Assembly (NCBI RefSeq): GCF_006345805.1
Contig: NW_021831987.1
Location: 1 to 64,000, forward strand
Source: Octopus sinensis
Taxonomy: Eukaryota
Length of the DNA stretch: 64,000 nucleotides
Direction of reading: 5' to 3'
A model generated the notes under the pieces. That model made no database searches. It was not told the DNA's origin and saw nothing but the letters and a program-made list of their open reading frames with translations. A program made the position numbers and the translations under genes. Below, one piece after another: positions 1 to 64,000 of the stretch (positions within the stretch are counted from its first letter, which is position 1; each line of letters starts with the position of its first letter).

Positions 1-786
1 TGTCGACTACATGATATAGTAGGGTCAGTTGCGCACCGTCGGTATGAAAAGCTCCAACATATTGCAATTCCTTCGCCCAAAATTTGGAAACGACATGCTC
101 TACTGGTTGGCATTTGTGCCGGAAGCTTCAGTACGAATATTTCAGAGTGTTTGGATGTCAATCTGAGGACATGGACCGAGAGTGATAGAAATCAGACATC
201 CAGTCAACATCATGGTGTCTGGAGTGATCACTAGTGATGGCTTCTCATACCTCCATTCATCTTCCCACAAGGCTTCAGACACAACATGGTTGCCTACATC
301 AAAATACCTAGAGGAGGTAGTGCTGTCCTGGGCCAAAAGAGTGGCTGCTGGAAGACCCTATGTTTGGCAACAGGACTCTGCACCATGCCACACAAGCAGG
401 AGAACCCAGTCATGGTTGACAGACAATTTCTGCGACCACACCACCCCTAACATCTGGCCACCGCCCTAACTCCCCACACTGCATCCCCCTTCATTATCAT
501 TTGTGGGGCGCAGTTGATCGAGAGACCTACAAAACTCCTTGTAACGCCAAAGATGAGAAGGATTATGGCAGCATTCACCAACTCAAACAAGGAGATTGTC
601 CAGAAGAGTTGCAGGAGATTCCGAAGTTGTCTGGAGGCCGTGGTTAAAGCCAATGGCTATTTTATTGAATAAATTTACTCTTTAGTATTTCAAAATATTT
701 TTATGTAATTTTGGTAAATATTTCTGTTAAAATGTTATTTTTATTTTGGCCTTAACTCAGACGACAGTTTGTTCACCGCACCCCAT
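1..786 (+). mobile_element. Tc1/mariner transposon relic, DD37D (maT-like), internally deleted, running to the probable right end
   Basis: ORF 182-469 gives VMVSGVITSDG-like text and YVWQQDSAPCHTS..TQSWL..NIWPP. After a frameshift it continues NSPHCIPLHYHLWG (degenerate SPDxNPLDYxxWG). There are 37 residues between the 2nd and the mutated 3rd Asp. Ends in a TA run. Confidence 0.85.
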
Positions 787-795
787 ATATATATA

Positions 796-1200
796 CTCTT
801 TACTCTTTTACTCTTTTACTTGTTTCAGTCAATTGACTGCGGCCATGCTGGAGCACCGCCTTTAGTCGAGCAAATCGACTCCGGGACTTATTCTTTGTAA
901 ACCCAGTACTTATTCTATCGATCTCTTTTGCCGAACCGGTAAGTGACGGGGACGTAAACACACCAGCATCGGTTGTCAAGCAATGCTAGGGGGACAAACA
1001 CAAACACATACACACACACATATATATATATATAAATATATACGACAGGCTTCTTTCAGTTTCCGTCTACCAAATCCACTCACAAGGCATTGTTCGGCCC
1101 GGGGATATAGCAGAAGACACTTGCCCAAGATGCCACGCAGTGGGACTGAACCGGAACCATGTGGTTGGTTAGCAAGCTACTTACCACACCCACTCCTGCG

Positions 1201-1202
<2 letters not shown>
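796..1202 (-). mobile_element. tRNA-derived SINE family A (head GGCGCAGGAGTGG..., tail (GTAAAAGA)n)
   Basis: A/B-box-like head, internal microsatellite and short tandem tail; near-identical copies elsewhere in the window. Confidence 0.9.
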
Positions 1203-1250
<48 letters not shown>

Positions 1251-1326
1251 ATATATATAATATAGTAGATAGATAGATAGATAGATAGATAGAGAGAGAG
1301 ATACATACATACATACATACATACAT

Positions 1327-1369
<43 letters not shown>

Positions 1370-2809
1370 CATATGCAGTCATATAAACACACATACATAC
1401 ATACATATATGCCAGCGTAGGCACATGGAAGAAAAAGAGGTGATAGCTGCTTAGGCTGTCCACACATGGCCCACATGTCGAGCGTCACAATAAACATAAC
1501 ATTGTCAGTTGAATAGCTGCCGCTCACTTCAGTTGATCAAGAAAATATATAAATGTCAACCAGGAGAGCAGGCTCGGAACCAGAGTGAGTGGCTGCTTGC
1601 TTTGAAAGTTCCAAACATCGAATACCTAAACTGGTTGCCTACCCCCTCTCAATCCCCTCTCTCCTTCCCTCTCTCTCACCCTCACTCTTCCCGTGTGTGT
1701 GTGGGGGGGGGGCGCTCGTGTGTGCGTGTTTGAGCACGTGCTTATACGCATGTATCTGTATTTATACATGTATGTGCGAGTATATGTATGTCTACACTTA
1801 TATATATACAATATATATATATAATATAGGATAGGAAAGAGAAAGAGAGATGAAGGTAATATATACATACATATGCGTGTATATATATGACATATACATA
1901 TGTGCGTATATATATAGATGTACACACGCACATGCATTCACACACACATGCATTTGTTAAGTATGTGTGTGCGGTTAAAGATTTATCTATTTGGTGATCT
2001 GATGTATTTTAACATACACTCACTTGTATACGCATATATGCAGGTTGGCATGTGTGTATACAAGGAGGCATTTATTTACCTGACACATCTATATACACGT
2101 ATTGTTATATATTCGTATATTCGTGTGTGTATATATATATACTATACATATATATATATATATTTACATACATATATATATGTATATATATACAAAGCAA
2201 TAAAGGGTTTAGCAACGAATTGCCTTACCACATACCGAATTTAGAAATAGCAGTCAAAGAGTTATAGCTATTTCTTCTACTAAAAAGGGAGATCTCAGTA
2301 TATATATACATATATATATATATGCATATATACATATACTTGTGTATATCTATATATATGTGTGAATATATGTGTTTATATGTATGTATGTATGTACGTA
2401 TGTATGTATGTATGTACACACACATGTATACACACGCACGAACTTTGTCAATTACATAAAACTGTTCAATGAAATGTGAGTCTAACAGCAGTGTATTTCT
2501 TCTGTATTTTCACAGAAAACTGACATGAACCCCAGTGGTGTAATGTTGACAATAAAAACTCTCTATATTTATAAATAAACCTGTAAACACTGCCCGAAGG
2601 GGTCGAAATATTTTCACACATTGATTGCCGTGCTGGGGCTTACCGAGAGAAATCATGTTCCCGTGAATTGTTGTTTTTGTAGCTGCTGTTGTTGTTGTTG
2701 TTGTTGTTGTTTCGCCTTAGTTCAGTCATTAGTTTATAGGTTACAATGATAGTATATTTTTCATAAAGATTATCAGGGACCATTGTTATAATCAATCCTT
2801 TTAACAAAA

Positions 2810-2995
2810 GAACAAGACCCGAAATTTTTTTAGGAGAGGCGGGGGCTATTCGATTACAGAGACCCCCGTGTTTAACTGGTACTTATTTCCTCGACCCCGA
2901 AAGGGTGAGCGGTGAAGTCGACCTCGGCGGCATTTATACTTAGAGCGCAAAGACAGACGAAATGTCGATATGCATTCTGCCCACGCGCCGCCTTA
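2810..2995 (-). mobile_element. SINE family C, degenerate
   Basis: TCGACCCCGAAAGG...AAGTCGACCTCGGCGG core shared with the copies at 10948, 20897 and 29590. Confidence 0.7.
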
Positions 2996-3269
2996 ATTAT
3001 TTTTATAATTAATAAAAATCATCAAAGCTGGACTTTAAAAAAACATTTAACTCCTGATAGATTAAAGATCCCGTATCTTGTTTTACATGCGTTGAGGTTT
3101 ATTTTTTGTGCATAAGTTCACAGCTATTCTATTTCTTATTTTATTTATTTCTTTTTGTAGAATTCTACATAAAATTATTGTAAAATTATTATTTTTAAAT
3201 CTCACAACGAGAGATATTCAGCAACAGTACTTTGGAGCAAAGATTCTTTGCCAACAAAATATGGATAGC

Positions 3270-3566
3270 CCTGGTTTAGAACGAATGTTGCTGTAATTTA
3301 GCCCCAGGAGACAGCGTCTCCAGCGGGCTACATGACACGATCTGTGTCCTTATATATTCGAACAAGGGAATCTAGCACCCCCACTCAGCTCAAAATAATA
3401 TCTGTGTAATAACCCGGAAATCGCGTTATACTGATATTGTTTTGGGCTGAGTGAGGGTGCTAGATTCCCTTGTTCGAAAATATATACGACACAGATCGTG
3501 TCGTATAGCCAGCTAGAGACGATGTCTCCTGGGGCTAAATTACAGCAACATTCGTCCTAAACCAGG
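3270..3566. repeat. Imperfect fold-back (about 135-bp arms), MITE-like
   Basis: CCTGGTTTAGAACGAATGTTGCTGTAATTTAGCCCCAGGAGACA... pairs with ...TGTCTCCTGGGGCTAAATTACAGCAACATTCGTCCTAAACCAGG. Confidence 0.85.
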
Positions 3567-3934
3567 ACTGCCATAACTGAACAATGCGATAGGTGTGGTT
3601 TACATGAATATTTATTTTTTTAGTGGATACTCAATATATGTGGTAGAGGATATGTTTTTTTTTTATTGAAAATGAAACTAAGGATTGTGAAACTCGTGTC
3701 GCGTTCAAGTAGGACAGTTTCATTTTGATCTTTCGCACACAGTTTTTCCTTGATTGATGCAATCTCATCTGTAGTCACAACTCTCTGTAAAGATGTTATG
3801 GTTGCATTTGATTGCTTTGCTTTTACGGATGTATGGAAGATAAGAAATATGGACAAATATATTGTCAAGCTACCTAGATGCGATAACTACACTACCTCTT
3901 CTGATAGACGTATGACACAAGCAACCATAACATC

Positions 3935-4099
3935 TTTAAAGAGGACGTGGAACAAGTATAGTGTTATTGGACGCTCAGGAAAGGAAAGAAAGAAGGAGGA
4001 TTTAACGTTTCAAGCGGAGCTCTTCGTCAGAAACATAGGAAAAGGAAAGATCCAAGGAAGAGAAGACGGAGGAAAAAATCGCCAACGATACACACGCGG

Positions 4100-4103
<4 letters not shown>
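3935..4103 (-). mobile_element. Solo Penelope pseudo-LTR fragment with HHR (CTGACGA family; HHR about 3999-4035)
   Basis: Minus strand reads GTTT-CTGACGA-AGAGC-TCC-GCTT-GAAACGTT-AAAT; homologous to 21768-21980. Confidence 0.7.
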
Positions 4104-4137
<34 letters not shown>

Positions 4138-4366
4138 TGAAACGATTCGATAAAAAATTTCTTTTCTGCGTAGTGTATAGTGGTAAAGTATATAGCAAAA
4201 AAAAAAAAGGAAAATGTAGAGAAATTTTATGCTGGACAGATATTTATATAGTCGAGCGGGTTCATTCGTGCTGATTATGAATGAGAAGATAGTGATAACG
4301 TCACAATTTCAAGCTGTCATTAGAAGTTCTTATTACACATTAGTAGAAGTAAAGATATAATTGCTT

Positions 4367-4456
<90 letters not shown>

Positions 4457-4834
4457 AGAATCGGGACTCTCTTTTCCATAAGTTTTGGTGCCATGAGCTA
4501 TGTTATATATGACTTAGTAGGAGTCACGAAATATTAAGGTTTTCCAAGTTAATATAATGAACAGCTAATACAGTGAAAATATGCCAAACTTTCGCGAGGT
4601 TCAACTTGCATATAATATTCTTCATGTTTGCCATCTAAATTCCAGCAATCGAGCTTTCTTTTTCTTTTAGAAACCAGTTATTTCCACATGTGGAATGATT
4701 AAAAACGACAGATAACGTATATACATACGTACACGCATGCAAGCATGCATGCATACATATATGCATTCTTACATATACGCATATATACAAACATACTTGC
4801 GTACATACTTAAAAGCACGCATGCAAGAAAAGTA

Positions 4835-5162
4835 AAGTCGAACGAATCGACTCAGAACCTTTTTTTCAATTTTGTGCTTAATCTATCGGCCTCTGGCGGA
4901 ACGGCCAAGTTACGGGGACATAAACACACAAGCACCGGTTATCAAGCAGTGGTGGGCGACAAACACAGGCACAAACACACACACACAAATTTTTACATAC
5001 GTCGGGCTTCTTTCAGTTTCCGTTCACCAAATCTATTCACAAGGCTTTGGTCGGCCCGAGGCTATAATAGAAGACACTTGTCCAAGGTGCCATGTAATGG
5101 GACTGAACCCGGAACCATGTGGTTGGGAAGCAAGCTTCTTACCACACATCCATGCCTGCGCC
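4835..5162 (-). mobile_element. SINE family A
   Basis: Homology to 796-1202. Confidence 0.85.
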
Positions 5163-5466
5163 AATGTGTATTCTTAACATAATCGTCGGGTAGAACCAGT
5201 ATGATCCAAAGTGTGACAAAGGTGCAGCTTTGAATTACCTGTACAATCTCTTTCATGAGCTTCAGTACAGTTACCGTCTTCACAAGTTCACTTACAAGGC
5301 TTGGGTTGAAACTAGACCATAAGAATTACATTTGCACAAGATGTTACACAACAGGAACGAACTCGGTACATCGTGTTTGTGAAGCGAACTCGTACATCGT
5401 GTTTGTGAAGCGAACTCCTTAACCATTCAGCTATATTGCATGTATGTATGTATGTATGTATGTATG

Positions 5467-5497
<31 letters not shown>

Positions 5498-5987
5498 GTA
5501 TGTATGTATGTATGTATGTATTTAGGTAGGTAGGTAGCTAGGTAGGTGGGTAGGTAGGTACCTATCCACATCCATCTATATATATATATGCATACATGCG
5601 CACACAAACATACATGCACATGAATACGTACAGATATACATGCATACACACATACATATATACACATTCAAACATACATACGTACATACATACATACATA
5701 CACACATATATATGCATACATTCATGAATAGAAGCGTACGTATACTTATATACATTCACACATACATAAATACAAAGATACACATATATATCTATCTACC
5801 TACATACATACATACATACACACATACACACAAACAAAAATACCCTGTTGTTGATGTTGAAATTCCGATGAAGGAACCTTGGATCTAGGTTAGAAACCGG
5901 CTCTTTCTCTATTGGCAAGAAATCTTGAAATAAACTGAATAATGACCTACATACATACATAAATAAAAACATACATACATACATACA

Positions 5988-6018
<31 letters not shown>

Positions 6019-6734
6019 GAATACGCAGATGTCAGCTGTTTTGAGCGAAAGGTATTCTGTGCGGCCCGGCCTCTGTGGTTTGTCTCGCTCATTAAAGGAA
6101 CCGGGCGAAATCAAATACACAAACGAAAATAACAGAAGACATTCCAGACAAGTAAATTGTTGATTCCTGGACTTAATTTAAATATGTCTTTAAGATGATG
6201 ACATGAGTCTAGCACAGCATGTTAAAGTCTCGGATGTTAGGGTGGAGGGCATTAAAAGAAATGGAAGCTTCCATAAATGGCCCACCGTTATCACCACCAC
6301 CACCAACAACAACAATCATCCTCATCTTCTACCTCCTCCTCTTCCTCTTCCTTCTCCTACTCCACCTCGTCCTCCTCCTCATCATCATTATCCTCCTCCT
6401 GCCCCTACTCCTGCTGCTGCTGCTGCTGCTGCTGCCCCTTCTCCTCGTCGTAGTCGTCATCAGCACAGCTCATCCCTCCTCTTCTTCTTCTTCTCCCTCT
6501 TCTTCTGCCTCCACTTCTTCCTCCTCTTCTTCTTCCTCCTCCACTTCTTCCTCCACTTCTTCCTCCACTTCTTCCTCTTCTTCCTCCACTTCTTCCTCCT
6601 CTTCCGCTTCCTCCTCTTCCGCTTCCTCTCCTCTCCCCTTCCTCCTCTTCCTCTTCCTTCACCTCTTCATTGTTATCATCTTCATCACCATTATCATTAT
6701 CATGTCTTCCTCCTTCTCTTCATCACCATCATTA

Positions 6735-6951
6735 TTCGTTTACTTGTTTCAGCTATTAGGTTGCGGCCATACTGGGGCACCACCTTGACGAATTCTTAGT
6801 CTAATGAATTGACTCCTGTACTTTTTTAAGCCTTGTACTTAACCCCTCGGTCTTTTGCCGAAAGGCAAAGTCACGGGTACGTAAACACACCAACACCGGT
6901 TATCAAGCCTTGTTGGGAGACAAGCATAAACACACACACATACGCATACAC

Positions 6952-7022
<71 letters not shown>

Positions 7023-7196
7023 AATCTATCTATCACGGACTTCTTTTCAGTTTCCGTCTACCAAATGCACTCACAAGTCTTTGGTCAGCTCGTGGCTATA
7101 GCAGAAGACACTTACCTAAGGTGCCACGCAATGTGACTGAACCTGGAACCATGTGGTTGGGAAGCAAACCTTTTACCACACAGCCACGCCTGCGCC
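6735..7196 (-). mobile_element. SINE family A with internal (CTAT)n
   Basis: Homology to 796-1202. Confidence 0.85.
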
Positions 7197-7259
7197 TGTT
7201 TATTTCGGTTTTCTGTTTTGTCTTGTTTGTCACTAATATTGGCTTCAAATTTTGACAGA

Positions 7260-8170
7260 AGACCAGCAATGGCTTGTGAAGCTTTTACTTCATCTTCTCA
7301 AAACGACTAACCCAAACCTATTCGGGCGTGCGTCCAACATGGCGCTCCAGTCGCCCACTAACATGGCTCTTTGTAGTTCCTCCATATCTAGGCTACGGGA
7401 TGTGGAGGAACCAGCGTCTGTGGAATCAGTCCCAGGGTGTGTGAGTGTGTTTGTGTTTGTCTGAGCGTTGCTGTGTGTGTATGTGTGTACTTGAGAGAGA
7501 GAGAGAGAGTAAGGCGGAGTGTTGGTTTGGGAGACAGCCATGGTGATTATCCCTATTGACTTTATGTGTGCTTCACCCGAAGGTGAGGCTTCATGTGTGG
7601 CATATTGTCTCTGTTGTTGAGTGTTTTGCTTGAGTGGTGAGAGTAGCTTCGTGCCTCCTGTCTTTTTGGAGCAGAAAGATCTGAGGTGGCTAGTGGGCCC
7701 ACATATATCGATTGCACTTAAGCTTTCTGCCTTCTACTATCATACGCAGATCGACCCCGTTGGGCGACTGAATAAAATTTGGGCTTTTTTCTGTTTTCAG
7801 GTTTTACAAGAAGCAGGATTTCTATTGTTATCCCGGACCAGTTCTCCTTGCTGTTCTATTTCATCTCTAGAAGTGACCCCGTGTCCTCTACAACGCAAGT
7901 AACAGACCACCAGACGTTCACGTCCAAAAGAACGTTCGATACTCTCATTCTAGATTCTTTTGGGGAGGTAGGTTGCATACAGGACCCACTCCTCCCTTCA
8001 GCAGGGTATTACTGCATGTTTATGTGCGAGGCCCTCACTTTTCAAGAGGACCTCGATGACGGCATACTGTCTGCCTTTCTGTATATGGAACACATCTTCT
8101 AAGATGTCCTTCAGTGCCTCTTCCTCTTGACATATAGCTGCTACTTCTGCTTGCCTGCTCTTGCAGGAGA
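7260..8170 (-). pseudogene. L1/Tx1-like LINE relic: ORF1 CCHC knuckle joined to an APE endonuclease fragment
   Basis: Minus strand gives LRMIVEGRKLKC/ICGPTSHLRSFC (CX2CX4HX4C across a frameshift) and MLVGDWSAMLD (GDFN-like APE motif). Confidence 0.6.
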
Positions 8171-8174
8171 CACA

Positions 8175-8572
8175 TCTTTATATATAAAAGAGAGGTTGTG
8201 TGCTGTCTGTCTCCTACGATTTAGATTCCTAACTACTCCCACATTTTGCGGTGCAGTTTAACCAAAACCGGGTATCTTATAGTCGTGATTCATATCGAGC
8301 CCTTCTGGGTATTAGCGCGCGTCTACGATGAGTCTACGATTTTAAAAACAATTTGCCATCAATTTTTCCAATTTTTAATGCACTTTTGGCATATATGAGG
8401 GAAGTAACTCTCTAAAAATTTATTATTAAATCTCAGAACGTAAAAAGCTACAGTAACACCTCCCCCCTTTGTGGTTAGCCATATTGAGATGGCTATTATA
8501 CTTTACATCTCTAAAAATGCTTATATAGTTATTTCCCTTACAAACCCGAGCAACGCCGGGCGATACTGCTAG
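8175..8572 (+). mobile_element. Non-autonomous Helitron
   Basis: A|TC 5' end, subterminal hairpin CCCGAGCAACGCCGGG, CTAG|T 3' end; related copies at 18676 and 61183. Confidence 0.85.
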
Positions 8573-9051
8573 TTTAAAATAAATAGTTTGTTCTTCCTTC
8601 ATTTCCAAAACTTCACTACCACACCACCAACACGGCCACCACCACGGCCATCACCACCACGACCACTGCCAACAACAACAGCAACACTACAAGGAAAGAA
8701 GAAAGCTTTTAGGCGAACACTCGACATACTAGAAATAGCTGTCAAATCTCAAAAAAATTACACTTTACAGACTTGAAAATGGACACTTCGATGATGTGCT
8801 GTTGAATTTCTTGTTCATAGGAAAGAGATAGGATGCTTAGGTCAGGAATGTATTTGATTGTATTTCTAATCGATCAGAGTTGACCTGAATCCAAACAGCA
8901 AACAATAAGAACTACAGACTTTAATCACAAACGCAGTGCTTCTCGGTTAAGATACCAAACATCTGACATAGATGCAGATACGGTGATTGCTCCATCTTCA
9001 CAGATGGTTGCCGTCTCGCTGGGCTTCCTCGTTCACAATGTGGTCAGTTTT

Positions 9052-9102
9052 ACAGTTCTATATTTAAGAGATGAGGAATTATGTACATTATTTACATTCG
9101 AC

Positions 9103-9163
<61 letters not shown>

Positions 9164-9464
9164 AAGAAGAAGAAGAAGAAGAAGAAGAAGAAGGAGAAGA
9201 AGAAGGAGAAGAAGAGGAGGAGGAGGAGGAGGAGGAGAAGAAGAAGAAGAAGAAGAAGAAGAAGAAGAAGAAGAAGAAGAAGAAGAAGAAGAAGAAGAAG
9301 AAGAAGAAGAAGAAGAAGAAGGTCGAGAAATACCTAGGGAATGAGAAACCAGGCTCGAAATTTCTCCAAGACACCTGAAGAAGGCTGAAGGGTATATCAG
9401 CTGAAACGTTGTTTTAACAACAAACAAGATGAGGACAAATATCTGTCGAATGTAAATAATGTCA
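9052..9464. mobile_element. HHR-bearing non-autonomous element, inverted unit (HHR 9370-9415, + strand)
   Basis: Inverted tail 9052-9102, then (AAT)n/(AAG)n, then GACAC-CTGAAGA-AGGCTGA..TCAGCT-GAAACGTT. Flanked by TCAGTTTT at 9044-9051 and 9465-9472. Confidence 0.75.
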
Positions 9465-9654
9465 TCAGTTTTGACCTTCCGTCTATGACCTCTCGGATGA
9501 CATTTTCAGTCCCGCTGTAGATCTGCATGGTTGGGTAAGCGACAGACGAAAGCTGTAACTTTTTCTGGATTGATCGGATCACATTGTGGGATATGATATC
9601 CGTAGAAGCCATTTCGCTAACTACTCAAGTTGAATCACCTGCCCTAGAAGAAAG

Positions 9655-9960
9655 GCTGTAGCAGCCAGTTCTTTTATGGGACTTGATATGGTTGACATAC
9701 CCAAACTTGATAAAAATTACAGTCTCACGTTTCAAACCCAACCTTCAGCAATTAATGTTTCCAATAAGGTTCTTATGACAGCCCCTCCGAAGCTTGCAGT
9801 TTTGGTTACCATGCTCAAAGGAACCCTCTTCAAAGGTTTTACAACCTTCCTTTATACGCTTCTGCCATTCAGAGCTTTCCAAAGCTAATTCTTCTCAATT
9901 CTTTGCATTGACTTACAGTTTCCTCGGGTTGTCTTTTAGGCTGTCTTTGTATCTGTTTTG
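9655..9960 (-). pseudogene. RTE-clade LINE C-terminal relic
   Basis: Minus strand gives ALERQKRIKEGCKTFEE ... KFGYVNHIKSH (RTE C-terminus with remnant zinc finger). Confidence 0.5.
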
Positions 9961-10947
9961 TGGTTAGTATTGAGTTTTCTTCCCAGTGCACAGCTCACAG
10001 TTGCACAGCTGGTTTAGAAACCTATTATCCTCCATCCATGCGTACGTACATGAATATATCAGAAAGAAAGCCACCAGCTAACACGCACATTACAAATACA
10101 GTCTGTACGCAGAACAATAACAATATGCAGGACTCTTCTCTACTTCAAAATGGGACATTGTTTTTGTTATCAACATTCCAACGATAGAGCTGTGTATCGT
10201 AGTTAGAAACCAGCTCTTTCCTTACAGGAAAACTTCATATAATTAAATATGCGTGAATGTATGAACACATGCGCGCATTTGAATGTGTGTTTATGTATGT
10301 GTGCATGTGTGTATTTGAGTGTGTGTGTTTGTATGAATGTGCGTGTGTGTGTTTGCGTGTGTGTATACATATGTACGTGAAAACAATAAATATATTATAA
10401 ATAAAATACTTTAAACAAGAAATAAAGAAAGGAACTGAACAAGATGTAAGCAAATGAAATATTTCCTTCCAGGAATGACTGCTATGTGTCATGGCCGAAT
10501 GATTCCCTTCTGGTCTTTGAAACGTTCCTCGTTTTCATCCTCTCTAATTATCCACAACACCGAAACTTTCGCGTTGTGACGGTGTGTTTGCTTTTGTGGC
10601 AGGGGAGTGAGAGAAAGCCAGGGTGGAAGGGAAAGAGGGAGAAGAACACCTAGAATCTTCCTGAGTACTTAACTGGTTTGTATCTTTATTTAACCTCCCA
10701 GAAAGCATGAAGTGGGAGTCGGCCACTCTAAAATTTCAATCTCGAGTGCGGAAAGCCGTTAGAAATACCACAAACCAGACAGTCTGTTACATTCACGTTT
10801 CTATTAATTCGCCACCTTGCTTATAGAGGTCAATACATGAAGAATATATAACGTAAAGGTGGGATGATGTAGGGGTGGAGTCCGTAAATTTTTATGTCTT
10901 GTATGGTATTAGATTGAATCAAAAGTTTTGCAATATTTTGGCAACTT

Positions 10948-11456
10948 AAGGCAGTGAGCTGGCAGAAACGTTAGCACGCCGGGCGAAATGCTTAGCGGTA
11001 TTTCGTCTGCCGTTACGTTCTGAGTTCAAATTCCACCGAGGTCGACTTTGCCTTTCATTCTTTCGGGGTCGATTAAATAAGTAGCAGTTACGCACTGGGG
11101 TCGATATTATCGACTTAATCCGTTTGTCTGTCCTTGTTTGTCCTCTCTGTTATCCCTTGTGGATAGTAAAGAAATAGGTATTTCGCCTCCCGCAAAATTT
11201 TGAGCCTTGTGCCTAGAGTAGAAAAGAATATTTTGTTTATAAGGCGGCGAGCTGGCAGATTCGTTAGTACGCCGGGCGAAATGCTTAGCGGTATTTCGTC
11301 TGTCTATACGATCTGAGTTCAAATTCCGCCGAGGTCGATTTTGCCTTACATCCTTCTGGGTTCGATAAATTAAGTACCAGTTGAGTTCTGGGTCGATCTA
11401 ATCGACTTTTACCCTCCTCAAAAATTTCGGGCCTTGTGCCTAGAGTAGAAAAGAAT
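10948..11456 (+). mobile_element. SINE family C, two tandem copies (tRNA head, central domain resembling the Meta domain)
   Basis: AAGGCGGCGAGCTGGCAGA head, GAGTTCAAATTCC B box, GCCTTTCATCCTTTCGGGGTCGAT-type core. Confidence 0.85.
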
Positions 11457-11600
11457 ATTTTGGGAACTTATTTACTTCAATCGTCAAGTTACAACAAAAG
11501 TAGCCTAGCATTCAAAGTAGGGGTCATCGTGTTACACTGTCCAAAGGTACCACTCTGTCAGTACTTTGATCCCACGCTGATGCCACTTCTTGCTCTTCTT

Positions 11601-12124
11601 GTTCAGCCAAATGAGACCGATATAATAACTTAGCGGTTCGCCAAATCAGATCGATAGAATAACTTAGCTGTTCGGCAGAGGAGATCGATAGAAAAACTTA
11701 GCGGTTCGTCAAATGAGGTCGATATAATAACATAGCGGTTCGCCAAAAGATCGATATAATAACTTAGCGGTTCACCAAACGAGACGGATATAATAACTTA
11801 GCAGTTCGCCAAATGATTTCGATAGAATAACTTAGCTAAGTTATTCTATCGATCTCGTTCGCCGAACTGCTAAGTTATTCTATCGACACCATTTGGTGAA
11901 CCACTAGGTTATTATATCGATCACTGTTGGCGAACCGCTAAGTTATTCTGTTGGTCTTATTTTGCGAACCGCTAAGTTATTCTATCGATCACATTTTAGC
12001 GAACCGGTAAGTTGTTATATCGATCTCATTTGGGGAATCGCTAAGTTATTCTATCGATCTCGTTTGGCGAATGCTAAGTCATTATATCGATCGATTTTGG
12101 CGAACCGCTAATTTATTCTATCGA
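11601..12124. repeat. Mirror-symmetric 34-bp minisatellite derived from a SINE A internal segment
   Basis: Unit AACTTAGCGGTTCGCCAAATGAGATCGATAGAAT. About 6.8 units forward and about 8.3 reverse, joined at AACTTAG|CTAAGTT (11835/11836). Confidence 0.9.
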
Positions 12125-12270
12125 ACATTTAATGTGGTTTTAGAGTCAGATTTTGGCTGCTATTTCCAGCGTGGTGGTATCTCTTAGATACCCTAAATTA
12201 TAATTCTAATAATAATTATTACCTTTGAAGGTTTTTTATTCCCATGCTGGCCGCTTGATAAGATCGATAT

Positions 12271-13465
12271 TTAAATTGCTTCTCGTTCACGGGCGAGTTC
12301 TACCATCAGTTCTCGGGAGTGGCCATGGGAACGCGAATGGGCCCCAACTATGCGAACCTGTTCGTTGGCTATGTTGAGGCCCAAATATTCTCTAATTTCA
12401 CTGGTCCCACTCCTGAACTATATGGTCGTTACATTGACGACATTATCGGTGCCACCTCACTCTCCCGTGAACATCTAGATTCCTTCCTCTCTTTTGTTCA
12501 ATCTTTCCATCCAGCCCTCCACTTCACTTCCACTATCTCCTACACCTCTGTCTCCTTCCTCGACATTTCGGTTAGCATTCTTCACTCCACTCTTACCACC
12601 TCCATTCACTACAAACACACAGACTCACACTCTTACCTCAACTTCTCTTCCTCCACCCAGAACACACCAAGCCTTCCATCCCCTATTCCAATTCCTTCGT
12701 CTACGTAGGCTCTGTAGTGACGACCATGACTTTGAGACTCAGTCTCACCGTATTGCTCACCACTTCATCCTACGTGGATACCCCCTCACCACTATCCACA
12801 CCGCCCTTGCCAGATCACGTTCCGTGGACCGTGATCTGCTCTCTCTCCCCGAACCCCCCCCTGTAGTCTCCCGCCTCCCTTTTCCCCTCACTTACCACCC
12901 CACGACCCTACCTCTCCAACGCACCATTCTTCGAGCTTTCCGTCATCTCCAGTCCGACCCGTCCACTTCACACCTTTCCTAACCGACCCCTCCCCTCTTT
13001 CAAACGAGCCCATAACCTTCGAGACCTTTTGGTCCATAGCTCCTCCCTGACCCTACCTCCCAACCTGGCTCGTTCCCCTGCTCCGCCCTCGTTGCCGCAC
13101 TTGCCCTTACCTCTCCAACACCACCCTCCTCACTGGCACCCATCATCGACCCTTTCGCATCATCAACTCCTTTACCTGACCTCCAGCAAATATCTATTGG
13201 TCTCTTGCTCTCTCTGCCATTCCCTGTACATCGGACAAACGGGACGCCGCTTGGCTGACCGGTTCGCGGAACACCTTCGTGACATCCACCTTGCGAACGA
13301 CACACCGGTCTCACACCATTTCCGCTCCACGGTCACTCCTTGCACACCTGTCTGCGTTCGGTTTGTCCTTACACAGAGGCCATCCGGATTCCCGTTTGCG
13401 CCGTGAACAGGAATTAATCTTCTCTCTTCGCTCTTATATGCCATTTGGTCTCAACTCTCCCCCTC
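12271..13465 (+). pseudogene. Penelope-like element ORF (RT, Cys-rich linker, GIY-YIG endonuclease), 5'-truncated and frameshifted
   Basis: FYHQFSGVAMGTRMGPNYANLF, YGRYIDDII, SFLDI, QFLRLRRLCSD, GSFPCS..RCRTCPY, CSLCHSLYIGQTGRRLADRFAEH, RREQELIFSL..PFGLN. Confidence 0.95.
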
Positions 13466-14325
13466 CTCATCTAACCTCCCCCCGACCCCTACTTCTCTTC
13501 AGTCCTTCATCCTATCACCCTACTTCTTCCCTTCTTCCCTCTTCCCCCCCCTCTGCTCCCTCACTCCCCTTCCTATCTCTCTCCACCCTCCCTCTATCCT
13601 CCCTCCTCTCTCCCCCTCTCTCTTCTCCTCTCCTTACTCCTCTCCCCTCCTCTTCTCCTCTCTTCCTTCTCCTCCTCCTCTTCTCCTCTCCTTCCTTCTC
13701 CCCTCTTCTCCCCTTTCTTTCTCCCCCTCACCCCTCCCATCTCCCCCTCTCTCCATCTCTATACGCTACACCATACGACTTTACACATCACATCATATAT
13801 ACATACACACGTCTAGGCCTCTCATACGCACTAATACCCCCTCTTCTCCTCTCTCTACACTACACCATACGACTTTACACATCACATCATATATACATAC
13901 ACACGTCTAGACCTTTCATACGCACTATACTCTCTCATACCACACACACACACTCTCTCCTACACACACACACACACCACCACTCTTATGTTTGAGCGGG
14001 GTCATTCAACCCTATTATCTCCCCTAATTTCGCTCTTGCGTCTCATGTTTGATCTTTGACTTCTGGCCGAAATCAGATCGCCATGTGTTTTTCGCTAGCT
14101 TCCGCACGCATATTTTTTTCTCTCCTTCTTTCTGTGTTTTTTTTTTCTCTGTGTATCTTTCTGTTGAGAGAGCGTAGGCTCGAAACGTTAAAGACTTGTT
14201 TCATTTATATTTCCTGAGCGCCATACTAATACAATTGTTTGTTTGTATTCCACCTGCCTTCGTCTTTTGTTTATTTCCGTAAACCTGCCTTCGTCTTTTG
14301 TCTATTTTCATAAAGCTTCCCGCTT
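13466..14325 (+). mobile_element. Penelope 3' region and pseudo-LTR ending in (TA)n
   Basis: CT-rich tract, internal tandem duplication, HHR, and a tail homologous to 27300-27490, 19805, 44019 and 46670. Confidence 0.8.
14156..14194 (+). ncRNA. Minimal type-I hammerhead ribozyme, variant core CUGUUGA
   Basis: TCTTT-CTGTTGA-GA-GAGC-GTAG-GCTC-GAAA-CG-TT^AAAGA; stem I TCTTT/AAAGA, stem II GAGC/GCTC. Confidence 0.75.
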
Positions 14326-14625
14326 TATATATATATATATAATCACATCACAAGTGGTAAGCGAATTATCAGCCGTAAACGCAAATTAATAAGATATATA
14401 CATACAATATTAGATATGTACATATATACACAAGGGTACTACATGAGTACCTATATCCCTAATGATTGAAATCAAAAAATACTTCTGTACCACCGAACAG
14501 TCACAAATCTATTACAGACAAGATAGGAAAAAAATATCAGTGAACAATAATAATGTCTTACCTCAAATGGGTAAGAACAAGTAAATGCTGGTGAACCTGG
14601 TACCGGTTTCAAATATATATATATA

Positions 14626-14970
14626 GTGGAGGCGCAATGGCCCAGTGGTTAGGGTAGGAGACTCACGGTTTCAATTCCCAGACCTGATGTTGTGATGTGT
14701 TTATTGAGCGAAAACGTCTAAAACCAAACGAGGCTCCGGCAGGGTGGTGGTGGCCAATCCTACTATACTCTTTCACCACAACTTTCTCTCACTCTTTCTT
14801 CCTGTTTCTGGTGTACCTGTATTTCAAATGGTCGGCCTTGTCACACTCTGCGTTACGCTGAATCTCCCCGAGAACTACGTGGAGTACTCAGTCTCGTGCA
14901 CGCTAATTTCACGAGCAGGCTGTTTCGTTGATCGGATCAACTGGAACCCTCGTCGTCGTAACCGACGCAC
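14626..14970 (+). mobile_element. tRNA-derived SINE family B
   Basis: GTGGAGGCGCAATGGCCCAGTGG head and GGAACCCTCGTCGTCGTAACCGACG tail; copies at 40688 and 56307. Confidence 0.85.
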
Positions 14971-15061
<91 letters not shown>

Positions 15062-15064
15062 CAA

Positions 15065-15365
15065 TTGGCCCTCCGTCGGTTACGATGACGAGTGTTCTAG
15101 TTGATCCAATCAACGAAAACCCTGCCTAGGCAGTTACCCGGATGCGTACCCTAAACATAGTTCTCAGGGAGACTAAGCAAGGTACAGAATATGATAAGCC
15201 TGACCTTTTGATTTTACAGATACAACTCGTTTTTGCCAGCCGAGTGGACTGGCGGAACGTGACATAAAATGTTTGGTTCAAAGATAGAACGCGCCTTAGG
15301 GAATCGAACTCACGACCCGACGATCGGGAGCCGAAAACCCTTACTTATTAATCCACGCGCCTTCA
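15065..15365 (-). mobile_element. CORE-like SINE sharing the family B tail
   Basis: Tail CGTCATCGTAACCGACGG and CORE-like CCAGTCCACTCGGCTG; related to 29093 and 52858. Confidence 0.7.
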
Positions 15366-16116
15366 CACGCAGTAGTTCGCACTTATAAAATCGTTGGCAC
15401 ATCTCACTAATCCGATGTCTGATTTATCTGAGAACAAGAGAGAGAGCGAGACTGATATTTAAACAAAATCTTCCTTATAAAATAAGCACACCCGCTAAGT
15501 AGTGAGCAGTGGGGTATCCGTAGCGGTCACGCGAAATGACTAAAGTCGACCCCCCAAGGAGCTGAAACGCAATGTGGTTCTTGTTGGCGAGAACAAACCA
15601 ATGATATTTTTAAAAGTTGGGTCGGTCGCTCGGTCGGAGGAGGAGGCGGAGGAGGGAGAGCAGTGGTGGTGGTGGTGGTGTGGGGGGGTCCCCGTATTTG
15701 TAGAAGAGTTCTAATAGCTAATATGAACTATTCTATTTTATTCACATCAGTAAATAAAGAACGACTCTTCGTACCAGCGCACGGATGGTCTAGCAATGGC
15801 TACCAGATGTCGCTGGTGTCTCTGATATAGTGGGATGAGCAGTGGTGAGAGAGAGAGAGAGAGAGAGAGAGAAGCACAACTGCAGAGGTAGGAGGTGGGG
15901 GTGAAGATGTGTGCATGTGTGTGTGTGCGTGTGTAGAAGGTTAGCGTAACATTGACAGAAGATAGGCGGGGTGGGGGTGGGGGCGTTGGCGGACAGAGAA
16001 GCACACCTACACATTTATATAAACATACATACACAAACACATGTACACACGCACACACTCATCCATGTTTACCTACACATACACACGCGCGCATACACAC
16101 ATACACATACAGACAT

Positions 16117-16167
<51 letters not shown>

Positions 16168-16755
16168 AAGAAAGAGATAAAAGAAATAGACAGATAGAAC
16201 ACTTAACGTGTGTGTATGCGTGAATATACATTTGGAGCTGTGACTAAATATTTGTGTGTGCGTGTGCATTGCGTGTGCGTGCGTCTGTGTGCGTGTGTAT
16301 GTGTGTACGTCTATTGTCTTTGTGTATGTGAGAGGGAGTGGAGAGATGACAGGCGAGAGGGAGAGAGAGAGAGGTGGGAGAACAGAGATGAAAGGCAAAA
16401 CGTAAAACAATCTGAAACATAAAATGGGAAAGTCTTGTATATATATGTTGTGAATCAATATGCATATGAGAAGACATGCATATCTATATGGGTGTATATA
16501 TACATACATGCATACACACACACACATATACATATATTATGTATATAGTATGTATATATACACTATACATGTATGTATATTTACACTATATATGTATATA
16601 TAAATACTATATATATATGTATATATACACTATACATATATATACTTATATGTACACACACACACATCATTTATATATATATATATATATATATATACAG
16701 CTATGTCTGTCAGTCTGTATGCATGTATTCGTGTGTATATATATATATATATATA

Positions 16756-16863
<108 letters not shown>

Positions 16864-17384
16864 ATAAGCAAGTACATCAACATACTCTCATGTGTGCACG
16901 GCTGTACATCATTGCATGTGGTTTTGTATATCTTTCAACCTACGAGTTACATGTGTTTGCATCGTTTCAAATGTACACGCTGCAGGTTAAACTTCTGGAA
17001 TGCATTACATGTTTTTCAAAGCGCTATTAATGGCCCTTGATTGTAATGTCTTAATTAGCCGTGTCCTTTCTGGGTTTGTGAAACCCAGCATCTCAAACCT
17101 CGTGCTGATGCAGTTACATAACCAAATGCCCCTAATAATAGCAGGTATAAATCTGAAGTTATGCTCAGATTGTAGTATCTGCAGACTTAGTCATAGATGT
17201 AGTCTTTTGTTTGGCAAGAAGCTTGCTTCCCGACCACATGGTTCTGCGTTTATTCCCACTGCGTGGTACCTTGGGCAAGAGTCTTCTACTATAGCCTCGG
17301 GCCGACCAAAGCCTTGTGAGTGGAAACTAAAAGAAGCACGTCGTATATATATATATTATATATATATATATATATTATGTATGC

Positions 17385-17688
17385 GCCCTTTTCAAGCCAA
17401 GCCAGACCCATGGGCCCCCTTTTTACCCGGTTTCTGTGGTGTATGTGTTCCCCCCAGCTGGACGGGACGGCAGTCCATCGCAGCGTTACTCAAGAAATAA
17501 GAAGGGAAAGTGAGCGAAAGTTGGGGCGAAAGAGTACAACAGGGGTCGCCCTCCCCCCTACCGGAGCATCGTGGAGTTTTAGATGTTTTCGCTCAATAAA
17601 CACACACAACGCCCGGTCTAAGAGTCGAATCTGCGATCCTCCGACCGCGAGTCCGCTGCCGTAACCACTGGGCCATTGCGCCTCCACT
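17385..17688 (-). mobile_element. SINE family B head with an alternative tail
   Basis: CCACTGGGCCATTGCGCCTCCAC head; tail shared with 48120-48290. Confidence 0.8.
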
Positions 17689-17700
17689 CCTATATCTATA

Positions 17701-17786
<86 letters not shown>

Positions 17787-17791
<5 letters not shown>

Positions 17792-18647
17792 TGGGTGGAA
17801 AGTAACTGGGTATTAAAAATTGCTTATAGAATTTTTAATATCACTGAAGTCATACCAAAAATATTTTTTAGACAGACAACACTAATGGGGACCTGGTTTT
17901 CATACGGTCTTATATTTTATTTCTTATTTTCCAGATGGTCGGTCGCTTGACTGTTCAGGAACGAGTTAAGATGTTAGCACGCTATGAAGTGTGGGATTCC
18001 AATGCTTTGGTTCAGAGATGGTGGCGTGCATGGAACACTACGTCCGGAGACAATAAAAGGTTGTCATGCAAAGCTGATGACCACGGGCTCTGTGAGCGAT
18101 GCAAGAAATGGCCGTCCAACCACACCCCGACCAGCGGAGAACGTGGCAACAGTGCAGGAAATGTTTAATCGCAGCCCGCAGAACTCAACAAGTCTAGTAG
18201 CTCGTGGAAGTGGACTAACAAGACACACAATGCGTACGGTGTTGCATAAAGAATTGAATTTTCGTCCGCGGAAACCCTCATTACGTGCAGGAACTAAAAC
18301 CTGAAGACTTTAAACGCAGAATGGAATACAGAATGGCCTCCAAGAAGCCCAGATCTCACTCCATGTGATTTTTACCTCTGGGGTTACACAAAAGAGGTGT
18401 TGTACAAGACAAAACCTCGCATACTGAGGGACTTGGAGACACGGAATCAAGAGGTTCTCAATGATATCCCAGACAACGTCCTTCAGAAGGTTGTTCATTC
18501 CATCCCTGGCCATTTGCGGAAACTGGTTGACATAACTGGTGCACACGTTGTAATAAAGAACATGAATCATTTGCTTCAATAAATTTGCAAAAGGAATATG
18601 GATTTTATTACCAATTTTTAATGCCAACTTACTTTTCACCTACCCTG
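17787..18647 (+). mobile_element. Tc1/mariner (DD41D/rosa-like) element with both TIRs, catalytic core deleted
   Basis: TIRs CACGGTGGGTGGAAAGTAACTGG / CCAACTTACTTTTCACCTACCCTG; HTH region TGSVSDARNGRP..SPQNST; WPPRSPDLTPCDFYLWGY. Confidence 0.9.
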
Positions 18648-18675
18648 TGTGTGTGAATATATATGTATGTATATA

Positions 18676-18963
18676 TCTTTATATATAAAAGTGAAGTTGC
18701 GTGTCTGTCTCCTACGATTTAGATTCCTAACTACTCCCACATTTTGCGGTGCAATTTAACCAAAAGCGGGTATCTTATAGCCGTGATTCATATCGATCCC
18801 TTCTGGGTATTAGCACGCGTCTACGATGAGCCTACGATTAAAAAATAAAAATTACCATCATTTTTCCCCATCTTAATGCATTATTTTGCTATTATATAAG
18901 GGAAGTAACTTCTTATATAGTTATTTCCCTTACAAACCGAGCAACGCCGGGCGATACTGCTAG
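18676..18963 (+). mobile_element. Non-autonomous Helitron
   Basis: Same TC start, hairpin and CTAG end as 8175-8572, with an internal deletion. Confidence 0.85.
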
Positions 18964-19237
18964 TAATATATACATATATATGTATGTGTGTGAATATATA
19001 TATATTGTATGTGTGCGCGTGTATGTTTGTGTGTGTATGTGTGTGTGTTTGTATGTATGTACGCGTGTGAGCTTATGTGTGTGTGCGTGCGCGCGCGGGG
19101 GTGTGTATTTGTGTTTTATAAAATATAATAAAATATATTTGTTTTAACTTTAATAATGTTTGCATTTCAAAATCCATCTTGGCATATATATTAAATTACA
19201 TCATCGTCATCATTATCATCATCATCATCATCATCAC

Positions 19238-19360
<123 letters not shown>

Positions 19361-19804
19361 CATCATTATTATTATTATTATTATTATATTATTATTGTTA
19401 TTATTATTATTATGTAACATGGTGAGATGAAACAAAAAGAAAACAATGAGCAGAGATAAGAACAAAACTAGACAAGAGGCGATGAGATGATTCATTTCCT
19501 ACACGCGCGCGCGCACACACACAGAGGGAGAGAGAGTAAGAGAGAATGAGAGAGAGAAAGAGAGAGAGAGAGTAAGACAGAGAGAGAAAGAAAGAGAGAG
19601 AGAGAGAGTTATAAATAGGACAAAGAAATACTCAAACATGACCTGGGTCGGAATGACATGGAAATAGTTTCAATTGTTATTTAATATTTTGTGTTTCTAA
19701 TTCCATAACTGCAGCCAAGCAAGAAACTACTCCATAGTCACCCAGCCCGATAGAAATAGCAACAAAATCTCCCTCAAGCCAAGCCCTGCTGTGTTAATAG
19801 ATGC

Positions 19805-19950
19805 AAATGTTTAATTCATCGTGTTCCTTCCTGTTGAAGAACGTAAGCTCGAAACGTAAAAGACTTTCTCACCTTCCCGAGCGTCAAACTAATACATATC
19901 TGCTTCTTGTTTATATACATGTCTTCGTCTTTTGTTTTTCTAACTATAGA
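19805..19950 (+). mobile_element. Solo Penelope pseudo-LTR with degenerate CUGUUGA HHR (19826-19864)
   Basis: CTGTTGA-AGAAC-GTAA-GCTC-GAAACGTA-AAAG; tail homologous to 27400-27490. Confidence 0.75.
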
Positions 19951-20004
19951 GAATCTAGTCGTATAAAACAGATGGGGTTGTCACGGTTAGAAAGTTTTTG
20001 CTCA

Positions 20005-20133
<129 letters not shown>

Positions 20134-20146
20134 TTACTACCCACAA

Positions 20147-20353
20147 GGGACTAAACATAGTGTGGACAAACAGGGACAGACAAACGCATTAAGTCGATTA
20201 CATCGACTCCTGTGCATAACTGGTACCTAATTTATCGACCCCGAAAGGATGAAAGGCAAAGTCGACCTCGGCGGAATTTGAACTCAGAACCTAACGGCAG
20301 ACGAAATATGGCTACGCATTTCGCCCGGCGTGCTAACATTTCTGCCAGCTCCC
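20147..20353 (-). mobile_element. SINE family C
   Basis: Homology to 10948. Confidence 0.85.
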
Positions 20354-20372
20354 CGCCTTCTTACATACATAC

Positions 20373-20460
<88 letters not shown>

Positions 20461-20896
20461 TGTGTGTATGTATGTGCATGCGTGTGTGCATGTGTCTGTA
20501 TGTGTGTGTATGTGAGTGCGTGTATGTGTGTATGTGTGTGTGCATGTGTGTATGTGATTGTCTTTGTGTCCCGATCACCGCTTGACAACTGGTGTTGGTT
20601 TGGTTACGTCTCCATCACTTAGCGATATTCGTCGAACGAGTTAGGTTCCAGTCTAAGTAGCGATTTGCGATTTGTTGACAGAAACTCTTCAAGGCGTTGC
20701 CCCAGCATGACAGCTGTCTAATGACTAGAACAAGTAAAAGATAACGGAAGGGCACATCGTGGGTAACTTTAACAATAAGCGTTTAAATAAAACGATAGGT
20801 TGTCGGCCTCACAAAAGAAAACCTGGCTGATTGGATCACGTTACTAGAAACTTCTTGTCATTTGACACCATGTTTGCTTTCAATATGAACAGTAAG

Positions 20897-21290
20897 GAAG
20901 GTGGCGAGCTGGTACAATCGTTAGCACACCGGGCGAAATGCTTAGCGGTATTTCGTCTGCAGTTACGTTCTGAGTTCAAATTCCGCCGAGGTCGACTTTG
21001 CCTTTCATCCTTTCGGCGTCGATTAAATAAGTAACAGTTACGCACTGGGATCGACTTAATTCGTTTGTCTGTCCTTGTTTGTCCTCTCTGCGTTTAGCCC
21101 CTTGTGGGTAGTAAAGAAATAGGTATTTCGTCTGCCGCCACGTTCTGAGTTCAAATTCCGCCGAGGTCGACTTTGCTTTTCATCCTTTCGGGATCGATAA
21201 ATTGAGTACCAGTTGCGTACTGAGGTCGATCTAATCGACTGGCCCCCCTCTCCAAAGATTTCGAGCCTTGTGTCTAGAGTAGAAAAGAAA
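20897..21290 (+). mobile_element. SINE family C (dimeric)
   Basis: Homology to 10948; the core is duplicated. Confidence 0.85.
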
Positions 21291-21728
21291 ATGAACAGTA
21301 AGGCTAGACCTTTCCAGACACTACGAATATACAGAGAAGAGAAATCAAGCGCTTTTTAAACTAATTTTACTGCTTTTATATGCAACACCTCTGTTATTTC
21401 GCCGAGAATTTGTGATGTATCTTCACGATTCTTTCAACAGCAACACTATAAATGTATCTTTAAATATACCTCAGTAAAGTGAACCATTTAAATATGACGC
21501 TGTGTTTTATGTGCATTTATGTATACACTCAGATATGCTGGGGGAGAGTCACAGAGGGATGCTTCTGTAGATATTTCTATATTTGAACGTATTGCCAGTT
21601 ATCTAAAGAATATTTATTTAGATACATATAAACATATGCTTACATGAATGCACACACGCACACACACACACACACACACATATGTATACACATCACACAC
21701 ACACACACAACACCATACCAACATATAT

Positions 21729-21767
<39 letters not shown>

Positions 21768-21771
<4 letters not shown>

Positions 21772-21980
21772 GTAGTAAATCCCCCAAAAGAAGAAGAACG
21801 AACATAAAAAAAAAACAACGTGAGGTCGTGGTACATATAAAGTATTAGCTGACGCTCAGGGAAGGAAGAAAGATGGTTTAACGTTTCGAGCAAAGCTCTT
21901 CGTCAGAAACAGAGGAAAGTCCAATAGAAAAAGAAGGGAGAAAGAAAATCGCCAACGATTCACATGTGGTTACATTTTGA
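21768..21980 (-). mobile_element. Solo Penelope pseudo-LTR (CTGACGA family) abutting (TA)n
   Basis: Contains an HHR; homologous to 3935-4103 and to the tail at 62565-62660. Confidence 0.75.
21876..21910 (-). ncRNA. Minimal type-I hammerhead ribozyme, canonical core
   Basis: GTTT-CTGACGA-A-GAGC-TTT-GCTC-GAAA-CG-TT^AAAC; stems I and II pair perfectly. Confidence 0.8.
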
Positions 21981-22073
21981 TAAATGTAATCCGTTACACC
22001 ACTTAGCCAGTGTACATAGTCGTTTAAATCACCAGTGAACTAAATCCCCATATTTTGTATGCATATATATATA

Positions 22074-22132
<59 letters not shown>

Positions 22133-22264
22133 ATATATGTATATATATAGTGTATACGTACATTTGGTACCATTGTGTATATACATATTTGTGGGGGCGT
22201 GCGTGTGTTCGCGCGCGCGTTTCGCAGCGTGAATTGACGAGGGATTATAAATAGTCTTTTAAAC

Positions 22265-22583
22265 TTGGAATATCAAACACGCGACCCGCGGGTTGCATAC
22301 GCCCCTTTTCAAACGCAAGTGCAGCCTGCGATTGACGTAACTGGATGCTTAAAAATAGGAAAAGAAAAAGAAATTGCTAATAATAAAAATAATTGGTAAT
22401 AATTTAATTAATAAAAATAGGATCATTGACAAATAAAAGGTTTCAAAATTTTTTTTACTTAATAATAAAGAATTGATATTCAGAAATCTTACTTGTAAAC
22501 GTATGTTTAAAAATATGCGGTCCCCATTGTAAGATGTATGTGAACAATGCGGCCCATAGAGGCTCAGCTGTTTGACATGTTTG
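22265..22583. mobile_element. Degenerate hAT-like MITE
   Basis: ..TCAAAC near the left end and GTTTGACATG near the right end, with subterminal GCGGCCC-like repeats. Confidence 0.4.
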
Positions 22584-23215
22584 CTTTAGGCCATAAAATC
22601 TTCGTTTAAACAAGATTTTAAACAAACGCTCCCTATTCCGCCCTTCAAGTTATGATAAATACTATTCACCGTAGTATATGGGTGGCATTTAACGACCTCA
22701 TCAACTTTACAATTATTTATTTCATAAAAACATCCGTAAACATAATCCAGGAGTTCTGGATGGAATACCAACATAACTTACAGCATAATATTGGTCACTG
22801 TTTCTTGCTTATTATTATCTTCGTCAGGGATCGTCTTTCACCGAAAAACCAAACCTGATACTATAAAGCTTTATTTAATCGTTATAGTTTCGGTTCCCCT
22901 TAATTTTGTTCTTTCTCATTTTCTTCCTCTCCGTGCCTGAAGAACGGGGTAGGAATTATGGTACAATGTTGTCTGTATGCTTGTTTTTTTTTGTTTTTGT
23001 TTTTTTGCTTCGCTTTTGCTTCTCTTGGTTTCGAAAAAAAAAACAACTATCATTTGCTGTTACTGTTTTACTTATTCGTATCGTCGGTTTTTTATTCATA
23101 TATTTATATATATTATTCTCTTATTTATTTATTTATTTATTTAATTATTGCATGTTCACTTTTAGCTTTAGAACCCAAGATTCAAAGGTACATAAATGCA
23201 TACCTACGAATATAA

Positions 23216-23552
23216 AGGGGTAAAGACCCCCTTCGGTCATGAGTGACCATGGGTTTGCACCTAGAAAGTTACCCTCCCAGGCACAAGTCTGGGCAAGGTT
23301 GTTTATGGAAGGCCAGCAGTCGCCCATGCATACCGGCCTCCCCTCTCCACGCCACCAGTGTTGTCCAAGGGAAAGACAAAGGTCGATACAGCTTAGCACC
23401 AGTGACGTCGCAACTCATTTCTACAGCTGAGTGAACTGGAGCAACGTGAAATAAAGTGTCTTGCTCAAGAACACAACATGCAGCCCGGTCCGGGATTCGA
23501 GCTCACAACCTCACGATCGTAAGCTCGATGCTCTAACCACTGAGCCATGCGC
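23216..23552 (-). mobile_element. CORE-type tRNA SINE
   Basis: Head TGGCTCAGTGG..GAGCTCGAATCCC and CORE-like GTGTTCTTGAGCAAGACACTT..CCAGTTCACTCAGCTG. Confidence 0.8.
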
Positions 23553-23665
23553 ATATTCACACATACGCATACATCATAACGCCTTACACACACGCGCACA
23601 CAATCATACATATAAATATATACGTATATATGAGTGTGTATATATAAATATATATATATATATAT

Positions 23666-24058
23666 ATCAACAATCAAGGAACGGCCATAATAGGCCATTC
23701 ACCCACTAGAAATAACAGCCAAAGCTTCAACCGCAAATAAAAATTAATTCCGTAAACCAGGAGAAAATTTAAAAAACATTTACCCTGTAATTTCTTATAC
23801 GATGCACCGTTTCATCTGCTGTTAATGGTAAACTAACCTGATTAAATTAAATCAAGCCAAGATTGGCTTGATTTAATTTAATCAGGTTAGTTTACCATTA
23901 AACAGCAGATGAAACGGTGCATCGTATAAGAAATTACAGGGTAAATGTTTTTTAAATTTTCTCCTGGTTTACGGAATTAATTTTTATTTGCGGTTGAAGC
24001 TTTGGCTGTTATTTCTAGTGGGTGAATGGCCTATTATGGCCGTTCCTTGATTGTTGAT
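23666..24058. repeat. Near-perfect palindrome, 195/196-bp arms, 2-nt spacer
   Basis: Centre TCAAGCCAA-GA-TTGGCTTGA (23861-23862); only one 1-bp indel seen between the arms. Confidence 0.95.
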
Positions 24059-24228
24059 GTTGAACTTAAAATGGTCTATGACTATTTAATTTTTTCCCAC
24101 TAGGCCGCTGGTGGCAAAAAATTCTACAAAATTTTTTTTGCCACCCTATATTGATTAATTATATATATATATTATATATAATATATATATATATATATTA
24201 TATATATATATATATATTATATATATAT

Positions 24229-24602
24229 AGGCGCAGGAGTGGCTGTGTGGTAAGTAGCTTGTTTACCAACCACACGGTTCCGGGTTCAGTCCCACTGCGT
24301 GGCACCTTGGGCAAGTGTCTTCTACTATAGCCTCGGGCCGACCAAAGCCTTGTGAGTGGATTTGGTAGACGGAAACTGAAAGCCCGTCGTATAGATGTAT
24401 ATATGTATATGCGTGTGTGTGTTTGTCCCCCTAGCATTGCTTGACAACCGATGCTGGTGTGTTTATGTCCCCGTTACTTAGCGGTTCGATAGAATAAGCA
24501 CTGGGCTTACAAAAGGTTAAGTCCCGGGGTCGATTAAAGGCGGTGCTCCAGCATGGCCGCAGTCATATCACTGAAACAAGTAAAAGAGTAAAAGAGTAAA
24601 AG
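24229..24602 (+). mobile_element. SINE family A
   Basis: Full head and (GTAAAAGA)n tail. Confidence 0.9.
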
Positions 24603-25477
24603 ATATATATATATATATATATATATAGGCATAGTCACAGTCTAAGAGCCGAAACAAAAGAGAAAATATATATAAGTGCACATACATACATACATACGTA
24701 CATACATACATACACACACATACATACATACATACATACGTACACACACATACATACATACACATACATACATACATACGTACATACATACATACATACA
24801 TACGTACATACACACTCATACATACATACGTACACACACACATACATACATACATACATACATACATACATACATACATACGCCCACTTATATCCACATG
24901 CTTACGTAAATCTAGAGGTAAAAAGAGACTCGGTGAAACAGAGAGAGAGAGATGGGAAAGAAAAAGAGACAGAGGGAGAAAGAGACAGAGGAGGGAGAGA
25001 GAGAGAGAGATTAAAACGGGTGAAAGAGAAATAAAACTGCATCTTCTTTGACATGTTTTCATGGAGAGATAATCCATGTTTATTCTTCTCCGGGTCGAAG
25101 GCGCCAACGCTTTCGCAATGGCAGTCGCTCTATTTATACACAATATGACAACGACTCTGTGGTCTTTTACAAACAACTCGGCTTCTAATTTCATTCGTTT
25201 ACTCACCCGATTTTAAAATTGGCAGCTTTCTGCATTAACCAGCCATCTAACTAATTCAGATTAAATTTATTAGTCGGCTAAAAATCTCATGCCGTCCTGT
25301 TTATAAAGCAAGCGTTCCAAGCGTTAAATTGACTAATTACAGCCCGAATCACTATAGAGAAACTGATCGGCCAGTTGAGACTGATGAAATTAGCAGTTGC
25401 CGTTTAATCGTCCCTCGACCTTATCTTGTAGAGCAGTAAATGACAACACAGCAACAACAAAAATCGCGCGCGCCCGT

Positions 25478-25545
<68 letters not shown>

Positions 25546-25626
25546 GCGTGTATCTATCTATCTATCTATGAATGTATATATATGACTACAACATACATAT
25601 GTATATATATTTGTGTGCGTGTATAT

Positions 25627-25662
<36 letters not shown>

Positions 25663-25810
25663 AACATCCCGGACGAGCCCCAACATTATTTTTAATGGCG
25701 GTGCCCCAGCATGGCCACAGCTCATGAGCTGAAACTGGAAAAATCAAAATCAAAATCAAATACATATATACATATATATACATATATATATAAGAACTTA
25801 ATTTTTATTC

Positions 25811-25890
<80 letters not shown>

Positions 25891-25893
<3 letters not shown>

Positions 25894-27485
25894 AACGAGA
25901 ATGGGCCCTAGCTATGCGAACCTGCTCATTGATTACATTGAGGCCCAAATATTCTCAAGATTCATTGGTCCCGCACCCGAACTATACAGTCGTTATATTG
26001 ATGGCTGTATCGGTGCGACCTCACTCTCCCGCGAACATCTAGACTCTTTCATCTCTTTTGTCCAATCCTTCCATCCTGCCCTCGAATTCTTCTGCACCAT
26101 CTCCAACACTTCCGTTGCCTTTCTCGACATTTCGGTCAACATACACACCTCCACTCTCACTACCTTCGTCCACTACAAATACACAGACTCACACTTCTCC
26201 TCTTCCCACCCTATCCACACCAAGCTTTCCATCTCCTACTCCCAAATTCCACCGTCTGCGCAGGCTCTGTAGTGACAACCATGACTTTGAGACTCAGTCT
26301 CTACTCATGACTCGCGACTTCATCCTTCGTGGATATCCCCTCTCCACTAATCACATCGCCCTTGCCAGAGCACGTTCCGTGGACCATACCTTTGCTCTCT
26401 CTCTCTCTCTCTCTCCGCCCCATCCGCCGTTACTTGTCTCCCGTTTCCCACTACCTACCACCCTTCCACTTTGCCTTTCCAACGCACCATTCTCCGAGCC
26501 TTCCGGTGACACCAGTCTAACCCCTCCACTTCGCACATCTTCCCCAACCTACCCCTACTCTCCTTCAAACGAGCCCACAGCCTACGTGACCTCCTGGTCC
26601 ACAGTTTCTTCCCTAACCCCACCTCCCAACCTGGTTCGTTCCCCTGCTCTCGCCCACACTTGCCCCTACCTCTCCAACACCACCATCCTCACATGCACCC
26701 ATCATCGTCCCTATCACATCACTGACTCCCTTACATGCACTTCTAGCAACGTCATTTACTGCATCTTCTGCTCTTTCTGTCCTCTGTACATCGGTCAAAC
26801 GGGACGCTGCTTGGCTGACCGGTTCACGGAGCACCTCCGAGACATTAGACTCAGCAACAATACCCCGTCTCGCGCCATTTCCGCTCTACCGCCTATTAAT
26901 TACAACACCTGTCTGTGTTTGGATTGTCTTTCCACAGGGGCCATCCGGACTCCCGCCTTCGCCGTGAACAAGGGTTAATATTCTCTCTTCTACATACCCC
27001 ACATCTTCACTCCAAACCCACACCCCACCCTTGCATCCCCACACTCCACCACCACCACACTACACCACACAACACCACATTACCACGCCCCATATACACT
27101 AGCACTGACCACTTCCCAGTACCTACACCATCATCCACACAGACGCACATACTTACGTCAAAGTCAGCAGACCCTGTCCACATGCACCTACTTACAGACG
27201 CTCACATACACACACGCGCGCACCTTCGTTTTGGGATCACCAATACTTTATTATCTCCCCTTTCTACCTAGCTGTCCTGTTTAACTACCTCTGTACAACC
27301 AGCTGCCATGATTGACCTCTGTCTCCAAACGTTTTTTATTCTCTCTGTTTATTTAATCGTGTTCCTTTCTGTTGAAGAGCGTATGCTCGAAACGTAAAAG
27401 ACTTTCTCACCTTCCCGAGTGTTAAACTACTATACCTGTTTGTTGTTTATACACCTGTCTTCGTCTTTTGTTTTCTCTAAATTTC

Positions 27486-27490
<5 letters not shown>
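25891..27490 (+). mobile_element. Second Penelope-like element (RT-GIY-YIG pseudogene about 25891-26990 plus pseudo-LTR), inside (TA)n
   Basis: [61 protein letters not shown]; (TA)n on both flanks. Confidence 0.95.
27364..27401 (+). ncRNA. Minimal hammerhead ribozyme, variant core CUGUUGA
   Basis: CTTT-CTGTTGA-A-GAGC-GTAT-GCTC-GAAA-CG-TA^AAAG. Confidence 0.75.
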
Positions 27491-27524
<34 letters not shown>

Positions 27525-27528
<4 letters not shown>

Positions 27529-27772
27529 CTTGACCACCTTGACCGACCAGTCCATCGGGCGTCCATTTGACACCGCTGGTCACAGCACGCTGTCCACTCC
27601 TCTCTGATCACAATTGTCCTCCTGAAATCGTAACTCCACCGTCGTGGAGGCCTTCCGGGTGGTCGTTTTCGCTCGCGCGGGTACAACTCGACAACTGCGC
27701 GGGTCCACCGATTATCGGTGACCCGGGCGACGTGTCCTGCCCATCTAAACTTGATGCGTGTATACTCTGCGA
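27525..27772 (-). pseudogene. RTE-clade LINE 3' fragment
   Basis: KFRWAGHVARVTDNRWTRAVVELYPRERKRPPGRPPRRW. Confidence 0.85.
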
Positions 27773-27775
27773 TAT

Positions 27776-27811
<36 letters not shown>

Positions 27812-27992
27812 CTTTATTGAAAAGCAGCAGAAATATCACAAAAACTATTACTCAGAGTTTGTGAATAGATAATTAAGAAAATTGGAGTCTACAAGACGGG
27901 TTAACTTTGGATATTTATTTTCTATCACTACAATTGCTTCCACGCAACATAGTTGTCCAGGTTACATAATTTATCTATCTATCTATCTATCA

Positions 27993-28074
<82 letters not shown>

Positions 28075-28379
28075 GAATGTGTATATAGGCCCAGTATATT
28101 TGTCAAATCCGACACGGTAGGTGATTTCATTTCAATATTGTCTGAATTTTGTTCAAACAGTAGAAAATACCTGTTATCGAGCATGCCCCTTACGTGAATT
28201 GGTGAATCGTTTAGGTAACAGCATGTTAACACCTGTAATAATGACATTTAATGATGTTATTCGTTGTTGTTGTTGTTATTGTTGTTGTTATTGATGATGA
28301 TGATGATGATGATGATTTTGTTGTTGTTTTTGTTGTTGTCGTCGTCGTCGCTGTTGCTGCTACTATTGCAGCCGACTGT

Positions 28380-29580
28380 GATCGAGTAAATCTTTGCTCA
28401 GAATTGTACCAGCTCAACCAAACTAAAGGCGGCGGGCATCGACGAGGCTCAAAAAGCAAGAAAGGCTAACGGAAACGTATTGCCAGAATTGAAGAGAATC
28501 TGAGCAGCAGGCGACTCGTATGGCAGGAATTTCAAAATATCGCGTCCATCGCATTTCGAAGCAGTCTCATTTCCTACAGTAGTCGATGCTCTCAATGAAG
28601 ATTAACCGGAGCAAAGATTAGAGTTTTGCGTAGGCATTTGGCAAAACGTATAAATGCAGGTTTTCCAACAAAGTCTGCTTGGAGTGATGAGACTCCATCT
28701 AAATTAAATGACTCAGGTAACTGTCACAGTTGAACCTACAAGGAACCTAAGAATCCGCATATTACAGAGGAACATCTTGTTAATTTACCAGGTGTATGGT
28801 TCAGCTCATCATCAAAAAGATTAAGTTGGACAGTTCTTTTTTTTTTCACCGTAGTGTCACCAATCCCGTTTACTTAAACTTGATGGACAATCGGTTATGC
28901 GAAGCAATCAAGAGGACCTTGCAGATATGGGGTTTTTATTTTCAGCAAGATGGGGCACATTCACTCGAACATAGGACCTAGTTTGAGAAGATTTTACCAA
29001 ACGAATGGATTGAAAGAAGATGCCATTTAATATACCCTCCATTAGACTTCATACCACTAGGCTTTTTGTCGGGGGATACGTAAGGGTCTGTGAAGGCGGG
29101 TGGCTAAGGGGTTAGCGCATTCGATTTAAGATCGAATGGTCATGAGTACGATACCCATCAGCACGTTGTGTCCTTAAGCAAGACACTTTATTTCACATTG
29201 CTCCAGTCCGCTCAGCTGTCAAAAATGAATAATACTTGTATTTCAAAGGGCCAGTCCTGACACATTCTGTATCACGCTGAATCTTCTAGAGAACTACGTT
29301 AAGGGTATGTGTGACTGTGGAGTACTCACCCACTTGAACGTTAATTTCACGAGCAAGCTATTTTATTGATTGGATCAACTAGAACGTTTGCCGTTGTAAC
29401 TGCCAGCTTTTACTTAAAAGATAAACTTTACAGTACCAAACCGACAATAGTCAATCAGTTGAAAATTAGACAAGGAATGAGAATGCGCTCAAAATTAAAC
29501 AAATCGTGACACAAGCAAGTATCTAAAAGCCACCAAATGCTCAATGACCTGAAAGAACATTAAATTTGAAATATTTATTA
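28380..29580 (+). pseudogene. Tc1/mariner (DD41D-like) transposase relic, interrupted by a SINE
   Basis: ALNED*PEQRLEFC, WSDE, NPHITEEHLVNLPG, YLNLM, FYFQQDGAH, LPNEWI, LKDKLYSTKP. Confidence 0.8.
29093..29410 (+). mobile_element. CORE-like SINE nested in the transposase
   Basis: GTGTCCTTAAGCAAGACACTTTATTTCAC..CTCCAGTCCGCTCAGCTG plus family B tail. Confidence 0.8.
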
Positions 29581-29589
29581 CAAATATGT

Positions 29590-29992
29590 TTTTCTACTCT
29601 AGCCAGAAGGCCCGAAATTTTGAGAGAGGGGGCCAGTCAATGAGATCTACCCTAGTATGCAACTGGCATTCAATTTATCGACCCCGAAAGGATGAATGGC
29701 AAAGTCGACCTCGGTGGAATTTGAACTCAGAACGTAGCGGCAGACGAAATACCTATTTCTTTACTACCCACAAGGGGCTAAACACAGAGAGGACAAACAA
29801 GGACAGACAAACTGATTAAGTCGATTATATCGACCCTAGTGTGTACCTGGTACTTATTTAATCGATCCTGAAAGGATGAAAGGCAAAGTCGACCTCGGCG
29901 GAATTTGAACTCAGAACAACGTAGCAGCAGCCGAAATACCGCTAAGCATTTCGCCCGGCGTGCTAACGTTTCTGCCAGCTCCCACCGCCTTA
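29590..29992 (-). mobile_element. SINE family C (dimeric)
   Basis: Homology to 20897. Confidence 0.85.
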
Positions 29993-30591
29993 GAAATATA
30001 CAAATATTAACAATGTAACTCAATTGGTCATACTATTTGTGCGTATGTGTATGCATGAATAAGTGTGTGCATATATAAACGTATCTATGTATGTGTTTGC
30101 GTAGAGCCTTCATGAAGTGGGAGCCCATACTTCCCTTGAATAACTTAGAAGAATTAAAATACCTTTCTCCAACATTCTTCAAAGTTTTCTCAGCAATAAT
30201 TATGATAAATAATTACTTCTAAAGCCATGTGCTGCATCTGAAGTATTTCCAAGTAATTCTATTGTAATTTAATTCAGTCTCGCAGATAAGGTTTATACTT
30301 AAACCTGAAACTGTGAAAGAAAAAACGCCTTGCCTTGAGAACATCACAAGTTACAAAGGCGCCGTGTATCTTCCATCTGCCGCGGCACTTTAACAAGAGA
30401 AGAGAGTATGATGTTTTATAAAAGAGACACCTGATGGTTTGGAGCGGATTTACTCGGAGGACGGGGTGGAGGTGGGGGGGGGTAGAAGGAAAAAAAAGTT
30501 TGGGTAAATAAATGCAAAAAAAAAATATCACGCCAGGAATTTATGTTGGCTTGGTCAGCTTATTTTGTTGGGTAACTACTATGCTGTTATC

Positions 30592-30626
<35 letters not shown>

Positions 30627-30852
30627 GGTAGTGATGGTGATGATGACGATGATGATGATAATGATGATGACACAACAACAATGACTACGACAACGATGAT
30701 GATGATGATGATGAGAAGGAGGAGGAGGAGGAGGAGGAGGAGGACAATGATGATGATAATTTGTGCTGAATGCTGGCGACGACGACGATGATGACAGTCA
30801 TGATGATGATGATGATGATGGTAGTGATGGTGATGATGTAGATGATGATGGA

Positions 30853-30895
<43 letters not shown>

Positions 30896-31910
30896 GTAGT
30901 GATGGGGATGATGATGATAACGATGACACAACAACAATGACGACGACAGCGATGACGATGCGTACATGGAAGAATTTACGGTGATCAGTTACCATGTTCC
31001 GTGTCTAAAACAGTCTCCACCAACTTACTCTACGCAATATTGTTGACCAGCAAATCAATTTGGAGCGAATCCATTAGTTTTACGATTGATTCTCTTTGAC
31101 TCTTCAACTAATTCTTCCATGATACCACTCTACTTAAGCACTTCTCTTCTTAATGTCTCCTTAATGGACGATTAGGTAAGTGTTTCGAAATACGTGTTAT
31201 ACTTTCTTTTTATTGAAAGTTTTACGCGAGGAGAACAAACGCATAACTTCTTTATTAACGGAATCCAACGGTTCTTATATCCATCGGTGGAAAAGCAACA
31301 CTGAATCTGTCCACTACAAACAGAACCATGGAATTTCAATTAAAATAGGAACTGTTGCATGAACGGCATGTGGGCTTACAGGAGATGTCTCCCACAAATA
31401 CGGAGATTACTAAGAAAGAAATGGAAGAGAAAAACAATCCTTTCTGTGTTGAGTGTGGGGAGTGAAATTTTTTACGTATCATTGGAAACAGGTGTTTCGT
31501 CGGTTTGGAAGAAGAGCACAAAATAAGAGCTAATTCAAATCACGTGTGAAGACAACTTTGAAGTCTCCACTCATCCACTTCAGCCAATGTATTTCTTCAC
31601 CGTGAATAGAAAATAAAGTGAGGGCTCCGATTTTAAATGTATTTTCGTTTTATTTTGTTTTTATTTCGTTTTTATCGTGCAAGAAACTTCGGGGAGTGAA
31701 AACGGTAAAATAATGTTTTAGGTTTTTTTTCTCCTTTATTAGTTTGTACAAGGAGTCGGGGTTTCGTTGCTGTTTACAGCTGGTTTTGGTTCTTTTAAAA
31801 GGCTTCGAAAAATATTTTTATTCTCTTTGAATTGTGTTGATCAGCGTTTTATTGATATCTGTCGCATTAAAATTGTAGTTTGTCTTTCCATTTTTTTAAA
31901 AATATATATA

Positions 31911-32320
31911 CGCGCAGGAGTGGCTGTGTGGTAAGTAGCTTGCTTCCCAACCACATGGTTCCGGGTTCATTCCCACTGCGTGGCACCTTGGGCAAGTGTC
32001 TTCTACTATAGCCTCGGGCCAACCAAAGCCTTGTGAGTGGATTTGGTAGACGGAAACTGAAAGAAGCCTGTCGTATATATGTATGTATATGTATGTGTGT
32101 ATATGTTTGTGTATCTGTGTTCGTCCGCCCAACATCGCTTGACAACCGATGGTTGTGTGTTTACGTCCTCGTAACCTAGCGGTTCGGTAAAAGAGACCGA
32201 TAGAATAAGTACTAGGCTTACAAAGAATAAGTCCTGGGGTCGATTTGCTCGACTAAAGACGATGCTCCAACATGGCTGCAGTCAAATGACTGAAACAAGT
32301 AAAAGAGTAAAGAGTAAAGA
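31911..32320 (+). mobile_element. SINE family A
   Basis: Full-length copy. Confidence 0.9.
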
Positions 32321-32399
32321 GAGAACGGAAACAGCAACAGGACTTGTCGCTTAATCTATAAGATAGGAAATGAAATTATTATTCCTAGGAATAACTATT

Positions 32400-33290
32400 T
32401 TGAATATAGTCACACGGCCTGAAATTTCGATCTCAAAAATTGACTGGTGCCTTACTTTATTGACCCCGAAGGGATGGAGTGTAAAGTTGACCTCGACGGG
32501 ATATGAATCCAGACTGTAAAAAGTCGGGAGAAATATAGATTACAAATTTTGGCACAAGAACAGCATTTACGGGGGAGGAAGTAAGTTGATTACATCCATC
32601 CACAGTACACAACTGGCACTTATTTTATGGACCCATAAAGGATGAAAGGCAAAGTCGACCCGGCGGCGTTTGAACTCAGAATGTAAAATCGGAAGAAACG
32701 CCACGAAAAGTTTTTTCCGACATGGTAACGATTCTTATTTCTTTATTACCCACAAGAGGCTAAACATAGAGGGAACTAACAAGGACAGACAAACGGATTA
32801 AGTCGATTACATCGACTTCAGTGCGTAACTGGTACTTAATTTATCGACCCCAGAAAGGATGAAAGGCAAAGTCTTGAACTCAGAACGTAACAGCAGACGA
32901 AATACCTATTTCTTCACTGCCCACAAGGGGCTACACACAGAAGGGACAAACAAGGACAGACAAACGGATTAAGTTGATTATATCGACCCTAGTGCGTAAC
33001 TGGTACTTAATTTATCGACCCTGAAAGGATGAAAGGCAAAGTCGACCTCGGCGGAATTTGAACTCAGAACGTAGCAGCAGGCGAACTACCGCTAAGTATT
33101 TTGCCCGGCGTGCTAACGATTCTGCCAGCTCGCTGCCTTAAAGTCAGGAGAAATATCGCAAGGCATTTTCTGCAACGCTCTAACGACTCTGAAATCTATG
33201 CGAATGAGTTAATCGATTAAGTCAGCCCTAGTACTTAACTGTTGACCCTTGTTGGATTTGAATTCAGAACGCAAAATCCCGGAAGAAATA
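32400..33290 (-). mobile_element. Stack of at least five SINE family C units
   Basis: Repeated GGATGAAAGGCAAAGTCGACC..TTGAACTCAGAA cores in the same orientation. Confidence 0.8.
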
Positions 33291-33677
33291 TCACAAGGCT
33301 TCGACTATTCTAGCAATCCACTCACCTCAACCATTCCAGCGATTTTTAGGGCAAGTGGTTAATCGATACCACTGACCCTGGCACTTGTCGGGTACTTTAT
33401 ATTATTAACCCTATAAGGATCAAAGGCAAATTTGATTTCAACGGGATCAATTTTTGTTTCGTGTTCAGTCCCACTGTCCAGCATCATGGCCTGGTGTCTT
33501 CTAAAATAGTTCCCAGGCCGTAAAGTGCCGGAAATAAATAACGCAAAACATGACTTTAGCAACGCTTTTATGATTCTGTAAGCTTTTCGCATTAAACAGC
33601 TTCCGATCATAATGATTAAACATGCAAATCATCATTTGGTTCTCGCCGATCATCGTGCATATGACGATTTATCAGCC

Positions 33678-33873
33678 TTATTTACATAATTTACACTATT
33701 TACGTTTGATGGATATTTGTCATCTTGTTTGTTGTTAACACAACGTTTCGGCTGATATACCCTCCAGCCTTCATCAGATGTCTTGGGGAAATTTCGAACC
33801 TGGGTTCTCATTCCTAAGGTATTTTTCGATGTTGTTGTTGTTGGTATTATTATTATTATTATTATTATTATCA

Positions 33874-33915
<42 letters not shown>

Positions 33916-34053
33916 TCACTGCCTAGAATCGACCTCGAAATCTTGGGGTTAGTAGCCCGCACTCTTAACCAGTACGCCATATGCCCGTGGGAATATAACG
34001 TAGTGGTGATCTGAATAATAATGATAATAATAATAATAATAATGATAATAATC

Positions 34054-34111
<58 letters not shown>

Positions 34112-34143
34112 TGATGATGATGATGATAATGATGATGATGATG

Positions 34144-34182
<39 letters not shown>

Positions 34183-34734
34183 TAATAATAATAATAATAA
34201 TAAATGCCTTGATGCAGTACCAGACAGTGCCTCTCGTGGCTTCTGATCTTAACTGATTGGAAGTGTTATCATGTACATTGTTTTGTCTTGGTATAAAAGA
34301 TGGGCTACAGAAAATATTTTGCTCAATACCACAGATTTGCCTATCAATTGTTTGACCGTAACCAGTTGAGCATGTCCTTTAGTGGCTGACAATATGTGCA
34401 CCTCTGATCAGGAGTAGAAGTAGTGGAGGAGTATCATAGCCGTGTGTTGGAGGTTCGGATAATTCACCTTTGTTTCGTTCAACATCCTTAAACAATCCTT
34501 ATTCAGGGACCTTTTGAGCGGGATGGGCTACTCGACCAGAAGAAAATTCTAACTGGGCCCCACCTGCAAGGTCATGTGCTGTTTATCTTGATATGAGATC
34601 ACCATGTCACGCACATATGGTTGTGATGCATGTGCCTGGTCTACCCTTATCAGACGGGTTGTCATGATGGATATACTGGGCTTCGTATAGTTTACGCCAG
34701 TGTCACTTTGATGGCATGCACTACTCTCTCACTC

Positions 34735-34810
<76 letters not shown>

Positions 34811-34991
34811 TCGAAAAGTACCTTAGGAATGAGAACCCAGGTTCGAAATATCCCCAAGACAACTGATGAAGGCTGGAGGGTATATCAGCCGAAACGTTGT
34901 ATTAACAACAAACAAAATGAGAACAAATATCCGTCAAATGTAAATAATGTAAATAATGTACATAATTCCACATCTCTTAAATATAGAACTG
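33678..34991. mobile_element. Head-to-head HHR-SINE unit with nested element X; HHRs at 33737-33782 (-) and 34858-34903 (+)
   Basis: Perfect 12-bp TSD GATTTATCAGCC (33666-33677 and 34992-35003); tRNA-like head on the minus strand ending at 33986. Confidence 0.85.
34203..34735 (+). repeat. Unclassified 530-bp element X within (AAT)n
   Basis: Reverse-complement homolog of 36422-36961; AAT tracts on both sides. Confidence 0.85.
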
Positions 34992-35729
34992 GATTTATCA
35001 GCCGTTTCGAGATATCAGCATGCATCAGCAATCAGTTTGTTTGCTGAAGTTATAAACAAGAACTTCTAACATAGATGTTTAAACCTGAGATACCTTTGGC
35101 TGACGAGACACAATGATGTTGAAACACCAGGTGTTCTGGAGTCCGTTTATTGTAATGAAACTAGTGTGATATGAGCACACATTCGTCTTGAAGGTGTTCT
35201 TCTGTGATGAATCACACAAGCGCCTGAACGAATTAAGAGTATGCAAGACATAGCGTAACGAAGAGCTGTTACCCCGCCCTCTTTAGTTCTGAACCCGACG
35301 AATGTCGAAATATTTTGATACAAAACTCTATGTTTTTGATTCATGTTGTTCATTCTCGCGATCATAAAATGACATTATTTAATTACAATTATAAACGCTT
35401 TGATTCACTTAATTTAATTTTGGTGTTAATATAGACTTTATATTTATTTATTCCAAAATAATGCAAATAATACCAATTTCCCCTGGGGTCGAGACATTGA
35501 GGATTAAAACAGCATGAGATATTACAGGTATTGAATGGATTGACTACGTGGGAGTTAGATTTAAAATATGATAATGACAAAAAGAAAAGCAGCAGCTTGA
35601 GTTTTTGGTGGATTTGAAGTAGTAGTAGTAGTGGTGGTGGTTGTGGTGGTGGTGGTGGTAGTGGTGGTGATGATGGTGGTGGTGGTGGTGGTAGTAGTAG
35701 TAGTGGTAATAGTAGTAGTAGTAATGGTG

Positions 35730-35795
<66 letters not shown>

Positions 35796-36251
35796 ATTAA
35801 CAAAGTGTAATTTTGATCTCGTCTCTGGATTATGAGTCTAACACGCAGTTCCTGCACCCCGCTTTCATTTTTCTTTTTTCGGGGGTGAAAAGCAGTACCC
35901 ATGGCCCTTTTGTGTTTTCAGGATCAACGAAGCAAGCAGGGAAAAATGAGGAAGTTATATTTGGACAAGAGATATGTCTAAATGCTTGCAAAAGATATAT
36001 CGTCACCATCATCATCATCGTCATCATCATCTACAACAACAATAGCTCCTAGACATTACTGTCTTGATGCAGTTCTATATTTAAGAGATGAGGAATTATG
36101 TACATTATTTACACTTGAAGGATATTTGTCCTCATCTTGTTTGTTGTTAACACAACGTTTCGGCTGATATACCCCCCAACCTTCATCAGGTGTCTTGGGG
36201 AAATTTCGAACCTGGGTTCTCATTCCTAGGGTATTTTTTGATGTTGTTGCC

Positions 36252-36282
<31 letters not shown>

Positions 36283-36300
36283 TATTATTATTATTATTAT

Positions 36301-36361
<61 letters not shown>

Positions 36362-36380
36362 ACTGCTACTGTTGCTGCTG

Positions 36381-36421
<41 letters not shown>

Positions 36422-36959
36422 GAGTCAGAGAGCAGTGCATGCCATCAAAGTGACACTGAGGTAAAATATACGAAACCCAGTATACCCGTCTGATAAGGGT
36501 ACACTAGGCGCATGCATCACAACCATGTGTGCACAACATGGTGATCTCATATCAAGATAAACAGCACATGACCTTGCAGGTGGGGCCCAGTTAGAATTTT
36601 CTTCTGGTCGAGTAACCCACCCGCTCAAAAGGTCCCTGAATAAGGGTTGTTTAAGGATGTTGAACTAAGCAGCCATGTTTCCAGAGGTGAATTATTCAAA
36701 CCCCAAAGAATATCTCTCAACACATGGCTATGGTGCTCCCCCACTACTTCTGCTCGTGATCAGAGATGCATATATCGTCAGCCACTAAGGGACATGCTCA
36801 ACCGGTTAAGGTCAAACAGCTGAGAAGCAAATCTGGTATTGAGCAGAATATTTGCTGTAGCCCATCTTTTATACCAAGACAAAACAATGTACATGATAAC
36901 ACTTCTAATCAGTTAAGATCAGAAGCCACGAGAGCCACCGCCTGGTACTGTATCAGGGC

Positions 36960-36961
<2 letters not shown>
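36422..36961 (-). repeat. Element X, second copy
   Basis: Homolog of 34203-34735. Confidence 0.85.
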
Positions 36962-37026
<65 letters not shown>

Positions 37027-37027
<1 letters not shown>

Positions 37028-37072
37028 ACACCTGATGAAGGCTGGAGGGTATATCAGCCGAAACGTTGTGTC
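37027..37072 (+). ncRNA. Minimal type-I hammerhead ribozyme, intact
   Basis: GACAC-CTGATGA-A-GGCTG-GAGGGTATAT-CAGCC-GAAA-CG-TT^GTGTC; perfect 5-bp stems I and II and palindromic AACGTT stem III. Confidence 0.88.
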
Positions 37073-37139
37073 AACAACAAACAAGACGAGGTCAAATATC
37101 TGTCAAATGTAAATAATGTAAATAATTACTGTCTTGAGT

Positions 37140-37380
37140 TTTAGGTGTCATGGGACCGATTCTCCAGTTTCGCTAGTGTACAAGTGACCGAGATCAAAGC
37201 GTCTCACTGAATGAGACACCCACCCATTGCAGGTTCTACTCATTTGCAGCCGAGTAAAATGAAACAACGTGATATGAAAGGTTTTACTCAAGATCACAAC
37301 GTGCCGCCCGTTCCGTGAATCGAAACCTCGATCTTTCGATTGTCATTGCAGCACCCTAACCACTAGGCCACAAGCCTTTA
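37140..37380 (-). mobile_element. Degenerate CORE-like SINE
   Basis: CCCTAACCACTAGGCCAC head and CORE remnant. Confidence 0.6.
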
Positions 37381-38889
37381 TTTTGCAAGAGAGTTAACGC
37401 CGCTTAAAGGCATCCAGGATCAGTTATTATTGTTGGTGGTGGCGGTGGTATTGTTTTGGTGGTGATGTTGGTAGTAGTGATGTTGGCTGTTGTGGTAATG
37501 GTGGTAATGATACTAGTGGTGGGGGTGATTGTTGATGGTAGTGGTGGTGGTATTAAACTAAGCTACGGATTAACTCAGCCACCCAAGAAATAAGAACGTA
37601 AAGATCCGGAACAAAATCCACATCTTATCTGATGCGAAATTAACAATTCTGTTAATCTGCCGCTCTGGACTGACACCTTGTCATATCGAAGTCGAGAGCA
37701 TTATAAGCAAAGTTGATCTTGGCTGGATTCGAACACAGAATCCAGAGAACTATGAGAACCAAGAACGCAATAAAAGAAGCTTTTCCTCTAAATTAGCAGG
37801 CTAATGCATATTCCTCTGCCAAAGTCTGTCTGCTGCAAGATTTTCTGAATTATTCCAGAACTGCAACACACAGGAATTTCCGATCTACTCAGGCAGGCAT
37901 CAACTTACAGTAGTTCAAACTAAACAGTCACCGTATTGACCCCACCAATGTGGGAGGGCCTGCCAAGGGTATGGGCGCCACCTTAATTATGTAGCATGAC
38001 TAAATAATTAAAATAATTAACATAATTAAAAACATATATTTTTCGCATTTCTAATGGATGTTAATTTATGTTCGTTCAAAGCTTCAACTTATTCCGTATT
38101 CATTATTGTATTCGATGTTGAAACAGTTTGGTTGGTTCATTTCGTAAGAGTTTAATCCCTTCGGCTGGCACGGCATGGAGATCGGGAACGTTGGCGGATT
38201 AACAATTGTGAGTGCATGTTTCAGTGATTTTGAATAAGGGATGTGTTGACAAAACAAAATGGGACGGCGAAGTCCTCAAATTTAAAAGAAAACCAGTTCT
38301 ATCACACACACATATGTTTATGTATGTATATATGTATATATGTATGTATGTATGTAAGTATGTATGTATGTATGTAGTATGTCTTGATGAACTGATATGT
38401 ATATATATATATTTACACTCGCACGCACACGTATACATATTAAATATTATAACGAAACTTCCTGGCTTCTTCATACACACACACAAACACACCACACACA
38501 CACAACACACACACACCCACACACACACATTATATATATAATATATATATATATATAATATATATATAAAACAATTGCAGCGTGGAAGGTGTTTATAAAC
38601 CATTTAAAAATGGCTTCGTGATGCAGCACGGAATTTTGTCAGTGAACAGGTCGCGGTTTCAAAGTAACGAAAGTATTTTGACAAATTATATTAAAACATT
38701 TAAGTGAATTTAACGGTTTTTTGTGGGCTTTTAAATAGCTTATAAACTCTTCGACGCTGCAATTGTTTTTGTTTCAGCACACGATCTCAGATCAAGTCAC
38801 TTGTTATGCAAATACATCTCCGTAATATATATATATATAATTATATATATATATATATATATATATAGATAGATAGATAGATAGATAGA

Positions 38890-39108
38890 TATAGATACGG
38901 AGTAGTAAGCACATAAATGTGAGGCAAGTGGGAGAAAGAGTAACAAAAATACCAGAGGTAGAGTGATACGGTTTATTTAAAAGCAGCAGAAATATCACAA
39001 AAATTGTTACTCATTCGTCGGACAGTTTTCTGACAGAAATGTCCGACGAATGGGAGCGTAAAACTCTAAGTAACAGTTTTTGTGATATTTCTGCTACTTT
39101 TAAATAAA
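38890..39108. mobile_element. Fold-back pseudo-LTR-like repeat with degenerate HHR-like motif (39037-39079)
   Basis: Arms 38972-39024 and 39040-39108; a partial copy at 27811-27860. Confidence 0.6.
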
Positions 39109-39109
39109 G

Positions 39110-39148
<39 letters not shown>

Positions 39149-39150
39149 TA

Positions 39151-39184
<34 letters not shown>

Positions 39185-39194
39185 GATATATATG

Positions 39195-39975
39195 CGTCCC
39201 TGTTGTATTCCTCTGAAATATTGATCTATTACGAAAGATGGCGCAAGTTGCTAAATGGTTCCACCAAAAATGCCTTCGCTGCATTTTAAACATTAAACGG
39301 AACTTTTTTTTTACTCCAGGGACAGATGTATTTTGCATCTACAGGTATCAATTCACTTGAATCAATGATCTTGAAAAATCGAACGAGATCGTCTGGCCAC
39401 ATTGTTCGATTGGCAGATGAACGAACATACAAATAGCTGTTGTATGGCAAACTTGCAGAAGGGAAACCTGATCAGTGTAAACCTAAAAAGAGGTTTAAGG
39501 ACTACCATGAAATCACTTGGAATGGATACAAAGGCCATAGAAGCCCTTACTTCGGATCGAGGTGGATGGCGAACAAAAATGTGGAGTGGAGAGAAAGCTT
39601 TTGAAGAAACCAGGATGATCCATGCGAAACTCAGGAGAAATTTGAAAGAAAAATGTTACGATCAACGAGAAAATTAATCCCAACTATATTTTTGCACATT
39701 TTTGTGCACAATTTGTGGACTCAACTCCCATTTGAGGAACTATGGAAAACGAACTTCCACCAACTACGCTGCCTATATATTTGTGCATACCTGCCAATGC
39801 TACATATCCCATAAGGCGTGCAATTCTAACGGAGACTTCAACAGACATTTCAAGATCCACAAAGATCAGAACTGAATTGCAGCTCTTGGTGGTCCACATC
39901 AGATATGCAATTTGTGTGGATATCCTTTCAATACATTTCTGGTTGAAAAGCTACATCAGACGCCATGATGGATGA
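39195..39975 (+). pseudogene. RTE-clade LINE C-terminus with three C2H2 finger remnants
   Basis: FHQKCLRCILNIK, SGHIVRLADER, LLYGKLAEGK..KPKKRFKD, EALTSDRGGWR, followed by the fingers. Confidence 0.8.
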
Positions 39976-40036
39976 TCTAAGGTGTAAGTATAAGTGGTGG
40001 TCAGACTCTGCATAAGGAGACGACCATATAATATGT

Positions 40037-40092
<56 letters not shown>

Positions 40093-40687
40093 ACAAAATG
40101 GGACGAAAACAAAACATCCAGATCCAGATAGACGATACAAAAAAACAAGGACGGGTCATTCGAAGTTTTCTTTCCTCGGTCAAGTACCTGATTATCTTCG
40201 CAATTTCGGCTGATTATACTTGAGATTGCTCCAATCTGGCCAATATATATTTGAGGAGACCTGAAAGTTTCGTTAGCATGTCGAACAAAAATGCTTAAGC
40301 TCATTCGGTCCGGCTCTTTACTTTCTGAGTTCGAATCATGCCTTGTCAACTTTGTCAACTTTGTCATCGTGATCAATAAAATACCAGTCAAGTACGGGAG
40401 TCGATGTAATCAACTTGTCCGGTCCCCCAAAGTTGCTGGTCTTGAATCCTACAACAGACTGTTTCCCGTTCAAAGAGGAACGTTGTAATCTCAGTCAATT
40501 AATCCCTAGAAGCCGAGTAACTGGTCTTCTAAGTCCTAGGGTTCACGAATAATCACACTCACACACATACATACGCACACATACATACACACACACATGT
40601 GCATGTATGTATGTATGTATGTATGTATGTATGTATGTATGTGTGTATGCATGTATGTATGTATGTATGTGTGTATGTTTGTATGTT

Positions 40688-41030
40688 GTGGAGACGCGAT
40701 GGCCCAATGGTTAGGGCAGCGGACTCGCGGTTTCGATTGCCAGACCGGGCATTATGAGTGTTTATTGAACGAAAACCCCTAAAGCTCTACGAAGCTCCGG
40801 CAGGGGACGGTGGTAAACTCTGCTGTACTCTTTCTCTCACTCTTCTTGTTTCTGTTGTACTTGAATTTTCAAAGGGCTAGCCTTGTCACGCTGAATCTCC
40901 CCGAGAATTACGTTCAGAGTACACGTGTCTGTGGAGTGCTCAGCCACTTGCACGTTAATTTCACGAGCAGGCTGTTCCGTTGATTGGAATCAAATGGAAC
41001 CCTCGTCGTCGTAACCGACGGAGTGCCACT
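40688..41030 (+). mobile_element. SINE family B
   Basis: Homology to 56307. Confidence 0.85.
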
Positions 41031-42467
41031 ATTCATTCTATATATGTATGTATGCTATGTTTGCGTTTTTCAGGGCTGATGTGAATGGAGGATTTTGATG
41101 CCAACGATTAGCTTTGAGATGAGAAAGAATAGATAGGAAGCAATGGGAAAAATCATCGCCATATCTCAGCGTCTTCATCGTTGAAGTGCGACGTCTGCAT
41201 TCAACGAATGCCAACATTCCTAGCAGTGCTGGAATATAACAGTGTCAGATCAAAATCAAGCAGTGTTATCCGAGGGAAGAGTGTTGGCAATACTAAAACC
41301 CACATATAATACATCTGGGGAGCTATCGTCTGCAACTGTTGCTAGAACCGACAGCATTACTTAGGCTGATAGTCCACAGGGCAAATCAGCCAACAGATAG
41401 GGAAGGGGATTCCTAGTAAAGCAAAGAGAGAGAGGGGGAGGAAGGAGTGAAGGAGTGAAGAGAGTGGAGGAAGGAGAAAAGGAGGAGGAAGGTGCAAATA
41501 GTGAGTGAAGGGGTGAGGGAGAACACATAACTATAGCGAGAGGTTATCCTAGAGACATGCGACCGAAAAATATTATAAAACCTGTTGACAACTGTTGATG
41601 AATTGTAACTTTTATTAAAATCATTCTTTCCCAAGAAAAGTCGGTGTTTTTCACCTCCTCTCATTCCTCCCCCTCGTCTTTCTCCTTCTAATTTTTTCTT
41701 CTTTGTATATTTATTTATTATTTTATTCTTGACATTGTGATGTCTGAAACGTCGGTGAAGTCAGGTTAGCCGACACAATGCTAGTCGAGACGAATCAGGC
41801 TAACATTTTGGCAGTTGTCAGAAGTTCTCTCAGGAATGAAGAGCTTGTCAATGTTTACTATCTTATATCCCCAGTGATAGGAAAATATATCCTTTCTGGA
41901 GAAAATTTGGTGAAAAATCTTTAACGATATAAGAATCTTTAACGGCCAAAAGGAAGGAAAAATAAAAAGAAAAGGTTACCAATACTTGGCTCTCTTGTTT
42001 CAGCCATTGGTTTGCGGCCATGCTGGAGTGCTGCCGTGATAATTCAATTCCAATATTTATGTCTTTTTTAAGTTTGGTATTTACTCTATCGGTCTCTTTT
42101 GCTGAACCGCTAAGCATTTTGTGGACATCTTTGAATTCTTTCTTGATTTTGCACGAGACCAGCAAATTTTTAGAAAAAGGGAACACGGAAGTCGATTATA
42201 CCAACCTCAGTGAGCAGCTAGTATTTATTTTACCGTCTTCGAAAGGATAAAAGGTAAAGTCGATTTCAATGGCATTTGAACTCAGAGCGTCAATAAGTCT
42301 CAAGAAATGCCGCTAAGCTTTTTGTCCAACGTGCTAACGAGTCTGCCATATTAACTAATTAATACCACGTGTATCCCTTTTGCAATTAATCTTCGTAAGT
42401 CTATGCTCGTATGTTATATTCGGTAATAAAGCTATTATATTAAATATAATATATATATATATGCATG

Positions 42468-42543
<76 letters not shown>

Positions 42544-43051
42544 ATATATATGCATGTATGTATATTATATATATATATATATATATAGTTTAATTATCTA
42601 AGAATTACTACTAAGAGATCGTATCTTGAATATAATGAACTCAATAATATCGTTGTGTATGTTTGGTTGTATATATAAGCTTAGAAGTATATGTATATAT
42701 TCACGCTTAGGCACATATATAACAATATATATATATATATATATATCTATATTTATATATATATATATATATTATATATATATATGAATTAGCAGCTAAG
42801 GGTCGGTTTGGATATGATGAGCCTGTAAAACCTGTTCTGTGTAAACATTCGATTTGTTTGGGCTCGCTTATGTTAAAAAACAATTTTAGAATGACTTTTT
42901 CCGTCAAAACGCTACAAGTAACTGACCAACAAAAAAAAACAATAACCAAGATTCAACCAAATCAAAAAATAAACCCAAATACTAAGCGAACAAAGATCAA
43001 CCACCTAGCCGTTTGACCTTGAATCCTAAGAAAAGAAAGAATTTCCCATGT

Positions 43052-43094
<43 letters not shown>

Positions 43095-43400
43095 TACATA
43101 TCTTGTCAGTTGTGGAACGCGACTGTCACTGCATAAACCTGATGATTGCGTAACGCATGAAAGTACTAGTTTATTTCAATATTGTAGAATTGTAAAACTG
43201 GCAAATAATAAAACATGAAAATCAGATTAAGTTGGAATTTTATTGATTAATATATTCTATACACAACCATACAAACTATCTGTCTGTCTATCTATCTATC
43301 TATCAATCTATCTATCTATATATCTATCTATCTATCTATCTATCTATCTTCTATCTATCTATCTATCTATTTGTCTGTCTGTCAATCAATTTATATATAA

Positions 43401-43556
43401 TAATCAAAGGACATACTGAGTATGTCTACCTCCTGGAAATAACAGTCAAAACTCTGATTTAAACCGCCGAAAAAATAACAATAACTACGACGGTTTAAAT
43501 AAGAGTTTTGACTATTATTTCCAGCAGCTAGACATGTCCAGTATGTCCTCTGATTA
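43401..43556. repeat. Fold-back, about 66-bp arms
   Basis: TAATCAAAGGACATACTG..GGAAATAACAGTCAAAACTC..TTTAAACCG pairs with CGGTTTAAA..GAGTTTTGACTATTATTTCC..CAGTATGTCCTCTGATTA. Confidence 0.85.
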
Positions 43557-43722
43557 ATATATATTTTAATCCTTCAGCTATTTCATGATTTTGCGGGGTC
43601 TGTAATAGCCTATATTACTAATTCTGTTACTATCAATTTAATTATATATACCTTAGATATTAATAATAGAGTTATTGGTATCTTCGCAAATATTTTCTAC
43701 TGAATTATTTGCTCTGTATTGG

Positions 43723-43762
<40 letters not shown>

Positions 43763-43940
43763 TCGAAATGAGGTGTAGATAGAGAGCCGACAACTGACGA
43801 AGGGTAGTTTTTATGTTACTTGTCTTACTTTCCATTTGTTTCTCTCGTTCTTTGCGTATGAATTCATTTGTTTTTGTATTTCGTGTTGTTTACTGTTTGG
43901 TGGCGTCCGTATCCCTACTATAATGTATGTATATATATTA

Positions 43941-44018
<78 letters not shown>

Positions 44019-44022
<4 letters not shown>

Positions 44023-44240
44023 GAAATTTACAGAAAAACAAAAGACGAAGACAAGTATATAAACAACAAGCAGATGTATTAATTTGACGCTCGGAAAAAT
44101 GAGAAAATCTTTTACGATTCGAGCCTACGCTCTTCAACAGAAAGGAACATGAGGAAATAAACAGAGCGAGAGAGAGAGAGAGAGGGAGAGAGAATAAAAA
44201 AATACTTGTGGGTTTATCGATCAAGGCCGTGACTAGCTAC
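44019..44240 (-). mobile_element. Solo Penelope pseudo-LTR with mutated CUGUUGA HHR (44107-44146)
   Basis: Minus strand CTTT-CTGTTGA-AGAGCGTAGGCTC-GAATCGTA-AAAG; ends in (TA)n. Confidence 0.8.
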
Positions 44241-44716
44241 AATATCACCAGCCGGAAGATACTTTTTTGTAGAGGACGAAGACACGAAAACCAAGTCTTG
44301 GGTGAAGTGGGCAACGCTGTTGGAATACTGCCAATATGAAGGCCAATCTATAGTTAGATTGGTCTTCCTACTGTCAAGAAGAGATAGACATCCCTCTGTG
44401 ATTAATACAATAATACAGTATCGCCTGATGAAATGAATCAATGATGATGATCAACCGGATGCCCAAGGATAATGCGGATTATACTGTACTAATCCCAGGA
44501 CACTGACTCTGATTTTAAAATCATGTGATTTGTAGAAACGCGTGTAGCGATGTAGTAAATATTTATAAATTCTATCCTAGAACTGTTATTATCTTTCTCT
44601 CAAAGACAGGCATACACGCTCTCTCTCTCTCACACACACCCGCTGTCTCTCTTTCTTTCTCTGTCTCTCTCACACAATACACACACATTCTTTCTCTGGT
44701 ACACACACACTCTCTT

Positions 44717-44753
<37 letters not shown>

Positions 44754-45009
44754 CTCTCTCTTTCGTACAGTACGAGAGAGAGAGAGTGTGTGTGTGTATT
44801 GCGTGTGTGTGTGAGAGAGAGAGTGTGTGCACGAGAGAGAGTGTGAACGAGAGAGAGTGTGAACGAGAGAGAGTGTGAACGAGAGAGAGTGTGTGTGTGT
44901 ACGAGAGTGTGTGTGCACGAGAGTGTGTGTGTGTGTACGAAATAGAGTGTGTGTGTACCAGAGAAAGAATCTGTGTGTATTGTGTGAGAGAGAGAAAAAG
45001 ACACAGCGG

Positions 45010-45045
<36 letters not shown>

Positions 45046-45079
45046 TAGAGAGAGAGAGAGATCGTGTGTGCCTGTCTTT

Positions 45080-45110
<31 letters not shown>

Positions 45111-46040
45111 GGGGTATGAGAGAGAGAGAGGGGGGTATGAGAGAGAGAGAGAGAGGGAGAAAGAGTGTGTGTGTGTGTGCGTGTGTGCGTGTGTGCGTGC
45201 ATGCTTGTTAGCCCCATTTGGCATTCATTGAGCAGACTTTGACCGAAAGTGCTTGAGCCATGATCATCTCATAATCCCACGATTTTAGACGATTAACAAT
45301 ACATATATTTGAGGTTTTGCTGTTATTTCTAGGAGTTCGACCGACCACCAAGAGGACCGTGTTTGTTCTTTTTCGCTCGTTACTGCCGACCATTTTCTAC
45401 ACGTGCTTCATGTGTATTCTTCAGTTTATTTACTTGTTCTGTTTGTGTATTTACACAGCAAGATGTCGCTGCTGTATACTATTTCTATGTCTATTATGGT
45501 CTGGCGAGTCTAAATATCTCGTAATTGTGTCTGGTTTGGATTTGTTCCTCGGGTTTAATCTTCTACAAGGCGCAGCTTTGTTTTAGGGGTCACTCAGCAT
45601 GTTTGGAGAACATTTACAGACAAACACAGACATTTACGAGGACGCACACCTACACACACATACATACGGTATACACACACATGTATATACACACACGTGT
45701 ATACACAATAATGGCCTTAGAAATACATTTGCATACATATGTTCTATGTTATATATATAATGTGTGTAGAAATATGTCTGTGTGTATGCGTGCGCGCGGA
45801 TGTGTGTATGTGTGTGTATTTATATATATATGTATGTGTGTGTGTATATATAGGAAAGCAAAAGAGGAGAGAAAAGAAGAAAATAGTGTGTATACGTCTA
45901 CGCACGCTCCTATATAGACGTATACAGACATCTATATAATTACACATAATCATATACACGCATTCTACACAAACAACACAACACACAGACACACATACAT
46001 GCATGCATACATACATACATATATACATACATACATACAT

Positions 46041-46071
<31 letters not shown>

Positions 46072-46101
46072 TATATACATACATACACACACACATACAT
46101 A

Positions 46102-46300
46102 TACGAGTCTGATCAATAAGTGTCTAGACTCTTGCCATAGTAACGAAGCTAAAACACGCAGAGTAAAGCTGATTGGCAAAGATTGAACTTGAACTCTGCT
46201 GTGAATGCACTCTAAACTTTAACGTTCTAGTGCACTTCCGCTGTTTAAAGTAGTGCATGGAAGGAAGGTGTGTAGCGTGTGGTCGTCGCATTTACCATGA
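46102..46300 (+). mobile_element. Mariner-like left end
   Basis: TA-CGAGTCTGATCAATAAGT..GACT resembles a mariner TIR; no partner TIR seen. Confidence 0.4.
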
Positions 46301-46590
46301 AAGAGAAACTCACCTCAAGGGGAAAATCGCTTCAATGAAATTCTCTTCTACAATTCATATACACGGCGGGCTTCCGCCTAGTTTCTTCCTACAAAATAAA
46401 ACACACGGCATTGGTCGGGCCAGGGTTACAGTAGGCGATACTTGAAAAATGTGCCACTTAGTGAAACTGAACCTGAAACCAAGTTTTTAACAATACAACC
46501 TATGCCAAAGGTTGACCAATACCTTGTGGGTGAATTGAGAAGGAATTTTGATCGGGAGGGGCTAGGTGGAAGCCCACCATATACATATAT

Positions 46591-46666
<76 letters not shown>

Positions 46667-46669
46667 CAA

Positions 46670-46870
46670 TTGTCCGGCATTCGCCATGACAGATCGGTAG
46701 CCACTACACACTTTTTTTTTCACTCCTTGTTTCTGTCTGTGTTCCTTTCTGTGGAAGAGCGTAGGCTCGAAACGTTAAAGACTTTTTCAATTCCCGAGCG
46801 TTATACTTATACATTTGTTCGTTTTCTACACCACCTGACTTCGTCTTTTTTTTTGGGGGGGGGATTCTCC
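46670..46870 (+). mobile_element. Solo Penelope pseudo-LTR with HHR (46744-46781, core CTGTGGA)
   Basis: CTTT-CTGTGGA-AGAGCGTAGGCTC-GAAACGTT-AAAG; flanked by TA repeats. Confidence 0.8.
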
Positions 46871-46923
46871 CTATATATATATGTGTGTGTGTGTGTGTAT
46901 GTGTGTGTGTATGTATATAAATA

Positions 46924-47160
46924 CAGGGTGTTCAAAAAGTCTCCCCGCAGTGATTTTTTGAGATTCTCCAAGATGTATTGCAAAACATGTGTAGAAGAGT
47001 CAACTTATGCATTGAAAGCAAAGGACGACATTTTCAACACGTCTTATAAAGTTTTTTAAAGTCTTGTAAAGTCTAATATATTTTTTTGTAGTCTTATAGC
47101 ATCTTATAAATATTTATTTTGCAATAAAATACTTACTGCGGGGAGACTTTTTGTATACAC
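46924..47160. mobile_element. Tc1/mariner-type MITE
   Basis: TA-CAGGGTGTTCAAAAAGTCTCCCCGCAGT ... ACTGCGGGGAGACTTTTTG terminal inverted repeats. Confidence 0.8.
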
Positions 47161-47164
47161 ACAA

Positions 47165-47213
<49 letters not shown>

Positions 47214-47577
47214 CGTGTATGTATGTGGACGTTTGTGTGATTGTGGTATTAGTATTCACGGCCCTTAATCCATGTTATATTGGTGGCGTCGTTTTATTTG
47301 TGACTTTTCATATTTCCCTAGTTACACATACACCAACTCTGTTTAGACAACTTATATTCGGATTCATCATTGCATACGATTCCATAGAGTCACACATGAA
47401 TTTTAATCATATTCTTTACTCTTCTTTTTCTTTGGCGCGTCTTCGCAGCAAGGAAATGTTGTTACTGATGAAATCATTATCGTTAAGAAAATATATCTTT
47501 TATCTTTTACTTGCTTCAGTCATTTGACAGCGGCCATGCTGGGGCACTGCATTGATATATATATATATATATATATA

Positions 47578-47622
<45 letters not shown>

Positions 47623-48119
47623 TGTGTGTATGTGTGTGTATATCGTCGAACAAAAAAAGAATTTAAATAAAAATTATTAATCATGAAGTTATTTGAAAAT
47701 AAGTGACACGAACCTGAAAGCTTCCCCTTCCAAAAGGTTCGTGTCATTCTGTTTTTACAAGATTTTTATTTTTATTTTGTCAATGATAATTATTGTAAGA
47801 ATATCTTTATTTAAATATTGTGACTGTATCAAGAAAGTTTTATAAAAACTGTTTTTAAAAACACACGCACAAATATATAACAACAAATTGTTCGTTTATT
47901 AAAATTATCTGCGTCTCTGGAGGACGTGTCATGGCTCCAGATGAGCAGGGAAGATGATATCAAAAATCAAGAATTTTCTTCAAAGTTGAGATGCCGTCAA
48001 TGAAAAGGACAAACTAACGGTATGAAGATGACGAGGACAGTATTGCATACGTGTTTCTTGTTCAATACTCGTCACCATCAGGAGAATTGTTTTGACATTA
48101 CCTCCAATAACCAGGGGAC

Positions 48120-48435
48120 TTGTTGTTGTTGGTTGTTATTTCTCGAGCCATGCTTGGCTCATGAAGCCCAGTTTCCCGGTTTCATTGACGTATAGGTCCC
48201 CCACCTGAATGTGACGTCGGTCCGTCGCAGGTGAGCTGCTAGATGCAGGTGGAAAGATTGAGAGAAAGTTGTGGCGAAAGAGTTAGCAGAACATTATTTA
48301 CATTATTTACAATTGACGGATATTTGTCCTCATTTTGTTTGTTGTTAACACGCCATATGCCCGTAGGCATATGGCGTAGTGGTTAAGAGCGCGGGCTACT
48401 AACCTCAAGATTCCGAGTTCGATTCCAGGCATTGA

Positions 48436-48477
<42 letters not shown>

Positions 48478-48815
48478 TAATAATAATAATAACATCGAAA
48501 AATACCTTAGGAATGAGAACCTAGGTTCGAAATTTCCCCCAAGACACATGATGAAGGCTGGAGGGTATATCAGCCGAAAGGATGTGTTAACAACAAACAA
48601 GATGAGGACAAATATCCGTCAATTGCAAATAAGGAAAATAATATACATAAGTCCTCATCTCTTAAATATAGAACAAAGTCAGCAGAAGTTCGCCATTACC
48701 CTCTGCCGGAGCCGCGTGGAGCATAGGTGTTTCGTTCATTAACACACACATCGCCCGGTCTCAGATTCGAGCCCGCGAATCCGCTGCTCTAATCAGTAGG
48801 CCATGTACCTCCACT
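48120..48815 (-). mobile_element. SINE family B variant split by the HHR-SINE insertion
   Basis: Halves 48120-48291 and 48677-48815 join into a homolog of 17385-17688. Confidence 0.75.
48292..48676 (+). mobile_element. tRNA-headed HHR-SINE with inverted deleted partner; HHR core decayed (48543-48588)
   Basis: A box TGGCGTAGTGG at 48372, B box GAGTTCGATTCC at 48415, (AAT)n, HHR module. TSD AGTTAGCAGAA/AGTCAGCAGAA (48281-48291 and 48677-48687). Confidence 0.85.
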
Positions 48816-49225
48816 AAAGACTTACACTTATTGAAAAAGAAGAGAACACAGTTATGTATTAGCATGCATATGTATAAATTGACAGGATGAGATAAAAACA
48901 ATCCAAGGCTGTAAATAGTTTTCAGAACATTCATAAAGCAAAGGTCTTACAGCTGTTTCCGGGATATTTTATATATCCCTTCAGAAATTGGAGTCAAGAA
49001 GGAGTGCGATTGGACATTTATTTATTATTCGATACAATTGTCTCGACGCAACGTAGTTCTCCAAGAATACAAACATTTGATTTTGTAACTGTTTGTTTGC
49101 ATAATGAGATCTAACTGTGTTTCCTCAGGCGAGAACGTATATAATAATACTCCCTGATAGTACTGGGCAATTCTGAGGTGGACGAGCATTATACTGTACT
49201 CTATCAGGTTCCTAACGGATTATAG

Positions 49226-49256
<31 letters not shown>

Positions 49257-50525
49257 TGTGTATATACACGTATGCATCTATATATATCGTCTATGCATGT
49301 AAGTGCTTCTAAGTAGATATAAACCACAAACACTGATTGAACGAGGGACTCAATACATGCATTGACTCTATTGCAGTTTTGTTCACAATGAGTAGCGACT
49401 GGATGAATGTTCACCTTCGAATAAAAGAGTTATACCTGCAAAATGTGTATGGATTTTCGTTTTCTCTCGCATAGTGACACTAAAGAAATTGTAACTAGAC
49501 GTGCACACAAAAAAAAACAATCATCCTATATATAAGATTTGATCTGCACATACATACGCACGTACATATATGCATACATACATACGTACTTACATACATA
49601 CATACAATCACACATGCTTGTATACACACATACATACAATACGTACAAAACATGTACTCATAAATACATATATACATACTTATACAGATACTCACAAACA
49701 TACACACACATCATATACACATAATACATACATGCATGCATGCACGCACGCATACATGCATACATACATACATACATACATACATACATACATACATGCA
49801 TACATACATACATACATACATACATACATACATACATACATACATACATACATACACACATAGACATCCATAAATACATACGTACACGCAACACTATTTT
49901 TCTCATTCACAATATTTATTCTAACTCCGTGGGCGTAACACCTGTTTCTCTGTTGATAGCAATCAGCAACTGTAACCCGAGGCAAAGGGTGGGGCCTCCA
50001 GTGTCTGAAACACGCGCACTCCTGCATATCGATCTCACACAGTCGGAAGGTTACGTGTAAAATGTCAGTTGTCAACATCCCGCGGCCGCCCACCGACACG
50101 CGAAACGGATAGCATTTTTAACGAAGATAAGTTAAAATCTTGTTCAAATATTATGTATGTACATTTTTTTGTACGTATACATGGGTTTGTGTTGAACATT
50201 CACACATATTTTTACACATGAACATAGATTCGAATATATATGTGTATATATTTATATATATATGCATTATGTGTATATACACATGCATAAATGCACACAT
50301 ACGTACACATAAATGCACACATACATAACTACACACAAACATATATTCAAACTGATACATGCATATACATACATTCATACATGCATGCATACATACATAC
50401 ATACATACATACGTACATACACACATACATACATTCATACATGCATGCATACATACATACATACATACATACATACGTACATACATACATACATACATAC
50501 ATATATGCATACATACATACATACA

Positions 50526-50558
<33 letters not shown>

Positions 50559-50925
50559 GCATGCATACATACACGTCTAGAATCCATGAAAAAACTGTGG
50601 GCTTTGGGTTTTTCTTTCTGTCAGTTTTTTTCTCTCCATTATTGCGTTTCTTTTCATCTGGCTCTAGATTTTCTAATTTTTATTTTCCTTAACTCTTCCT
50701 TGTAGTGATTGACTCACAATTTTCGTTATATCTTCTCTCTGTCTCTAACTGTTTATCAATCTATCTATAGGTCTACCTCTTTCTCTCTCTCCCCCTCTCT
50801 ATCTCCCCTCTCTCTCCCCCTCTCTCACCATGTATATTTATACATATATTTATACATGTATATATGTGTATGTGTGTGTATGCATGGATGACGCATGTCT
50901 ATGAGTATATATGTATGCATGCATG

Positions 50926-51031
<106 letters not shown>

Positions 51032-51032
51032 C

Positions 51033-51124
<92 letters not shown>

Positions 51125-51806
51125 TTCGCTCAATTCTTTCACTCTTTGAAAATCTAACACCAGATTTCCCTAATGTCTCCAACACTCGCACTTTGATAAC
51201 ATACACATATCCTGCTTCTATCTCTTTCTATGTCTCGGTGTCTCCCATACTTACACTTTCTTTCTCTCTCTCTCTCTCTTTCACTTTCTATTTATCTATC
51301 TATATATCTCTCTTTCTCTCTCGCTCATTCCCATTCTCTCACGCCGTATAATACTATTTTTATTTTATCACATTACCTCTCTAATATCTTTTGTTTTATT
51401 GTACACTACATTTTTCCTTCTAACTCTCTTCACTTACGTAAGCTACCGGTTGCTGCTTATTTCTTTCCCTCTCAGTCTCCCTTTATAATACTCTCTTTTT
51501 CTCCTTCTGTCACCTCTTTCTGCACAGTCACTAATTTCTCATCCAAGTGCGGTCGAAACAAAGAAAGGAATAACCGCAAAACGTGACTTGACGTTACATT
51601 TAATTTCATATCCTTGTTAAAGCCATTGCCTGAAGCGATGCTAGAACTCCGCCTTGAAAGTGTTTTTAGTAAAAACCTGGTACTTATGTTAAACGCCGTT
51701 TTTACCGAACCGCTAAGTTACAGTTACATAAATAGATCAACACCAATTGTCAAGCGGTGCGAGGAACAAACACAGGCACAAAGATACACGCACTCACGTA
51801 CATACA

Positions 51807-51886
<80 letters not shown>

Positions 51887-52349
51887 GTTGAAATTGACAG
51901 AAAAATAAAAGACGAAGACAGGAGTATAAACGACAAGCAGGTTTATTAGTTTGACGCATATATATGTTAATGCTCACTGCATATTCAGTACTCCAGCATG
52001 ACCGCAATCAAAAGATTGAAACTAGGAACAAAAATACAAGAATAAGGCAAATTTGTCATGAATCATTTTGCAATGATTAATGACACGCTGTGATCAACTG
52101 GAAGAGAATTCGTGGCGAAAAGTAATGTCCGAGACCGGGCAGCTGTCTACTGTTGTACTTTCATCACAATCTCGATTTTCTGACCTTTAACGCTACATAA
52201 TACAGAAGGTCTTTACTTTTGTGATAGCTCTGCATCATATGATCGTACGATTGTATGATCTCATATCAACAGTAATTTCTGTAAGGGACTTTTCAATCAC
52301 GCATATATGTCTGTTTTGTATGTGCACATATGCACAAATTCGCACACAT

Positions 52350-52710
52350 ACGGTGAACCCCGCTGTACTCTTTCACCACAACTTTTTCTCACTCTTTCTT
52401 CCTACAAAGCAGAGGATCCATGGTGTAACCCACTATGGTGTGGTAAACTTTCAGACCCTAGTCTAGATTGCGAATCCTCTGTACCCCAGGATGGTTCAGC
52501 TCTCCACCAGTTAAAAGCTACCATTTACGAAATCAGGATAACAACGCAGCTTTCGCGCCCGTGCAACCGCCAGTCTATCGCGTGTGGTGGGTGGATCTTC
52601 AAGTTTCCACACGCATTCTTACTAGCTTAGAGTAGGCTCGAATTAGATATTATTCTTTGTGGCTGACGGCGTGAGTCCTGATTGGAAGAAGAAGAAGAAG
52701 AAGAAGAAGG
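52350..52710 (+). mobile_element. 5'-truncated chimeric SINE (family B body plus 300-bp tail ending in (GAA)n)
   Basis: Homolog of 57760-58135. Confidence 0.8.
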
Positions 52711-52857
52711 AGACAGCAGCAGCAGCAGCAGCAACAATGGCAGCAACTTCTAGAATAACGGCATCCATACCACTACTAACACTAAAACCACACCACTCCT
52801 TTTATATGTATGCTTCTGCGTATATCAGTGTTGTAACGTTGATTTACAACAGGTCTG

Positions 52858-53178
52858 GATCTTCGTCGGTTACCACGATGAGTGTTCCAATTGATCCTAT
52901 TACCCCGAACAGCCTGCTCGTGAAATTATCGTTCACGTGGCTGAGCACTCCACAGACACGTGTACTCTTAACGTAGTTTTCGGGAATATACAGCGTGACA
53001 GAGTGCGATGAGGCTGGGCCTTTCAATTACGGGTACAATTTATTTCTGCAAGCTGAATGGACTGGAGCAACGTGAAACAGAGTGTCTTGTTCAAGGATAG
53101 AATTCCCCGCCGAGGATTGATCTGATGACCTCACGATCGTGAAATGAAAACTCTAACCACCTACCCACATGCCTTCAC
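52858..53178 (-). mobile_element. CORE-like SINE
   Basis: Homology to 29093 and 15065. Confidence 0.8.
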
Positions 53179-53329
53179 TAATTTTCAATTAGGTAATGAG
53201 ATCAACTGTATTTTTAGTACCTTCTTAGTAAGAGAAAAGTGATATTTTTAAGAAAGAGGCGTCGATGGATGGCAACTAATCTGTGGAAAATCCGATAAAA
53301 TATTTCATCCCATTTAAAAGTAAGCACTT

Positions 53330-53720
53330 ATGCGGTGAGCTGGCAGAAATGTTAGCACGCCGGGTGAAATGCTTAGCTATATTTCGTGTGTCTTTACATT
53401 CTGAGTTCAAATTCTGCCGAGGACGTCTTCGCCTTTCATCCTTTTGGGGTCGATAAATTAAGTACCAGTTGCGTACTGGGGTCGATCTAATTGAATAGCC
53501 CCCTCCCCAAAAATTTCGGGCCTTGTGCCGAGTGTTGAAAAGAGTATGCTTAGCTGTATTTCATACATCGCTACGTTCTGAGTTCAAATTCCGTCGAGGT
53601 CGACTTTGCCTATCATCTGTTGGCGTCGATAAATTAAGCATCAGTTAAGTACTGGGGTCGATGTAATCGAATCATACCCTCCCTAAAATTTCAGGCCTTG
53701 CGCCTATAGTAGAAAGGATA
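53330..53720 (+). mobile_element. SINE family C (dimeric)
   Basis: Homology to 10948. Confidence 0.85.
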
Positions 53721-54249
53721 AAGTAAGCCCAAGTCGAGTACTGAAAGCATCAGTTTTATTTATTTTATTTATTCCCTACGAAGCTGTGGTCTTTTACCAG
53801 GGCTGGAAAGATTTGTTCATAACAAAGTAGATAGACATGGCGTGGAGTGGAAGGAACCGTAAAATGGTGGATAAGATTAAACGCAGTATATTTGTTAGAA
53901 CCACCACTTACATTACGGATTCACACTTCACCGGAGCCGATAAATTAAATTAATCATATACCTGGGTAGATTTAATGGGCCAAGGGGTTATGTAATGAAC
54001 AATATTAACAAAGTTTAATTAGCTAAAATTTTACTATTTTGTGAGAGAAAACAATACAAAAACAAAATGGTTGCAATTGTTAGCAATTTAGAGGGGAAAG
54101 GAATGATATTTTCAGAAAATTAACAATCACTTTACAATGCCAGTTTATATGTTGAGCAAAAGAAAAGTCCGTTATTTGTTTGCCGGTAAGTAACAACTAT
54201 GAATATGTTTTGGTCTATTACACCTCATCAGCATAGTTATAGTCAATAT

Positions 54250-54955
54250 TCTTTCCTACTCTTGGCACGAGGCCCGAAATTTTGGGAGAAGGGGGCCAGT
54301 CAGTTAGATCGACCCCAATATACAATTTATAGACCTCCGAAAGGATGAAAGGCAAAGTCGACTGAGGCGGAACTTGAACTCAGAACGTAAAGATAGGCGA
54401 AATACCGCTAAGCATCTACGTCCGGGCGCGCTAATGTTTCTGCCAGCTCGCCGCCTTATAGTTATAGTCGATATTCGCCACTCGTTTCTTATGAATATGT
54501 GACATTGTATTAAATAAAGAAGTCAATGTTGACTCAGATCGAACTTTATACTAAATTACTCTTCATTTATCTGAATGAAAGAAAGGTCTTTATATAAACG
54601 GCGTGAAAGCGACAAAACATGAGAATCGTTCGCACAGCGGTGATAACGCTTAACGATATTTCTTCCAGTTGTTTACGTTCTGAGTTCAAATCCCGCCGTA
54701 TTCGTCTTTGTCCTTTATCCCTCCAGCGTCGATAAAATAAAGTATCAATGGATTACTGGGGGTTGATGTAATCGACTTTCACATCCCCCCCTCAGAATTG
54801 CTGGCGTTGTGCCGAAATTAGAAAGAACTAAGCCTGAAATTTTTTGGGGAGTTGGGTTAAATCGATTACATCAACCCCAGTGTTCAGCTGGTTCTTAATT
54901 TACCGATCCTGAAAGGATGAAAGTTAAAATTCAACCTCGGCGGAATTTAAACTCT
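54250..54955. mobile_element. Three SINE family C copies (-, +, -)
   Basis: Cores at about 54340 (-), 54690 (+) and 54910 (-). Confidence 0.75.
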
Positions 54956-56306
54956 TAAGAATTAAGAATTATTGATATCGGCGTGGATAGCCGTGGAGTT
55001 TTGCATATGATTATAAACCCTGAAATCGATATGAATTGCATATATTTTCCTTATTATGTATATGTAAGCCATTCTTACAAAATGGAAAATGTCCATGATA
55101 TAAGGTTTTGATTCTAATGGTTAATAGTTTTCGCTTTCTTTCACACGCTAAACTCAAACAGCAGGCTTCTTCAGCGAAGAGATTAGAAACAGAGTCTAGT
55201 CGAGTAGCTTTACTGACTGCGTTAGCTGTCTCGTATTACCTTAATTTAGTGGCACCAAGGTTCCGAGTTAAGTTATTGAATATGCTCGAAATTGCAGTGG
55301 GGCTCAGGGAAATGCTAACTCAATCTTTCTGCCTTTTCCCCTAACTTCTAAACTAATTCAAAGTCATTATCCCCATGTTGCAGCCATCGTGGCAATGTAA
55401 TAAACAGCTCACAACTTGTCGCGCTTAGTCGTTCGGTGGAGATTTCCTGGGTGCCATAGGTCTGCTCGATCAAAGCTATCCTGGGGCTACACAAACAACA
55501 ACAACAGCAACAACACGCGACTAATTAATCACATATAAAGTAGAGGTTTAAAGTATTTTACTTTAACTGTTTTAACAAACTATCTTATCTCGGTTTTTCA
55601 ATTTAACATGTTAAAAGATAAAATATATAGTTTTTAATAAAATCTGCGAATCATTCATATTAACTTTCTGCCAATGCGCAAAGGAAAAAGCTGGCAGAAA
55701 AGCAGGTCTCTGGGTCCTTAGTGCTGCCAACTAAAACGATACACGGTGTTTATCTTCGGGTACCCGAAGTAATACGATTCTTTACTATATGAATGAACGT
55801 GGTTGAGATTAGGACGTTTTGGCACGTCTCACACTTAACTGCCTTGGGTTATTATAAAATACTTACTCAAAGTGTCGTGCAATGGGACTGAACCTGAAAC
55901 CGCGGGATTGCAAGGCGAGCCTCTTAACAACATAACAATACCTGCATCTGAGTCCAAATATAAAAATAACAGGTGCGTATGTGGCTTCAATAACTTTTCC
56001 TGCGAGTTTTAAAACAAAATTTTGTCTTAATAAAACAGATGTGTCTCTTCTTCTAATAAAACGACAGAAGATAATCCTGCTTATCGTGATTGAAAGAATT
56101 TATTACAATAATTGAAATTCAGTGCGTTTCTTTCCGCTGGTTTAATTCAAACTCTCCAGTCCTTGAATACCTTTAGCAGATTTCCTTCTGTCGAAAGAAT
56201 TCGAACCAGGCCTTCGGCTTCAGCAAAATTTCCTTCCAAAAGTTTCGGTGGGTGTGATAAATATTTATGAACATCGCCTTTCCATTGTTGATTATGTCAT
56301 AAAAAA

Positions 56307-56690
56307 GTGGAGGCGCAATGGCTCAGTGGTTAGGGCAGTGGACTCTCGGTCGTAGGATCGCGGTTTCGCTTCCCAGACTGGGCGTTCTGAGTGTTTATTG
56401 CGTGAAAACACCTAAAGCTCTACGAGGTTCCGGCAGGCGGTGGTGACGAGTCCTGCTGTACTCTTTCAGCACAACTTTCTCTCACTCTTTCTTTCTGTTG
56501 TACCTGTATTTCAAAGGGCCGGCCTTGTCACACTCTGTGTCACGCTGAATCTCCCTCGAGAACTACGTTAAGGGTACACATGTCTGTGGAGTGCTCAGCC
56601 ACTTGCACGTTAATTTCACGAGCGAGCTGTTCTGTTGATCAGATCAACTGGAACCCTCGTCGTTGTAACCGATGGAGGTCCACGACGACG
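56307..56690 (+). mobile_element. SINE family B, full length
   Basis: tRNA-like head and conserved tail. Confidence 0.9.
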
Positions 56691-56765
56691 ACGATGCCAT
56701 AAAAGATTTTAAGTGTCGAAAAAAAAACTTAAAGAAAAAAAGCTGGGAAATATATGTAAACTTGA

Positions 56766-57180
56766 AGGTGCAGACATAGCTGTGTGGTTAAGAAGCTTTT
56801 TTGCAACCATGTGGTTTCGGTTTCAGTTCCAATGTGTGGCAGAACCTTGGGCAAGTGTCATCTAATGTAACCCCGAGCCGATCAATGCCTTGTGATAGAA
56901 TTTGGTAGAAAAAAAGTATATGTGTGTGTGTGTTTGTGTGTAGATATATAGATATATATATGCGTGCGCGCGTGCGTGTGTATGTATCTTTGTGTTTGTG
57001 CTTGATCCCATGCCATCACTTGACAACCGGTACTGGTTTGTTTACGTCCTCGTAACTTAGCGTTTCAGCGGCACTGACTGATCGAATAAGTACTGGGTCG
57101 ATTTGCTTGACTAAACCCTTCACGGTGGCGACCCAGCATGGCCGTTGTCCAATGAGCGAAAAAAGTAAAAGATAAAAGAT
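56766..57180 (+). mobile_element. SINE family A, diverged
   Basis: Homology to 31911. Confidence 0.8.
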
Positions 57181-57620
57181 ATTTCATATTGCTACAAAAT
57201 TTTTGCAGAAAACAAAAAACAAAAAAAAGGAAAAATCAAGAAAGACTGGAATAATGACCTGGAAACAAAACAAGATAAATAAGTTTATAATTTTTACACA
57301 AACACCGAAATTTTCGAGGAAGGTCCAGCTGATTGCAGGGACTAGAACGGAGGAATGGCGGCGTTACCTTTGTTGAAATTTGAAATTAGAACCCAAAGTG
57401 TTGTAATTAAATATCGCAGGTATCAATAGAGCAGCGTTTTTAGCATGAAATTATATTCTGTAAGCAATGCAAATTGTTTTACCAAACTTGCCAAAGATAG
57501 TCTTCATAAACAAGTTGAGAAGTTTCGAATTTCAAGAGTCAATTTTAGATGAAACCGTTCTACTGCTTCATCTTAAATATAAACATCGAACTTCCGTTGA
57601 GGCAGCAGCAGCAACAACAG

Positions 57621-58135
57621 TGTGGAGGCGCAATGGCCCAGTGGTTAGGGCAGCGGACTCGCGGTCGTAAGAACACGGTTTCGATTCCCAGACCGAGCAT
57701 TGTGAGTGTTTATTGAGCAAAAGCACCTAAGCTCCACGACGCTCCGGCGGCGTGGGGGATGAACCCCGCTGTACTCTTTCACCACAACTTTTTCTCACTC
57801 TTTCTTCCTACTTCTACCACAAAGCAGAGGAACCATGGTGTAACCCACTATTGTGTGGTAAACTTTCAGACCCTAGTCTAGATTGCGAATCCTCTATACC
57901 CCAGTATGGTTCAGCACTCCACCCGTTAAAAGCCACCGTTTACGGAATGAGGATAAAAACGTAGCTTTCGCGCTCGTGCAACCGCCAGTCTATCGTGTGT
58001 GGTGGGTGGATCTTCAAGTTGCCACACGCATTCTTAGTAGCTTAGGTTAGGCTCGAATTAGAGATTATTCTTTGTGGCTAATAGCGTGAGTCTTGATTGG
58101 AAGAAGAAGAAGATGAAGAAGAAGAAGAAGAAGAA
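57621..58135 (+). mobile_element. Full chimeric SINE: family B head plus novel tail and (GAA)n
   Basis: GTGGAGGCGCAATGGCCCAGTGG head; switches to the tail shared with 52400-52690. Confidence 0.85.
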
Positions 58136-58489
58136 CAACAACAACAACAACAACAACACCAACAACTCAACAACAACAACAACACCAACAACTCAACAAC
58201 AACAACAACAACAACAGTGATGCCAATAACAACGGCAACCATAATAATAACTATTACAACGACAATTAAGTTGCTTATGTGTTGGGTGCTCTACTGGTTC
58301 TATAATCCAGCGCTAATAAAAAGAGTTATTTTCTGCCCGTTTCACATATTTTCGACCGGCGAAACGGTGGGAGCGATTAAGTCAATTGAAATGGCTCCAT
58401 TACATGACTGGTGCACATTGTATGGAACCAAGGAGGGTGAAAAGTAAAGTTTGTATCGACCAGATTTGAACTCGAACATGAAGTGCAAC

Positions 58490-58970
58490 ACTTGAAGCAG
58501 GGAGATTAGCCTTGACTCCACTCAATACAAATGGAGAGACACCTTCAGTAAAAGCTTCAAGCTGGAACTTTTAATAATCTGGTCAGTAGGGTTATGTGGG
58601 TGCTGTAGAAGCCACCCAGATGATCTGCAATTCTTGCCTGCAGTACATCATATCGAACGCCTCTCGATTACTTGGCCTTGGTGTCATTCATCCTTAGGGT
58701 CCATGCTTCACACACATAGAACCCTACTGATCAAATTTTTAGAAGTTTCAGCTTTTTTTTTTTTTTTGCTTAAGGTGCAGTCTCACCATTTATATTGAAT
58801 GGAATCAGGGATGAATTTTATGCTCCATGTATTGTTCTGATTTCCTTGTTGCAGGCCTTTCTTTAGTCAACAATGAAGCCCAGATATTTGAACTTGTCGG
58901 CATGGGTTAGCGTGACCCCCCCTTGACACTCTATGGTAAACTTCACTTTGTCCCTGGTGCTGTCACAACA
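58490..58970 (-). pseudogene. RTE-like RT fragment with an inverted partial duplicate
   Basis: Minus strand THADKFKYLGFIV..CNKEIR and KLKLLK..CEAWTL; 58510-58598 is an inverted homolog of 58710-58810. Confidence 0.6.
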
Positions 58971-59696
58971 AAAAGAGATGCAATCAAATACTGCAAGGTC
59001 ATTTTCCGATTTATCTATGACAACGAACAGAAATAAAATATTTACCGATTTTTAAAATTTAAAACAAGTTTAACAATTATGGATTCCTGTTCCTAAATGG
59101 ACGTTTATGGTTGTGAAGCGAACTTCTAAACACAGCCACGTTTGTTCCTCTCAGCACATGGCTCTTACCTCGATTTCATTCTCTGGGTACATAACTGCGT
59201 GTGTATGTGTGTGTGTGCGTGTGTGTGTATTTATCTCTGTGAATGTAAATGTGTATGTATATCGGTTATGTGTGTGCGTGTGTATCTGTATGATGCATTT
59301 GTGTATCTCTTTCTGTCTCTCTCCCACTGTGTGCTTGTGCCTGTATATCTCTCATTGTCTCTGTCTCAGTCTCTGTGAACTTGCCTCTCTCTCTTCCTCT
59401 CTCTCCGCCCTCCTTCTTTCTTCTAACGCTCTCTCTCACTCTCCTTGACACTCATACTCTTTCTTTCACTCCCCTTCGCCTCTCCTTCTTATCAATACTT
59501 CCTCTCTCTCACACATACACATACACACAAACAGATCATAACTATCACTGTAACCACCACCACCACTACCGCCACCACCACTACCACCACCACTACAACC
59601 ACCACCACCGCCGCCACGCTATGTTGTCTATTTCATTGTGGAAAGTTTAAAATACAAAAATGAACATTTTGTTTGTATATTCATTTACAATATATA

Positions 59697-59748
<52 letters not shown>

Positions 59749-59798
59749 CACACACACACATATATATATATATATAAGTATATGTATATGTATATGTA

Positions 59799-59854
<56 letters not shown>

Positions 59855-59984
59855 TATATACATATACTTTATATATATATATGTGTGTGTGTGTGTATAT
59901 ATATGTATGTATACTTATACACACATATATATGCTTATATACATACATAAATACATACATATACATACATGTACACACATATTC

Positions 59985-60017
<33 letters not shown>

Positions 60018-60171
60018 TGTATGTAGAACATATTTTTTGCAACACTTTGAAAGCATCAAATTACAAGAGCAGTGAGATTGCAGCAGCAGCGACGTCTGTT
60101 GATGGAGATGTGGGTTGGTTTGACAGGACAGTGGCACCAGTGTTAGGTCGATTAGCTCTGCTCTGCTCTGC

Positions 60172-60269
<98 letters not shown>

Positions 60270-60409
60270 GGAGGCAAGTGGTAGACACATCAGTTCGCTG
60301 CTAGGAAGGAGTATTTTTAGCAATTTCGAGCAATGAATTAGACAAAAACGGTGGAGTACCGGACTAAATTTTGAGGTTTTTTTAGAAGCCGTTGATGTTG
60401 TTGATATGT

Positions 60410-60870
60410 CACCGGAGGTGGTGGTGGTGGTGATGATGGTTGGTGTTCATGGTAATGGTGGTGGTGTTCATGGTAGTGGTGGTGGCGTTCATGGTGGTGG
60501 TGGTGGTGGTGGTGGTGGTGGTAGTGGTGGTGGTGGTGGTAGTGGTAGTGGTGGTGGTGTTCCTGGTGGTGGTGGTGGTGGTGGTGTTGGTAGTGGTGGT
60601 GGTGTTCCTGCTGGTGGTGGTGGTGGTGGTGGTGGTGGTGGTGATGGTTGGTGTTCATGGTAGTGGTGGTGGCGTTCATGGTGGTGGTGGTGGTGGTGGT
60701 GGTGTTCCTGGTGGTGGTGGTGGTGGTGGTGGTGGTGGTGGTGATGGTTGTTGTGGTGTTAGTTGTGGTGGTGCTGGTGGTGGTGATATTGTTAATATTG
60801 GGGTTGGTAGAGTAGATAGTGCTGTTGTTGTTGTTGCTGGTGGTGGTGGTGGTGGTGCTAGTGTTGGTTA
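60410..60870. repeat. (GGT)n-based complex microsatellite
   Basis: GGT runs punctuated by GTTCAT/GTTCCT. Confidence 0.9.
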
Positions 60871-61182
60871 GTTCCATATCAGTCTTGCTGATCCAGCTGG
60901 TCTGTTACTAAAGGCGCTTCAACCGTGACTTTATCAGTGATTCTTTCTACCTTTAATTGGTGAAGCTCGCTTTACAATGATGTCGTTTCGTGTTCATTCC
61001 CGGTACAGCCCTGTTCAATACAGAAGAATAAAGCAAAACAAAAAAAAAAGACAACCTTTGGACAAGATTGTCTTTAATCTTTTCCTTTCCAAGTTGCTAA
61101 AACTCCTCTGCAAGAAACTAGAGACCATTCAATGAAGAGAGGGAAGAAACAGCGATATCAACATTTTATTTTTATTACCATA

Positions 61183-61553
61183 CTAGCAGTATCGCCCGGC
61201 GTTGCTCGGGTTTGTAAGGGAAATAACTATAAAGCATTTTTAGAGAGTTATAGCCAAAAAATGGAAAAAATATTATGGTAATTTTTTTGAGAGTTAAAAA
61301 GGTCGAGTTGCGTCCCCTAGACAGTCTCTGGTTTGTGTTTCTGATTCTCGACCCCATGTCGAATTTATCGATTCTTTTCAGAACTAGGGGAACTTTTCAA
61401 AATTTTCGCTGCGTTAGTTTTGAATTATGACATTGGGCTATGTGTGTGTCAAGTTTCATCAGAATCGGTTGAAAGCCGTGGTCAGGGTGAGGGTACAACC
61501 TAACAGACACACAGACACGCAGACAGACAAACTGCCGTTTATATAGAGAGAGA
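61183..61553 (-). mobile_element. Non-autonomous Helitron, different 5' subfamily
   Basis: Same 3' hairpin and CTAG as 8175; TC start at 61553. Confidence 0.8.
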
Positions 61554-61555
61554 TG

Positions 61556-61890
61556 GGCGCAGGAGTGGCTGTGTGGTAAGTAGATGGCTTACCAACCACA
61601 TGGATCCGAGTTCAGTCCCACTGCGTGGCACCTTGTGATTGGATTTGGCAGACGGAAATTGAAAGAAACCCGTTGTATATATATGTGTGTGCGTGTGTGT
61701 GTGTGTGTCATCCTCGCATGTAAACCGATGCTGGTGTGTTTATGTATACGTGACTTAGCTGTTCGGCAAAAGAAACCGATAGAATAAGTACTAGGCTTAC
61801 AAAGAATAAGTCTTGAGGTCGATTTGTTCGACTAAAGGCGGTGCTCCAGCATGGCTGCAGTCAAATGACTGAAATAAATAAAAGAAAAAA
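61556..61890 (+). mobile_element. SINE family A with internal deletions
   Basis: Homology to 31911. Confidence 0.85.
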
Positions 61891-62498
61891 GAAAAAGAGA
61901 AGAAAAAAGACCTTTCCATGTAGTTGATTCAGAGAAAAGAAAAGACAAGGAATGAAAAACCTCTCCCTCGTAGTTGACTGGTTCATTATTTATGCGATAG
62001 ATAAAACGCTGTTCCAACCTGGGTCGGATTTGAACCGAAGGGGTTACACTATACTTTCCGACGCTGTAGTACCTCCTTCGATTCGCCGCTTTGCTCACAT
62101 CAGAAATGTCTCCCATTGAAGTTCTTTTCACTTTGAGCCGATCTGGGGGTTAATCGACGACAGCATCAACCTCTAAAGAATATGGGATGTACCTCTATGT
62201 ACATAAGACAATGTGAATGCGATTGTATAGGTGTAACTGTATTTCTGTATTTAATCGTGTGTGTGTGTGTGTGTGTGTGTGAGTGTATGTGTGTGTGTGT
62301 GTGTGGTGTGTGTGTGTGTGCATGTATGTGGCAATTAGTTTTGCAGATGTATGCTTAACATTTTTAAAAGAGAAATCAATCTTGAGGTGCGTGTACATGT
62401 GTGTGCCTGTGTCTGTGTGAGTCTGAATACGTACTGAGGTGTGTGAGTATATATATATATATATATGTATATATATACATACAGACATGCATATATAT

Positions 62499-62561
<63 letters not shown>

Positions 62562-64000
62562 ATTAATCCCCTCACACCCCCCAAAAAAAAAAACGAAGAA
62601 AAAACACAGGAAGAAAACAACAACGTGAGGACGTGGTACATGCAAAGTATTAACAGACGCTACGGTGTATGCTAGTGTGTGTGTATGTACCTATATGAAT
62701 TTCAGCATTGGCTCAAAGCCACGTATTTTATGAAGAGGTTGAAGTCGCTTAAATTCCCACCAGTTCTTAATTGGTTGAAACTCGTTTTATCGACCCGGAA
62801 AGATAAGAAGTTAAGGCGATTCGAGAAGAATTTCATGATAGAAATTGAGTACCACACATGTGCGTACCTACCTACCTACCTACTCACATACACACATATG
62901 TACACCTATTAAATACTCATACATACATTACATGTATATGTGTGTGCATTACATATGCAGACACCAGACAAACAGACAAAAACACATACATACTCATAAA
63001 TGATATATATATATATATATACGCCGAATATAAATGTTCAGAGAGTGTCGACAAGTTTTCATAATGAACTCATTATTGTTCAATATATATATAATGTATT
63101 GATCCGTGGCAGAAAATTCAACAAAAATGTACTTCATGTGTTGTGAGATAAATATTATTACATGTGGTTTGCGCCTGAAGAATATGTTTAAGATCTCTCG
63201 ACATATGAAACTATTAGTAGCACATTTATATAGGCATTGTCACCTTTATATAAATAATATATATATATGTGTGTGTGTGAGTATGTGTGTGTGTATGTAT
63301 ACGTATGTATGTATAAAAATGTCTGTGCATGAATGTCCGTGTGTGTGTATGTATGTGTGTGTGTGTTTATTGTATTTTTCGAAAGAATGCTGACTGCATT
63401 CCTGATAATAATAATGTTGATATTGATGATAATTCCAACTCGTTTTACTTCAACGTTTCCTTGTTTTATTCAGGGGCCGTGGCTCTACTGGGACACCGCC
63501 ATTTATTTGAATACAAAAACTTTGAAATATGTAGGAAAATGAATAATTAAATAATTTACCCGTTGACTGAAGTTAATTTCAGATATCTATGGAAACGTTA
63601 ACGACTCATTGAAAATCGTGACTAGTGGGATGTTAACTATAAATATAATGGTAATATTTATTTTTTAATTTCATTTGTGATAATATATTGATCTTGTTAG
63701 CTTAGCAAGACATAGGATAATTTCTCTCTCTTCCTCAATGCAGTTAATAAATTTTTTGATATCCATGCATGATATATGATTTGAGATATAAATCTCTAAC
63801 GCACTTCACATAAATCTATCTTTTTTCAAATTATTACTGACGAAATCACTCTCACCTAATTACAACTACCGTTGATATTTTTATTTAGTTATAACAACAA
63901 TAATTCTTTATTAATAATAATATTATATAATTTTAATATCATTACCATTGATAATTATGTTATATAATTTTTATATTTTCTATATAAATAATTGTTACAA

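Follow-up and report, generated by a model that had tools for sequence, protein, structure and literature searches.

The repeats that face each other head to head in a 64,000-nucleotide stretch of Octopus sinensis DNA (contig NW_021831987.1; hereafter the window) are pseudo-LTRs (pLTRs) of an endonuclease-positive Penelope-like element (PLE), and throughout the genome they often lie as inverted pairs in which one arm is tailed and the other is clipped, between short target-site duplications. This strict pairing is probably the outcome of coupled priming at both nicks of the target from two reverse-transcription start sites, followed by end joining of the two cDNAs.

Pseudo-LTRs of a Penelope-like element

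The first-pass annotation had related its repeated "monomer" to Penelope, and this link is correct. In many of the loci anchored on the head of the unit, the end of an ORF lies upstream, and the native junction between ORF and head has 232 exact matches in the octopus genome. The longest open frame, of 551 aa in a natural copy, holds RT and GIY-YIG-type motifs and has 1,703 homologs; the close ones score above the cut-off for RVT_1, and one of them (P0064) has a C-terminal GIY-YIG domain at residues 505–562. Through these homologs, the element exhibits the single ORF with RT followed by a C-terminal GIY-YIG domain that defines PLEs, a domain order that excludes Naiad and Chlamys, whose endonuclease is N-terminal according to the available part of PMC8557442. 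A Poseidon label for the family would be given by resemblance. None of the 150 matches scored holds an intact ORF, and Pfam and PDB searches with the decayed frames of the genome gave nothing significant; the element is old, and all copies sampled are decayed.

Downstream, the pLTR runs into the ORF start. The tail region, read in frame, aligns with the N-terminus of an 847-aa homolog (P0003; 20 of 44 residues identical, E 7e-6 for the pair), and the frame continues into the ORF in the natural copies L331, L333–L336, L346, and L347. Two of these (L335 and L347) begin with the head, lacking a preceding ORF, and have a tail that runs straight into the ORF, while L346 carries the pLTR as a partial tandem; the unit is thus found after the ORF end, over the ORF start, and in partial tandems, as a pLTR is. 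Its parts follow each other as tRNA-like head, AAT tract, hammerhead-like motif, ORF start, and 33-nt tail. Exact genome matches number 1,674 for a 24-mer of the head, 5,226 for the tail end, 3,887 for the hammerhead helix, and 426 for the palindromic centre, with none for backward controls, all of these being lower bounds for a family that is about 6.6% diverged (from the column majority, per arm).

The layout of an inverted pLTR plus a tail is already known for PLEs, in which inverted 5' copies, a tail of 30–40 bp at one end, short duplications, and palindromic head-to-head junctions have been described (PMC3846280, PMC8557442, PMC2377424, PMC8969392), and Penelope families have been reported in a cephalopod genome (PMC13282606). 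As far as the available parts of those papers go, the octopus element resembles the Penelope/Poseidon PLEs Pen2 and Pen3 from Adineta vaga (PMC3846280; PMC8557442) and Penelope from Drosophila virilis (PMC2377424) in its RT followed by GIY-YIG (about 850 aa in homologs), in a pLTR that overlaps the ORF start, and in the inverted 5'-truncated copy, the optional tail of 30–40 nt at one end, the short target duplication, and the junction palindromes. Unlike them, it has a duplication mode of 12 bp, compared with 8–10 bp in the A. vaga examples (PMC3846280), and its pLTR opens with a tRNA-like segment, whereas theirs hold polymerase II-type promoter motifs.

Four insertions of this family lie in the window. 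The one at 33666 is flanked by two copies of a 12-bp target-site duplication (GATTTATCAGCC, 33666–33677 and 34992–35003 on the plus strand), read in the sequence. Its clipped arm, mapped by BLAST to 33678–33985 on the minus strand, comprises the tRNA-like head (33910–33985), the AAT tract, and the hammerhead region, and lacks the 3' tail. A palindromic junction (33975–34000), built on the native mini-hairpin TGCCC-AC-GGGCA with its loop in native orientation on the clipped arm, leads to the tailed arm on the plus strand. The first part of the tailed arm (33988–34202) consists of a head stub of about 20 nt, a deletion in the head that joins TAGTGGT to GATCTGAAT, and an AAT/GAT tract; the second (34812–34991) consists of the ORF-start region of the pLTR, the hammerhead-like motif, whose type I core was read as CTGATGA (34863–34869) and GAAACGTT (34891–34898), and a tail of about 33 nt (about 34958–34991). 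The 12-bp repeat, the minus arm with its intact head, the centre, and the deleted plus head are all in the sequence as first described; the plus arm is a PLE arm with a deleted head as claimed, but not a single unit, since a separate repeat of 533 bp (34203–34735, plus strand) is nested inside its AAT tract. An empty copy of the 33666 locus was not found in the paralogous-site search.

The second insertion (48281–48687; PLE parts 48291–48674) lies in an 11-bp duplication with one mismatch (48281–48291 and 48677–48687). Its short clipped minus arm (48291–48351), made of about 60 nt of tail and 11 nt of head, meets a whole tailed pLTR (48366–48674) at a palindromic centre (48351–48376) that is present as quoted earlier, and the 11 bp occur once in 7 of 10 empty paralogous copies of the host repeat. 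The third (36055–37137; PLE parts 36070–37126) and the fourth (9045–9472; PLE parts 9053–9462) have neither head nor centre. The former shows a 13-bp duplication (36055–36067 and 37125–37137), a tailed minus arm that holds a nested 533-bp repeat (36421–36962), and a clipped plus arm (37024–37126), and the latter an 8-bp direct repeat (9045–9052 and 9465–9472), a tailed minus stub of 46 nt, and a clipped plus arm (9324–9462); both repeats were read by eye. One full and one clipped arm are found in all four insertions (9053–9462, 33678–34991, 36070–37126, and 48291–48674), as had been stated, the centre in two, and two whole heads in none.

The 533-bp segment was considered as a part of the PLE monomer and rejected, because 28 of 30 genome copies hold no PLE piece in their 3-kb locus. 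This repeat, with 5,898 exact 27-mer matches and hence at least 5,898 copies in the genome, is non-coding, nearly always lies between AAT tracts, and is often tandem (34203–34735 and 36421–36962 in the window; L131–L160 elsewhere); it is a short element that an AAT-targeting LINE of the Dong/R4 type probably carries. The AAT tract of the PLE is a hotspot for nested inserts, and LINE 3' fragments are nested in it or host the PLE at L039:474–1124, L092:955–1557, and L017:912–1388; the LINE has an RT-associated, zinc-binding domain that scores slightly below the cut-off for Pfam zf-RVT.

The repeat search over the whole window was dominated by microsatellites. Other repeats seen there are an inverted repeat of 158 nt, 100% complementary and 77 nt apart (23666–24058), which is either a young foldback element or an assembly fold-back; two 34-bp tandem arrays of 7 and 8.5 units in opposite orientation, joined at 11835–11836 into a palindromic minisatellite (11601–12124); and a dispersed repeat of about 200 nt that looks like a SINE body, with copies 86–91% alike (10946–11150, 20159–20360, 20897–21060, 32937–33141, and 53332–53494) and a 171-bp tandem duplication at 32736–33043.

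One tail per inverted pair and a short target-site duplication around most

Genome-wide, 300 loci and the window were parsed into 156 inverted pairs, 108 of them with both ends readable. Exactly one tailed and one clipped arm are present in 106 of the 108, a count that includes three local duplicates dropped in later tests; the exceptions are L235, where the parser merged two neighbouring insertions, and L260, a clipped/clipped pair. The same pairing holds for 36 of 37 pairs in the 80 loci anchored on the hammerhead, an anchor that does not select for ends, after L235 is dropped (p 5.5e-10 against a free choice between equally used sites). An assembly artefact was rejected, given that the arms differ by about 11% and that both end classes occur as loose ends in raw reads.

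A target duplication scoring at least 9 flanks 73 of 106 inverted insertions, compared with 7 of 522 shuffled flank pairs; it is 11–13 bp long in 51 of the 73, with a mode of 12 bp, and the duplications have 24% GC. That the direct repeats are single at empty sites, on which the earlier claim of insertion depended, was borne out in all nine independent informative paralogous cases: among 72 insertions tested, empty paralogous sites were found for 11 (9 independent, that at 48291 included), in each of which the commonest flank overlap equals the duplication length, the other 61, including the insertion at 33666, being uninformative.

Identical PLE insertions were also seen in duplicated blocks (L230/L233, L231/L232, and L177/L178), which are segmental duplicates or uncollapsed haplotypes; L177 holds in addition an empty paralog of its own target site. 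At L054:250–2463, two inverted PLE insertions with facing tails lie 86 bp apart, which suggests local re-insertion.

With two duplicates removed, the hammerhead-anchored sample (n = 78) consists of 45 inverted and 33 single-armed copies, or 47% inverted and 53% single-armed in appearance after weighting for double sampling. As to whether most copies are simple monomers, about half look single-armed, but few of those are target-duplicated. A duplication was found in 24 of 35 tailed/clipped pairs and in 2 of 21 single-armed copies (p 1.9e-5), with 12 of the 33 single-armed copies left out of this comparison (10 ending at the AAT tract and 2 broken), and less sharply defined 5' ends may account for part of the lower rate. 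Genuine single copies with a target duplication occur (L205 and L238), and many apparent monomers are probably remnants or copies split by nested inserts. Head-to-tail hammerhead arrays of the kind formed by non-LTR retrozymes are absent from the 80 hammerhead-anchored loci. According to the available part of a preprint, non-LTR retrozymes of animals derive from pLTRs (bioRxiv 10.64898/2026.07.22.740005); the octopus repeats are likewise short and pLTR-derived, with a hammerhead-like motif, although arranged as inverted pairs and not in head-to-tail arrays.

Junctions, arm relatedness, and a proposed priming at both nicks

The first-pass annotation had described the insertions as head-to-head dimers with a recurring palindromic centre, which proves overstated. 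The junctions of inverted copies range widely, between ORF position −1735 and tail position 235, most of them being direct joins at unrelated points, and among the 45 hammerhead-anchored inverted copies the centre occurs in 5 and both heads are kept in 3. An exact-match microhomology test was underpowered, with 5 of 17 junctions usable. There is nonetheless a hotspot at the head start, from which 31 of the 46 insertions that reach it stop no more than 12 nt away. The native sequence at this place contains a 5-bp inverted repeat with a 2-nt loop (TGCCC-AC-GGGCA), and the centre is this native mini-hairpin at the 5' end of the element, extended by symmetry.

The annotation had offered two origins for this structure, a cDNA that folds back at the 5' end of the element and a divergent double-headed master copy. 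The fold-back, in its full form, supposes a single priming at the tail and a cDNA that folds back and is copied to the inner tail edge, giving a palindrome that later suffers asymmetric deletions and loop flipping. Such a palindrome would explain the strict tailed/clipped pairing and the markers shared by both arms, and it agrees with the state of the 70 copies picked for an exact centre among the 426, where both heads survive in 2, the shorter palindrome arm measures at most 28 nt in 68, and the native loop is commoner on the long arm (37 of 55 centre copies) than on the short one (18). However, the loop should then always lie on the tailed arm, and it was found on the clipped arm in 14 and on the tailed arm in 14 copies with both arms readable (30:35 when one-armed copies are included). 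The tailed arm should also reach at least as far as the clipped one, whereas, of 72 insertions chosen irrespective of the centre, 47 have a clipped arm that extends further 5' and 25 a tailed arm that does; in ORF-bearing cases the clipped arm is the one that extends further in 17 of 22, by up to 1.7 kb. Symmetric junctions are not in excess either: the inner ends show no correlation, with 12 of 37 near-symmetric against an expected 9.9 (P 0.25). This origin is accordingly held to be unlikely.

In a more limited role, fold-back at the 5' end probably gives the short palindromic stubs, as the bias of the loop to the long arm suggests, although simple snap-back leaves unexplained the loop on the short arm in 18 of the 55 copies. 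It fails for the two arms, because a fold-back copy cannot add a tail that is absent from its template, and because folding back from the tailed arm would leave the loop in a single orientation, contrary to what is observed. The surviving head stub is 8–28 nt long. In one-armed centre copies, a target duplication lies close to the stub in 10 of 34, compared with 9 of 198 controls (p 5e-5), so that at least some stubs date from integration; in several of these cases, only the last few letters of the tail stand between stub and duplication.

A palindromic junction is also what would be expected from self-priming on an antisense transcript, proposed in PMC3846280, where an RNA–DNA hairpin is formed and then integrated. 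This proposal yields the head-to-head orientation, and reads on both strands in three RNA runs agree with it, with the caveat that the library may be unstranded. But the rarity of the centre among inverted copies, the direct joins at unrelated points, the free loop orientation, and the fact that one tail per insertion does not by itself follow from it make it a quite improbable source of the octopus pairs.

Regarding the relatedness of the arms, those of one insertion are indeed more alike than those of different insertions, as the annotation had asked, but modestly so: they differ by 11.0%, with permuted pairs at 12.2% (1,000 permutations, the lowest at 11.5%), in the 78 of 103 insertions with at least 40 shared columns. 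Non-majority letters are shared between arms at 1.06% (0.46% when permuted), and three subfamily markers of the non-CpG kind agree between the arms (p 1e-9, 2e-7, and 0.006); the variant at tail column 56 is on both arms in 11 insertions, on one arm in 4, and on neither in 52 (p 1e-9). The commonest letter agrees between tailed and clipped arms in 203 of 204 columns, with no fixed differences. The sharing of markers indicates that both arms come from one source lineage and then decayed separately, and it would be expected as well from fold-back or from two RNAs of a then-active subfamily.

For a double-headed master transposed as a unit, the 426 exact matches to the centre are the one encouraging sign. 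It is refuted by the scattered junctions, by the near-identity of tailed and clipped consensus letters, by the occurrence of both loop orientations, and by the ORF end that natively lies upstream of the head; moreover, the first 100 exact head matches listed include no adjacent pair on opposite strands. The chance that such a copy gave rise to the family is negligible.

Two separate retrotranspositions, from two RNAs or in sequence, could also fill one staggered cut if the second were forced to the other start site. This reading accommodates the independent inner ends and the four insertions, among the 15 that carry the column-56 variant, with the variant on one arm only; against it, the markers are mostly concordant (11 of the 15), and point changes at a later time could account for the discordant ones. 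This reading appears improbable; it differs from coupled double priming in the number of templates only.

Coupled double priming, the preferred reading, would proceed as follows. Each nicked target strand is predicted to prime reverse transcription at one of the two start sites on either side of the tail, one strand using the outer site and the other the inner; the two antisense cDNAs would then grow independently towards the 5' end of the RNA, and their free ends would be joined. Since initiation is also possible within the transcript's 5' pLTR, the head, at the RNA 5' end, is where many cDNAs would run off, and this would explain the hotspot there. At that end, the native TGCCC-AC-GGGCA hairpin would allow the end of a cDNA to fold onto itself or to pair with the other cDNA, thereby giving the recurring centre. 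The long perfect palindrome is hardly ever preserved, one head being cut to a stub during joining or soon after. Two primings explain the duplication, the inverted layout, the free arm lengths, and the free loop orientation. These steps were read from decayed copies, with no active copy or intermediate seen.

In L1 twin priming, two primings at two nicks likewise leave an inverted structure in one target duplication after end joining, with a second primer that anneals internally and with arms that represent separate, non-overlapping segments of the RNA. In contrast, both arms of the octopus insertions start within about 33 nt of each other, and the result is an inverted duplication.

Published support comes from the Poseidon element of Anolis carolinensis (PAc), whose protein nicks and extends both strands, with two internal start sites bounding the tail and a predicted dimer (PMC11167929). 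As described in the available part of that study, PAc has a hammerhead that overlaps the ORF start, where the octopus element has its hammerhead-like motif, and the two elements share AT-rich targets and a tail delimited by a pair of sites that lie within the ORF start, in an A/C/AT-rich stretch. The start site did not differ between strands in vitro, coupling thus being absent from those data, and the available text presents neither inverted pairs nor coupling of start sites between strands (PMC11167929); the genomic pairs, on the other hand, imply anti-correlated choices on the two strands, which we infer for the octopus element.

The tRNA-like head and the hammerhead-like motif

The pLTR holds a minimal type I hammerhead-like motif, a candidate ribozyme, with the core, helix II, an unpaired base before helix II, and a palindromic helix III, as in the available description of PMC4209133. 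Among 274 arms, the core has a single common non-CpG variant, which falls on N7, a free position (T in 71%, A in 28%). Rfam searches at gathering or E-value thresholds matched neither a hammerhead to the motif nor a tRNA to the head.

The first 75 nt of the pLTR are tRNA-like, with A and B boxes. The head is identical to the genomic tRNA-Arg(TCT) in 49 of 77 columns (z 7.4, 300 shuffles), but all 15 distinct tRNAs compared, from 30 loci fetched, reach z of at least 2.9, so that its isotype is insecure. ARAGORN with a lowered threshold made calls in 18 of 30 head loci, which had inconsistent anticodons and were set aside. Single-strand folding gave no cloverleaf for the heads (z about +1) and z of −0.3 to −2.0 for the tails. 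A run of four T is absent from the sense strand of two natural pLTRs, a weak observation as regards transcription by polymerase III. With default settings, the sole ARAGORN call in the window, a tRNA-His at 21633–21728, sits on CA/AT microsatellites and is probably false.

An independent tRNA-derived SINE was considered and rejected, since the head is linked upstream to the ORF end and downstream to the ORF start of the autonomous element. The unit has the tRNA-related head with A and B boxes that is expected of a SINE, but not a non-autonomous master of its own unlinked from the ORF, and its short copies grade continuously into ORF-bearing ones. A tRNA-like promoter is the likely starting point of the element; the head is predicted to serve as an internal promoter of the polymerase III type or, alternatively, to lie where transcription starts.

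Three raw RNA runs (cDNA RNA-seq) contain no pile-up of starts at the head, and none of ends. Read depth over the pLTR is about equal on both strands, in a library that may be unstranded, and loose read ends at clipped and full ends correspond to the two genomic end classes; this pattern fits read-through of embedded copies and is neutral on polymerase III. An opposite-strand joint at L180:5237–5267 (reference places) is present in reads of all three runs; at least this one inverted copy is transcribed, and it could form double-stranded RNA.

Small-RNA-derived promoters in terminal repeats have a parallel in Helenus, Ajax, and Cassandra (TRIMp3), non-autonomous LTR elements with tRNA-like segments in their LTRs (PMC10886601). 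Unlike Helenus, which as described there is a non-autonomous LTR element with duplications of 4–5 bp, the octopus family has its tRNA-like segment in the pLTR of an ORF-bearing PLE. In the available parts of the literature searched, neither a tRNA-like pLTR nor twin priming is described for PLEs; Repbase and Dfam were outside this search, and the family may be catalogued there.

The origin of the inverted repeats and the tail of PLEs is stated as open in the available part of PMC8557442. With thousands of copies, the octopus family permits counts that discriminate between models, namely a single tail in each inverted insertion, a loop free in its orientation, and arm lengths independent of each other, with either arm the longer. 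The counts add the tailed/clipped pairing, the duplication of about 12 bp, and the markers common to both arms. Worth retaining are the strict one-tail rule together with free loop orientation, which opens the mechanism to testing, and the tRNA-like pLTR head, the layout itself being known. The counts point to a coupled use of the two start sites seen in vitro (PMC11167929), and constitute a prediction for that assay. A broader proposal, which we regard as possible but rather doubtful, is that obligatory double priming by a dimer on one RNA, at two different start sites, is the default of endonuclease-positive PLEs, here combined with a captured tRNA-like polymerase III promoter. If this were true, double priming would yield tail, inverted repeat, and target duplication as one product, and the tRNA-like promoter would let an autonomous PLE generate short copies by itself in the manner of a SINE. 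The head is of importance for annotation, as copies that carry it will be filed as SINEs, and a polymerase III-type promoter would have a new location in a PLE pLTR.
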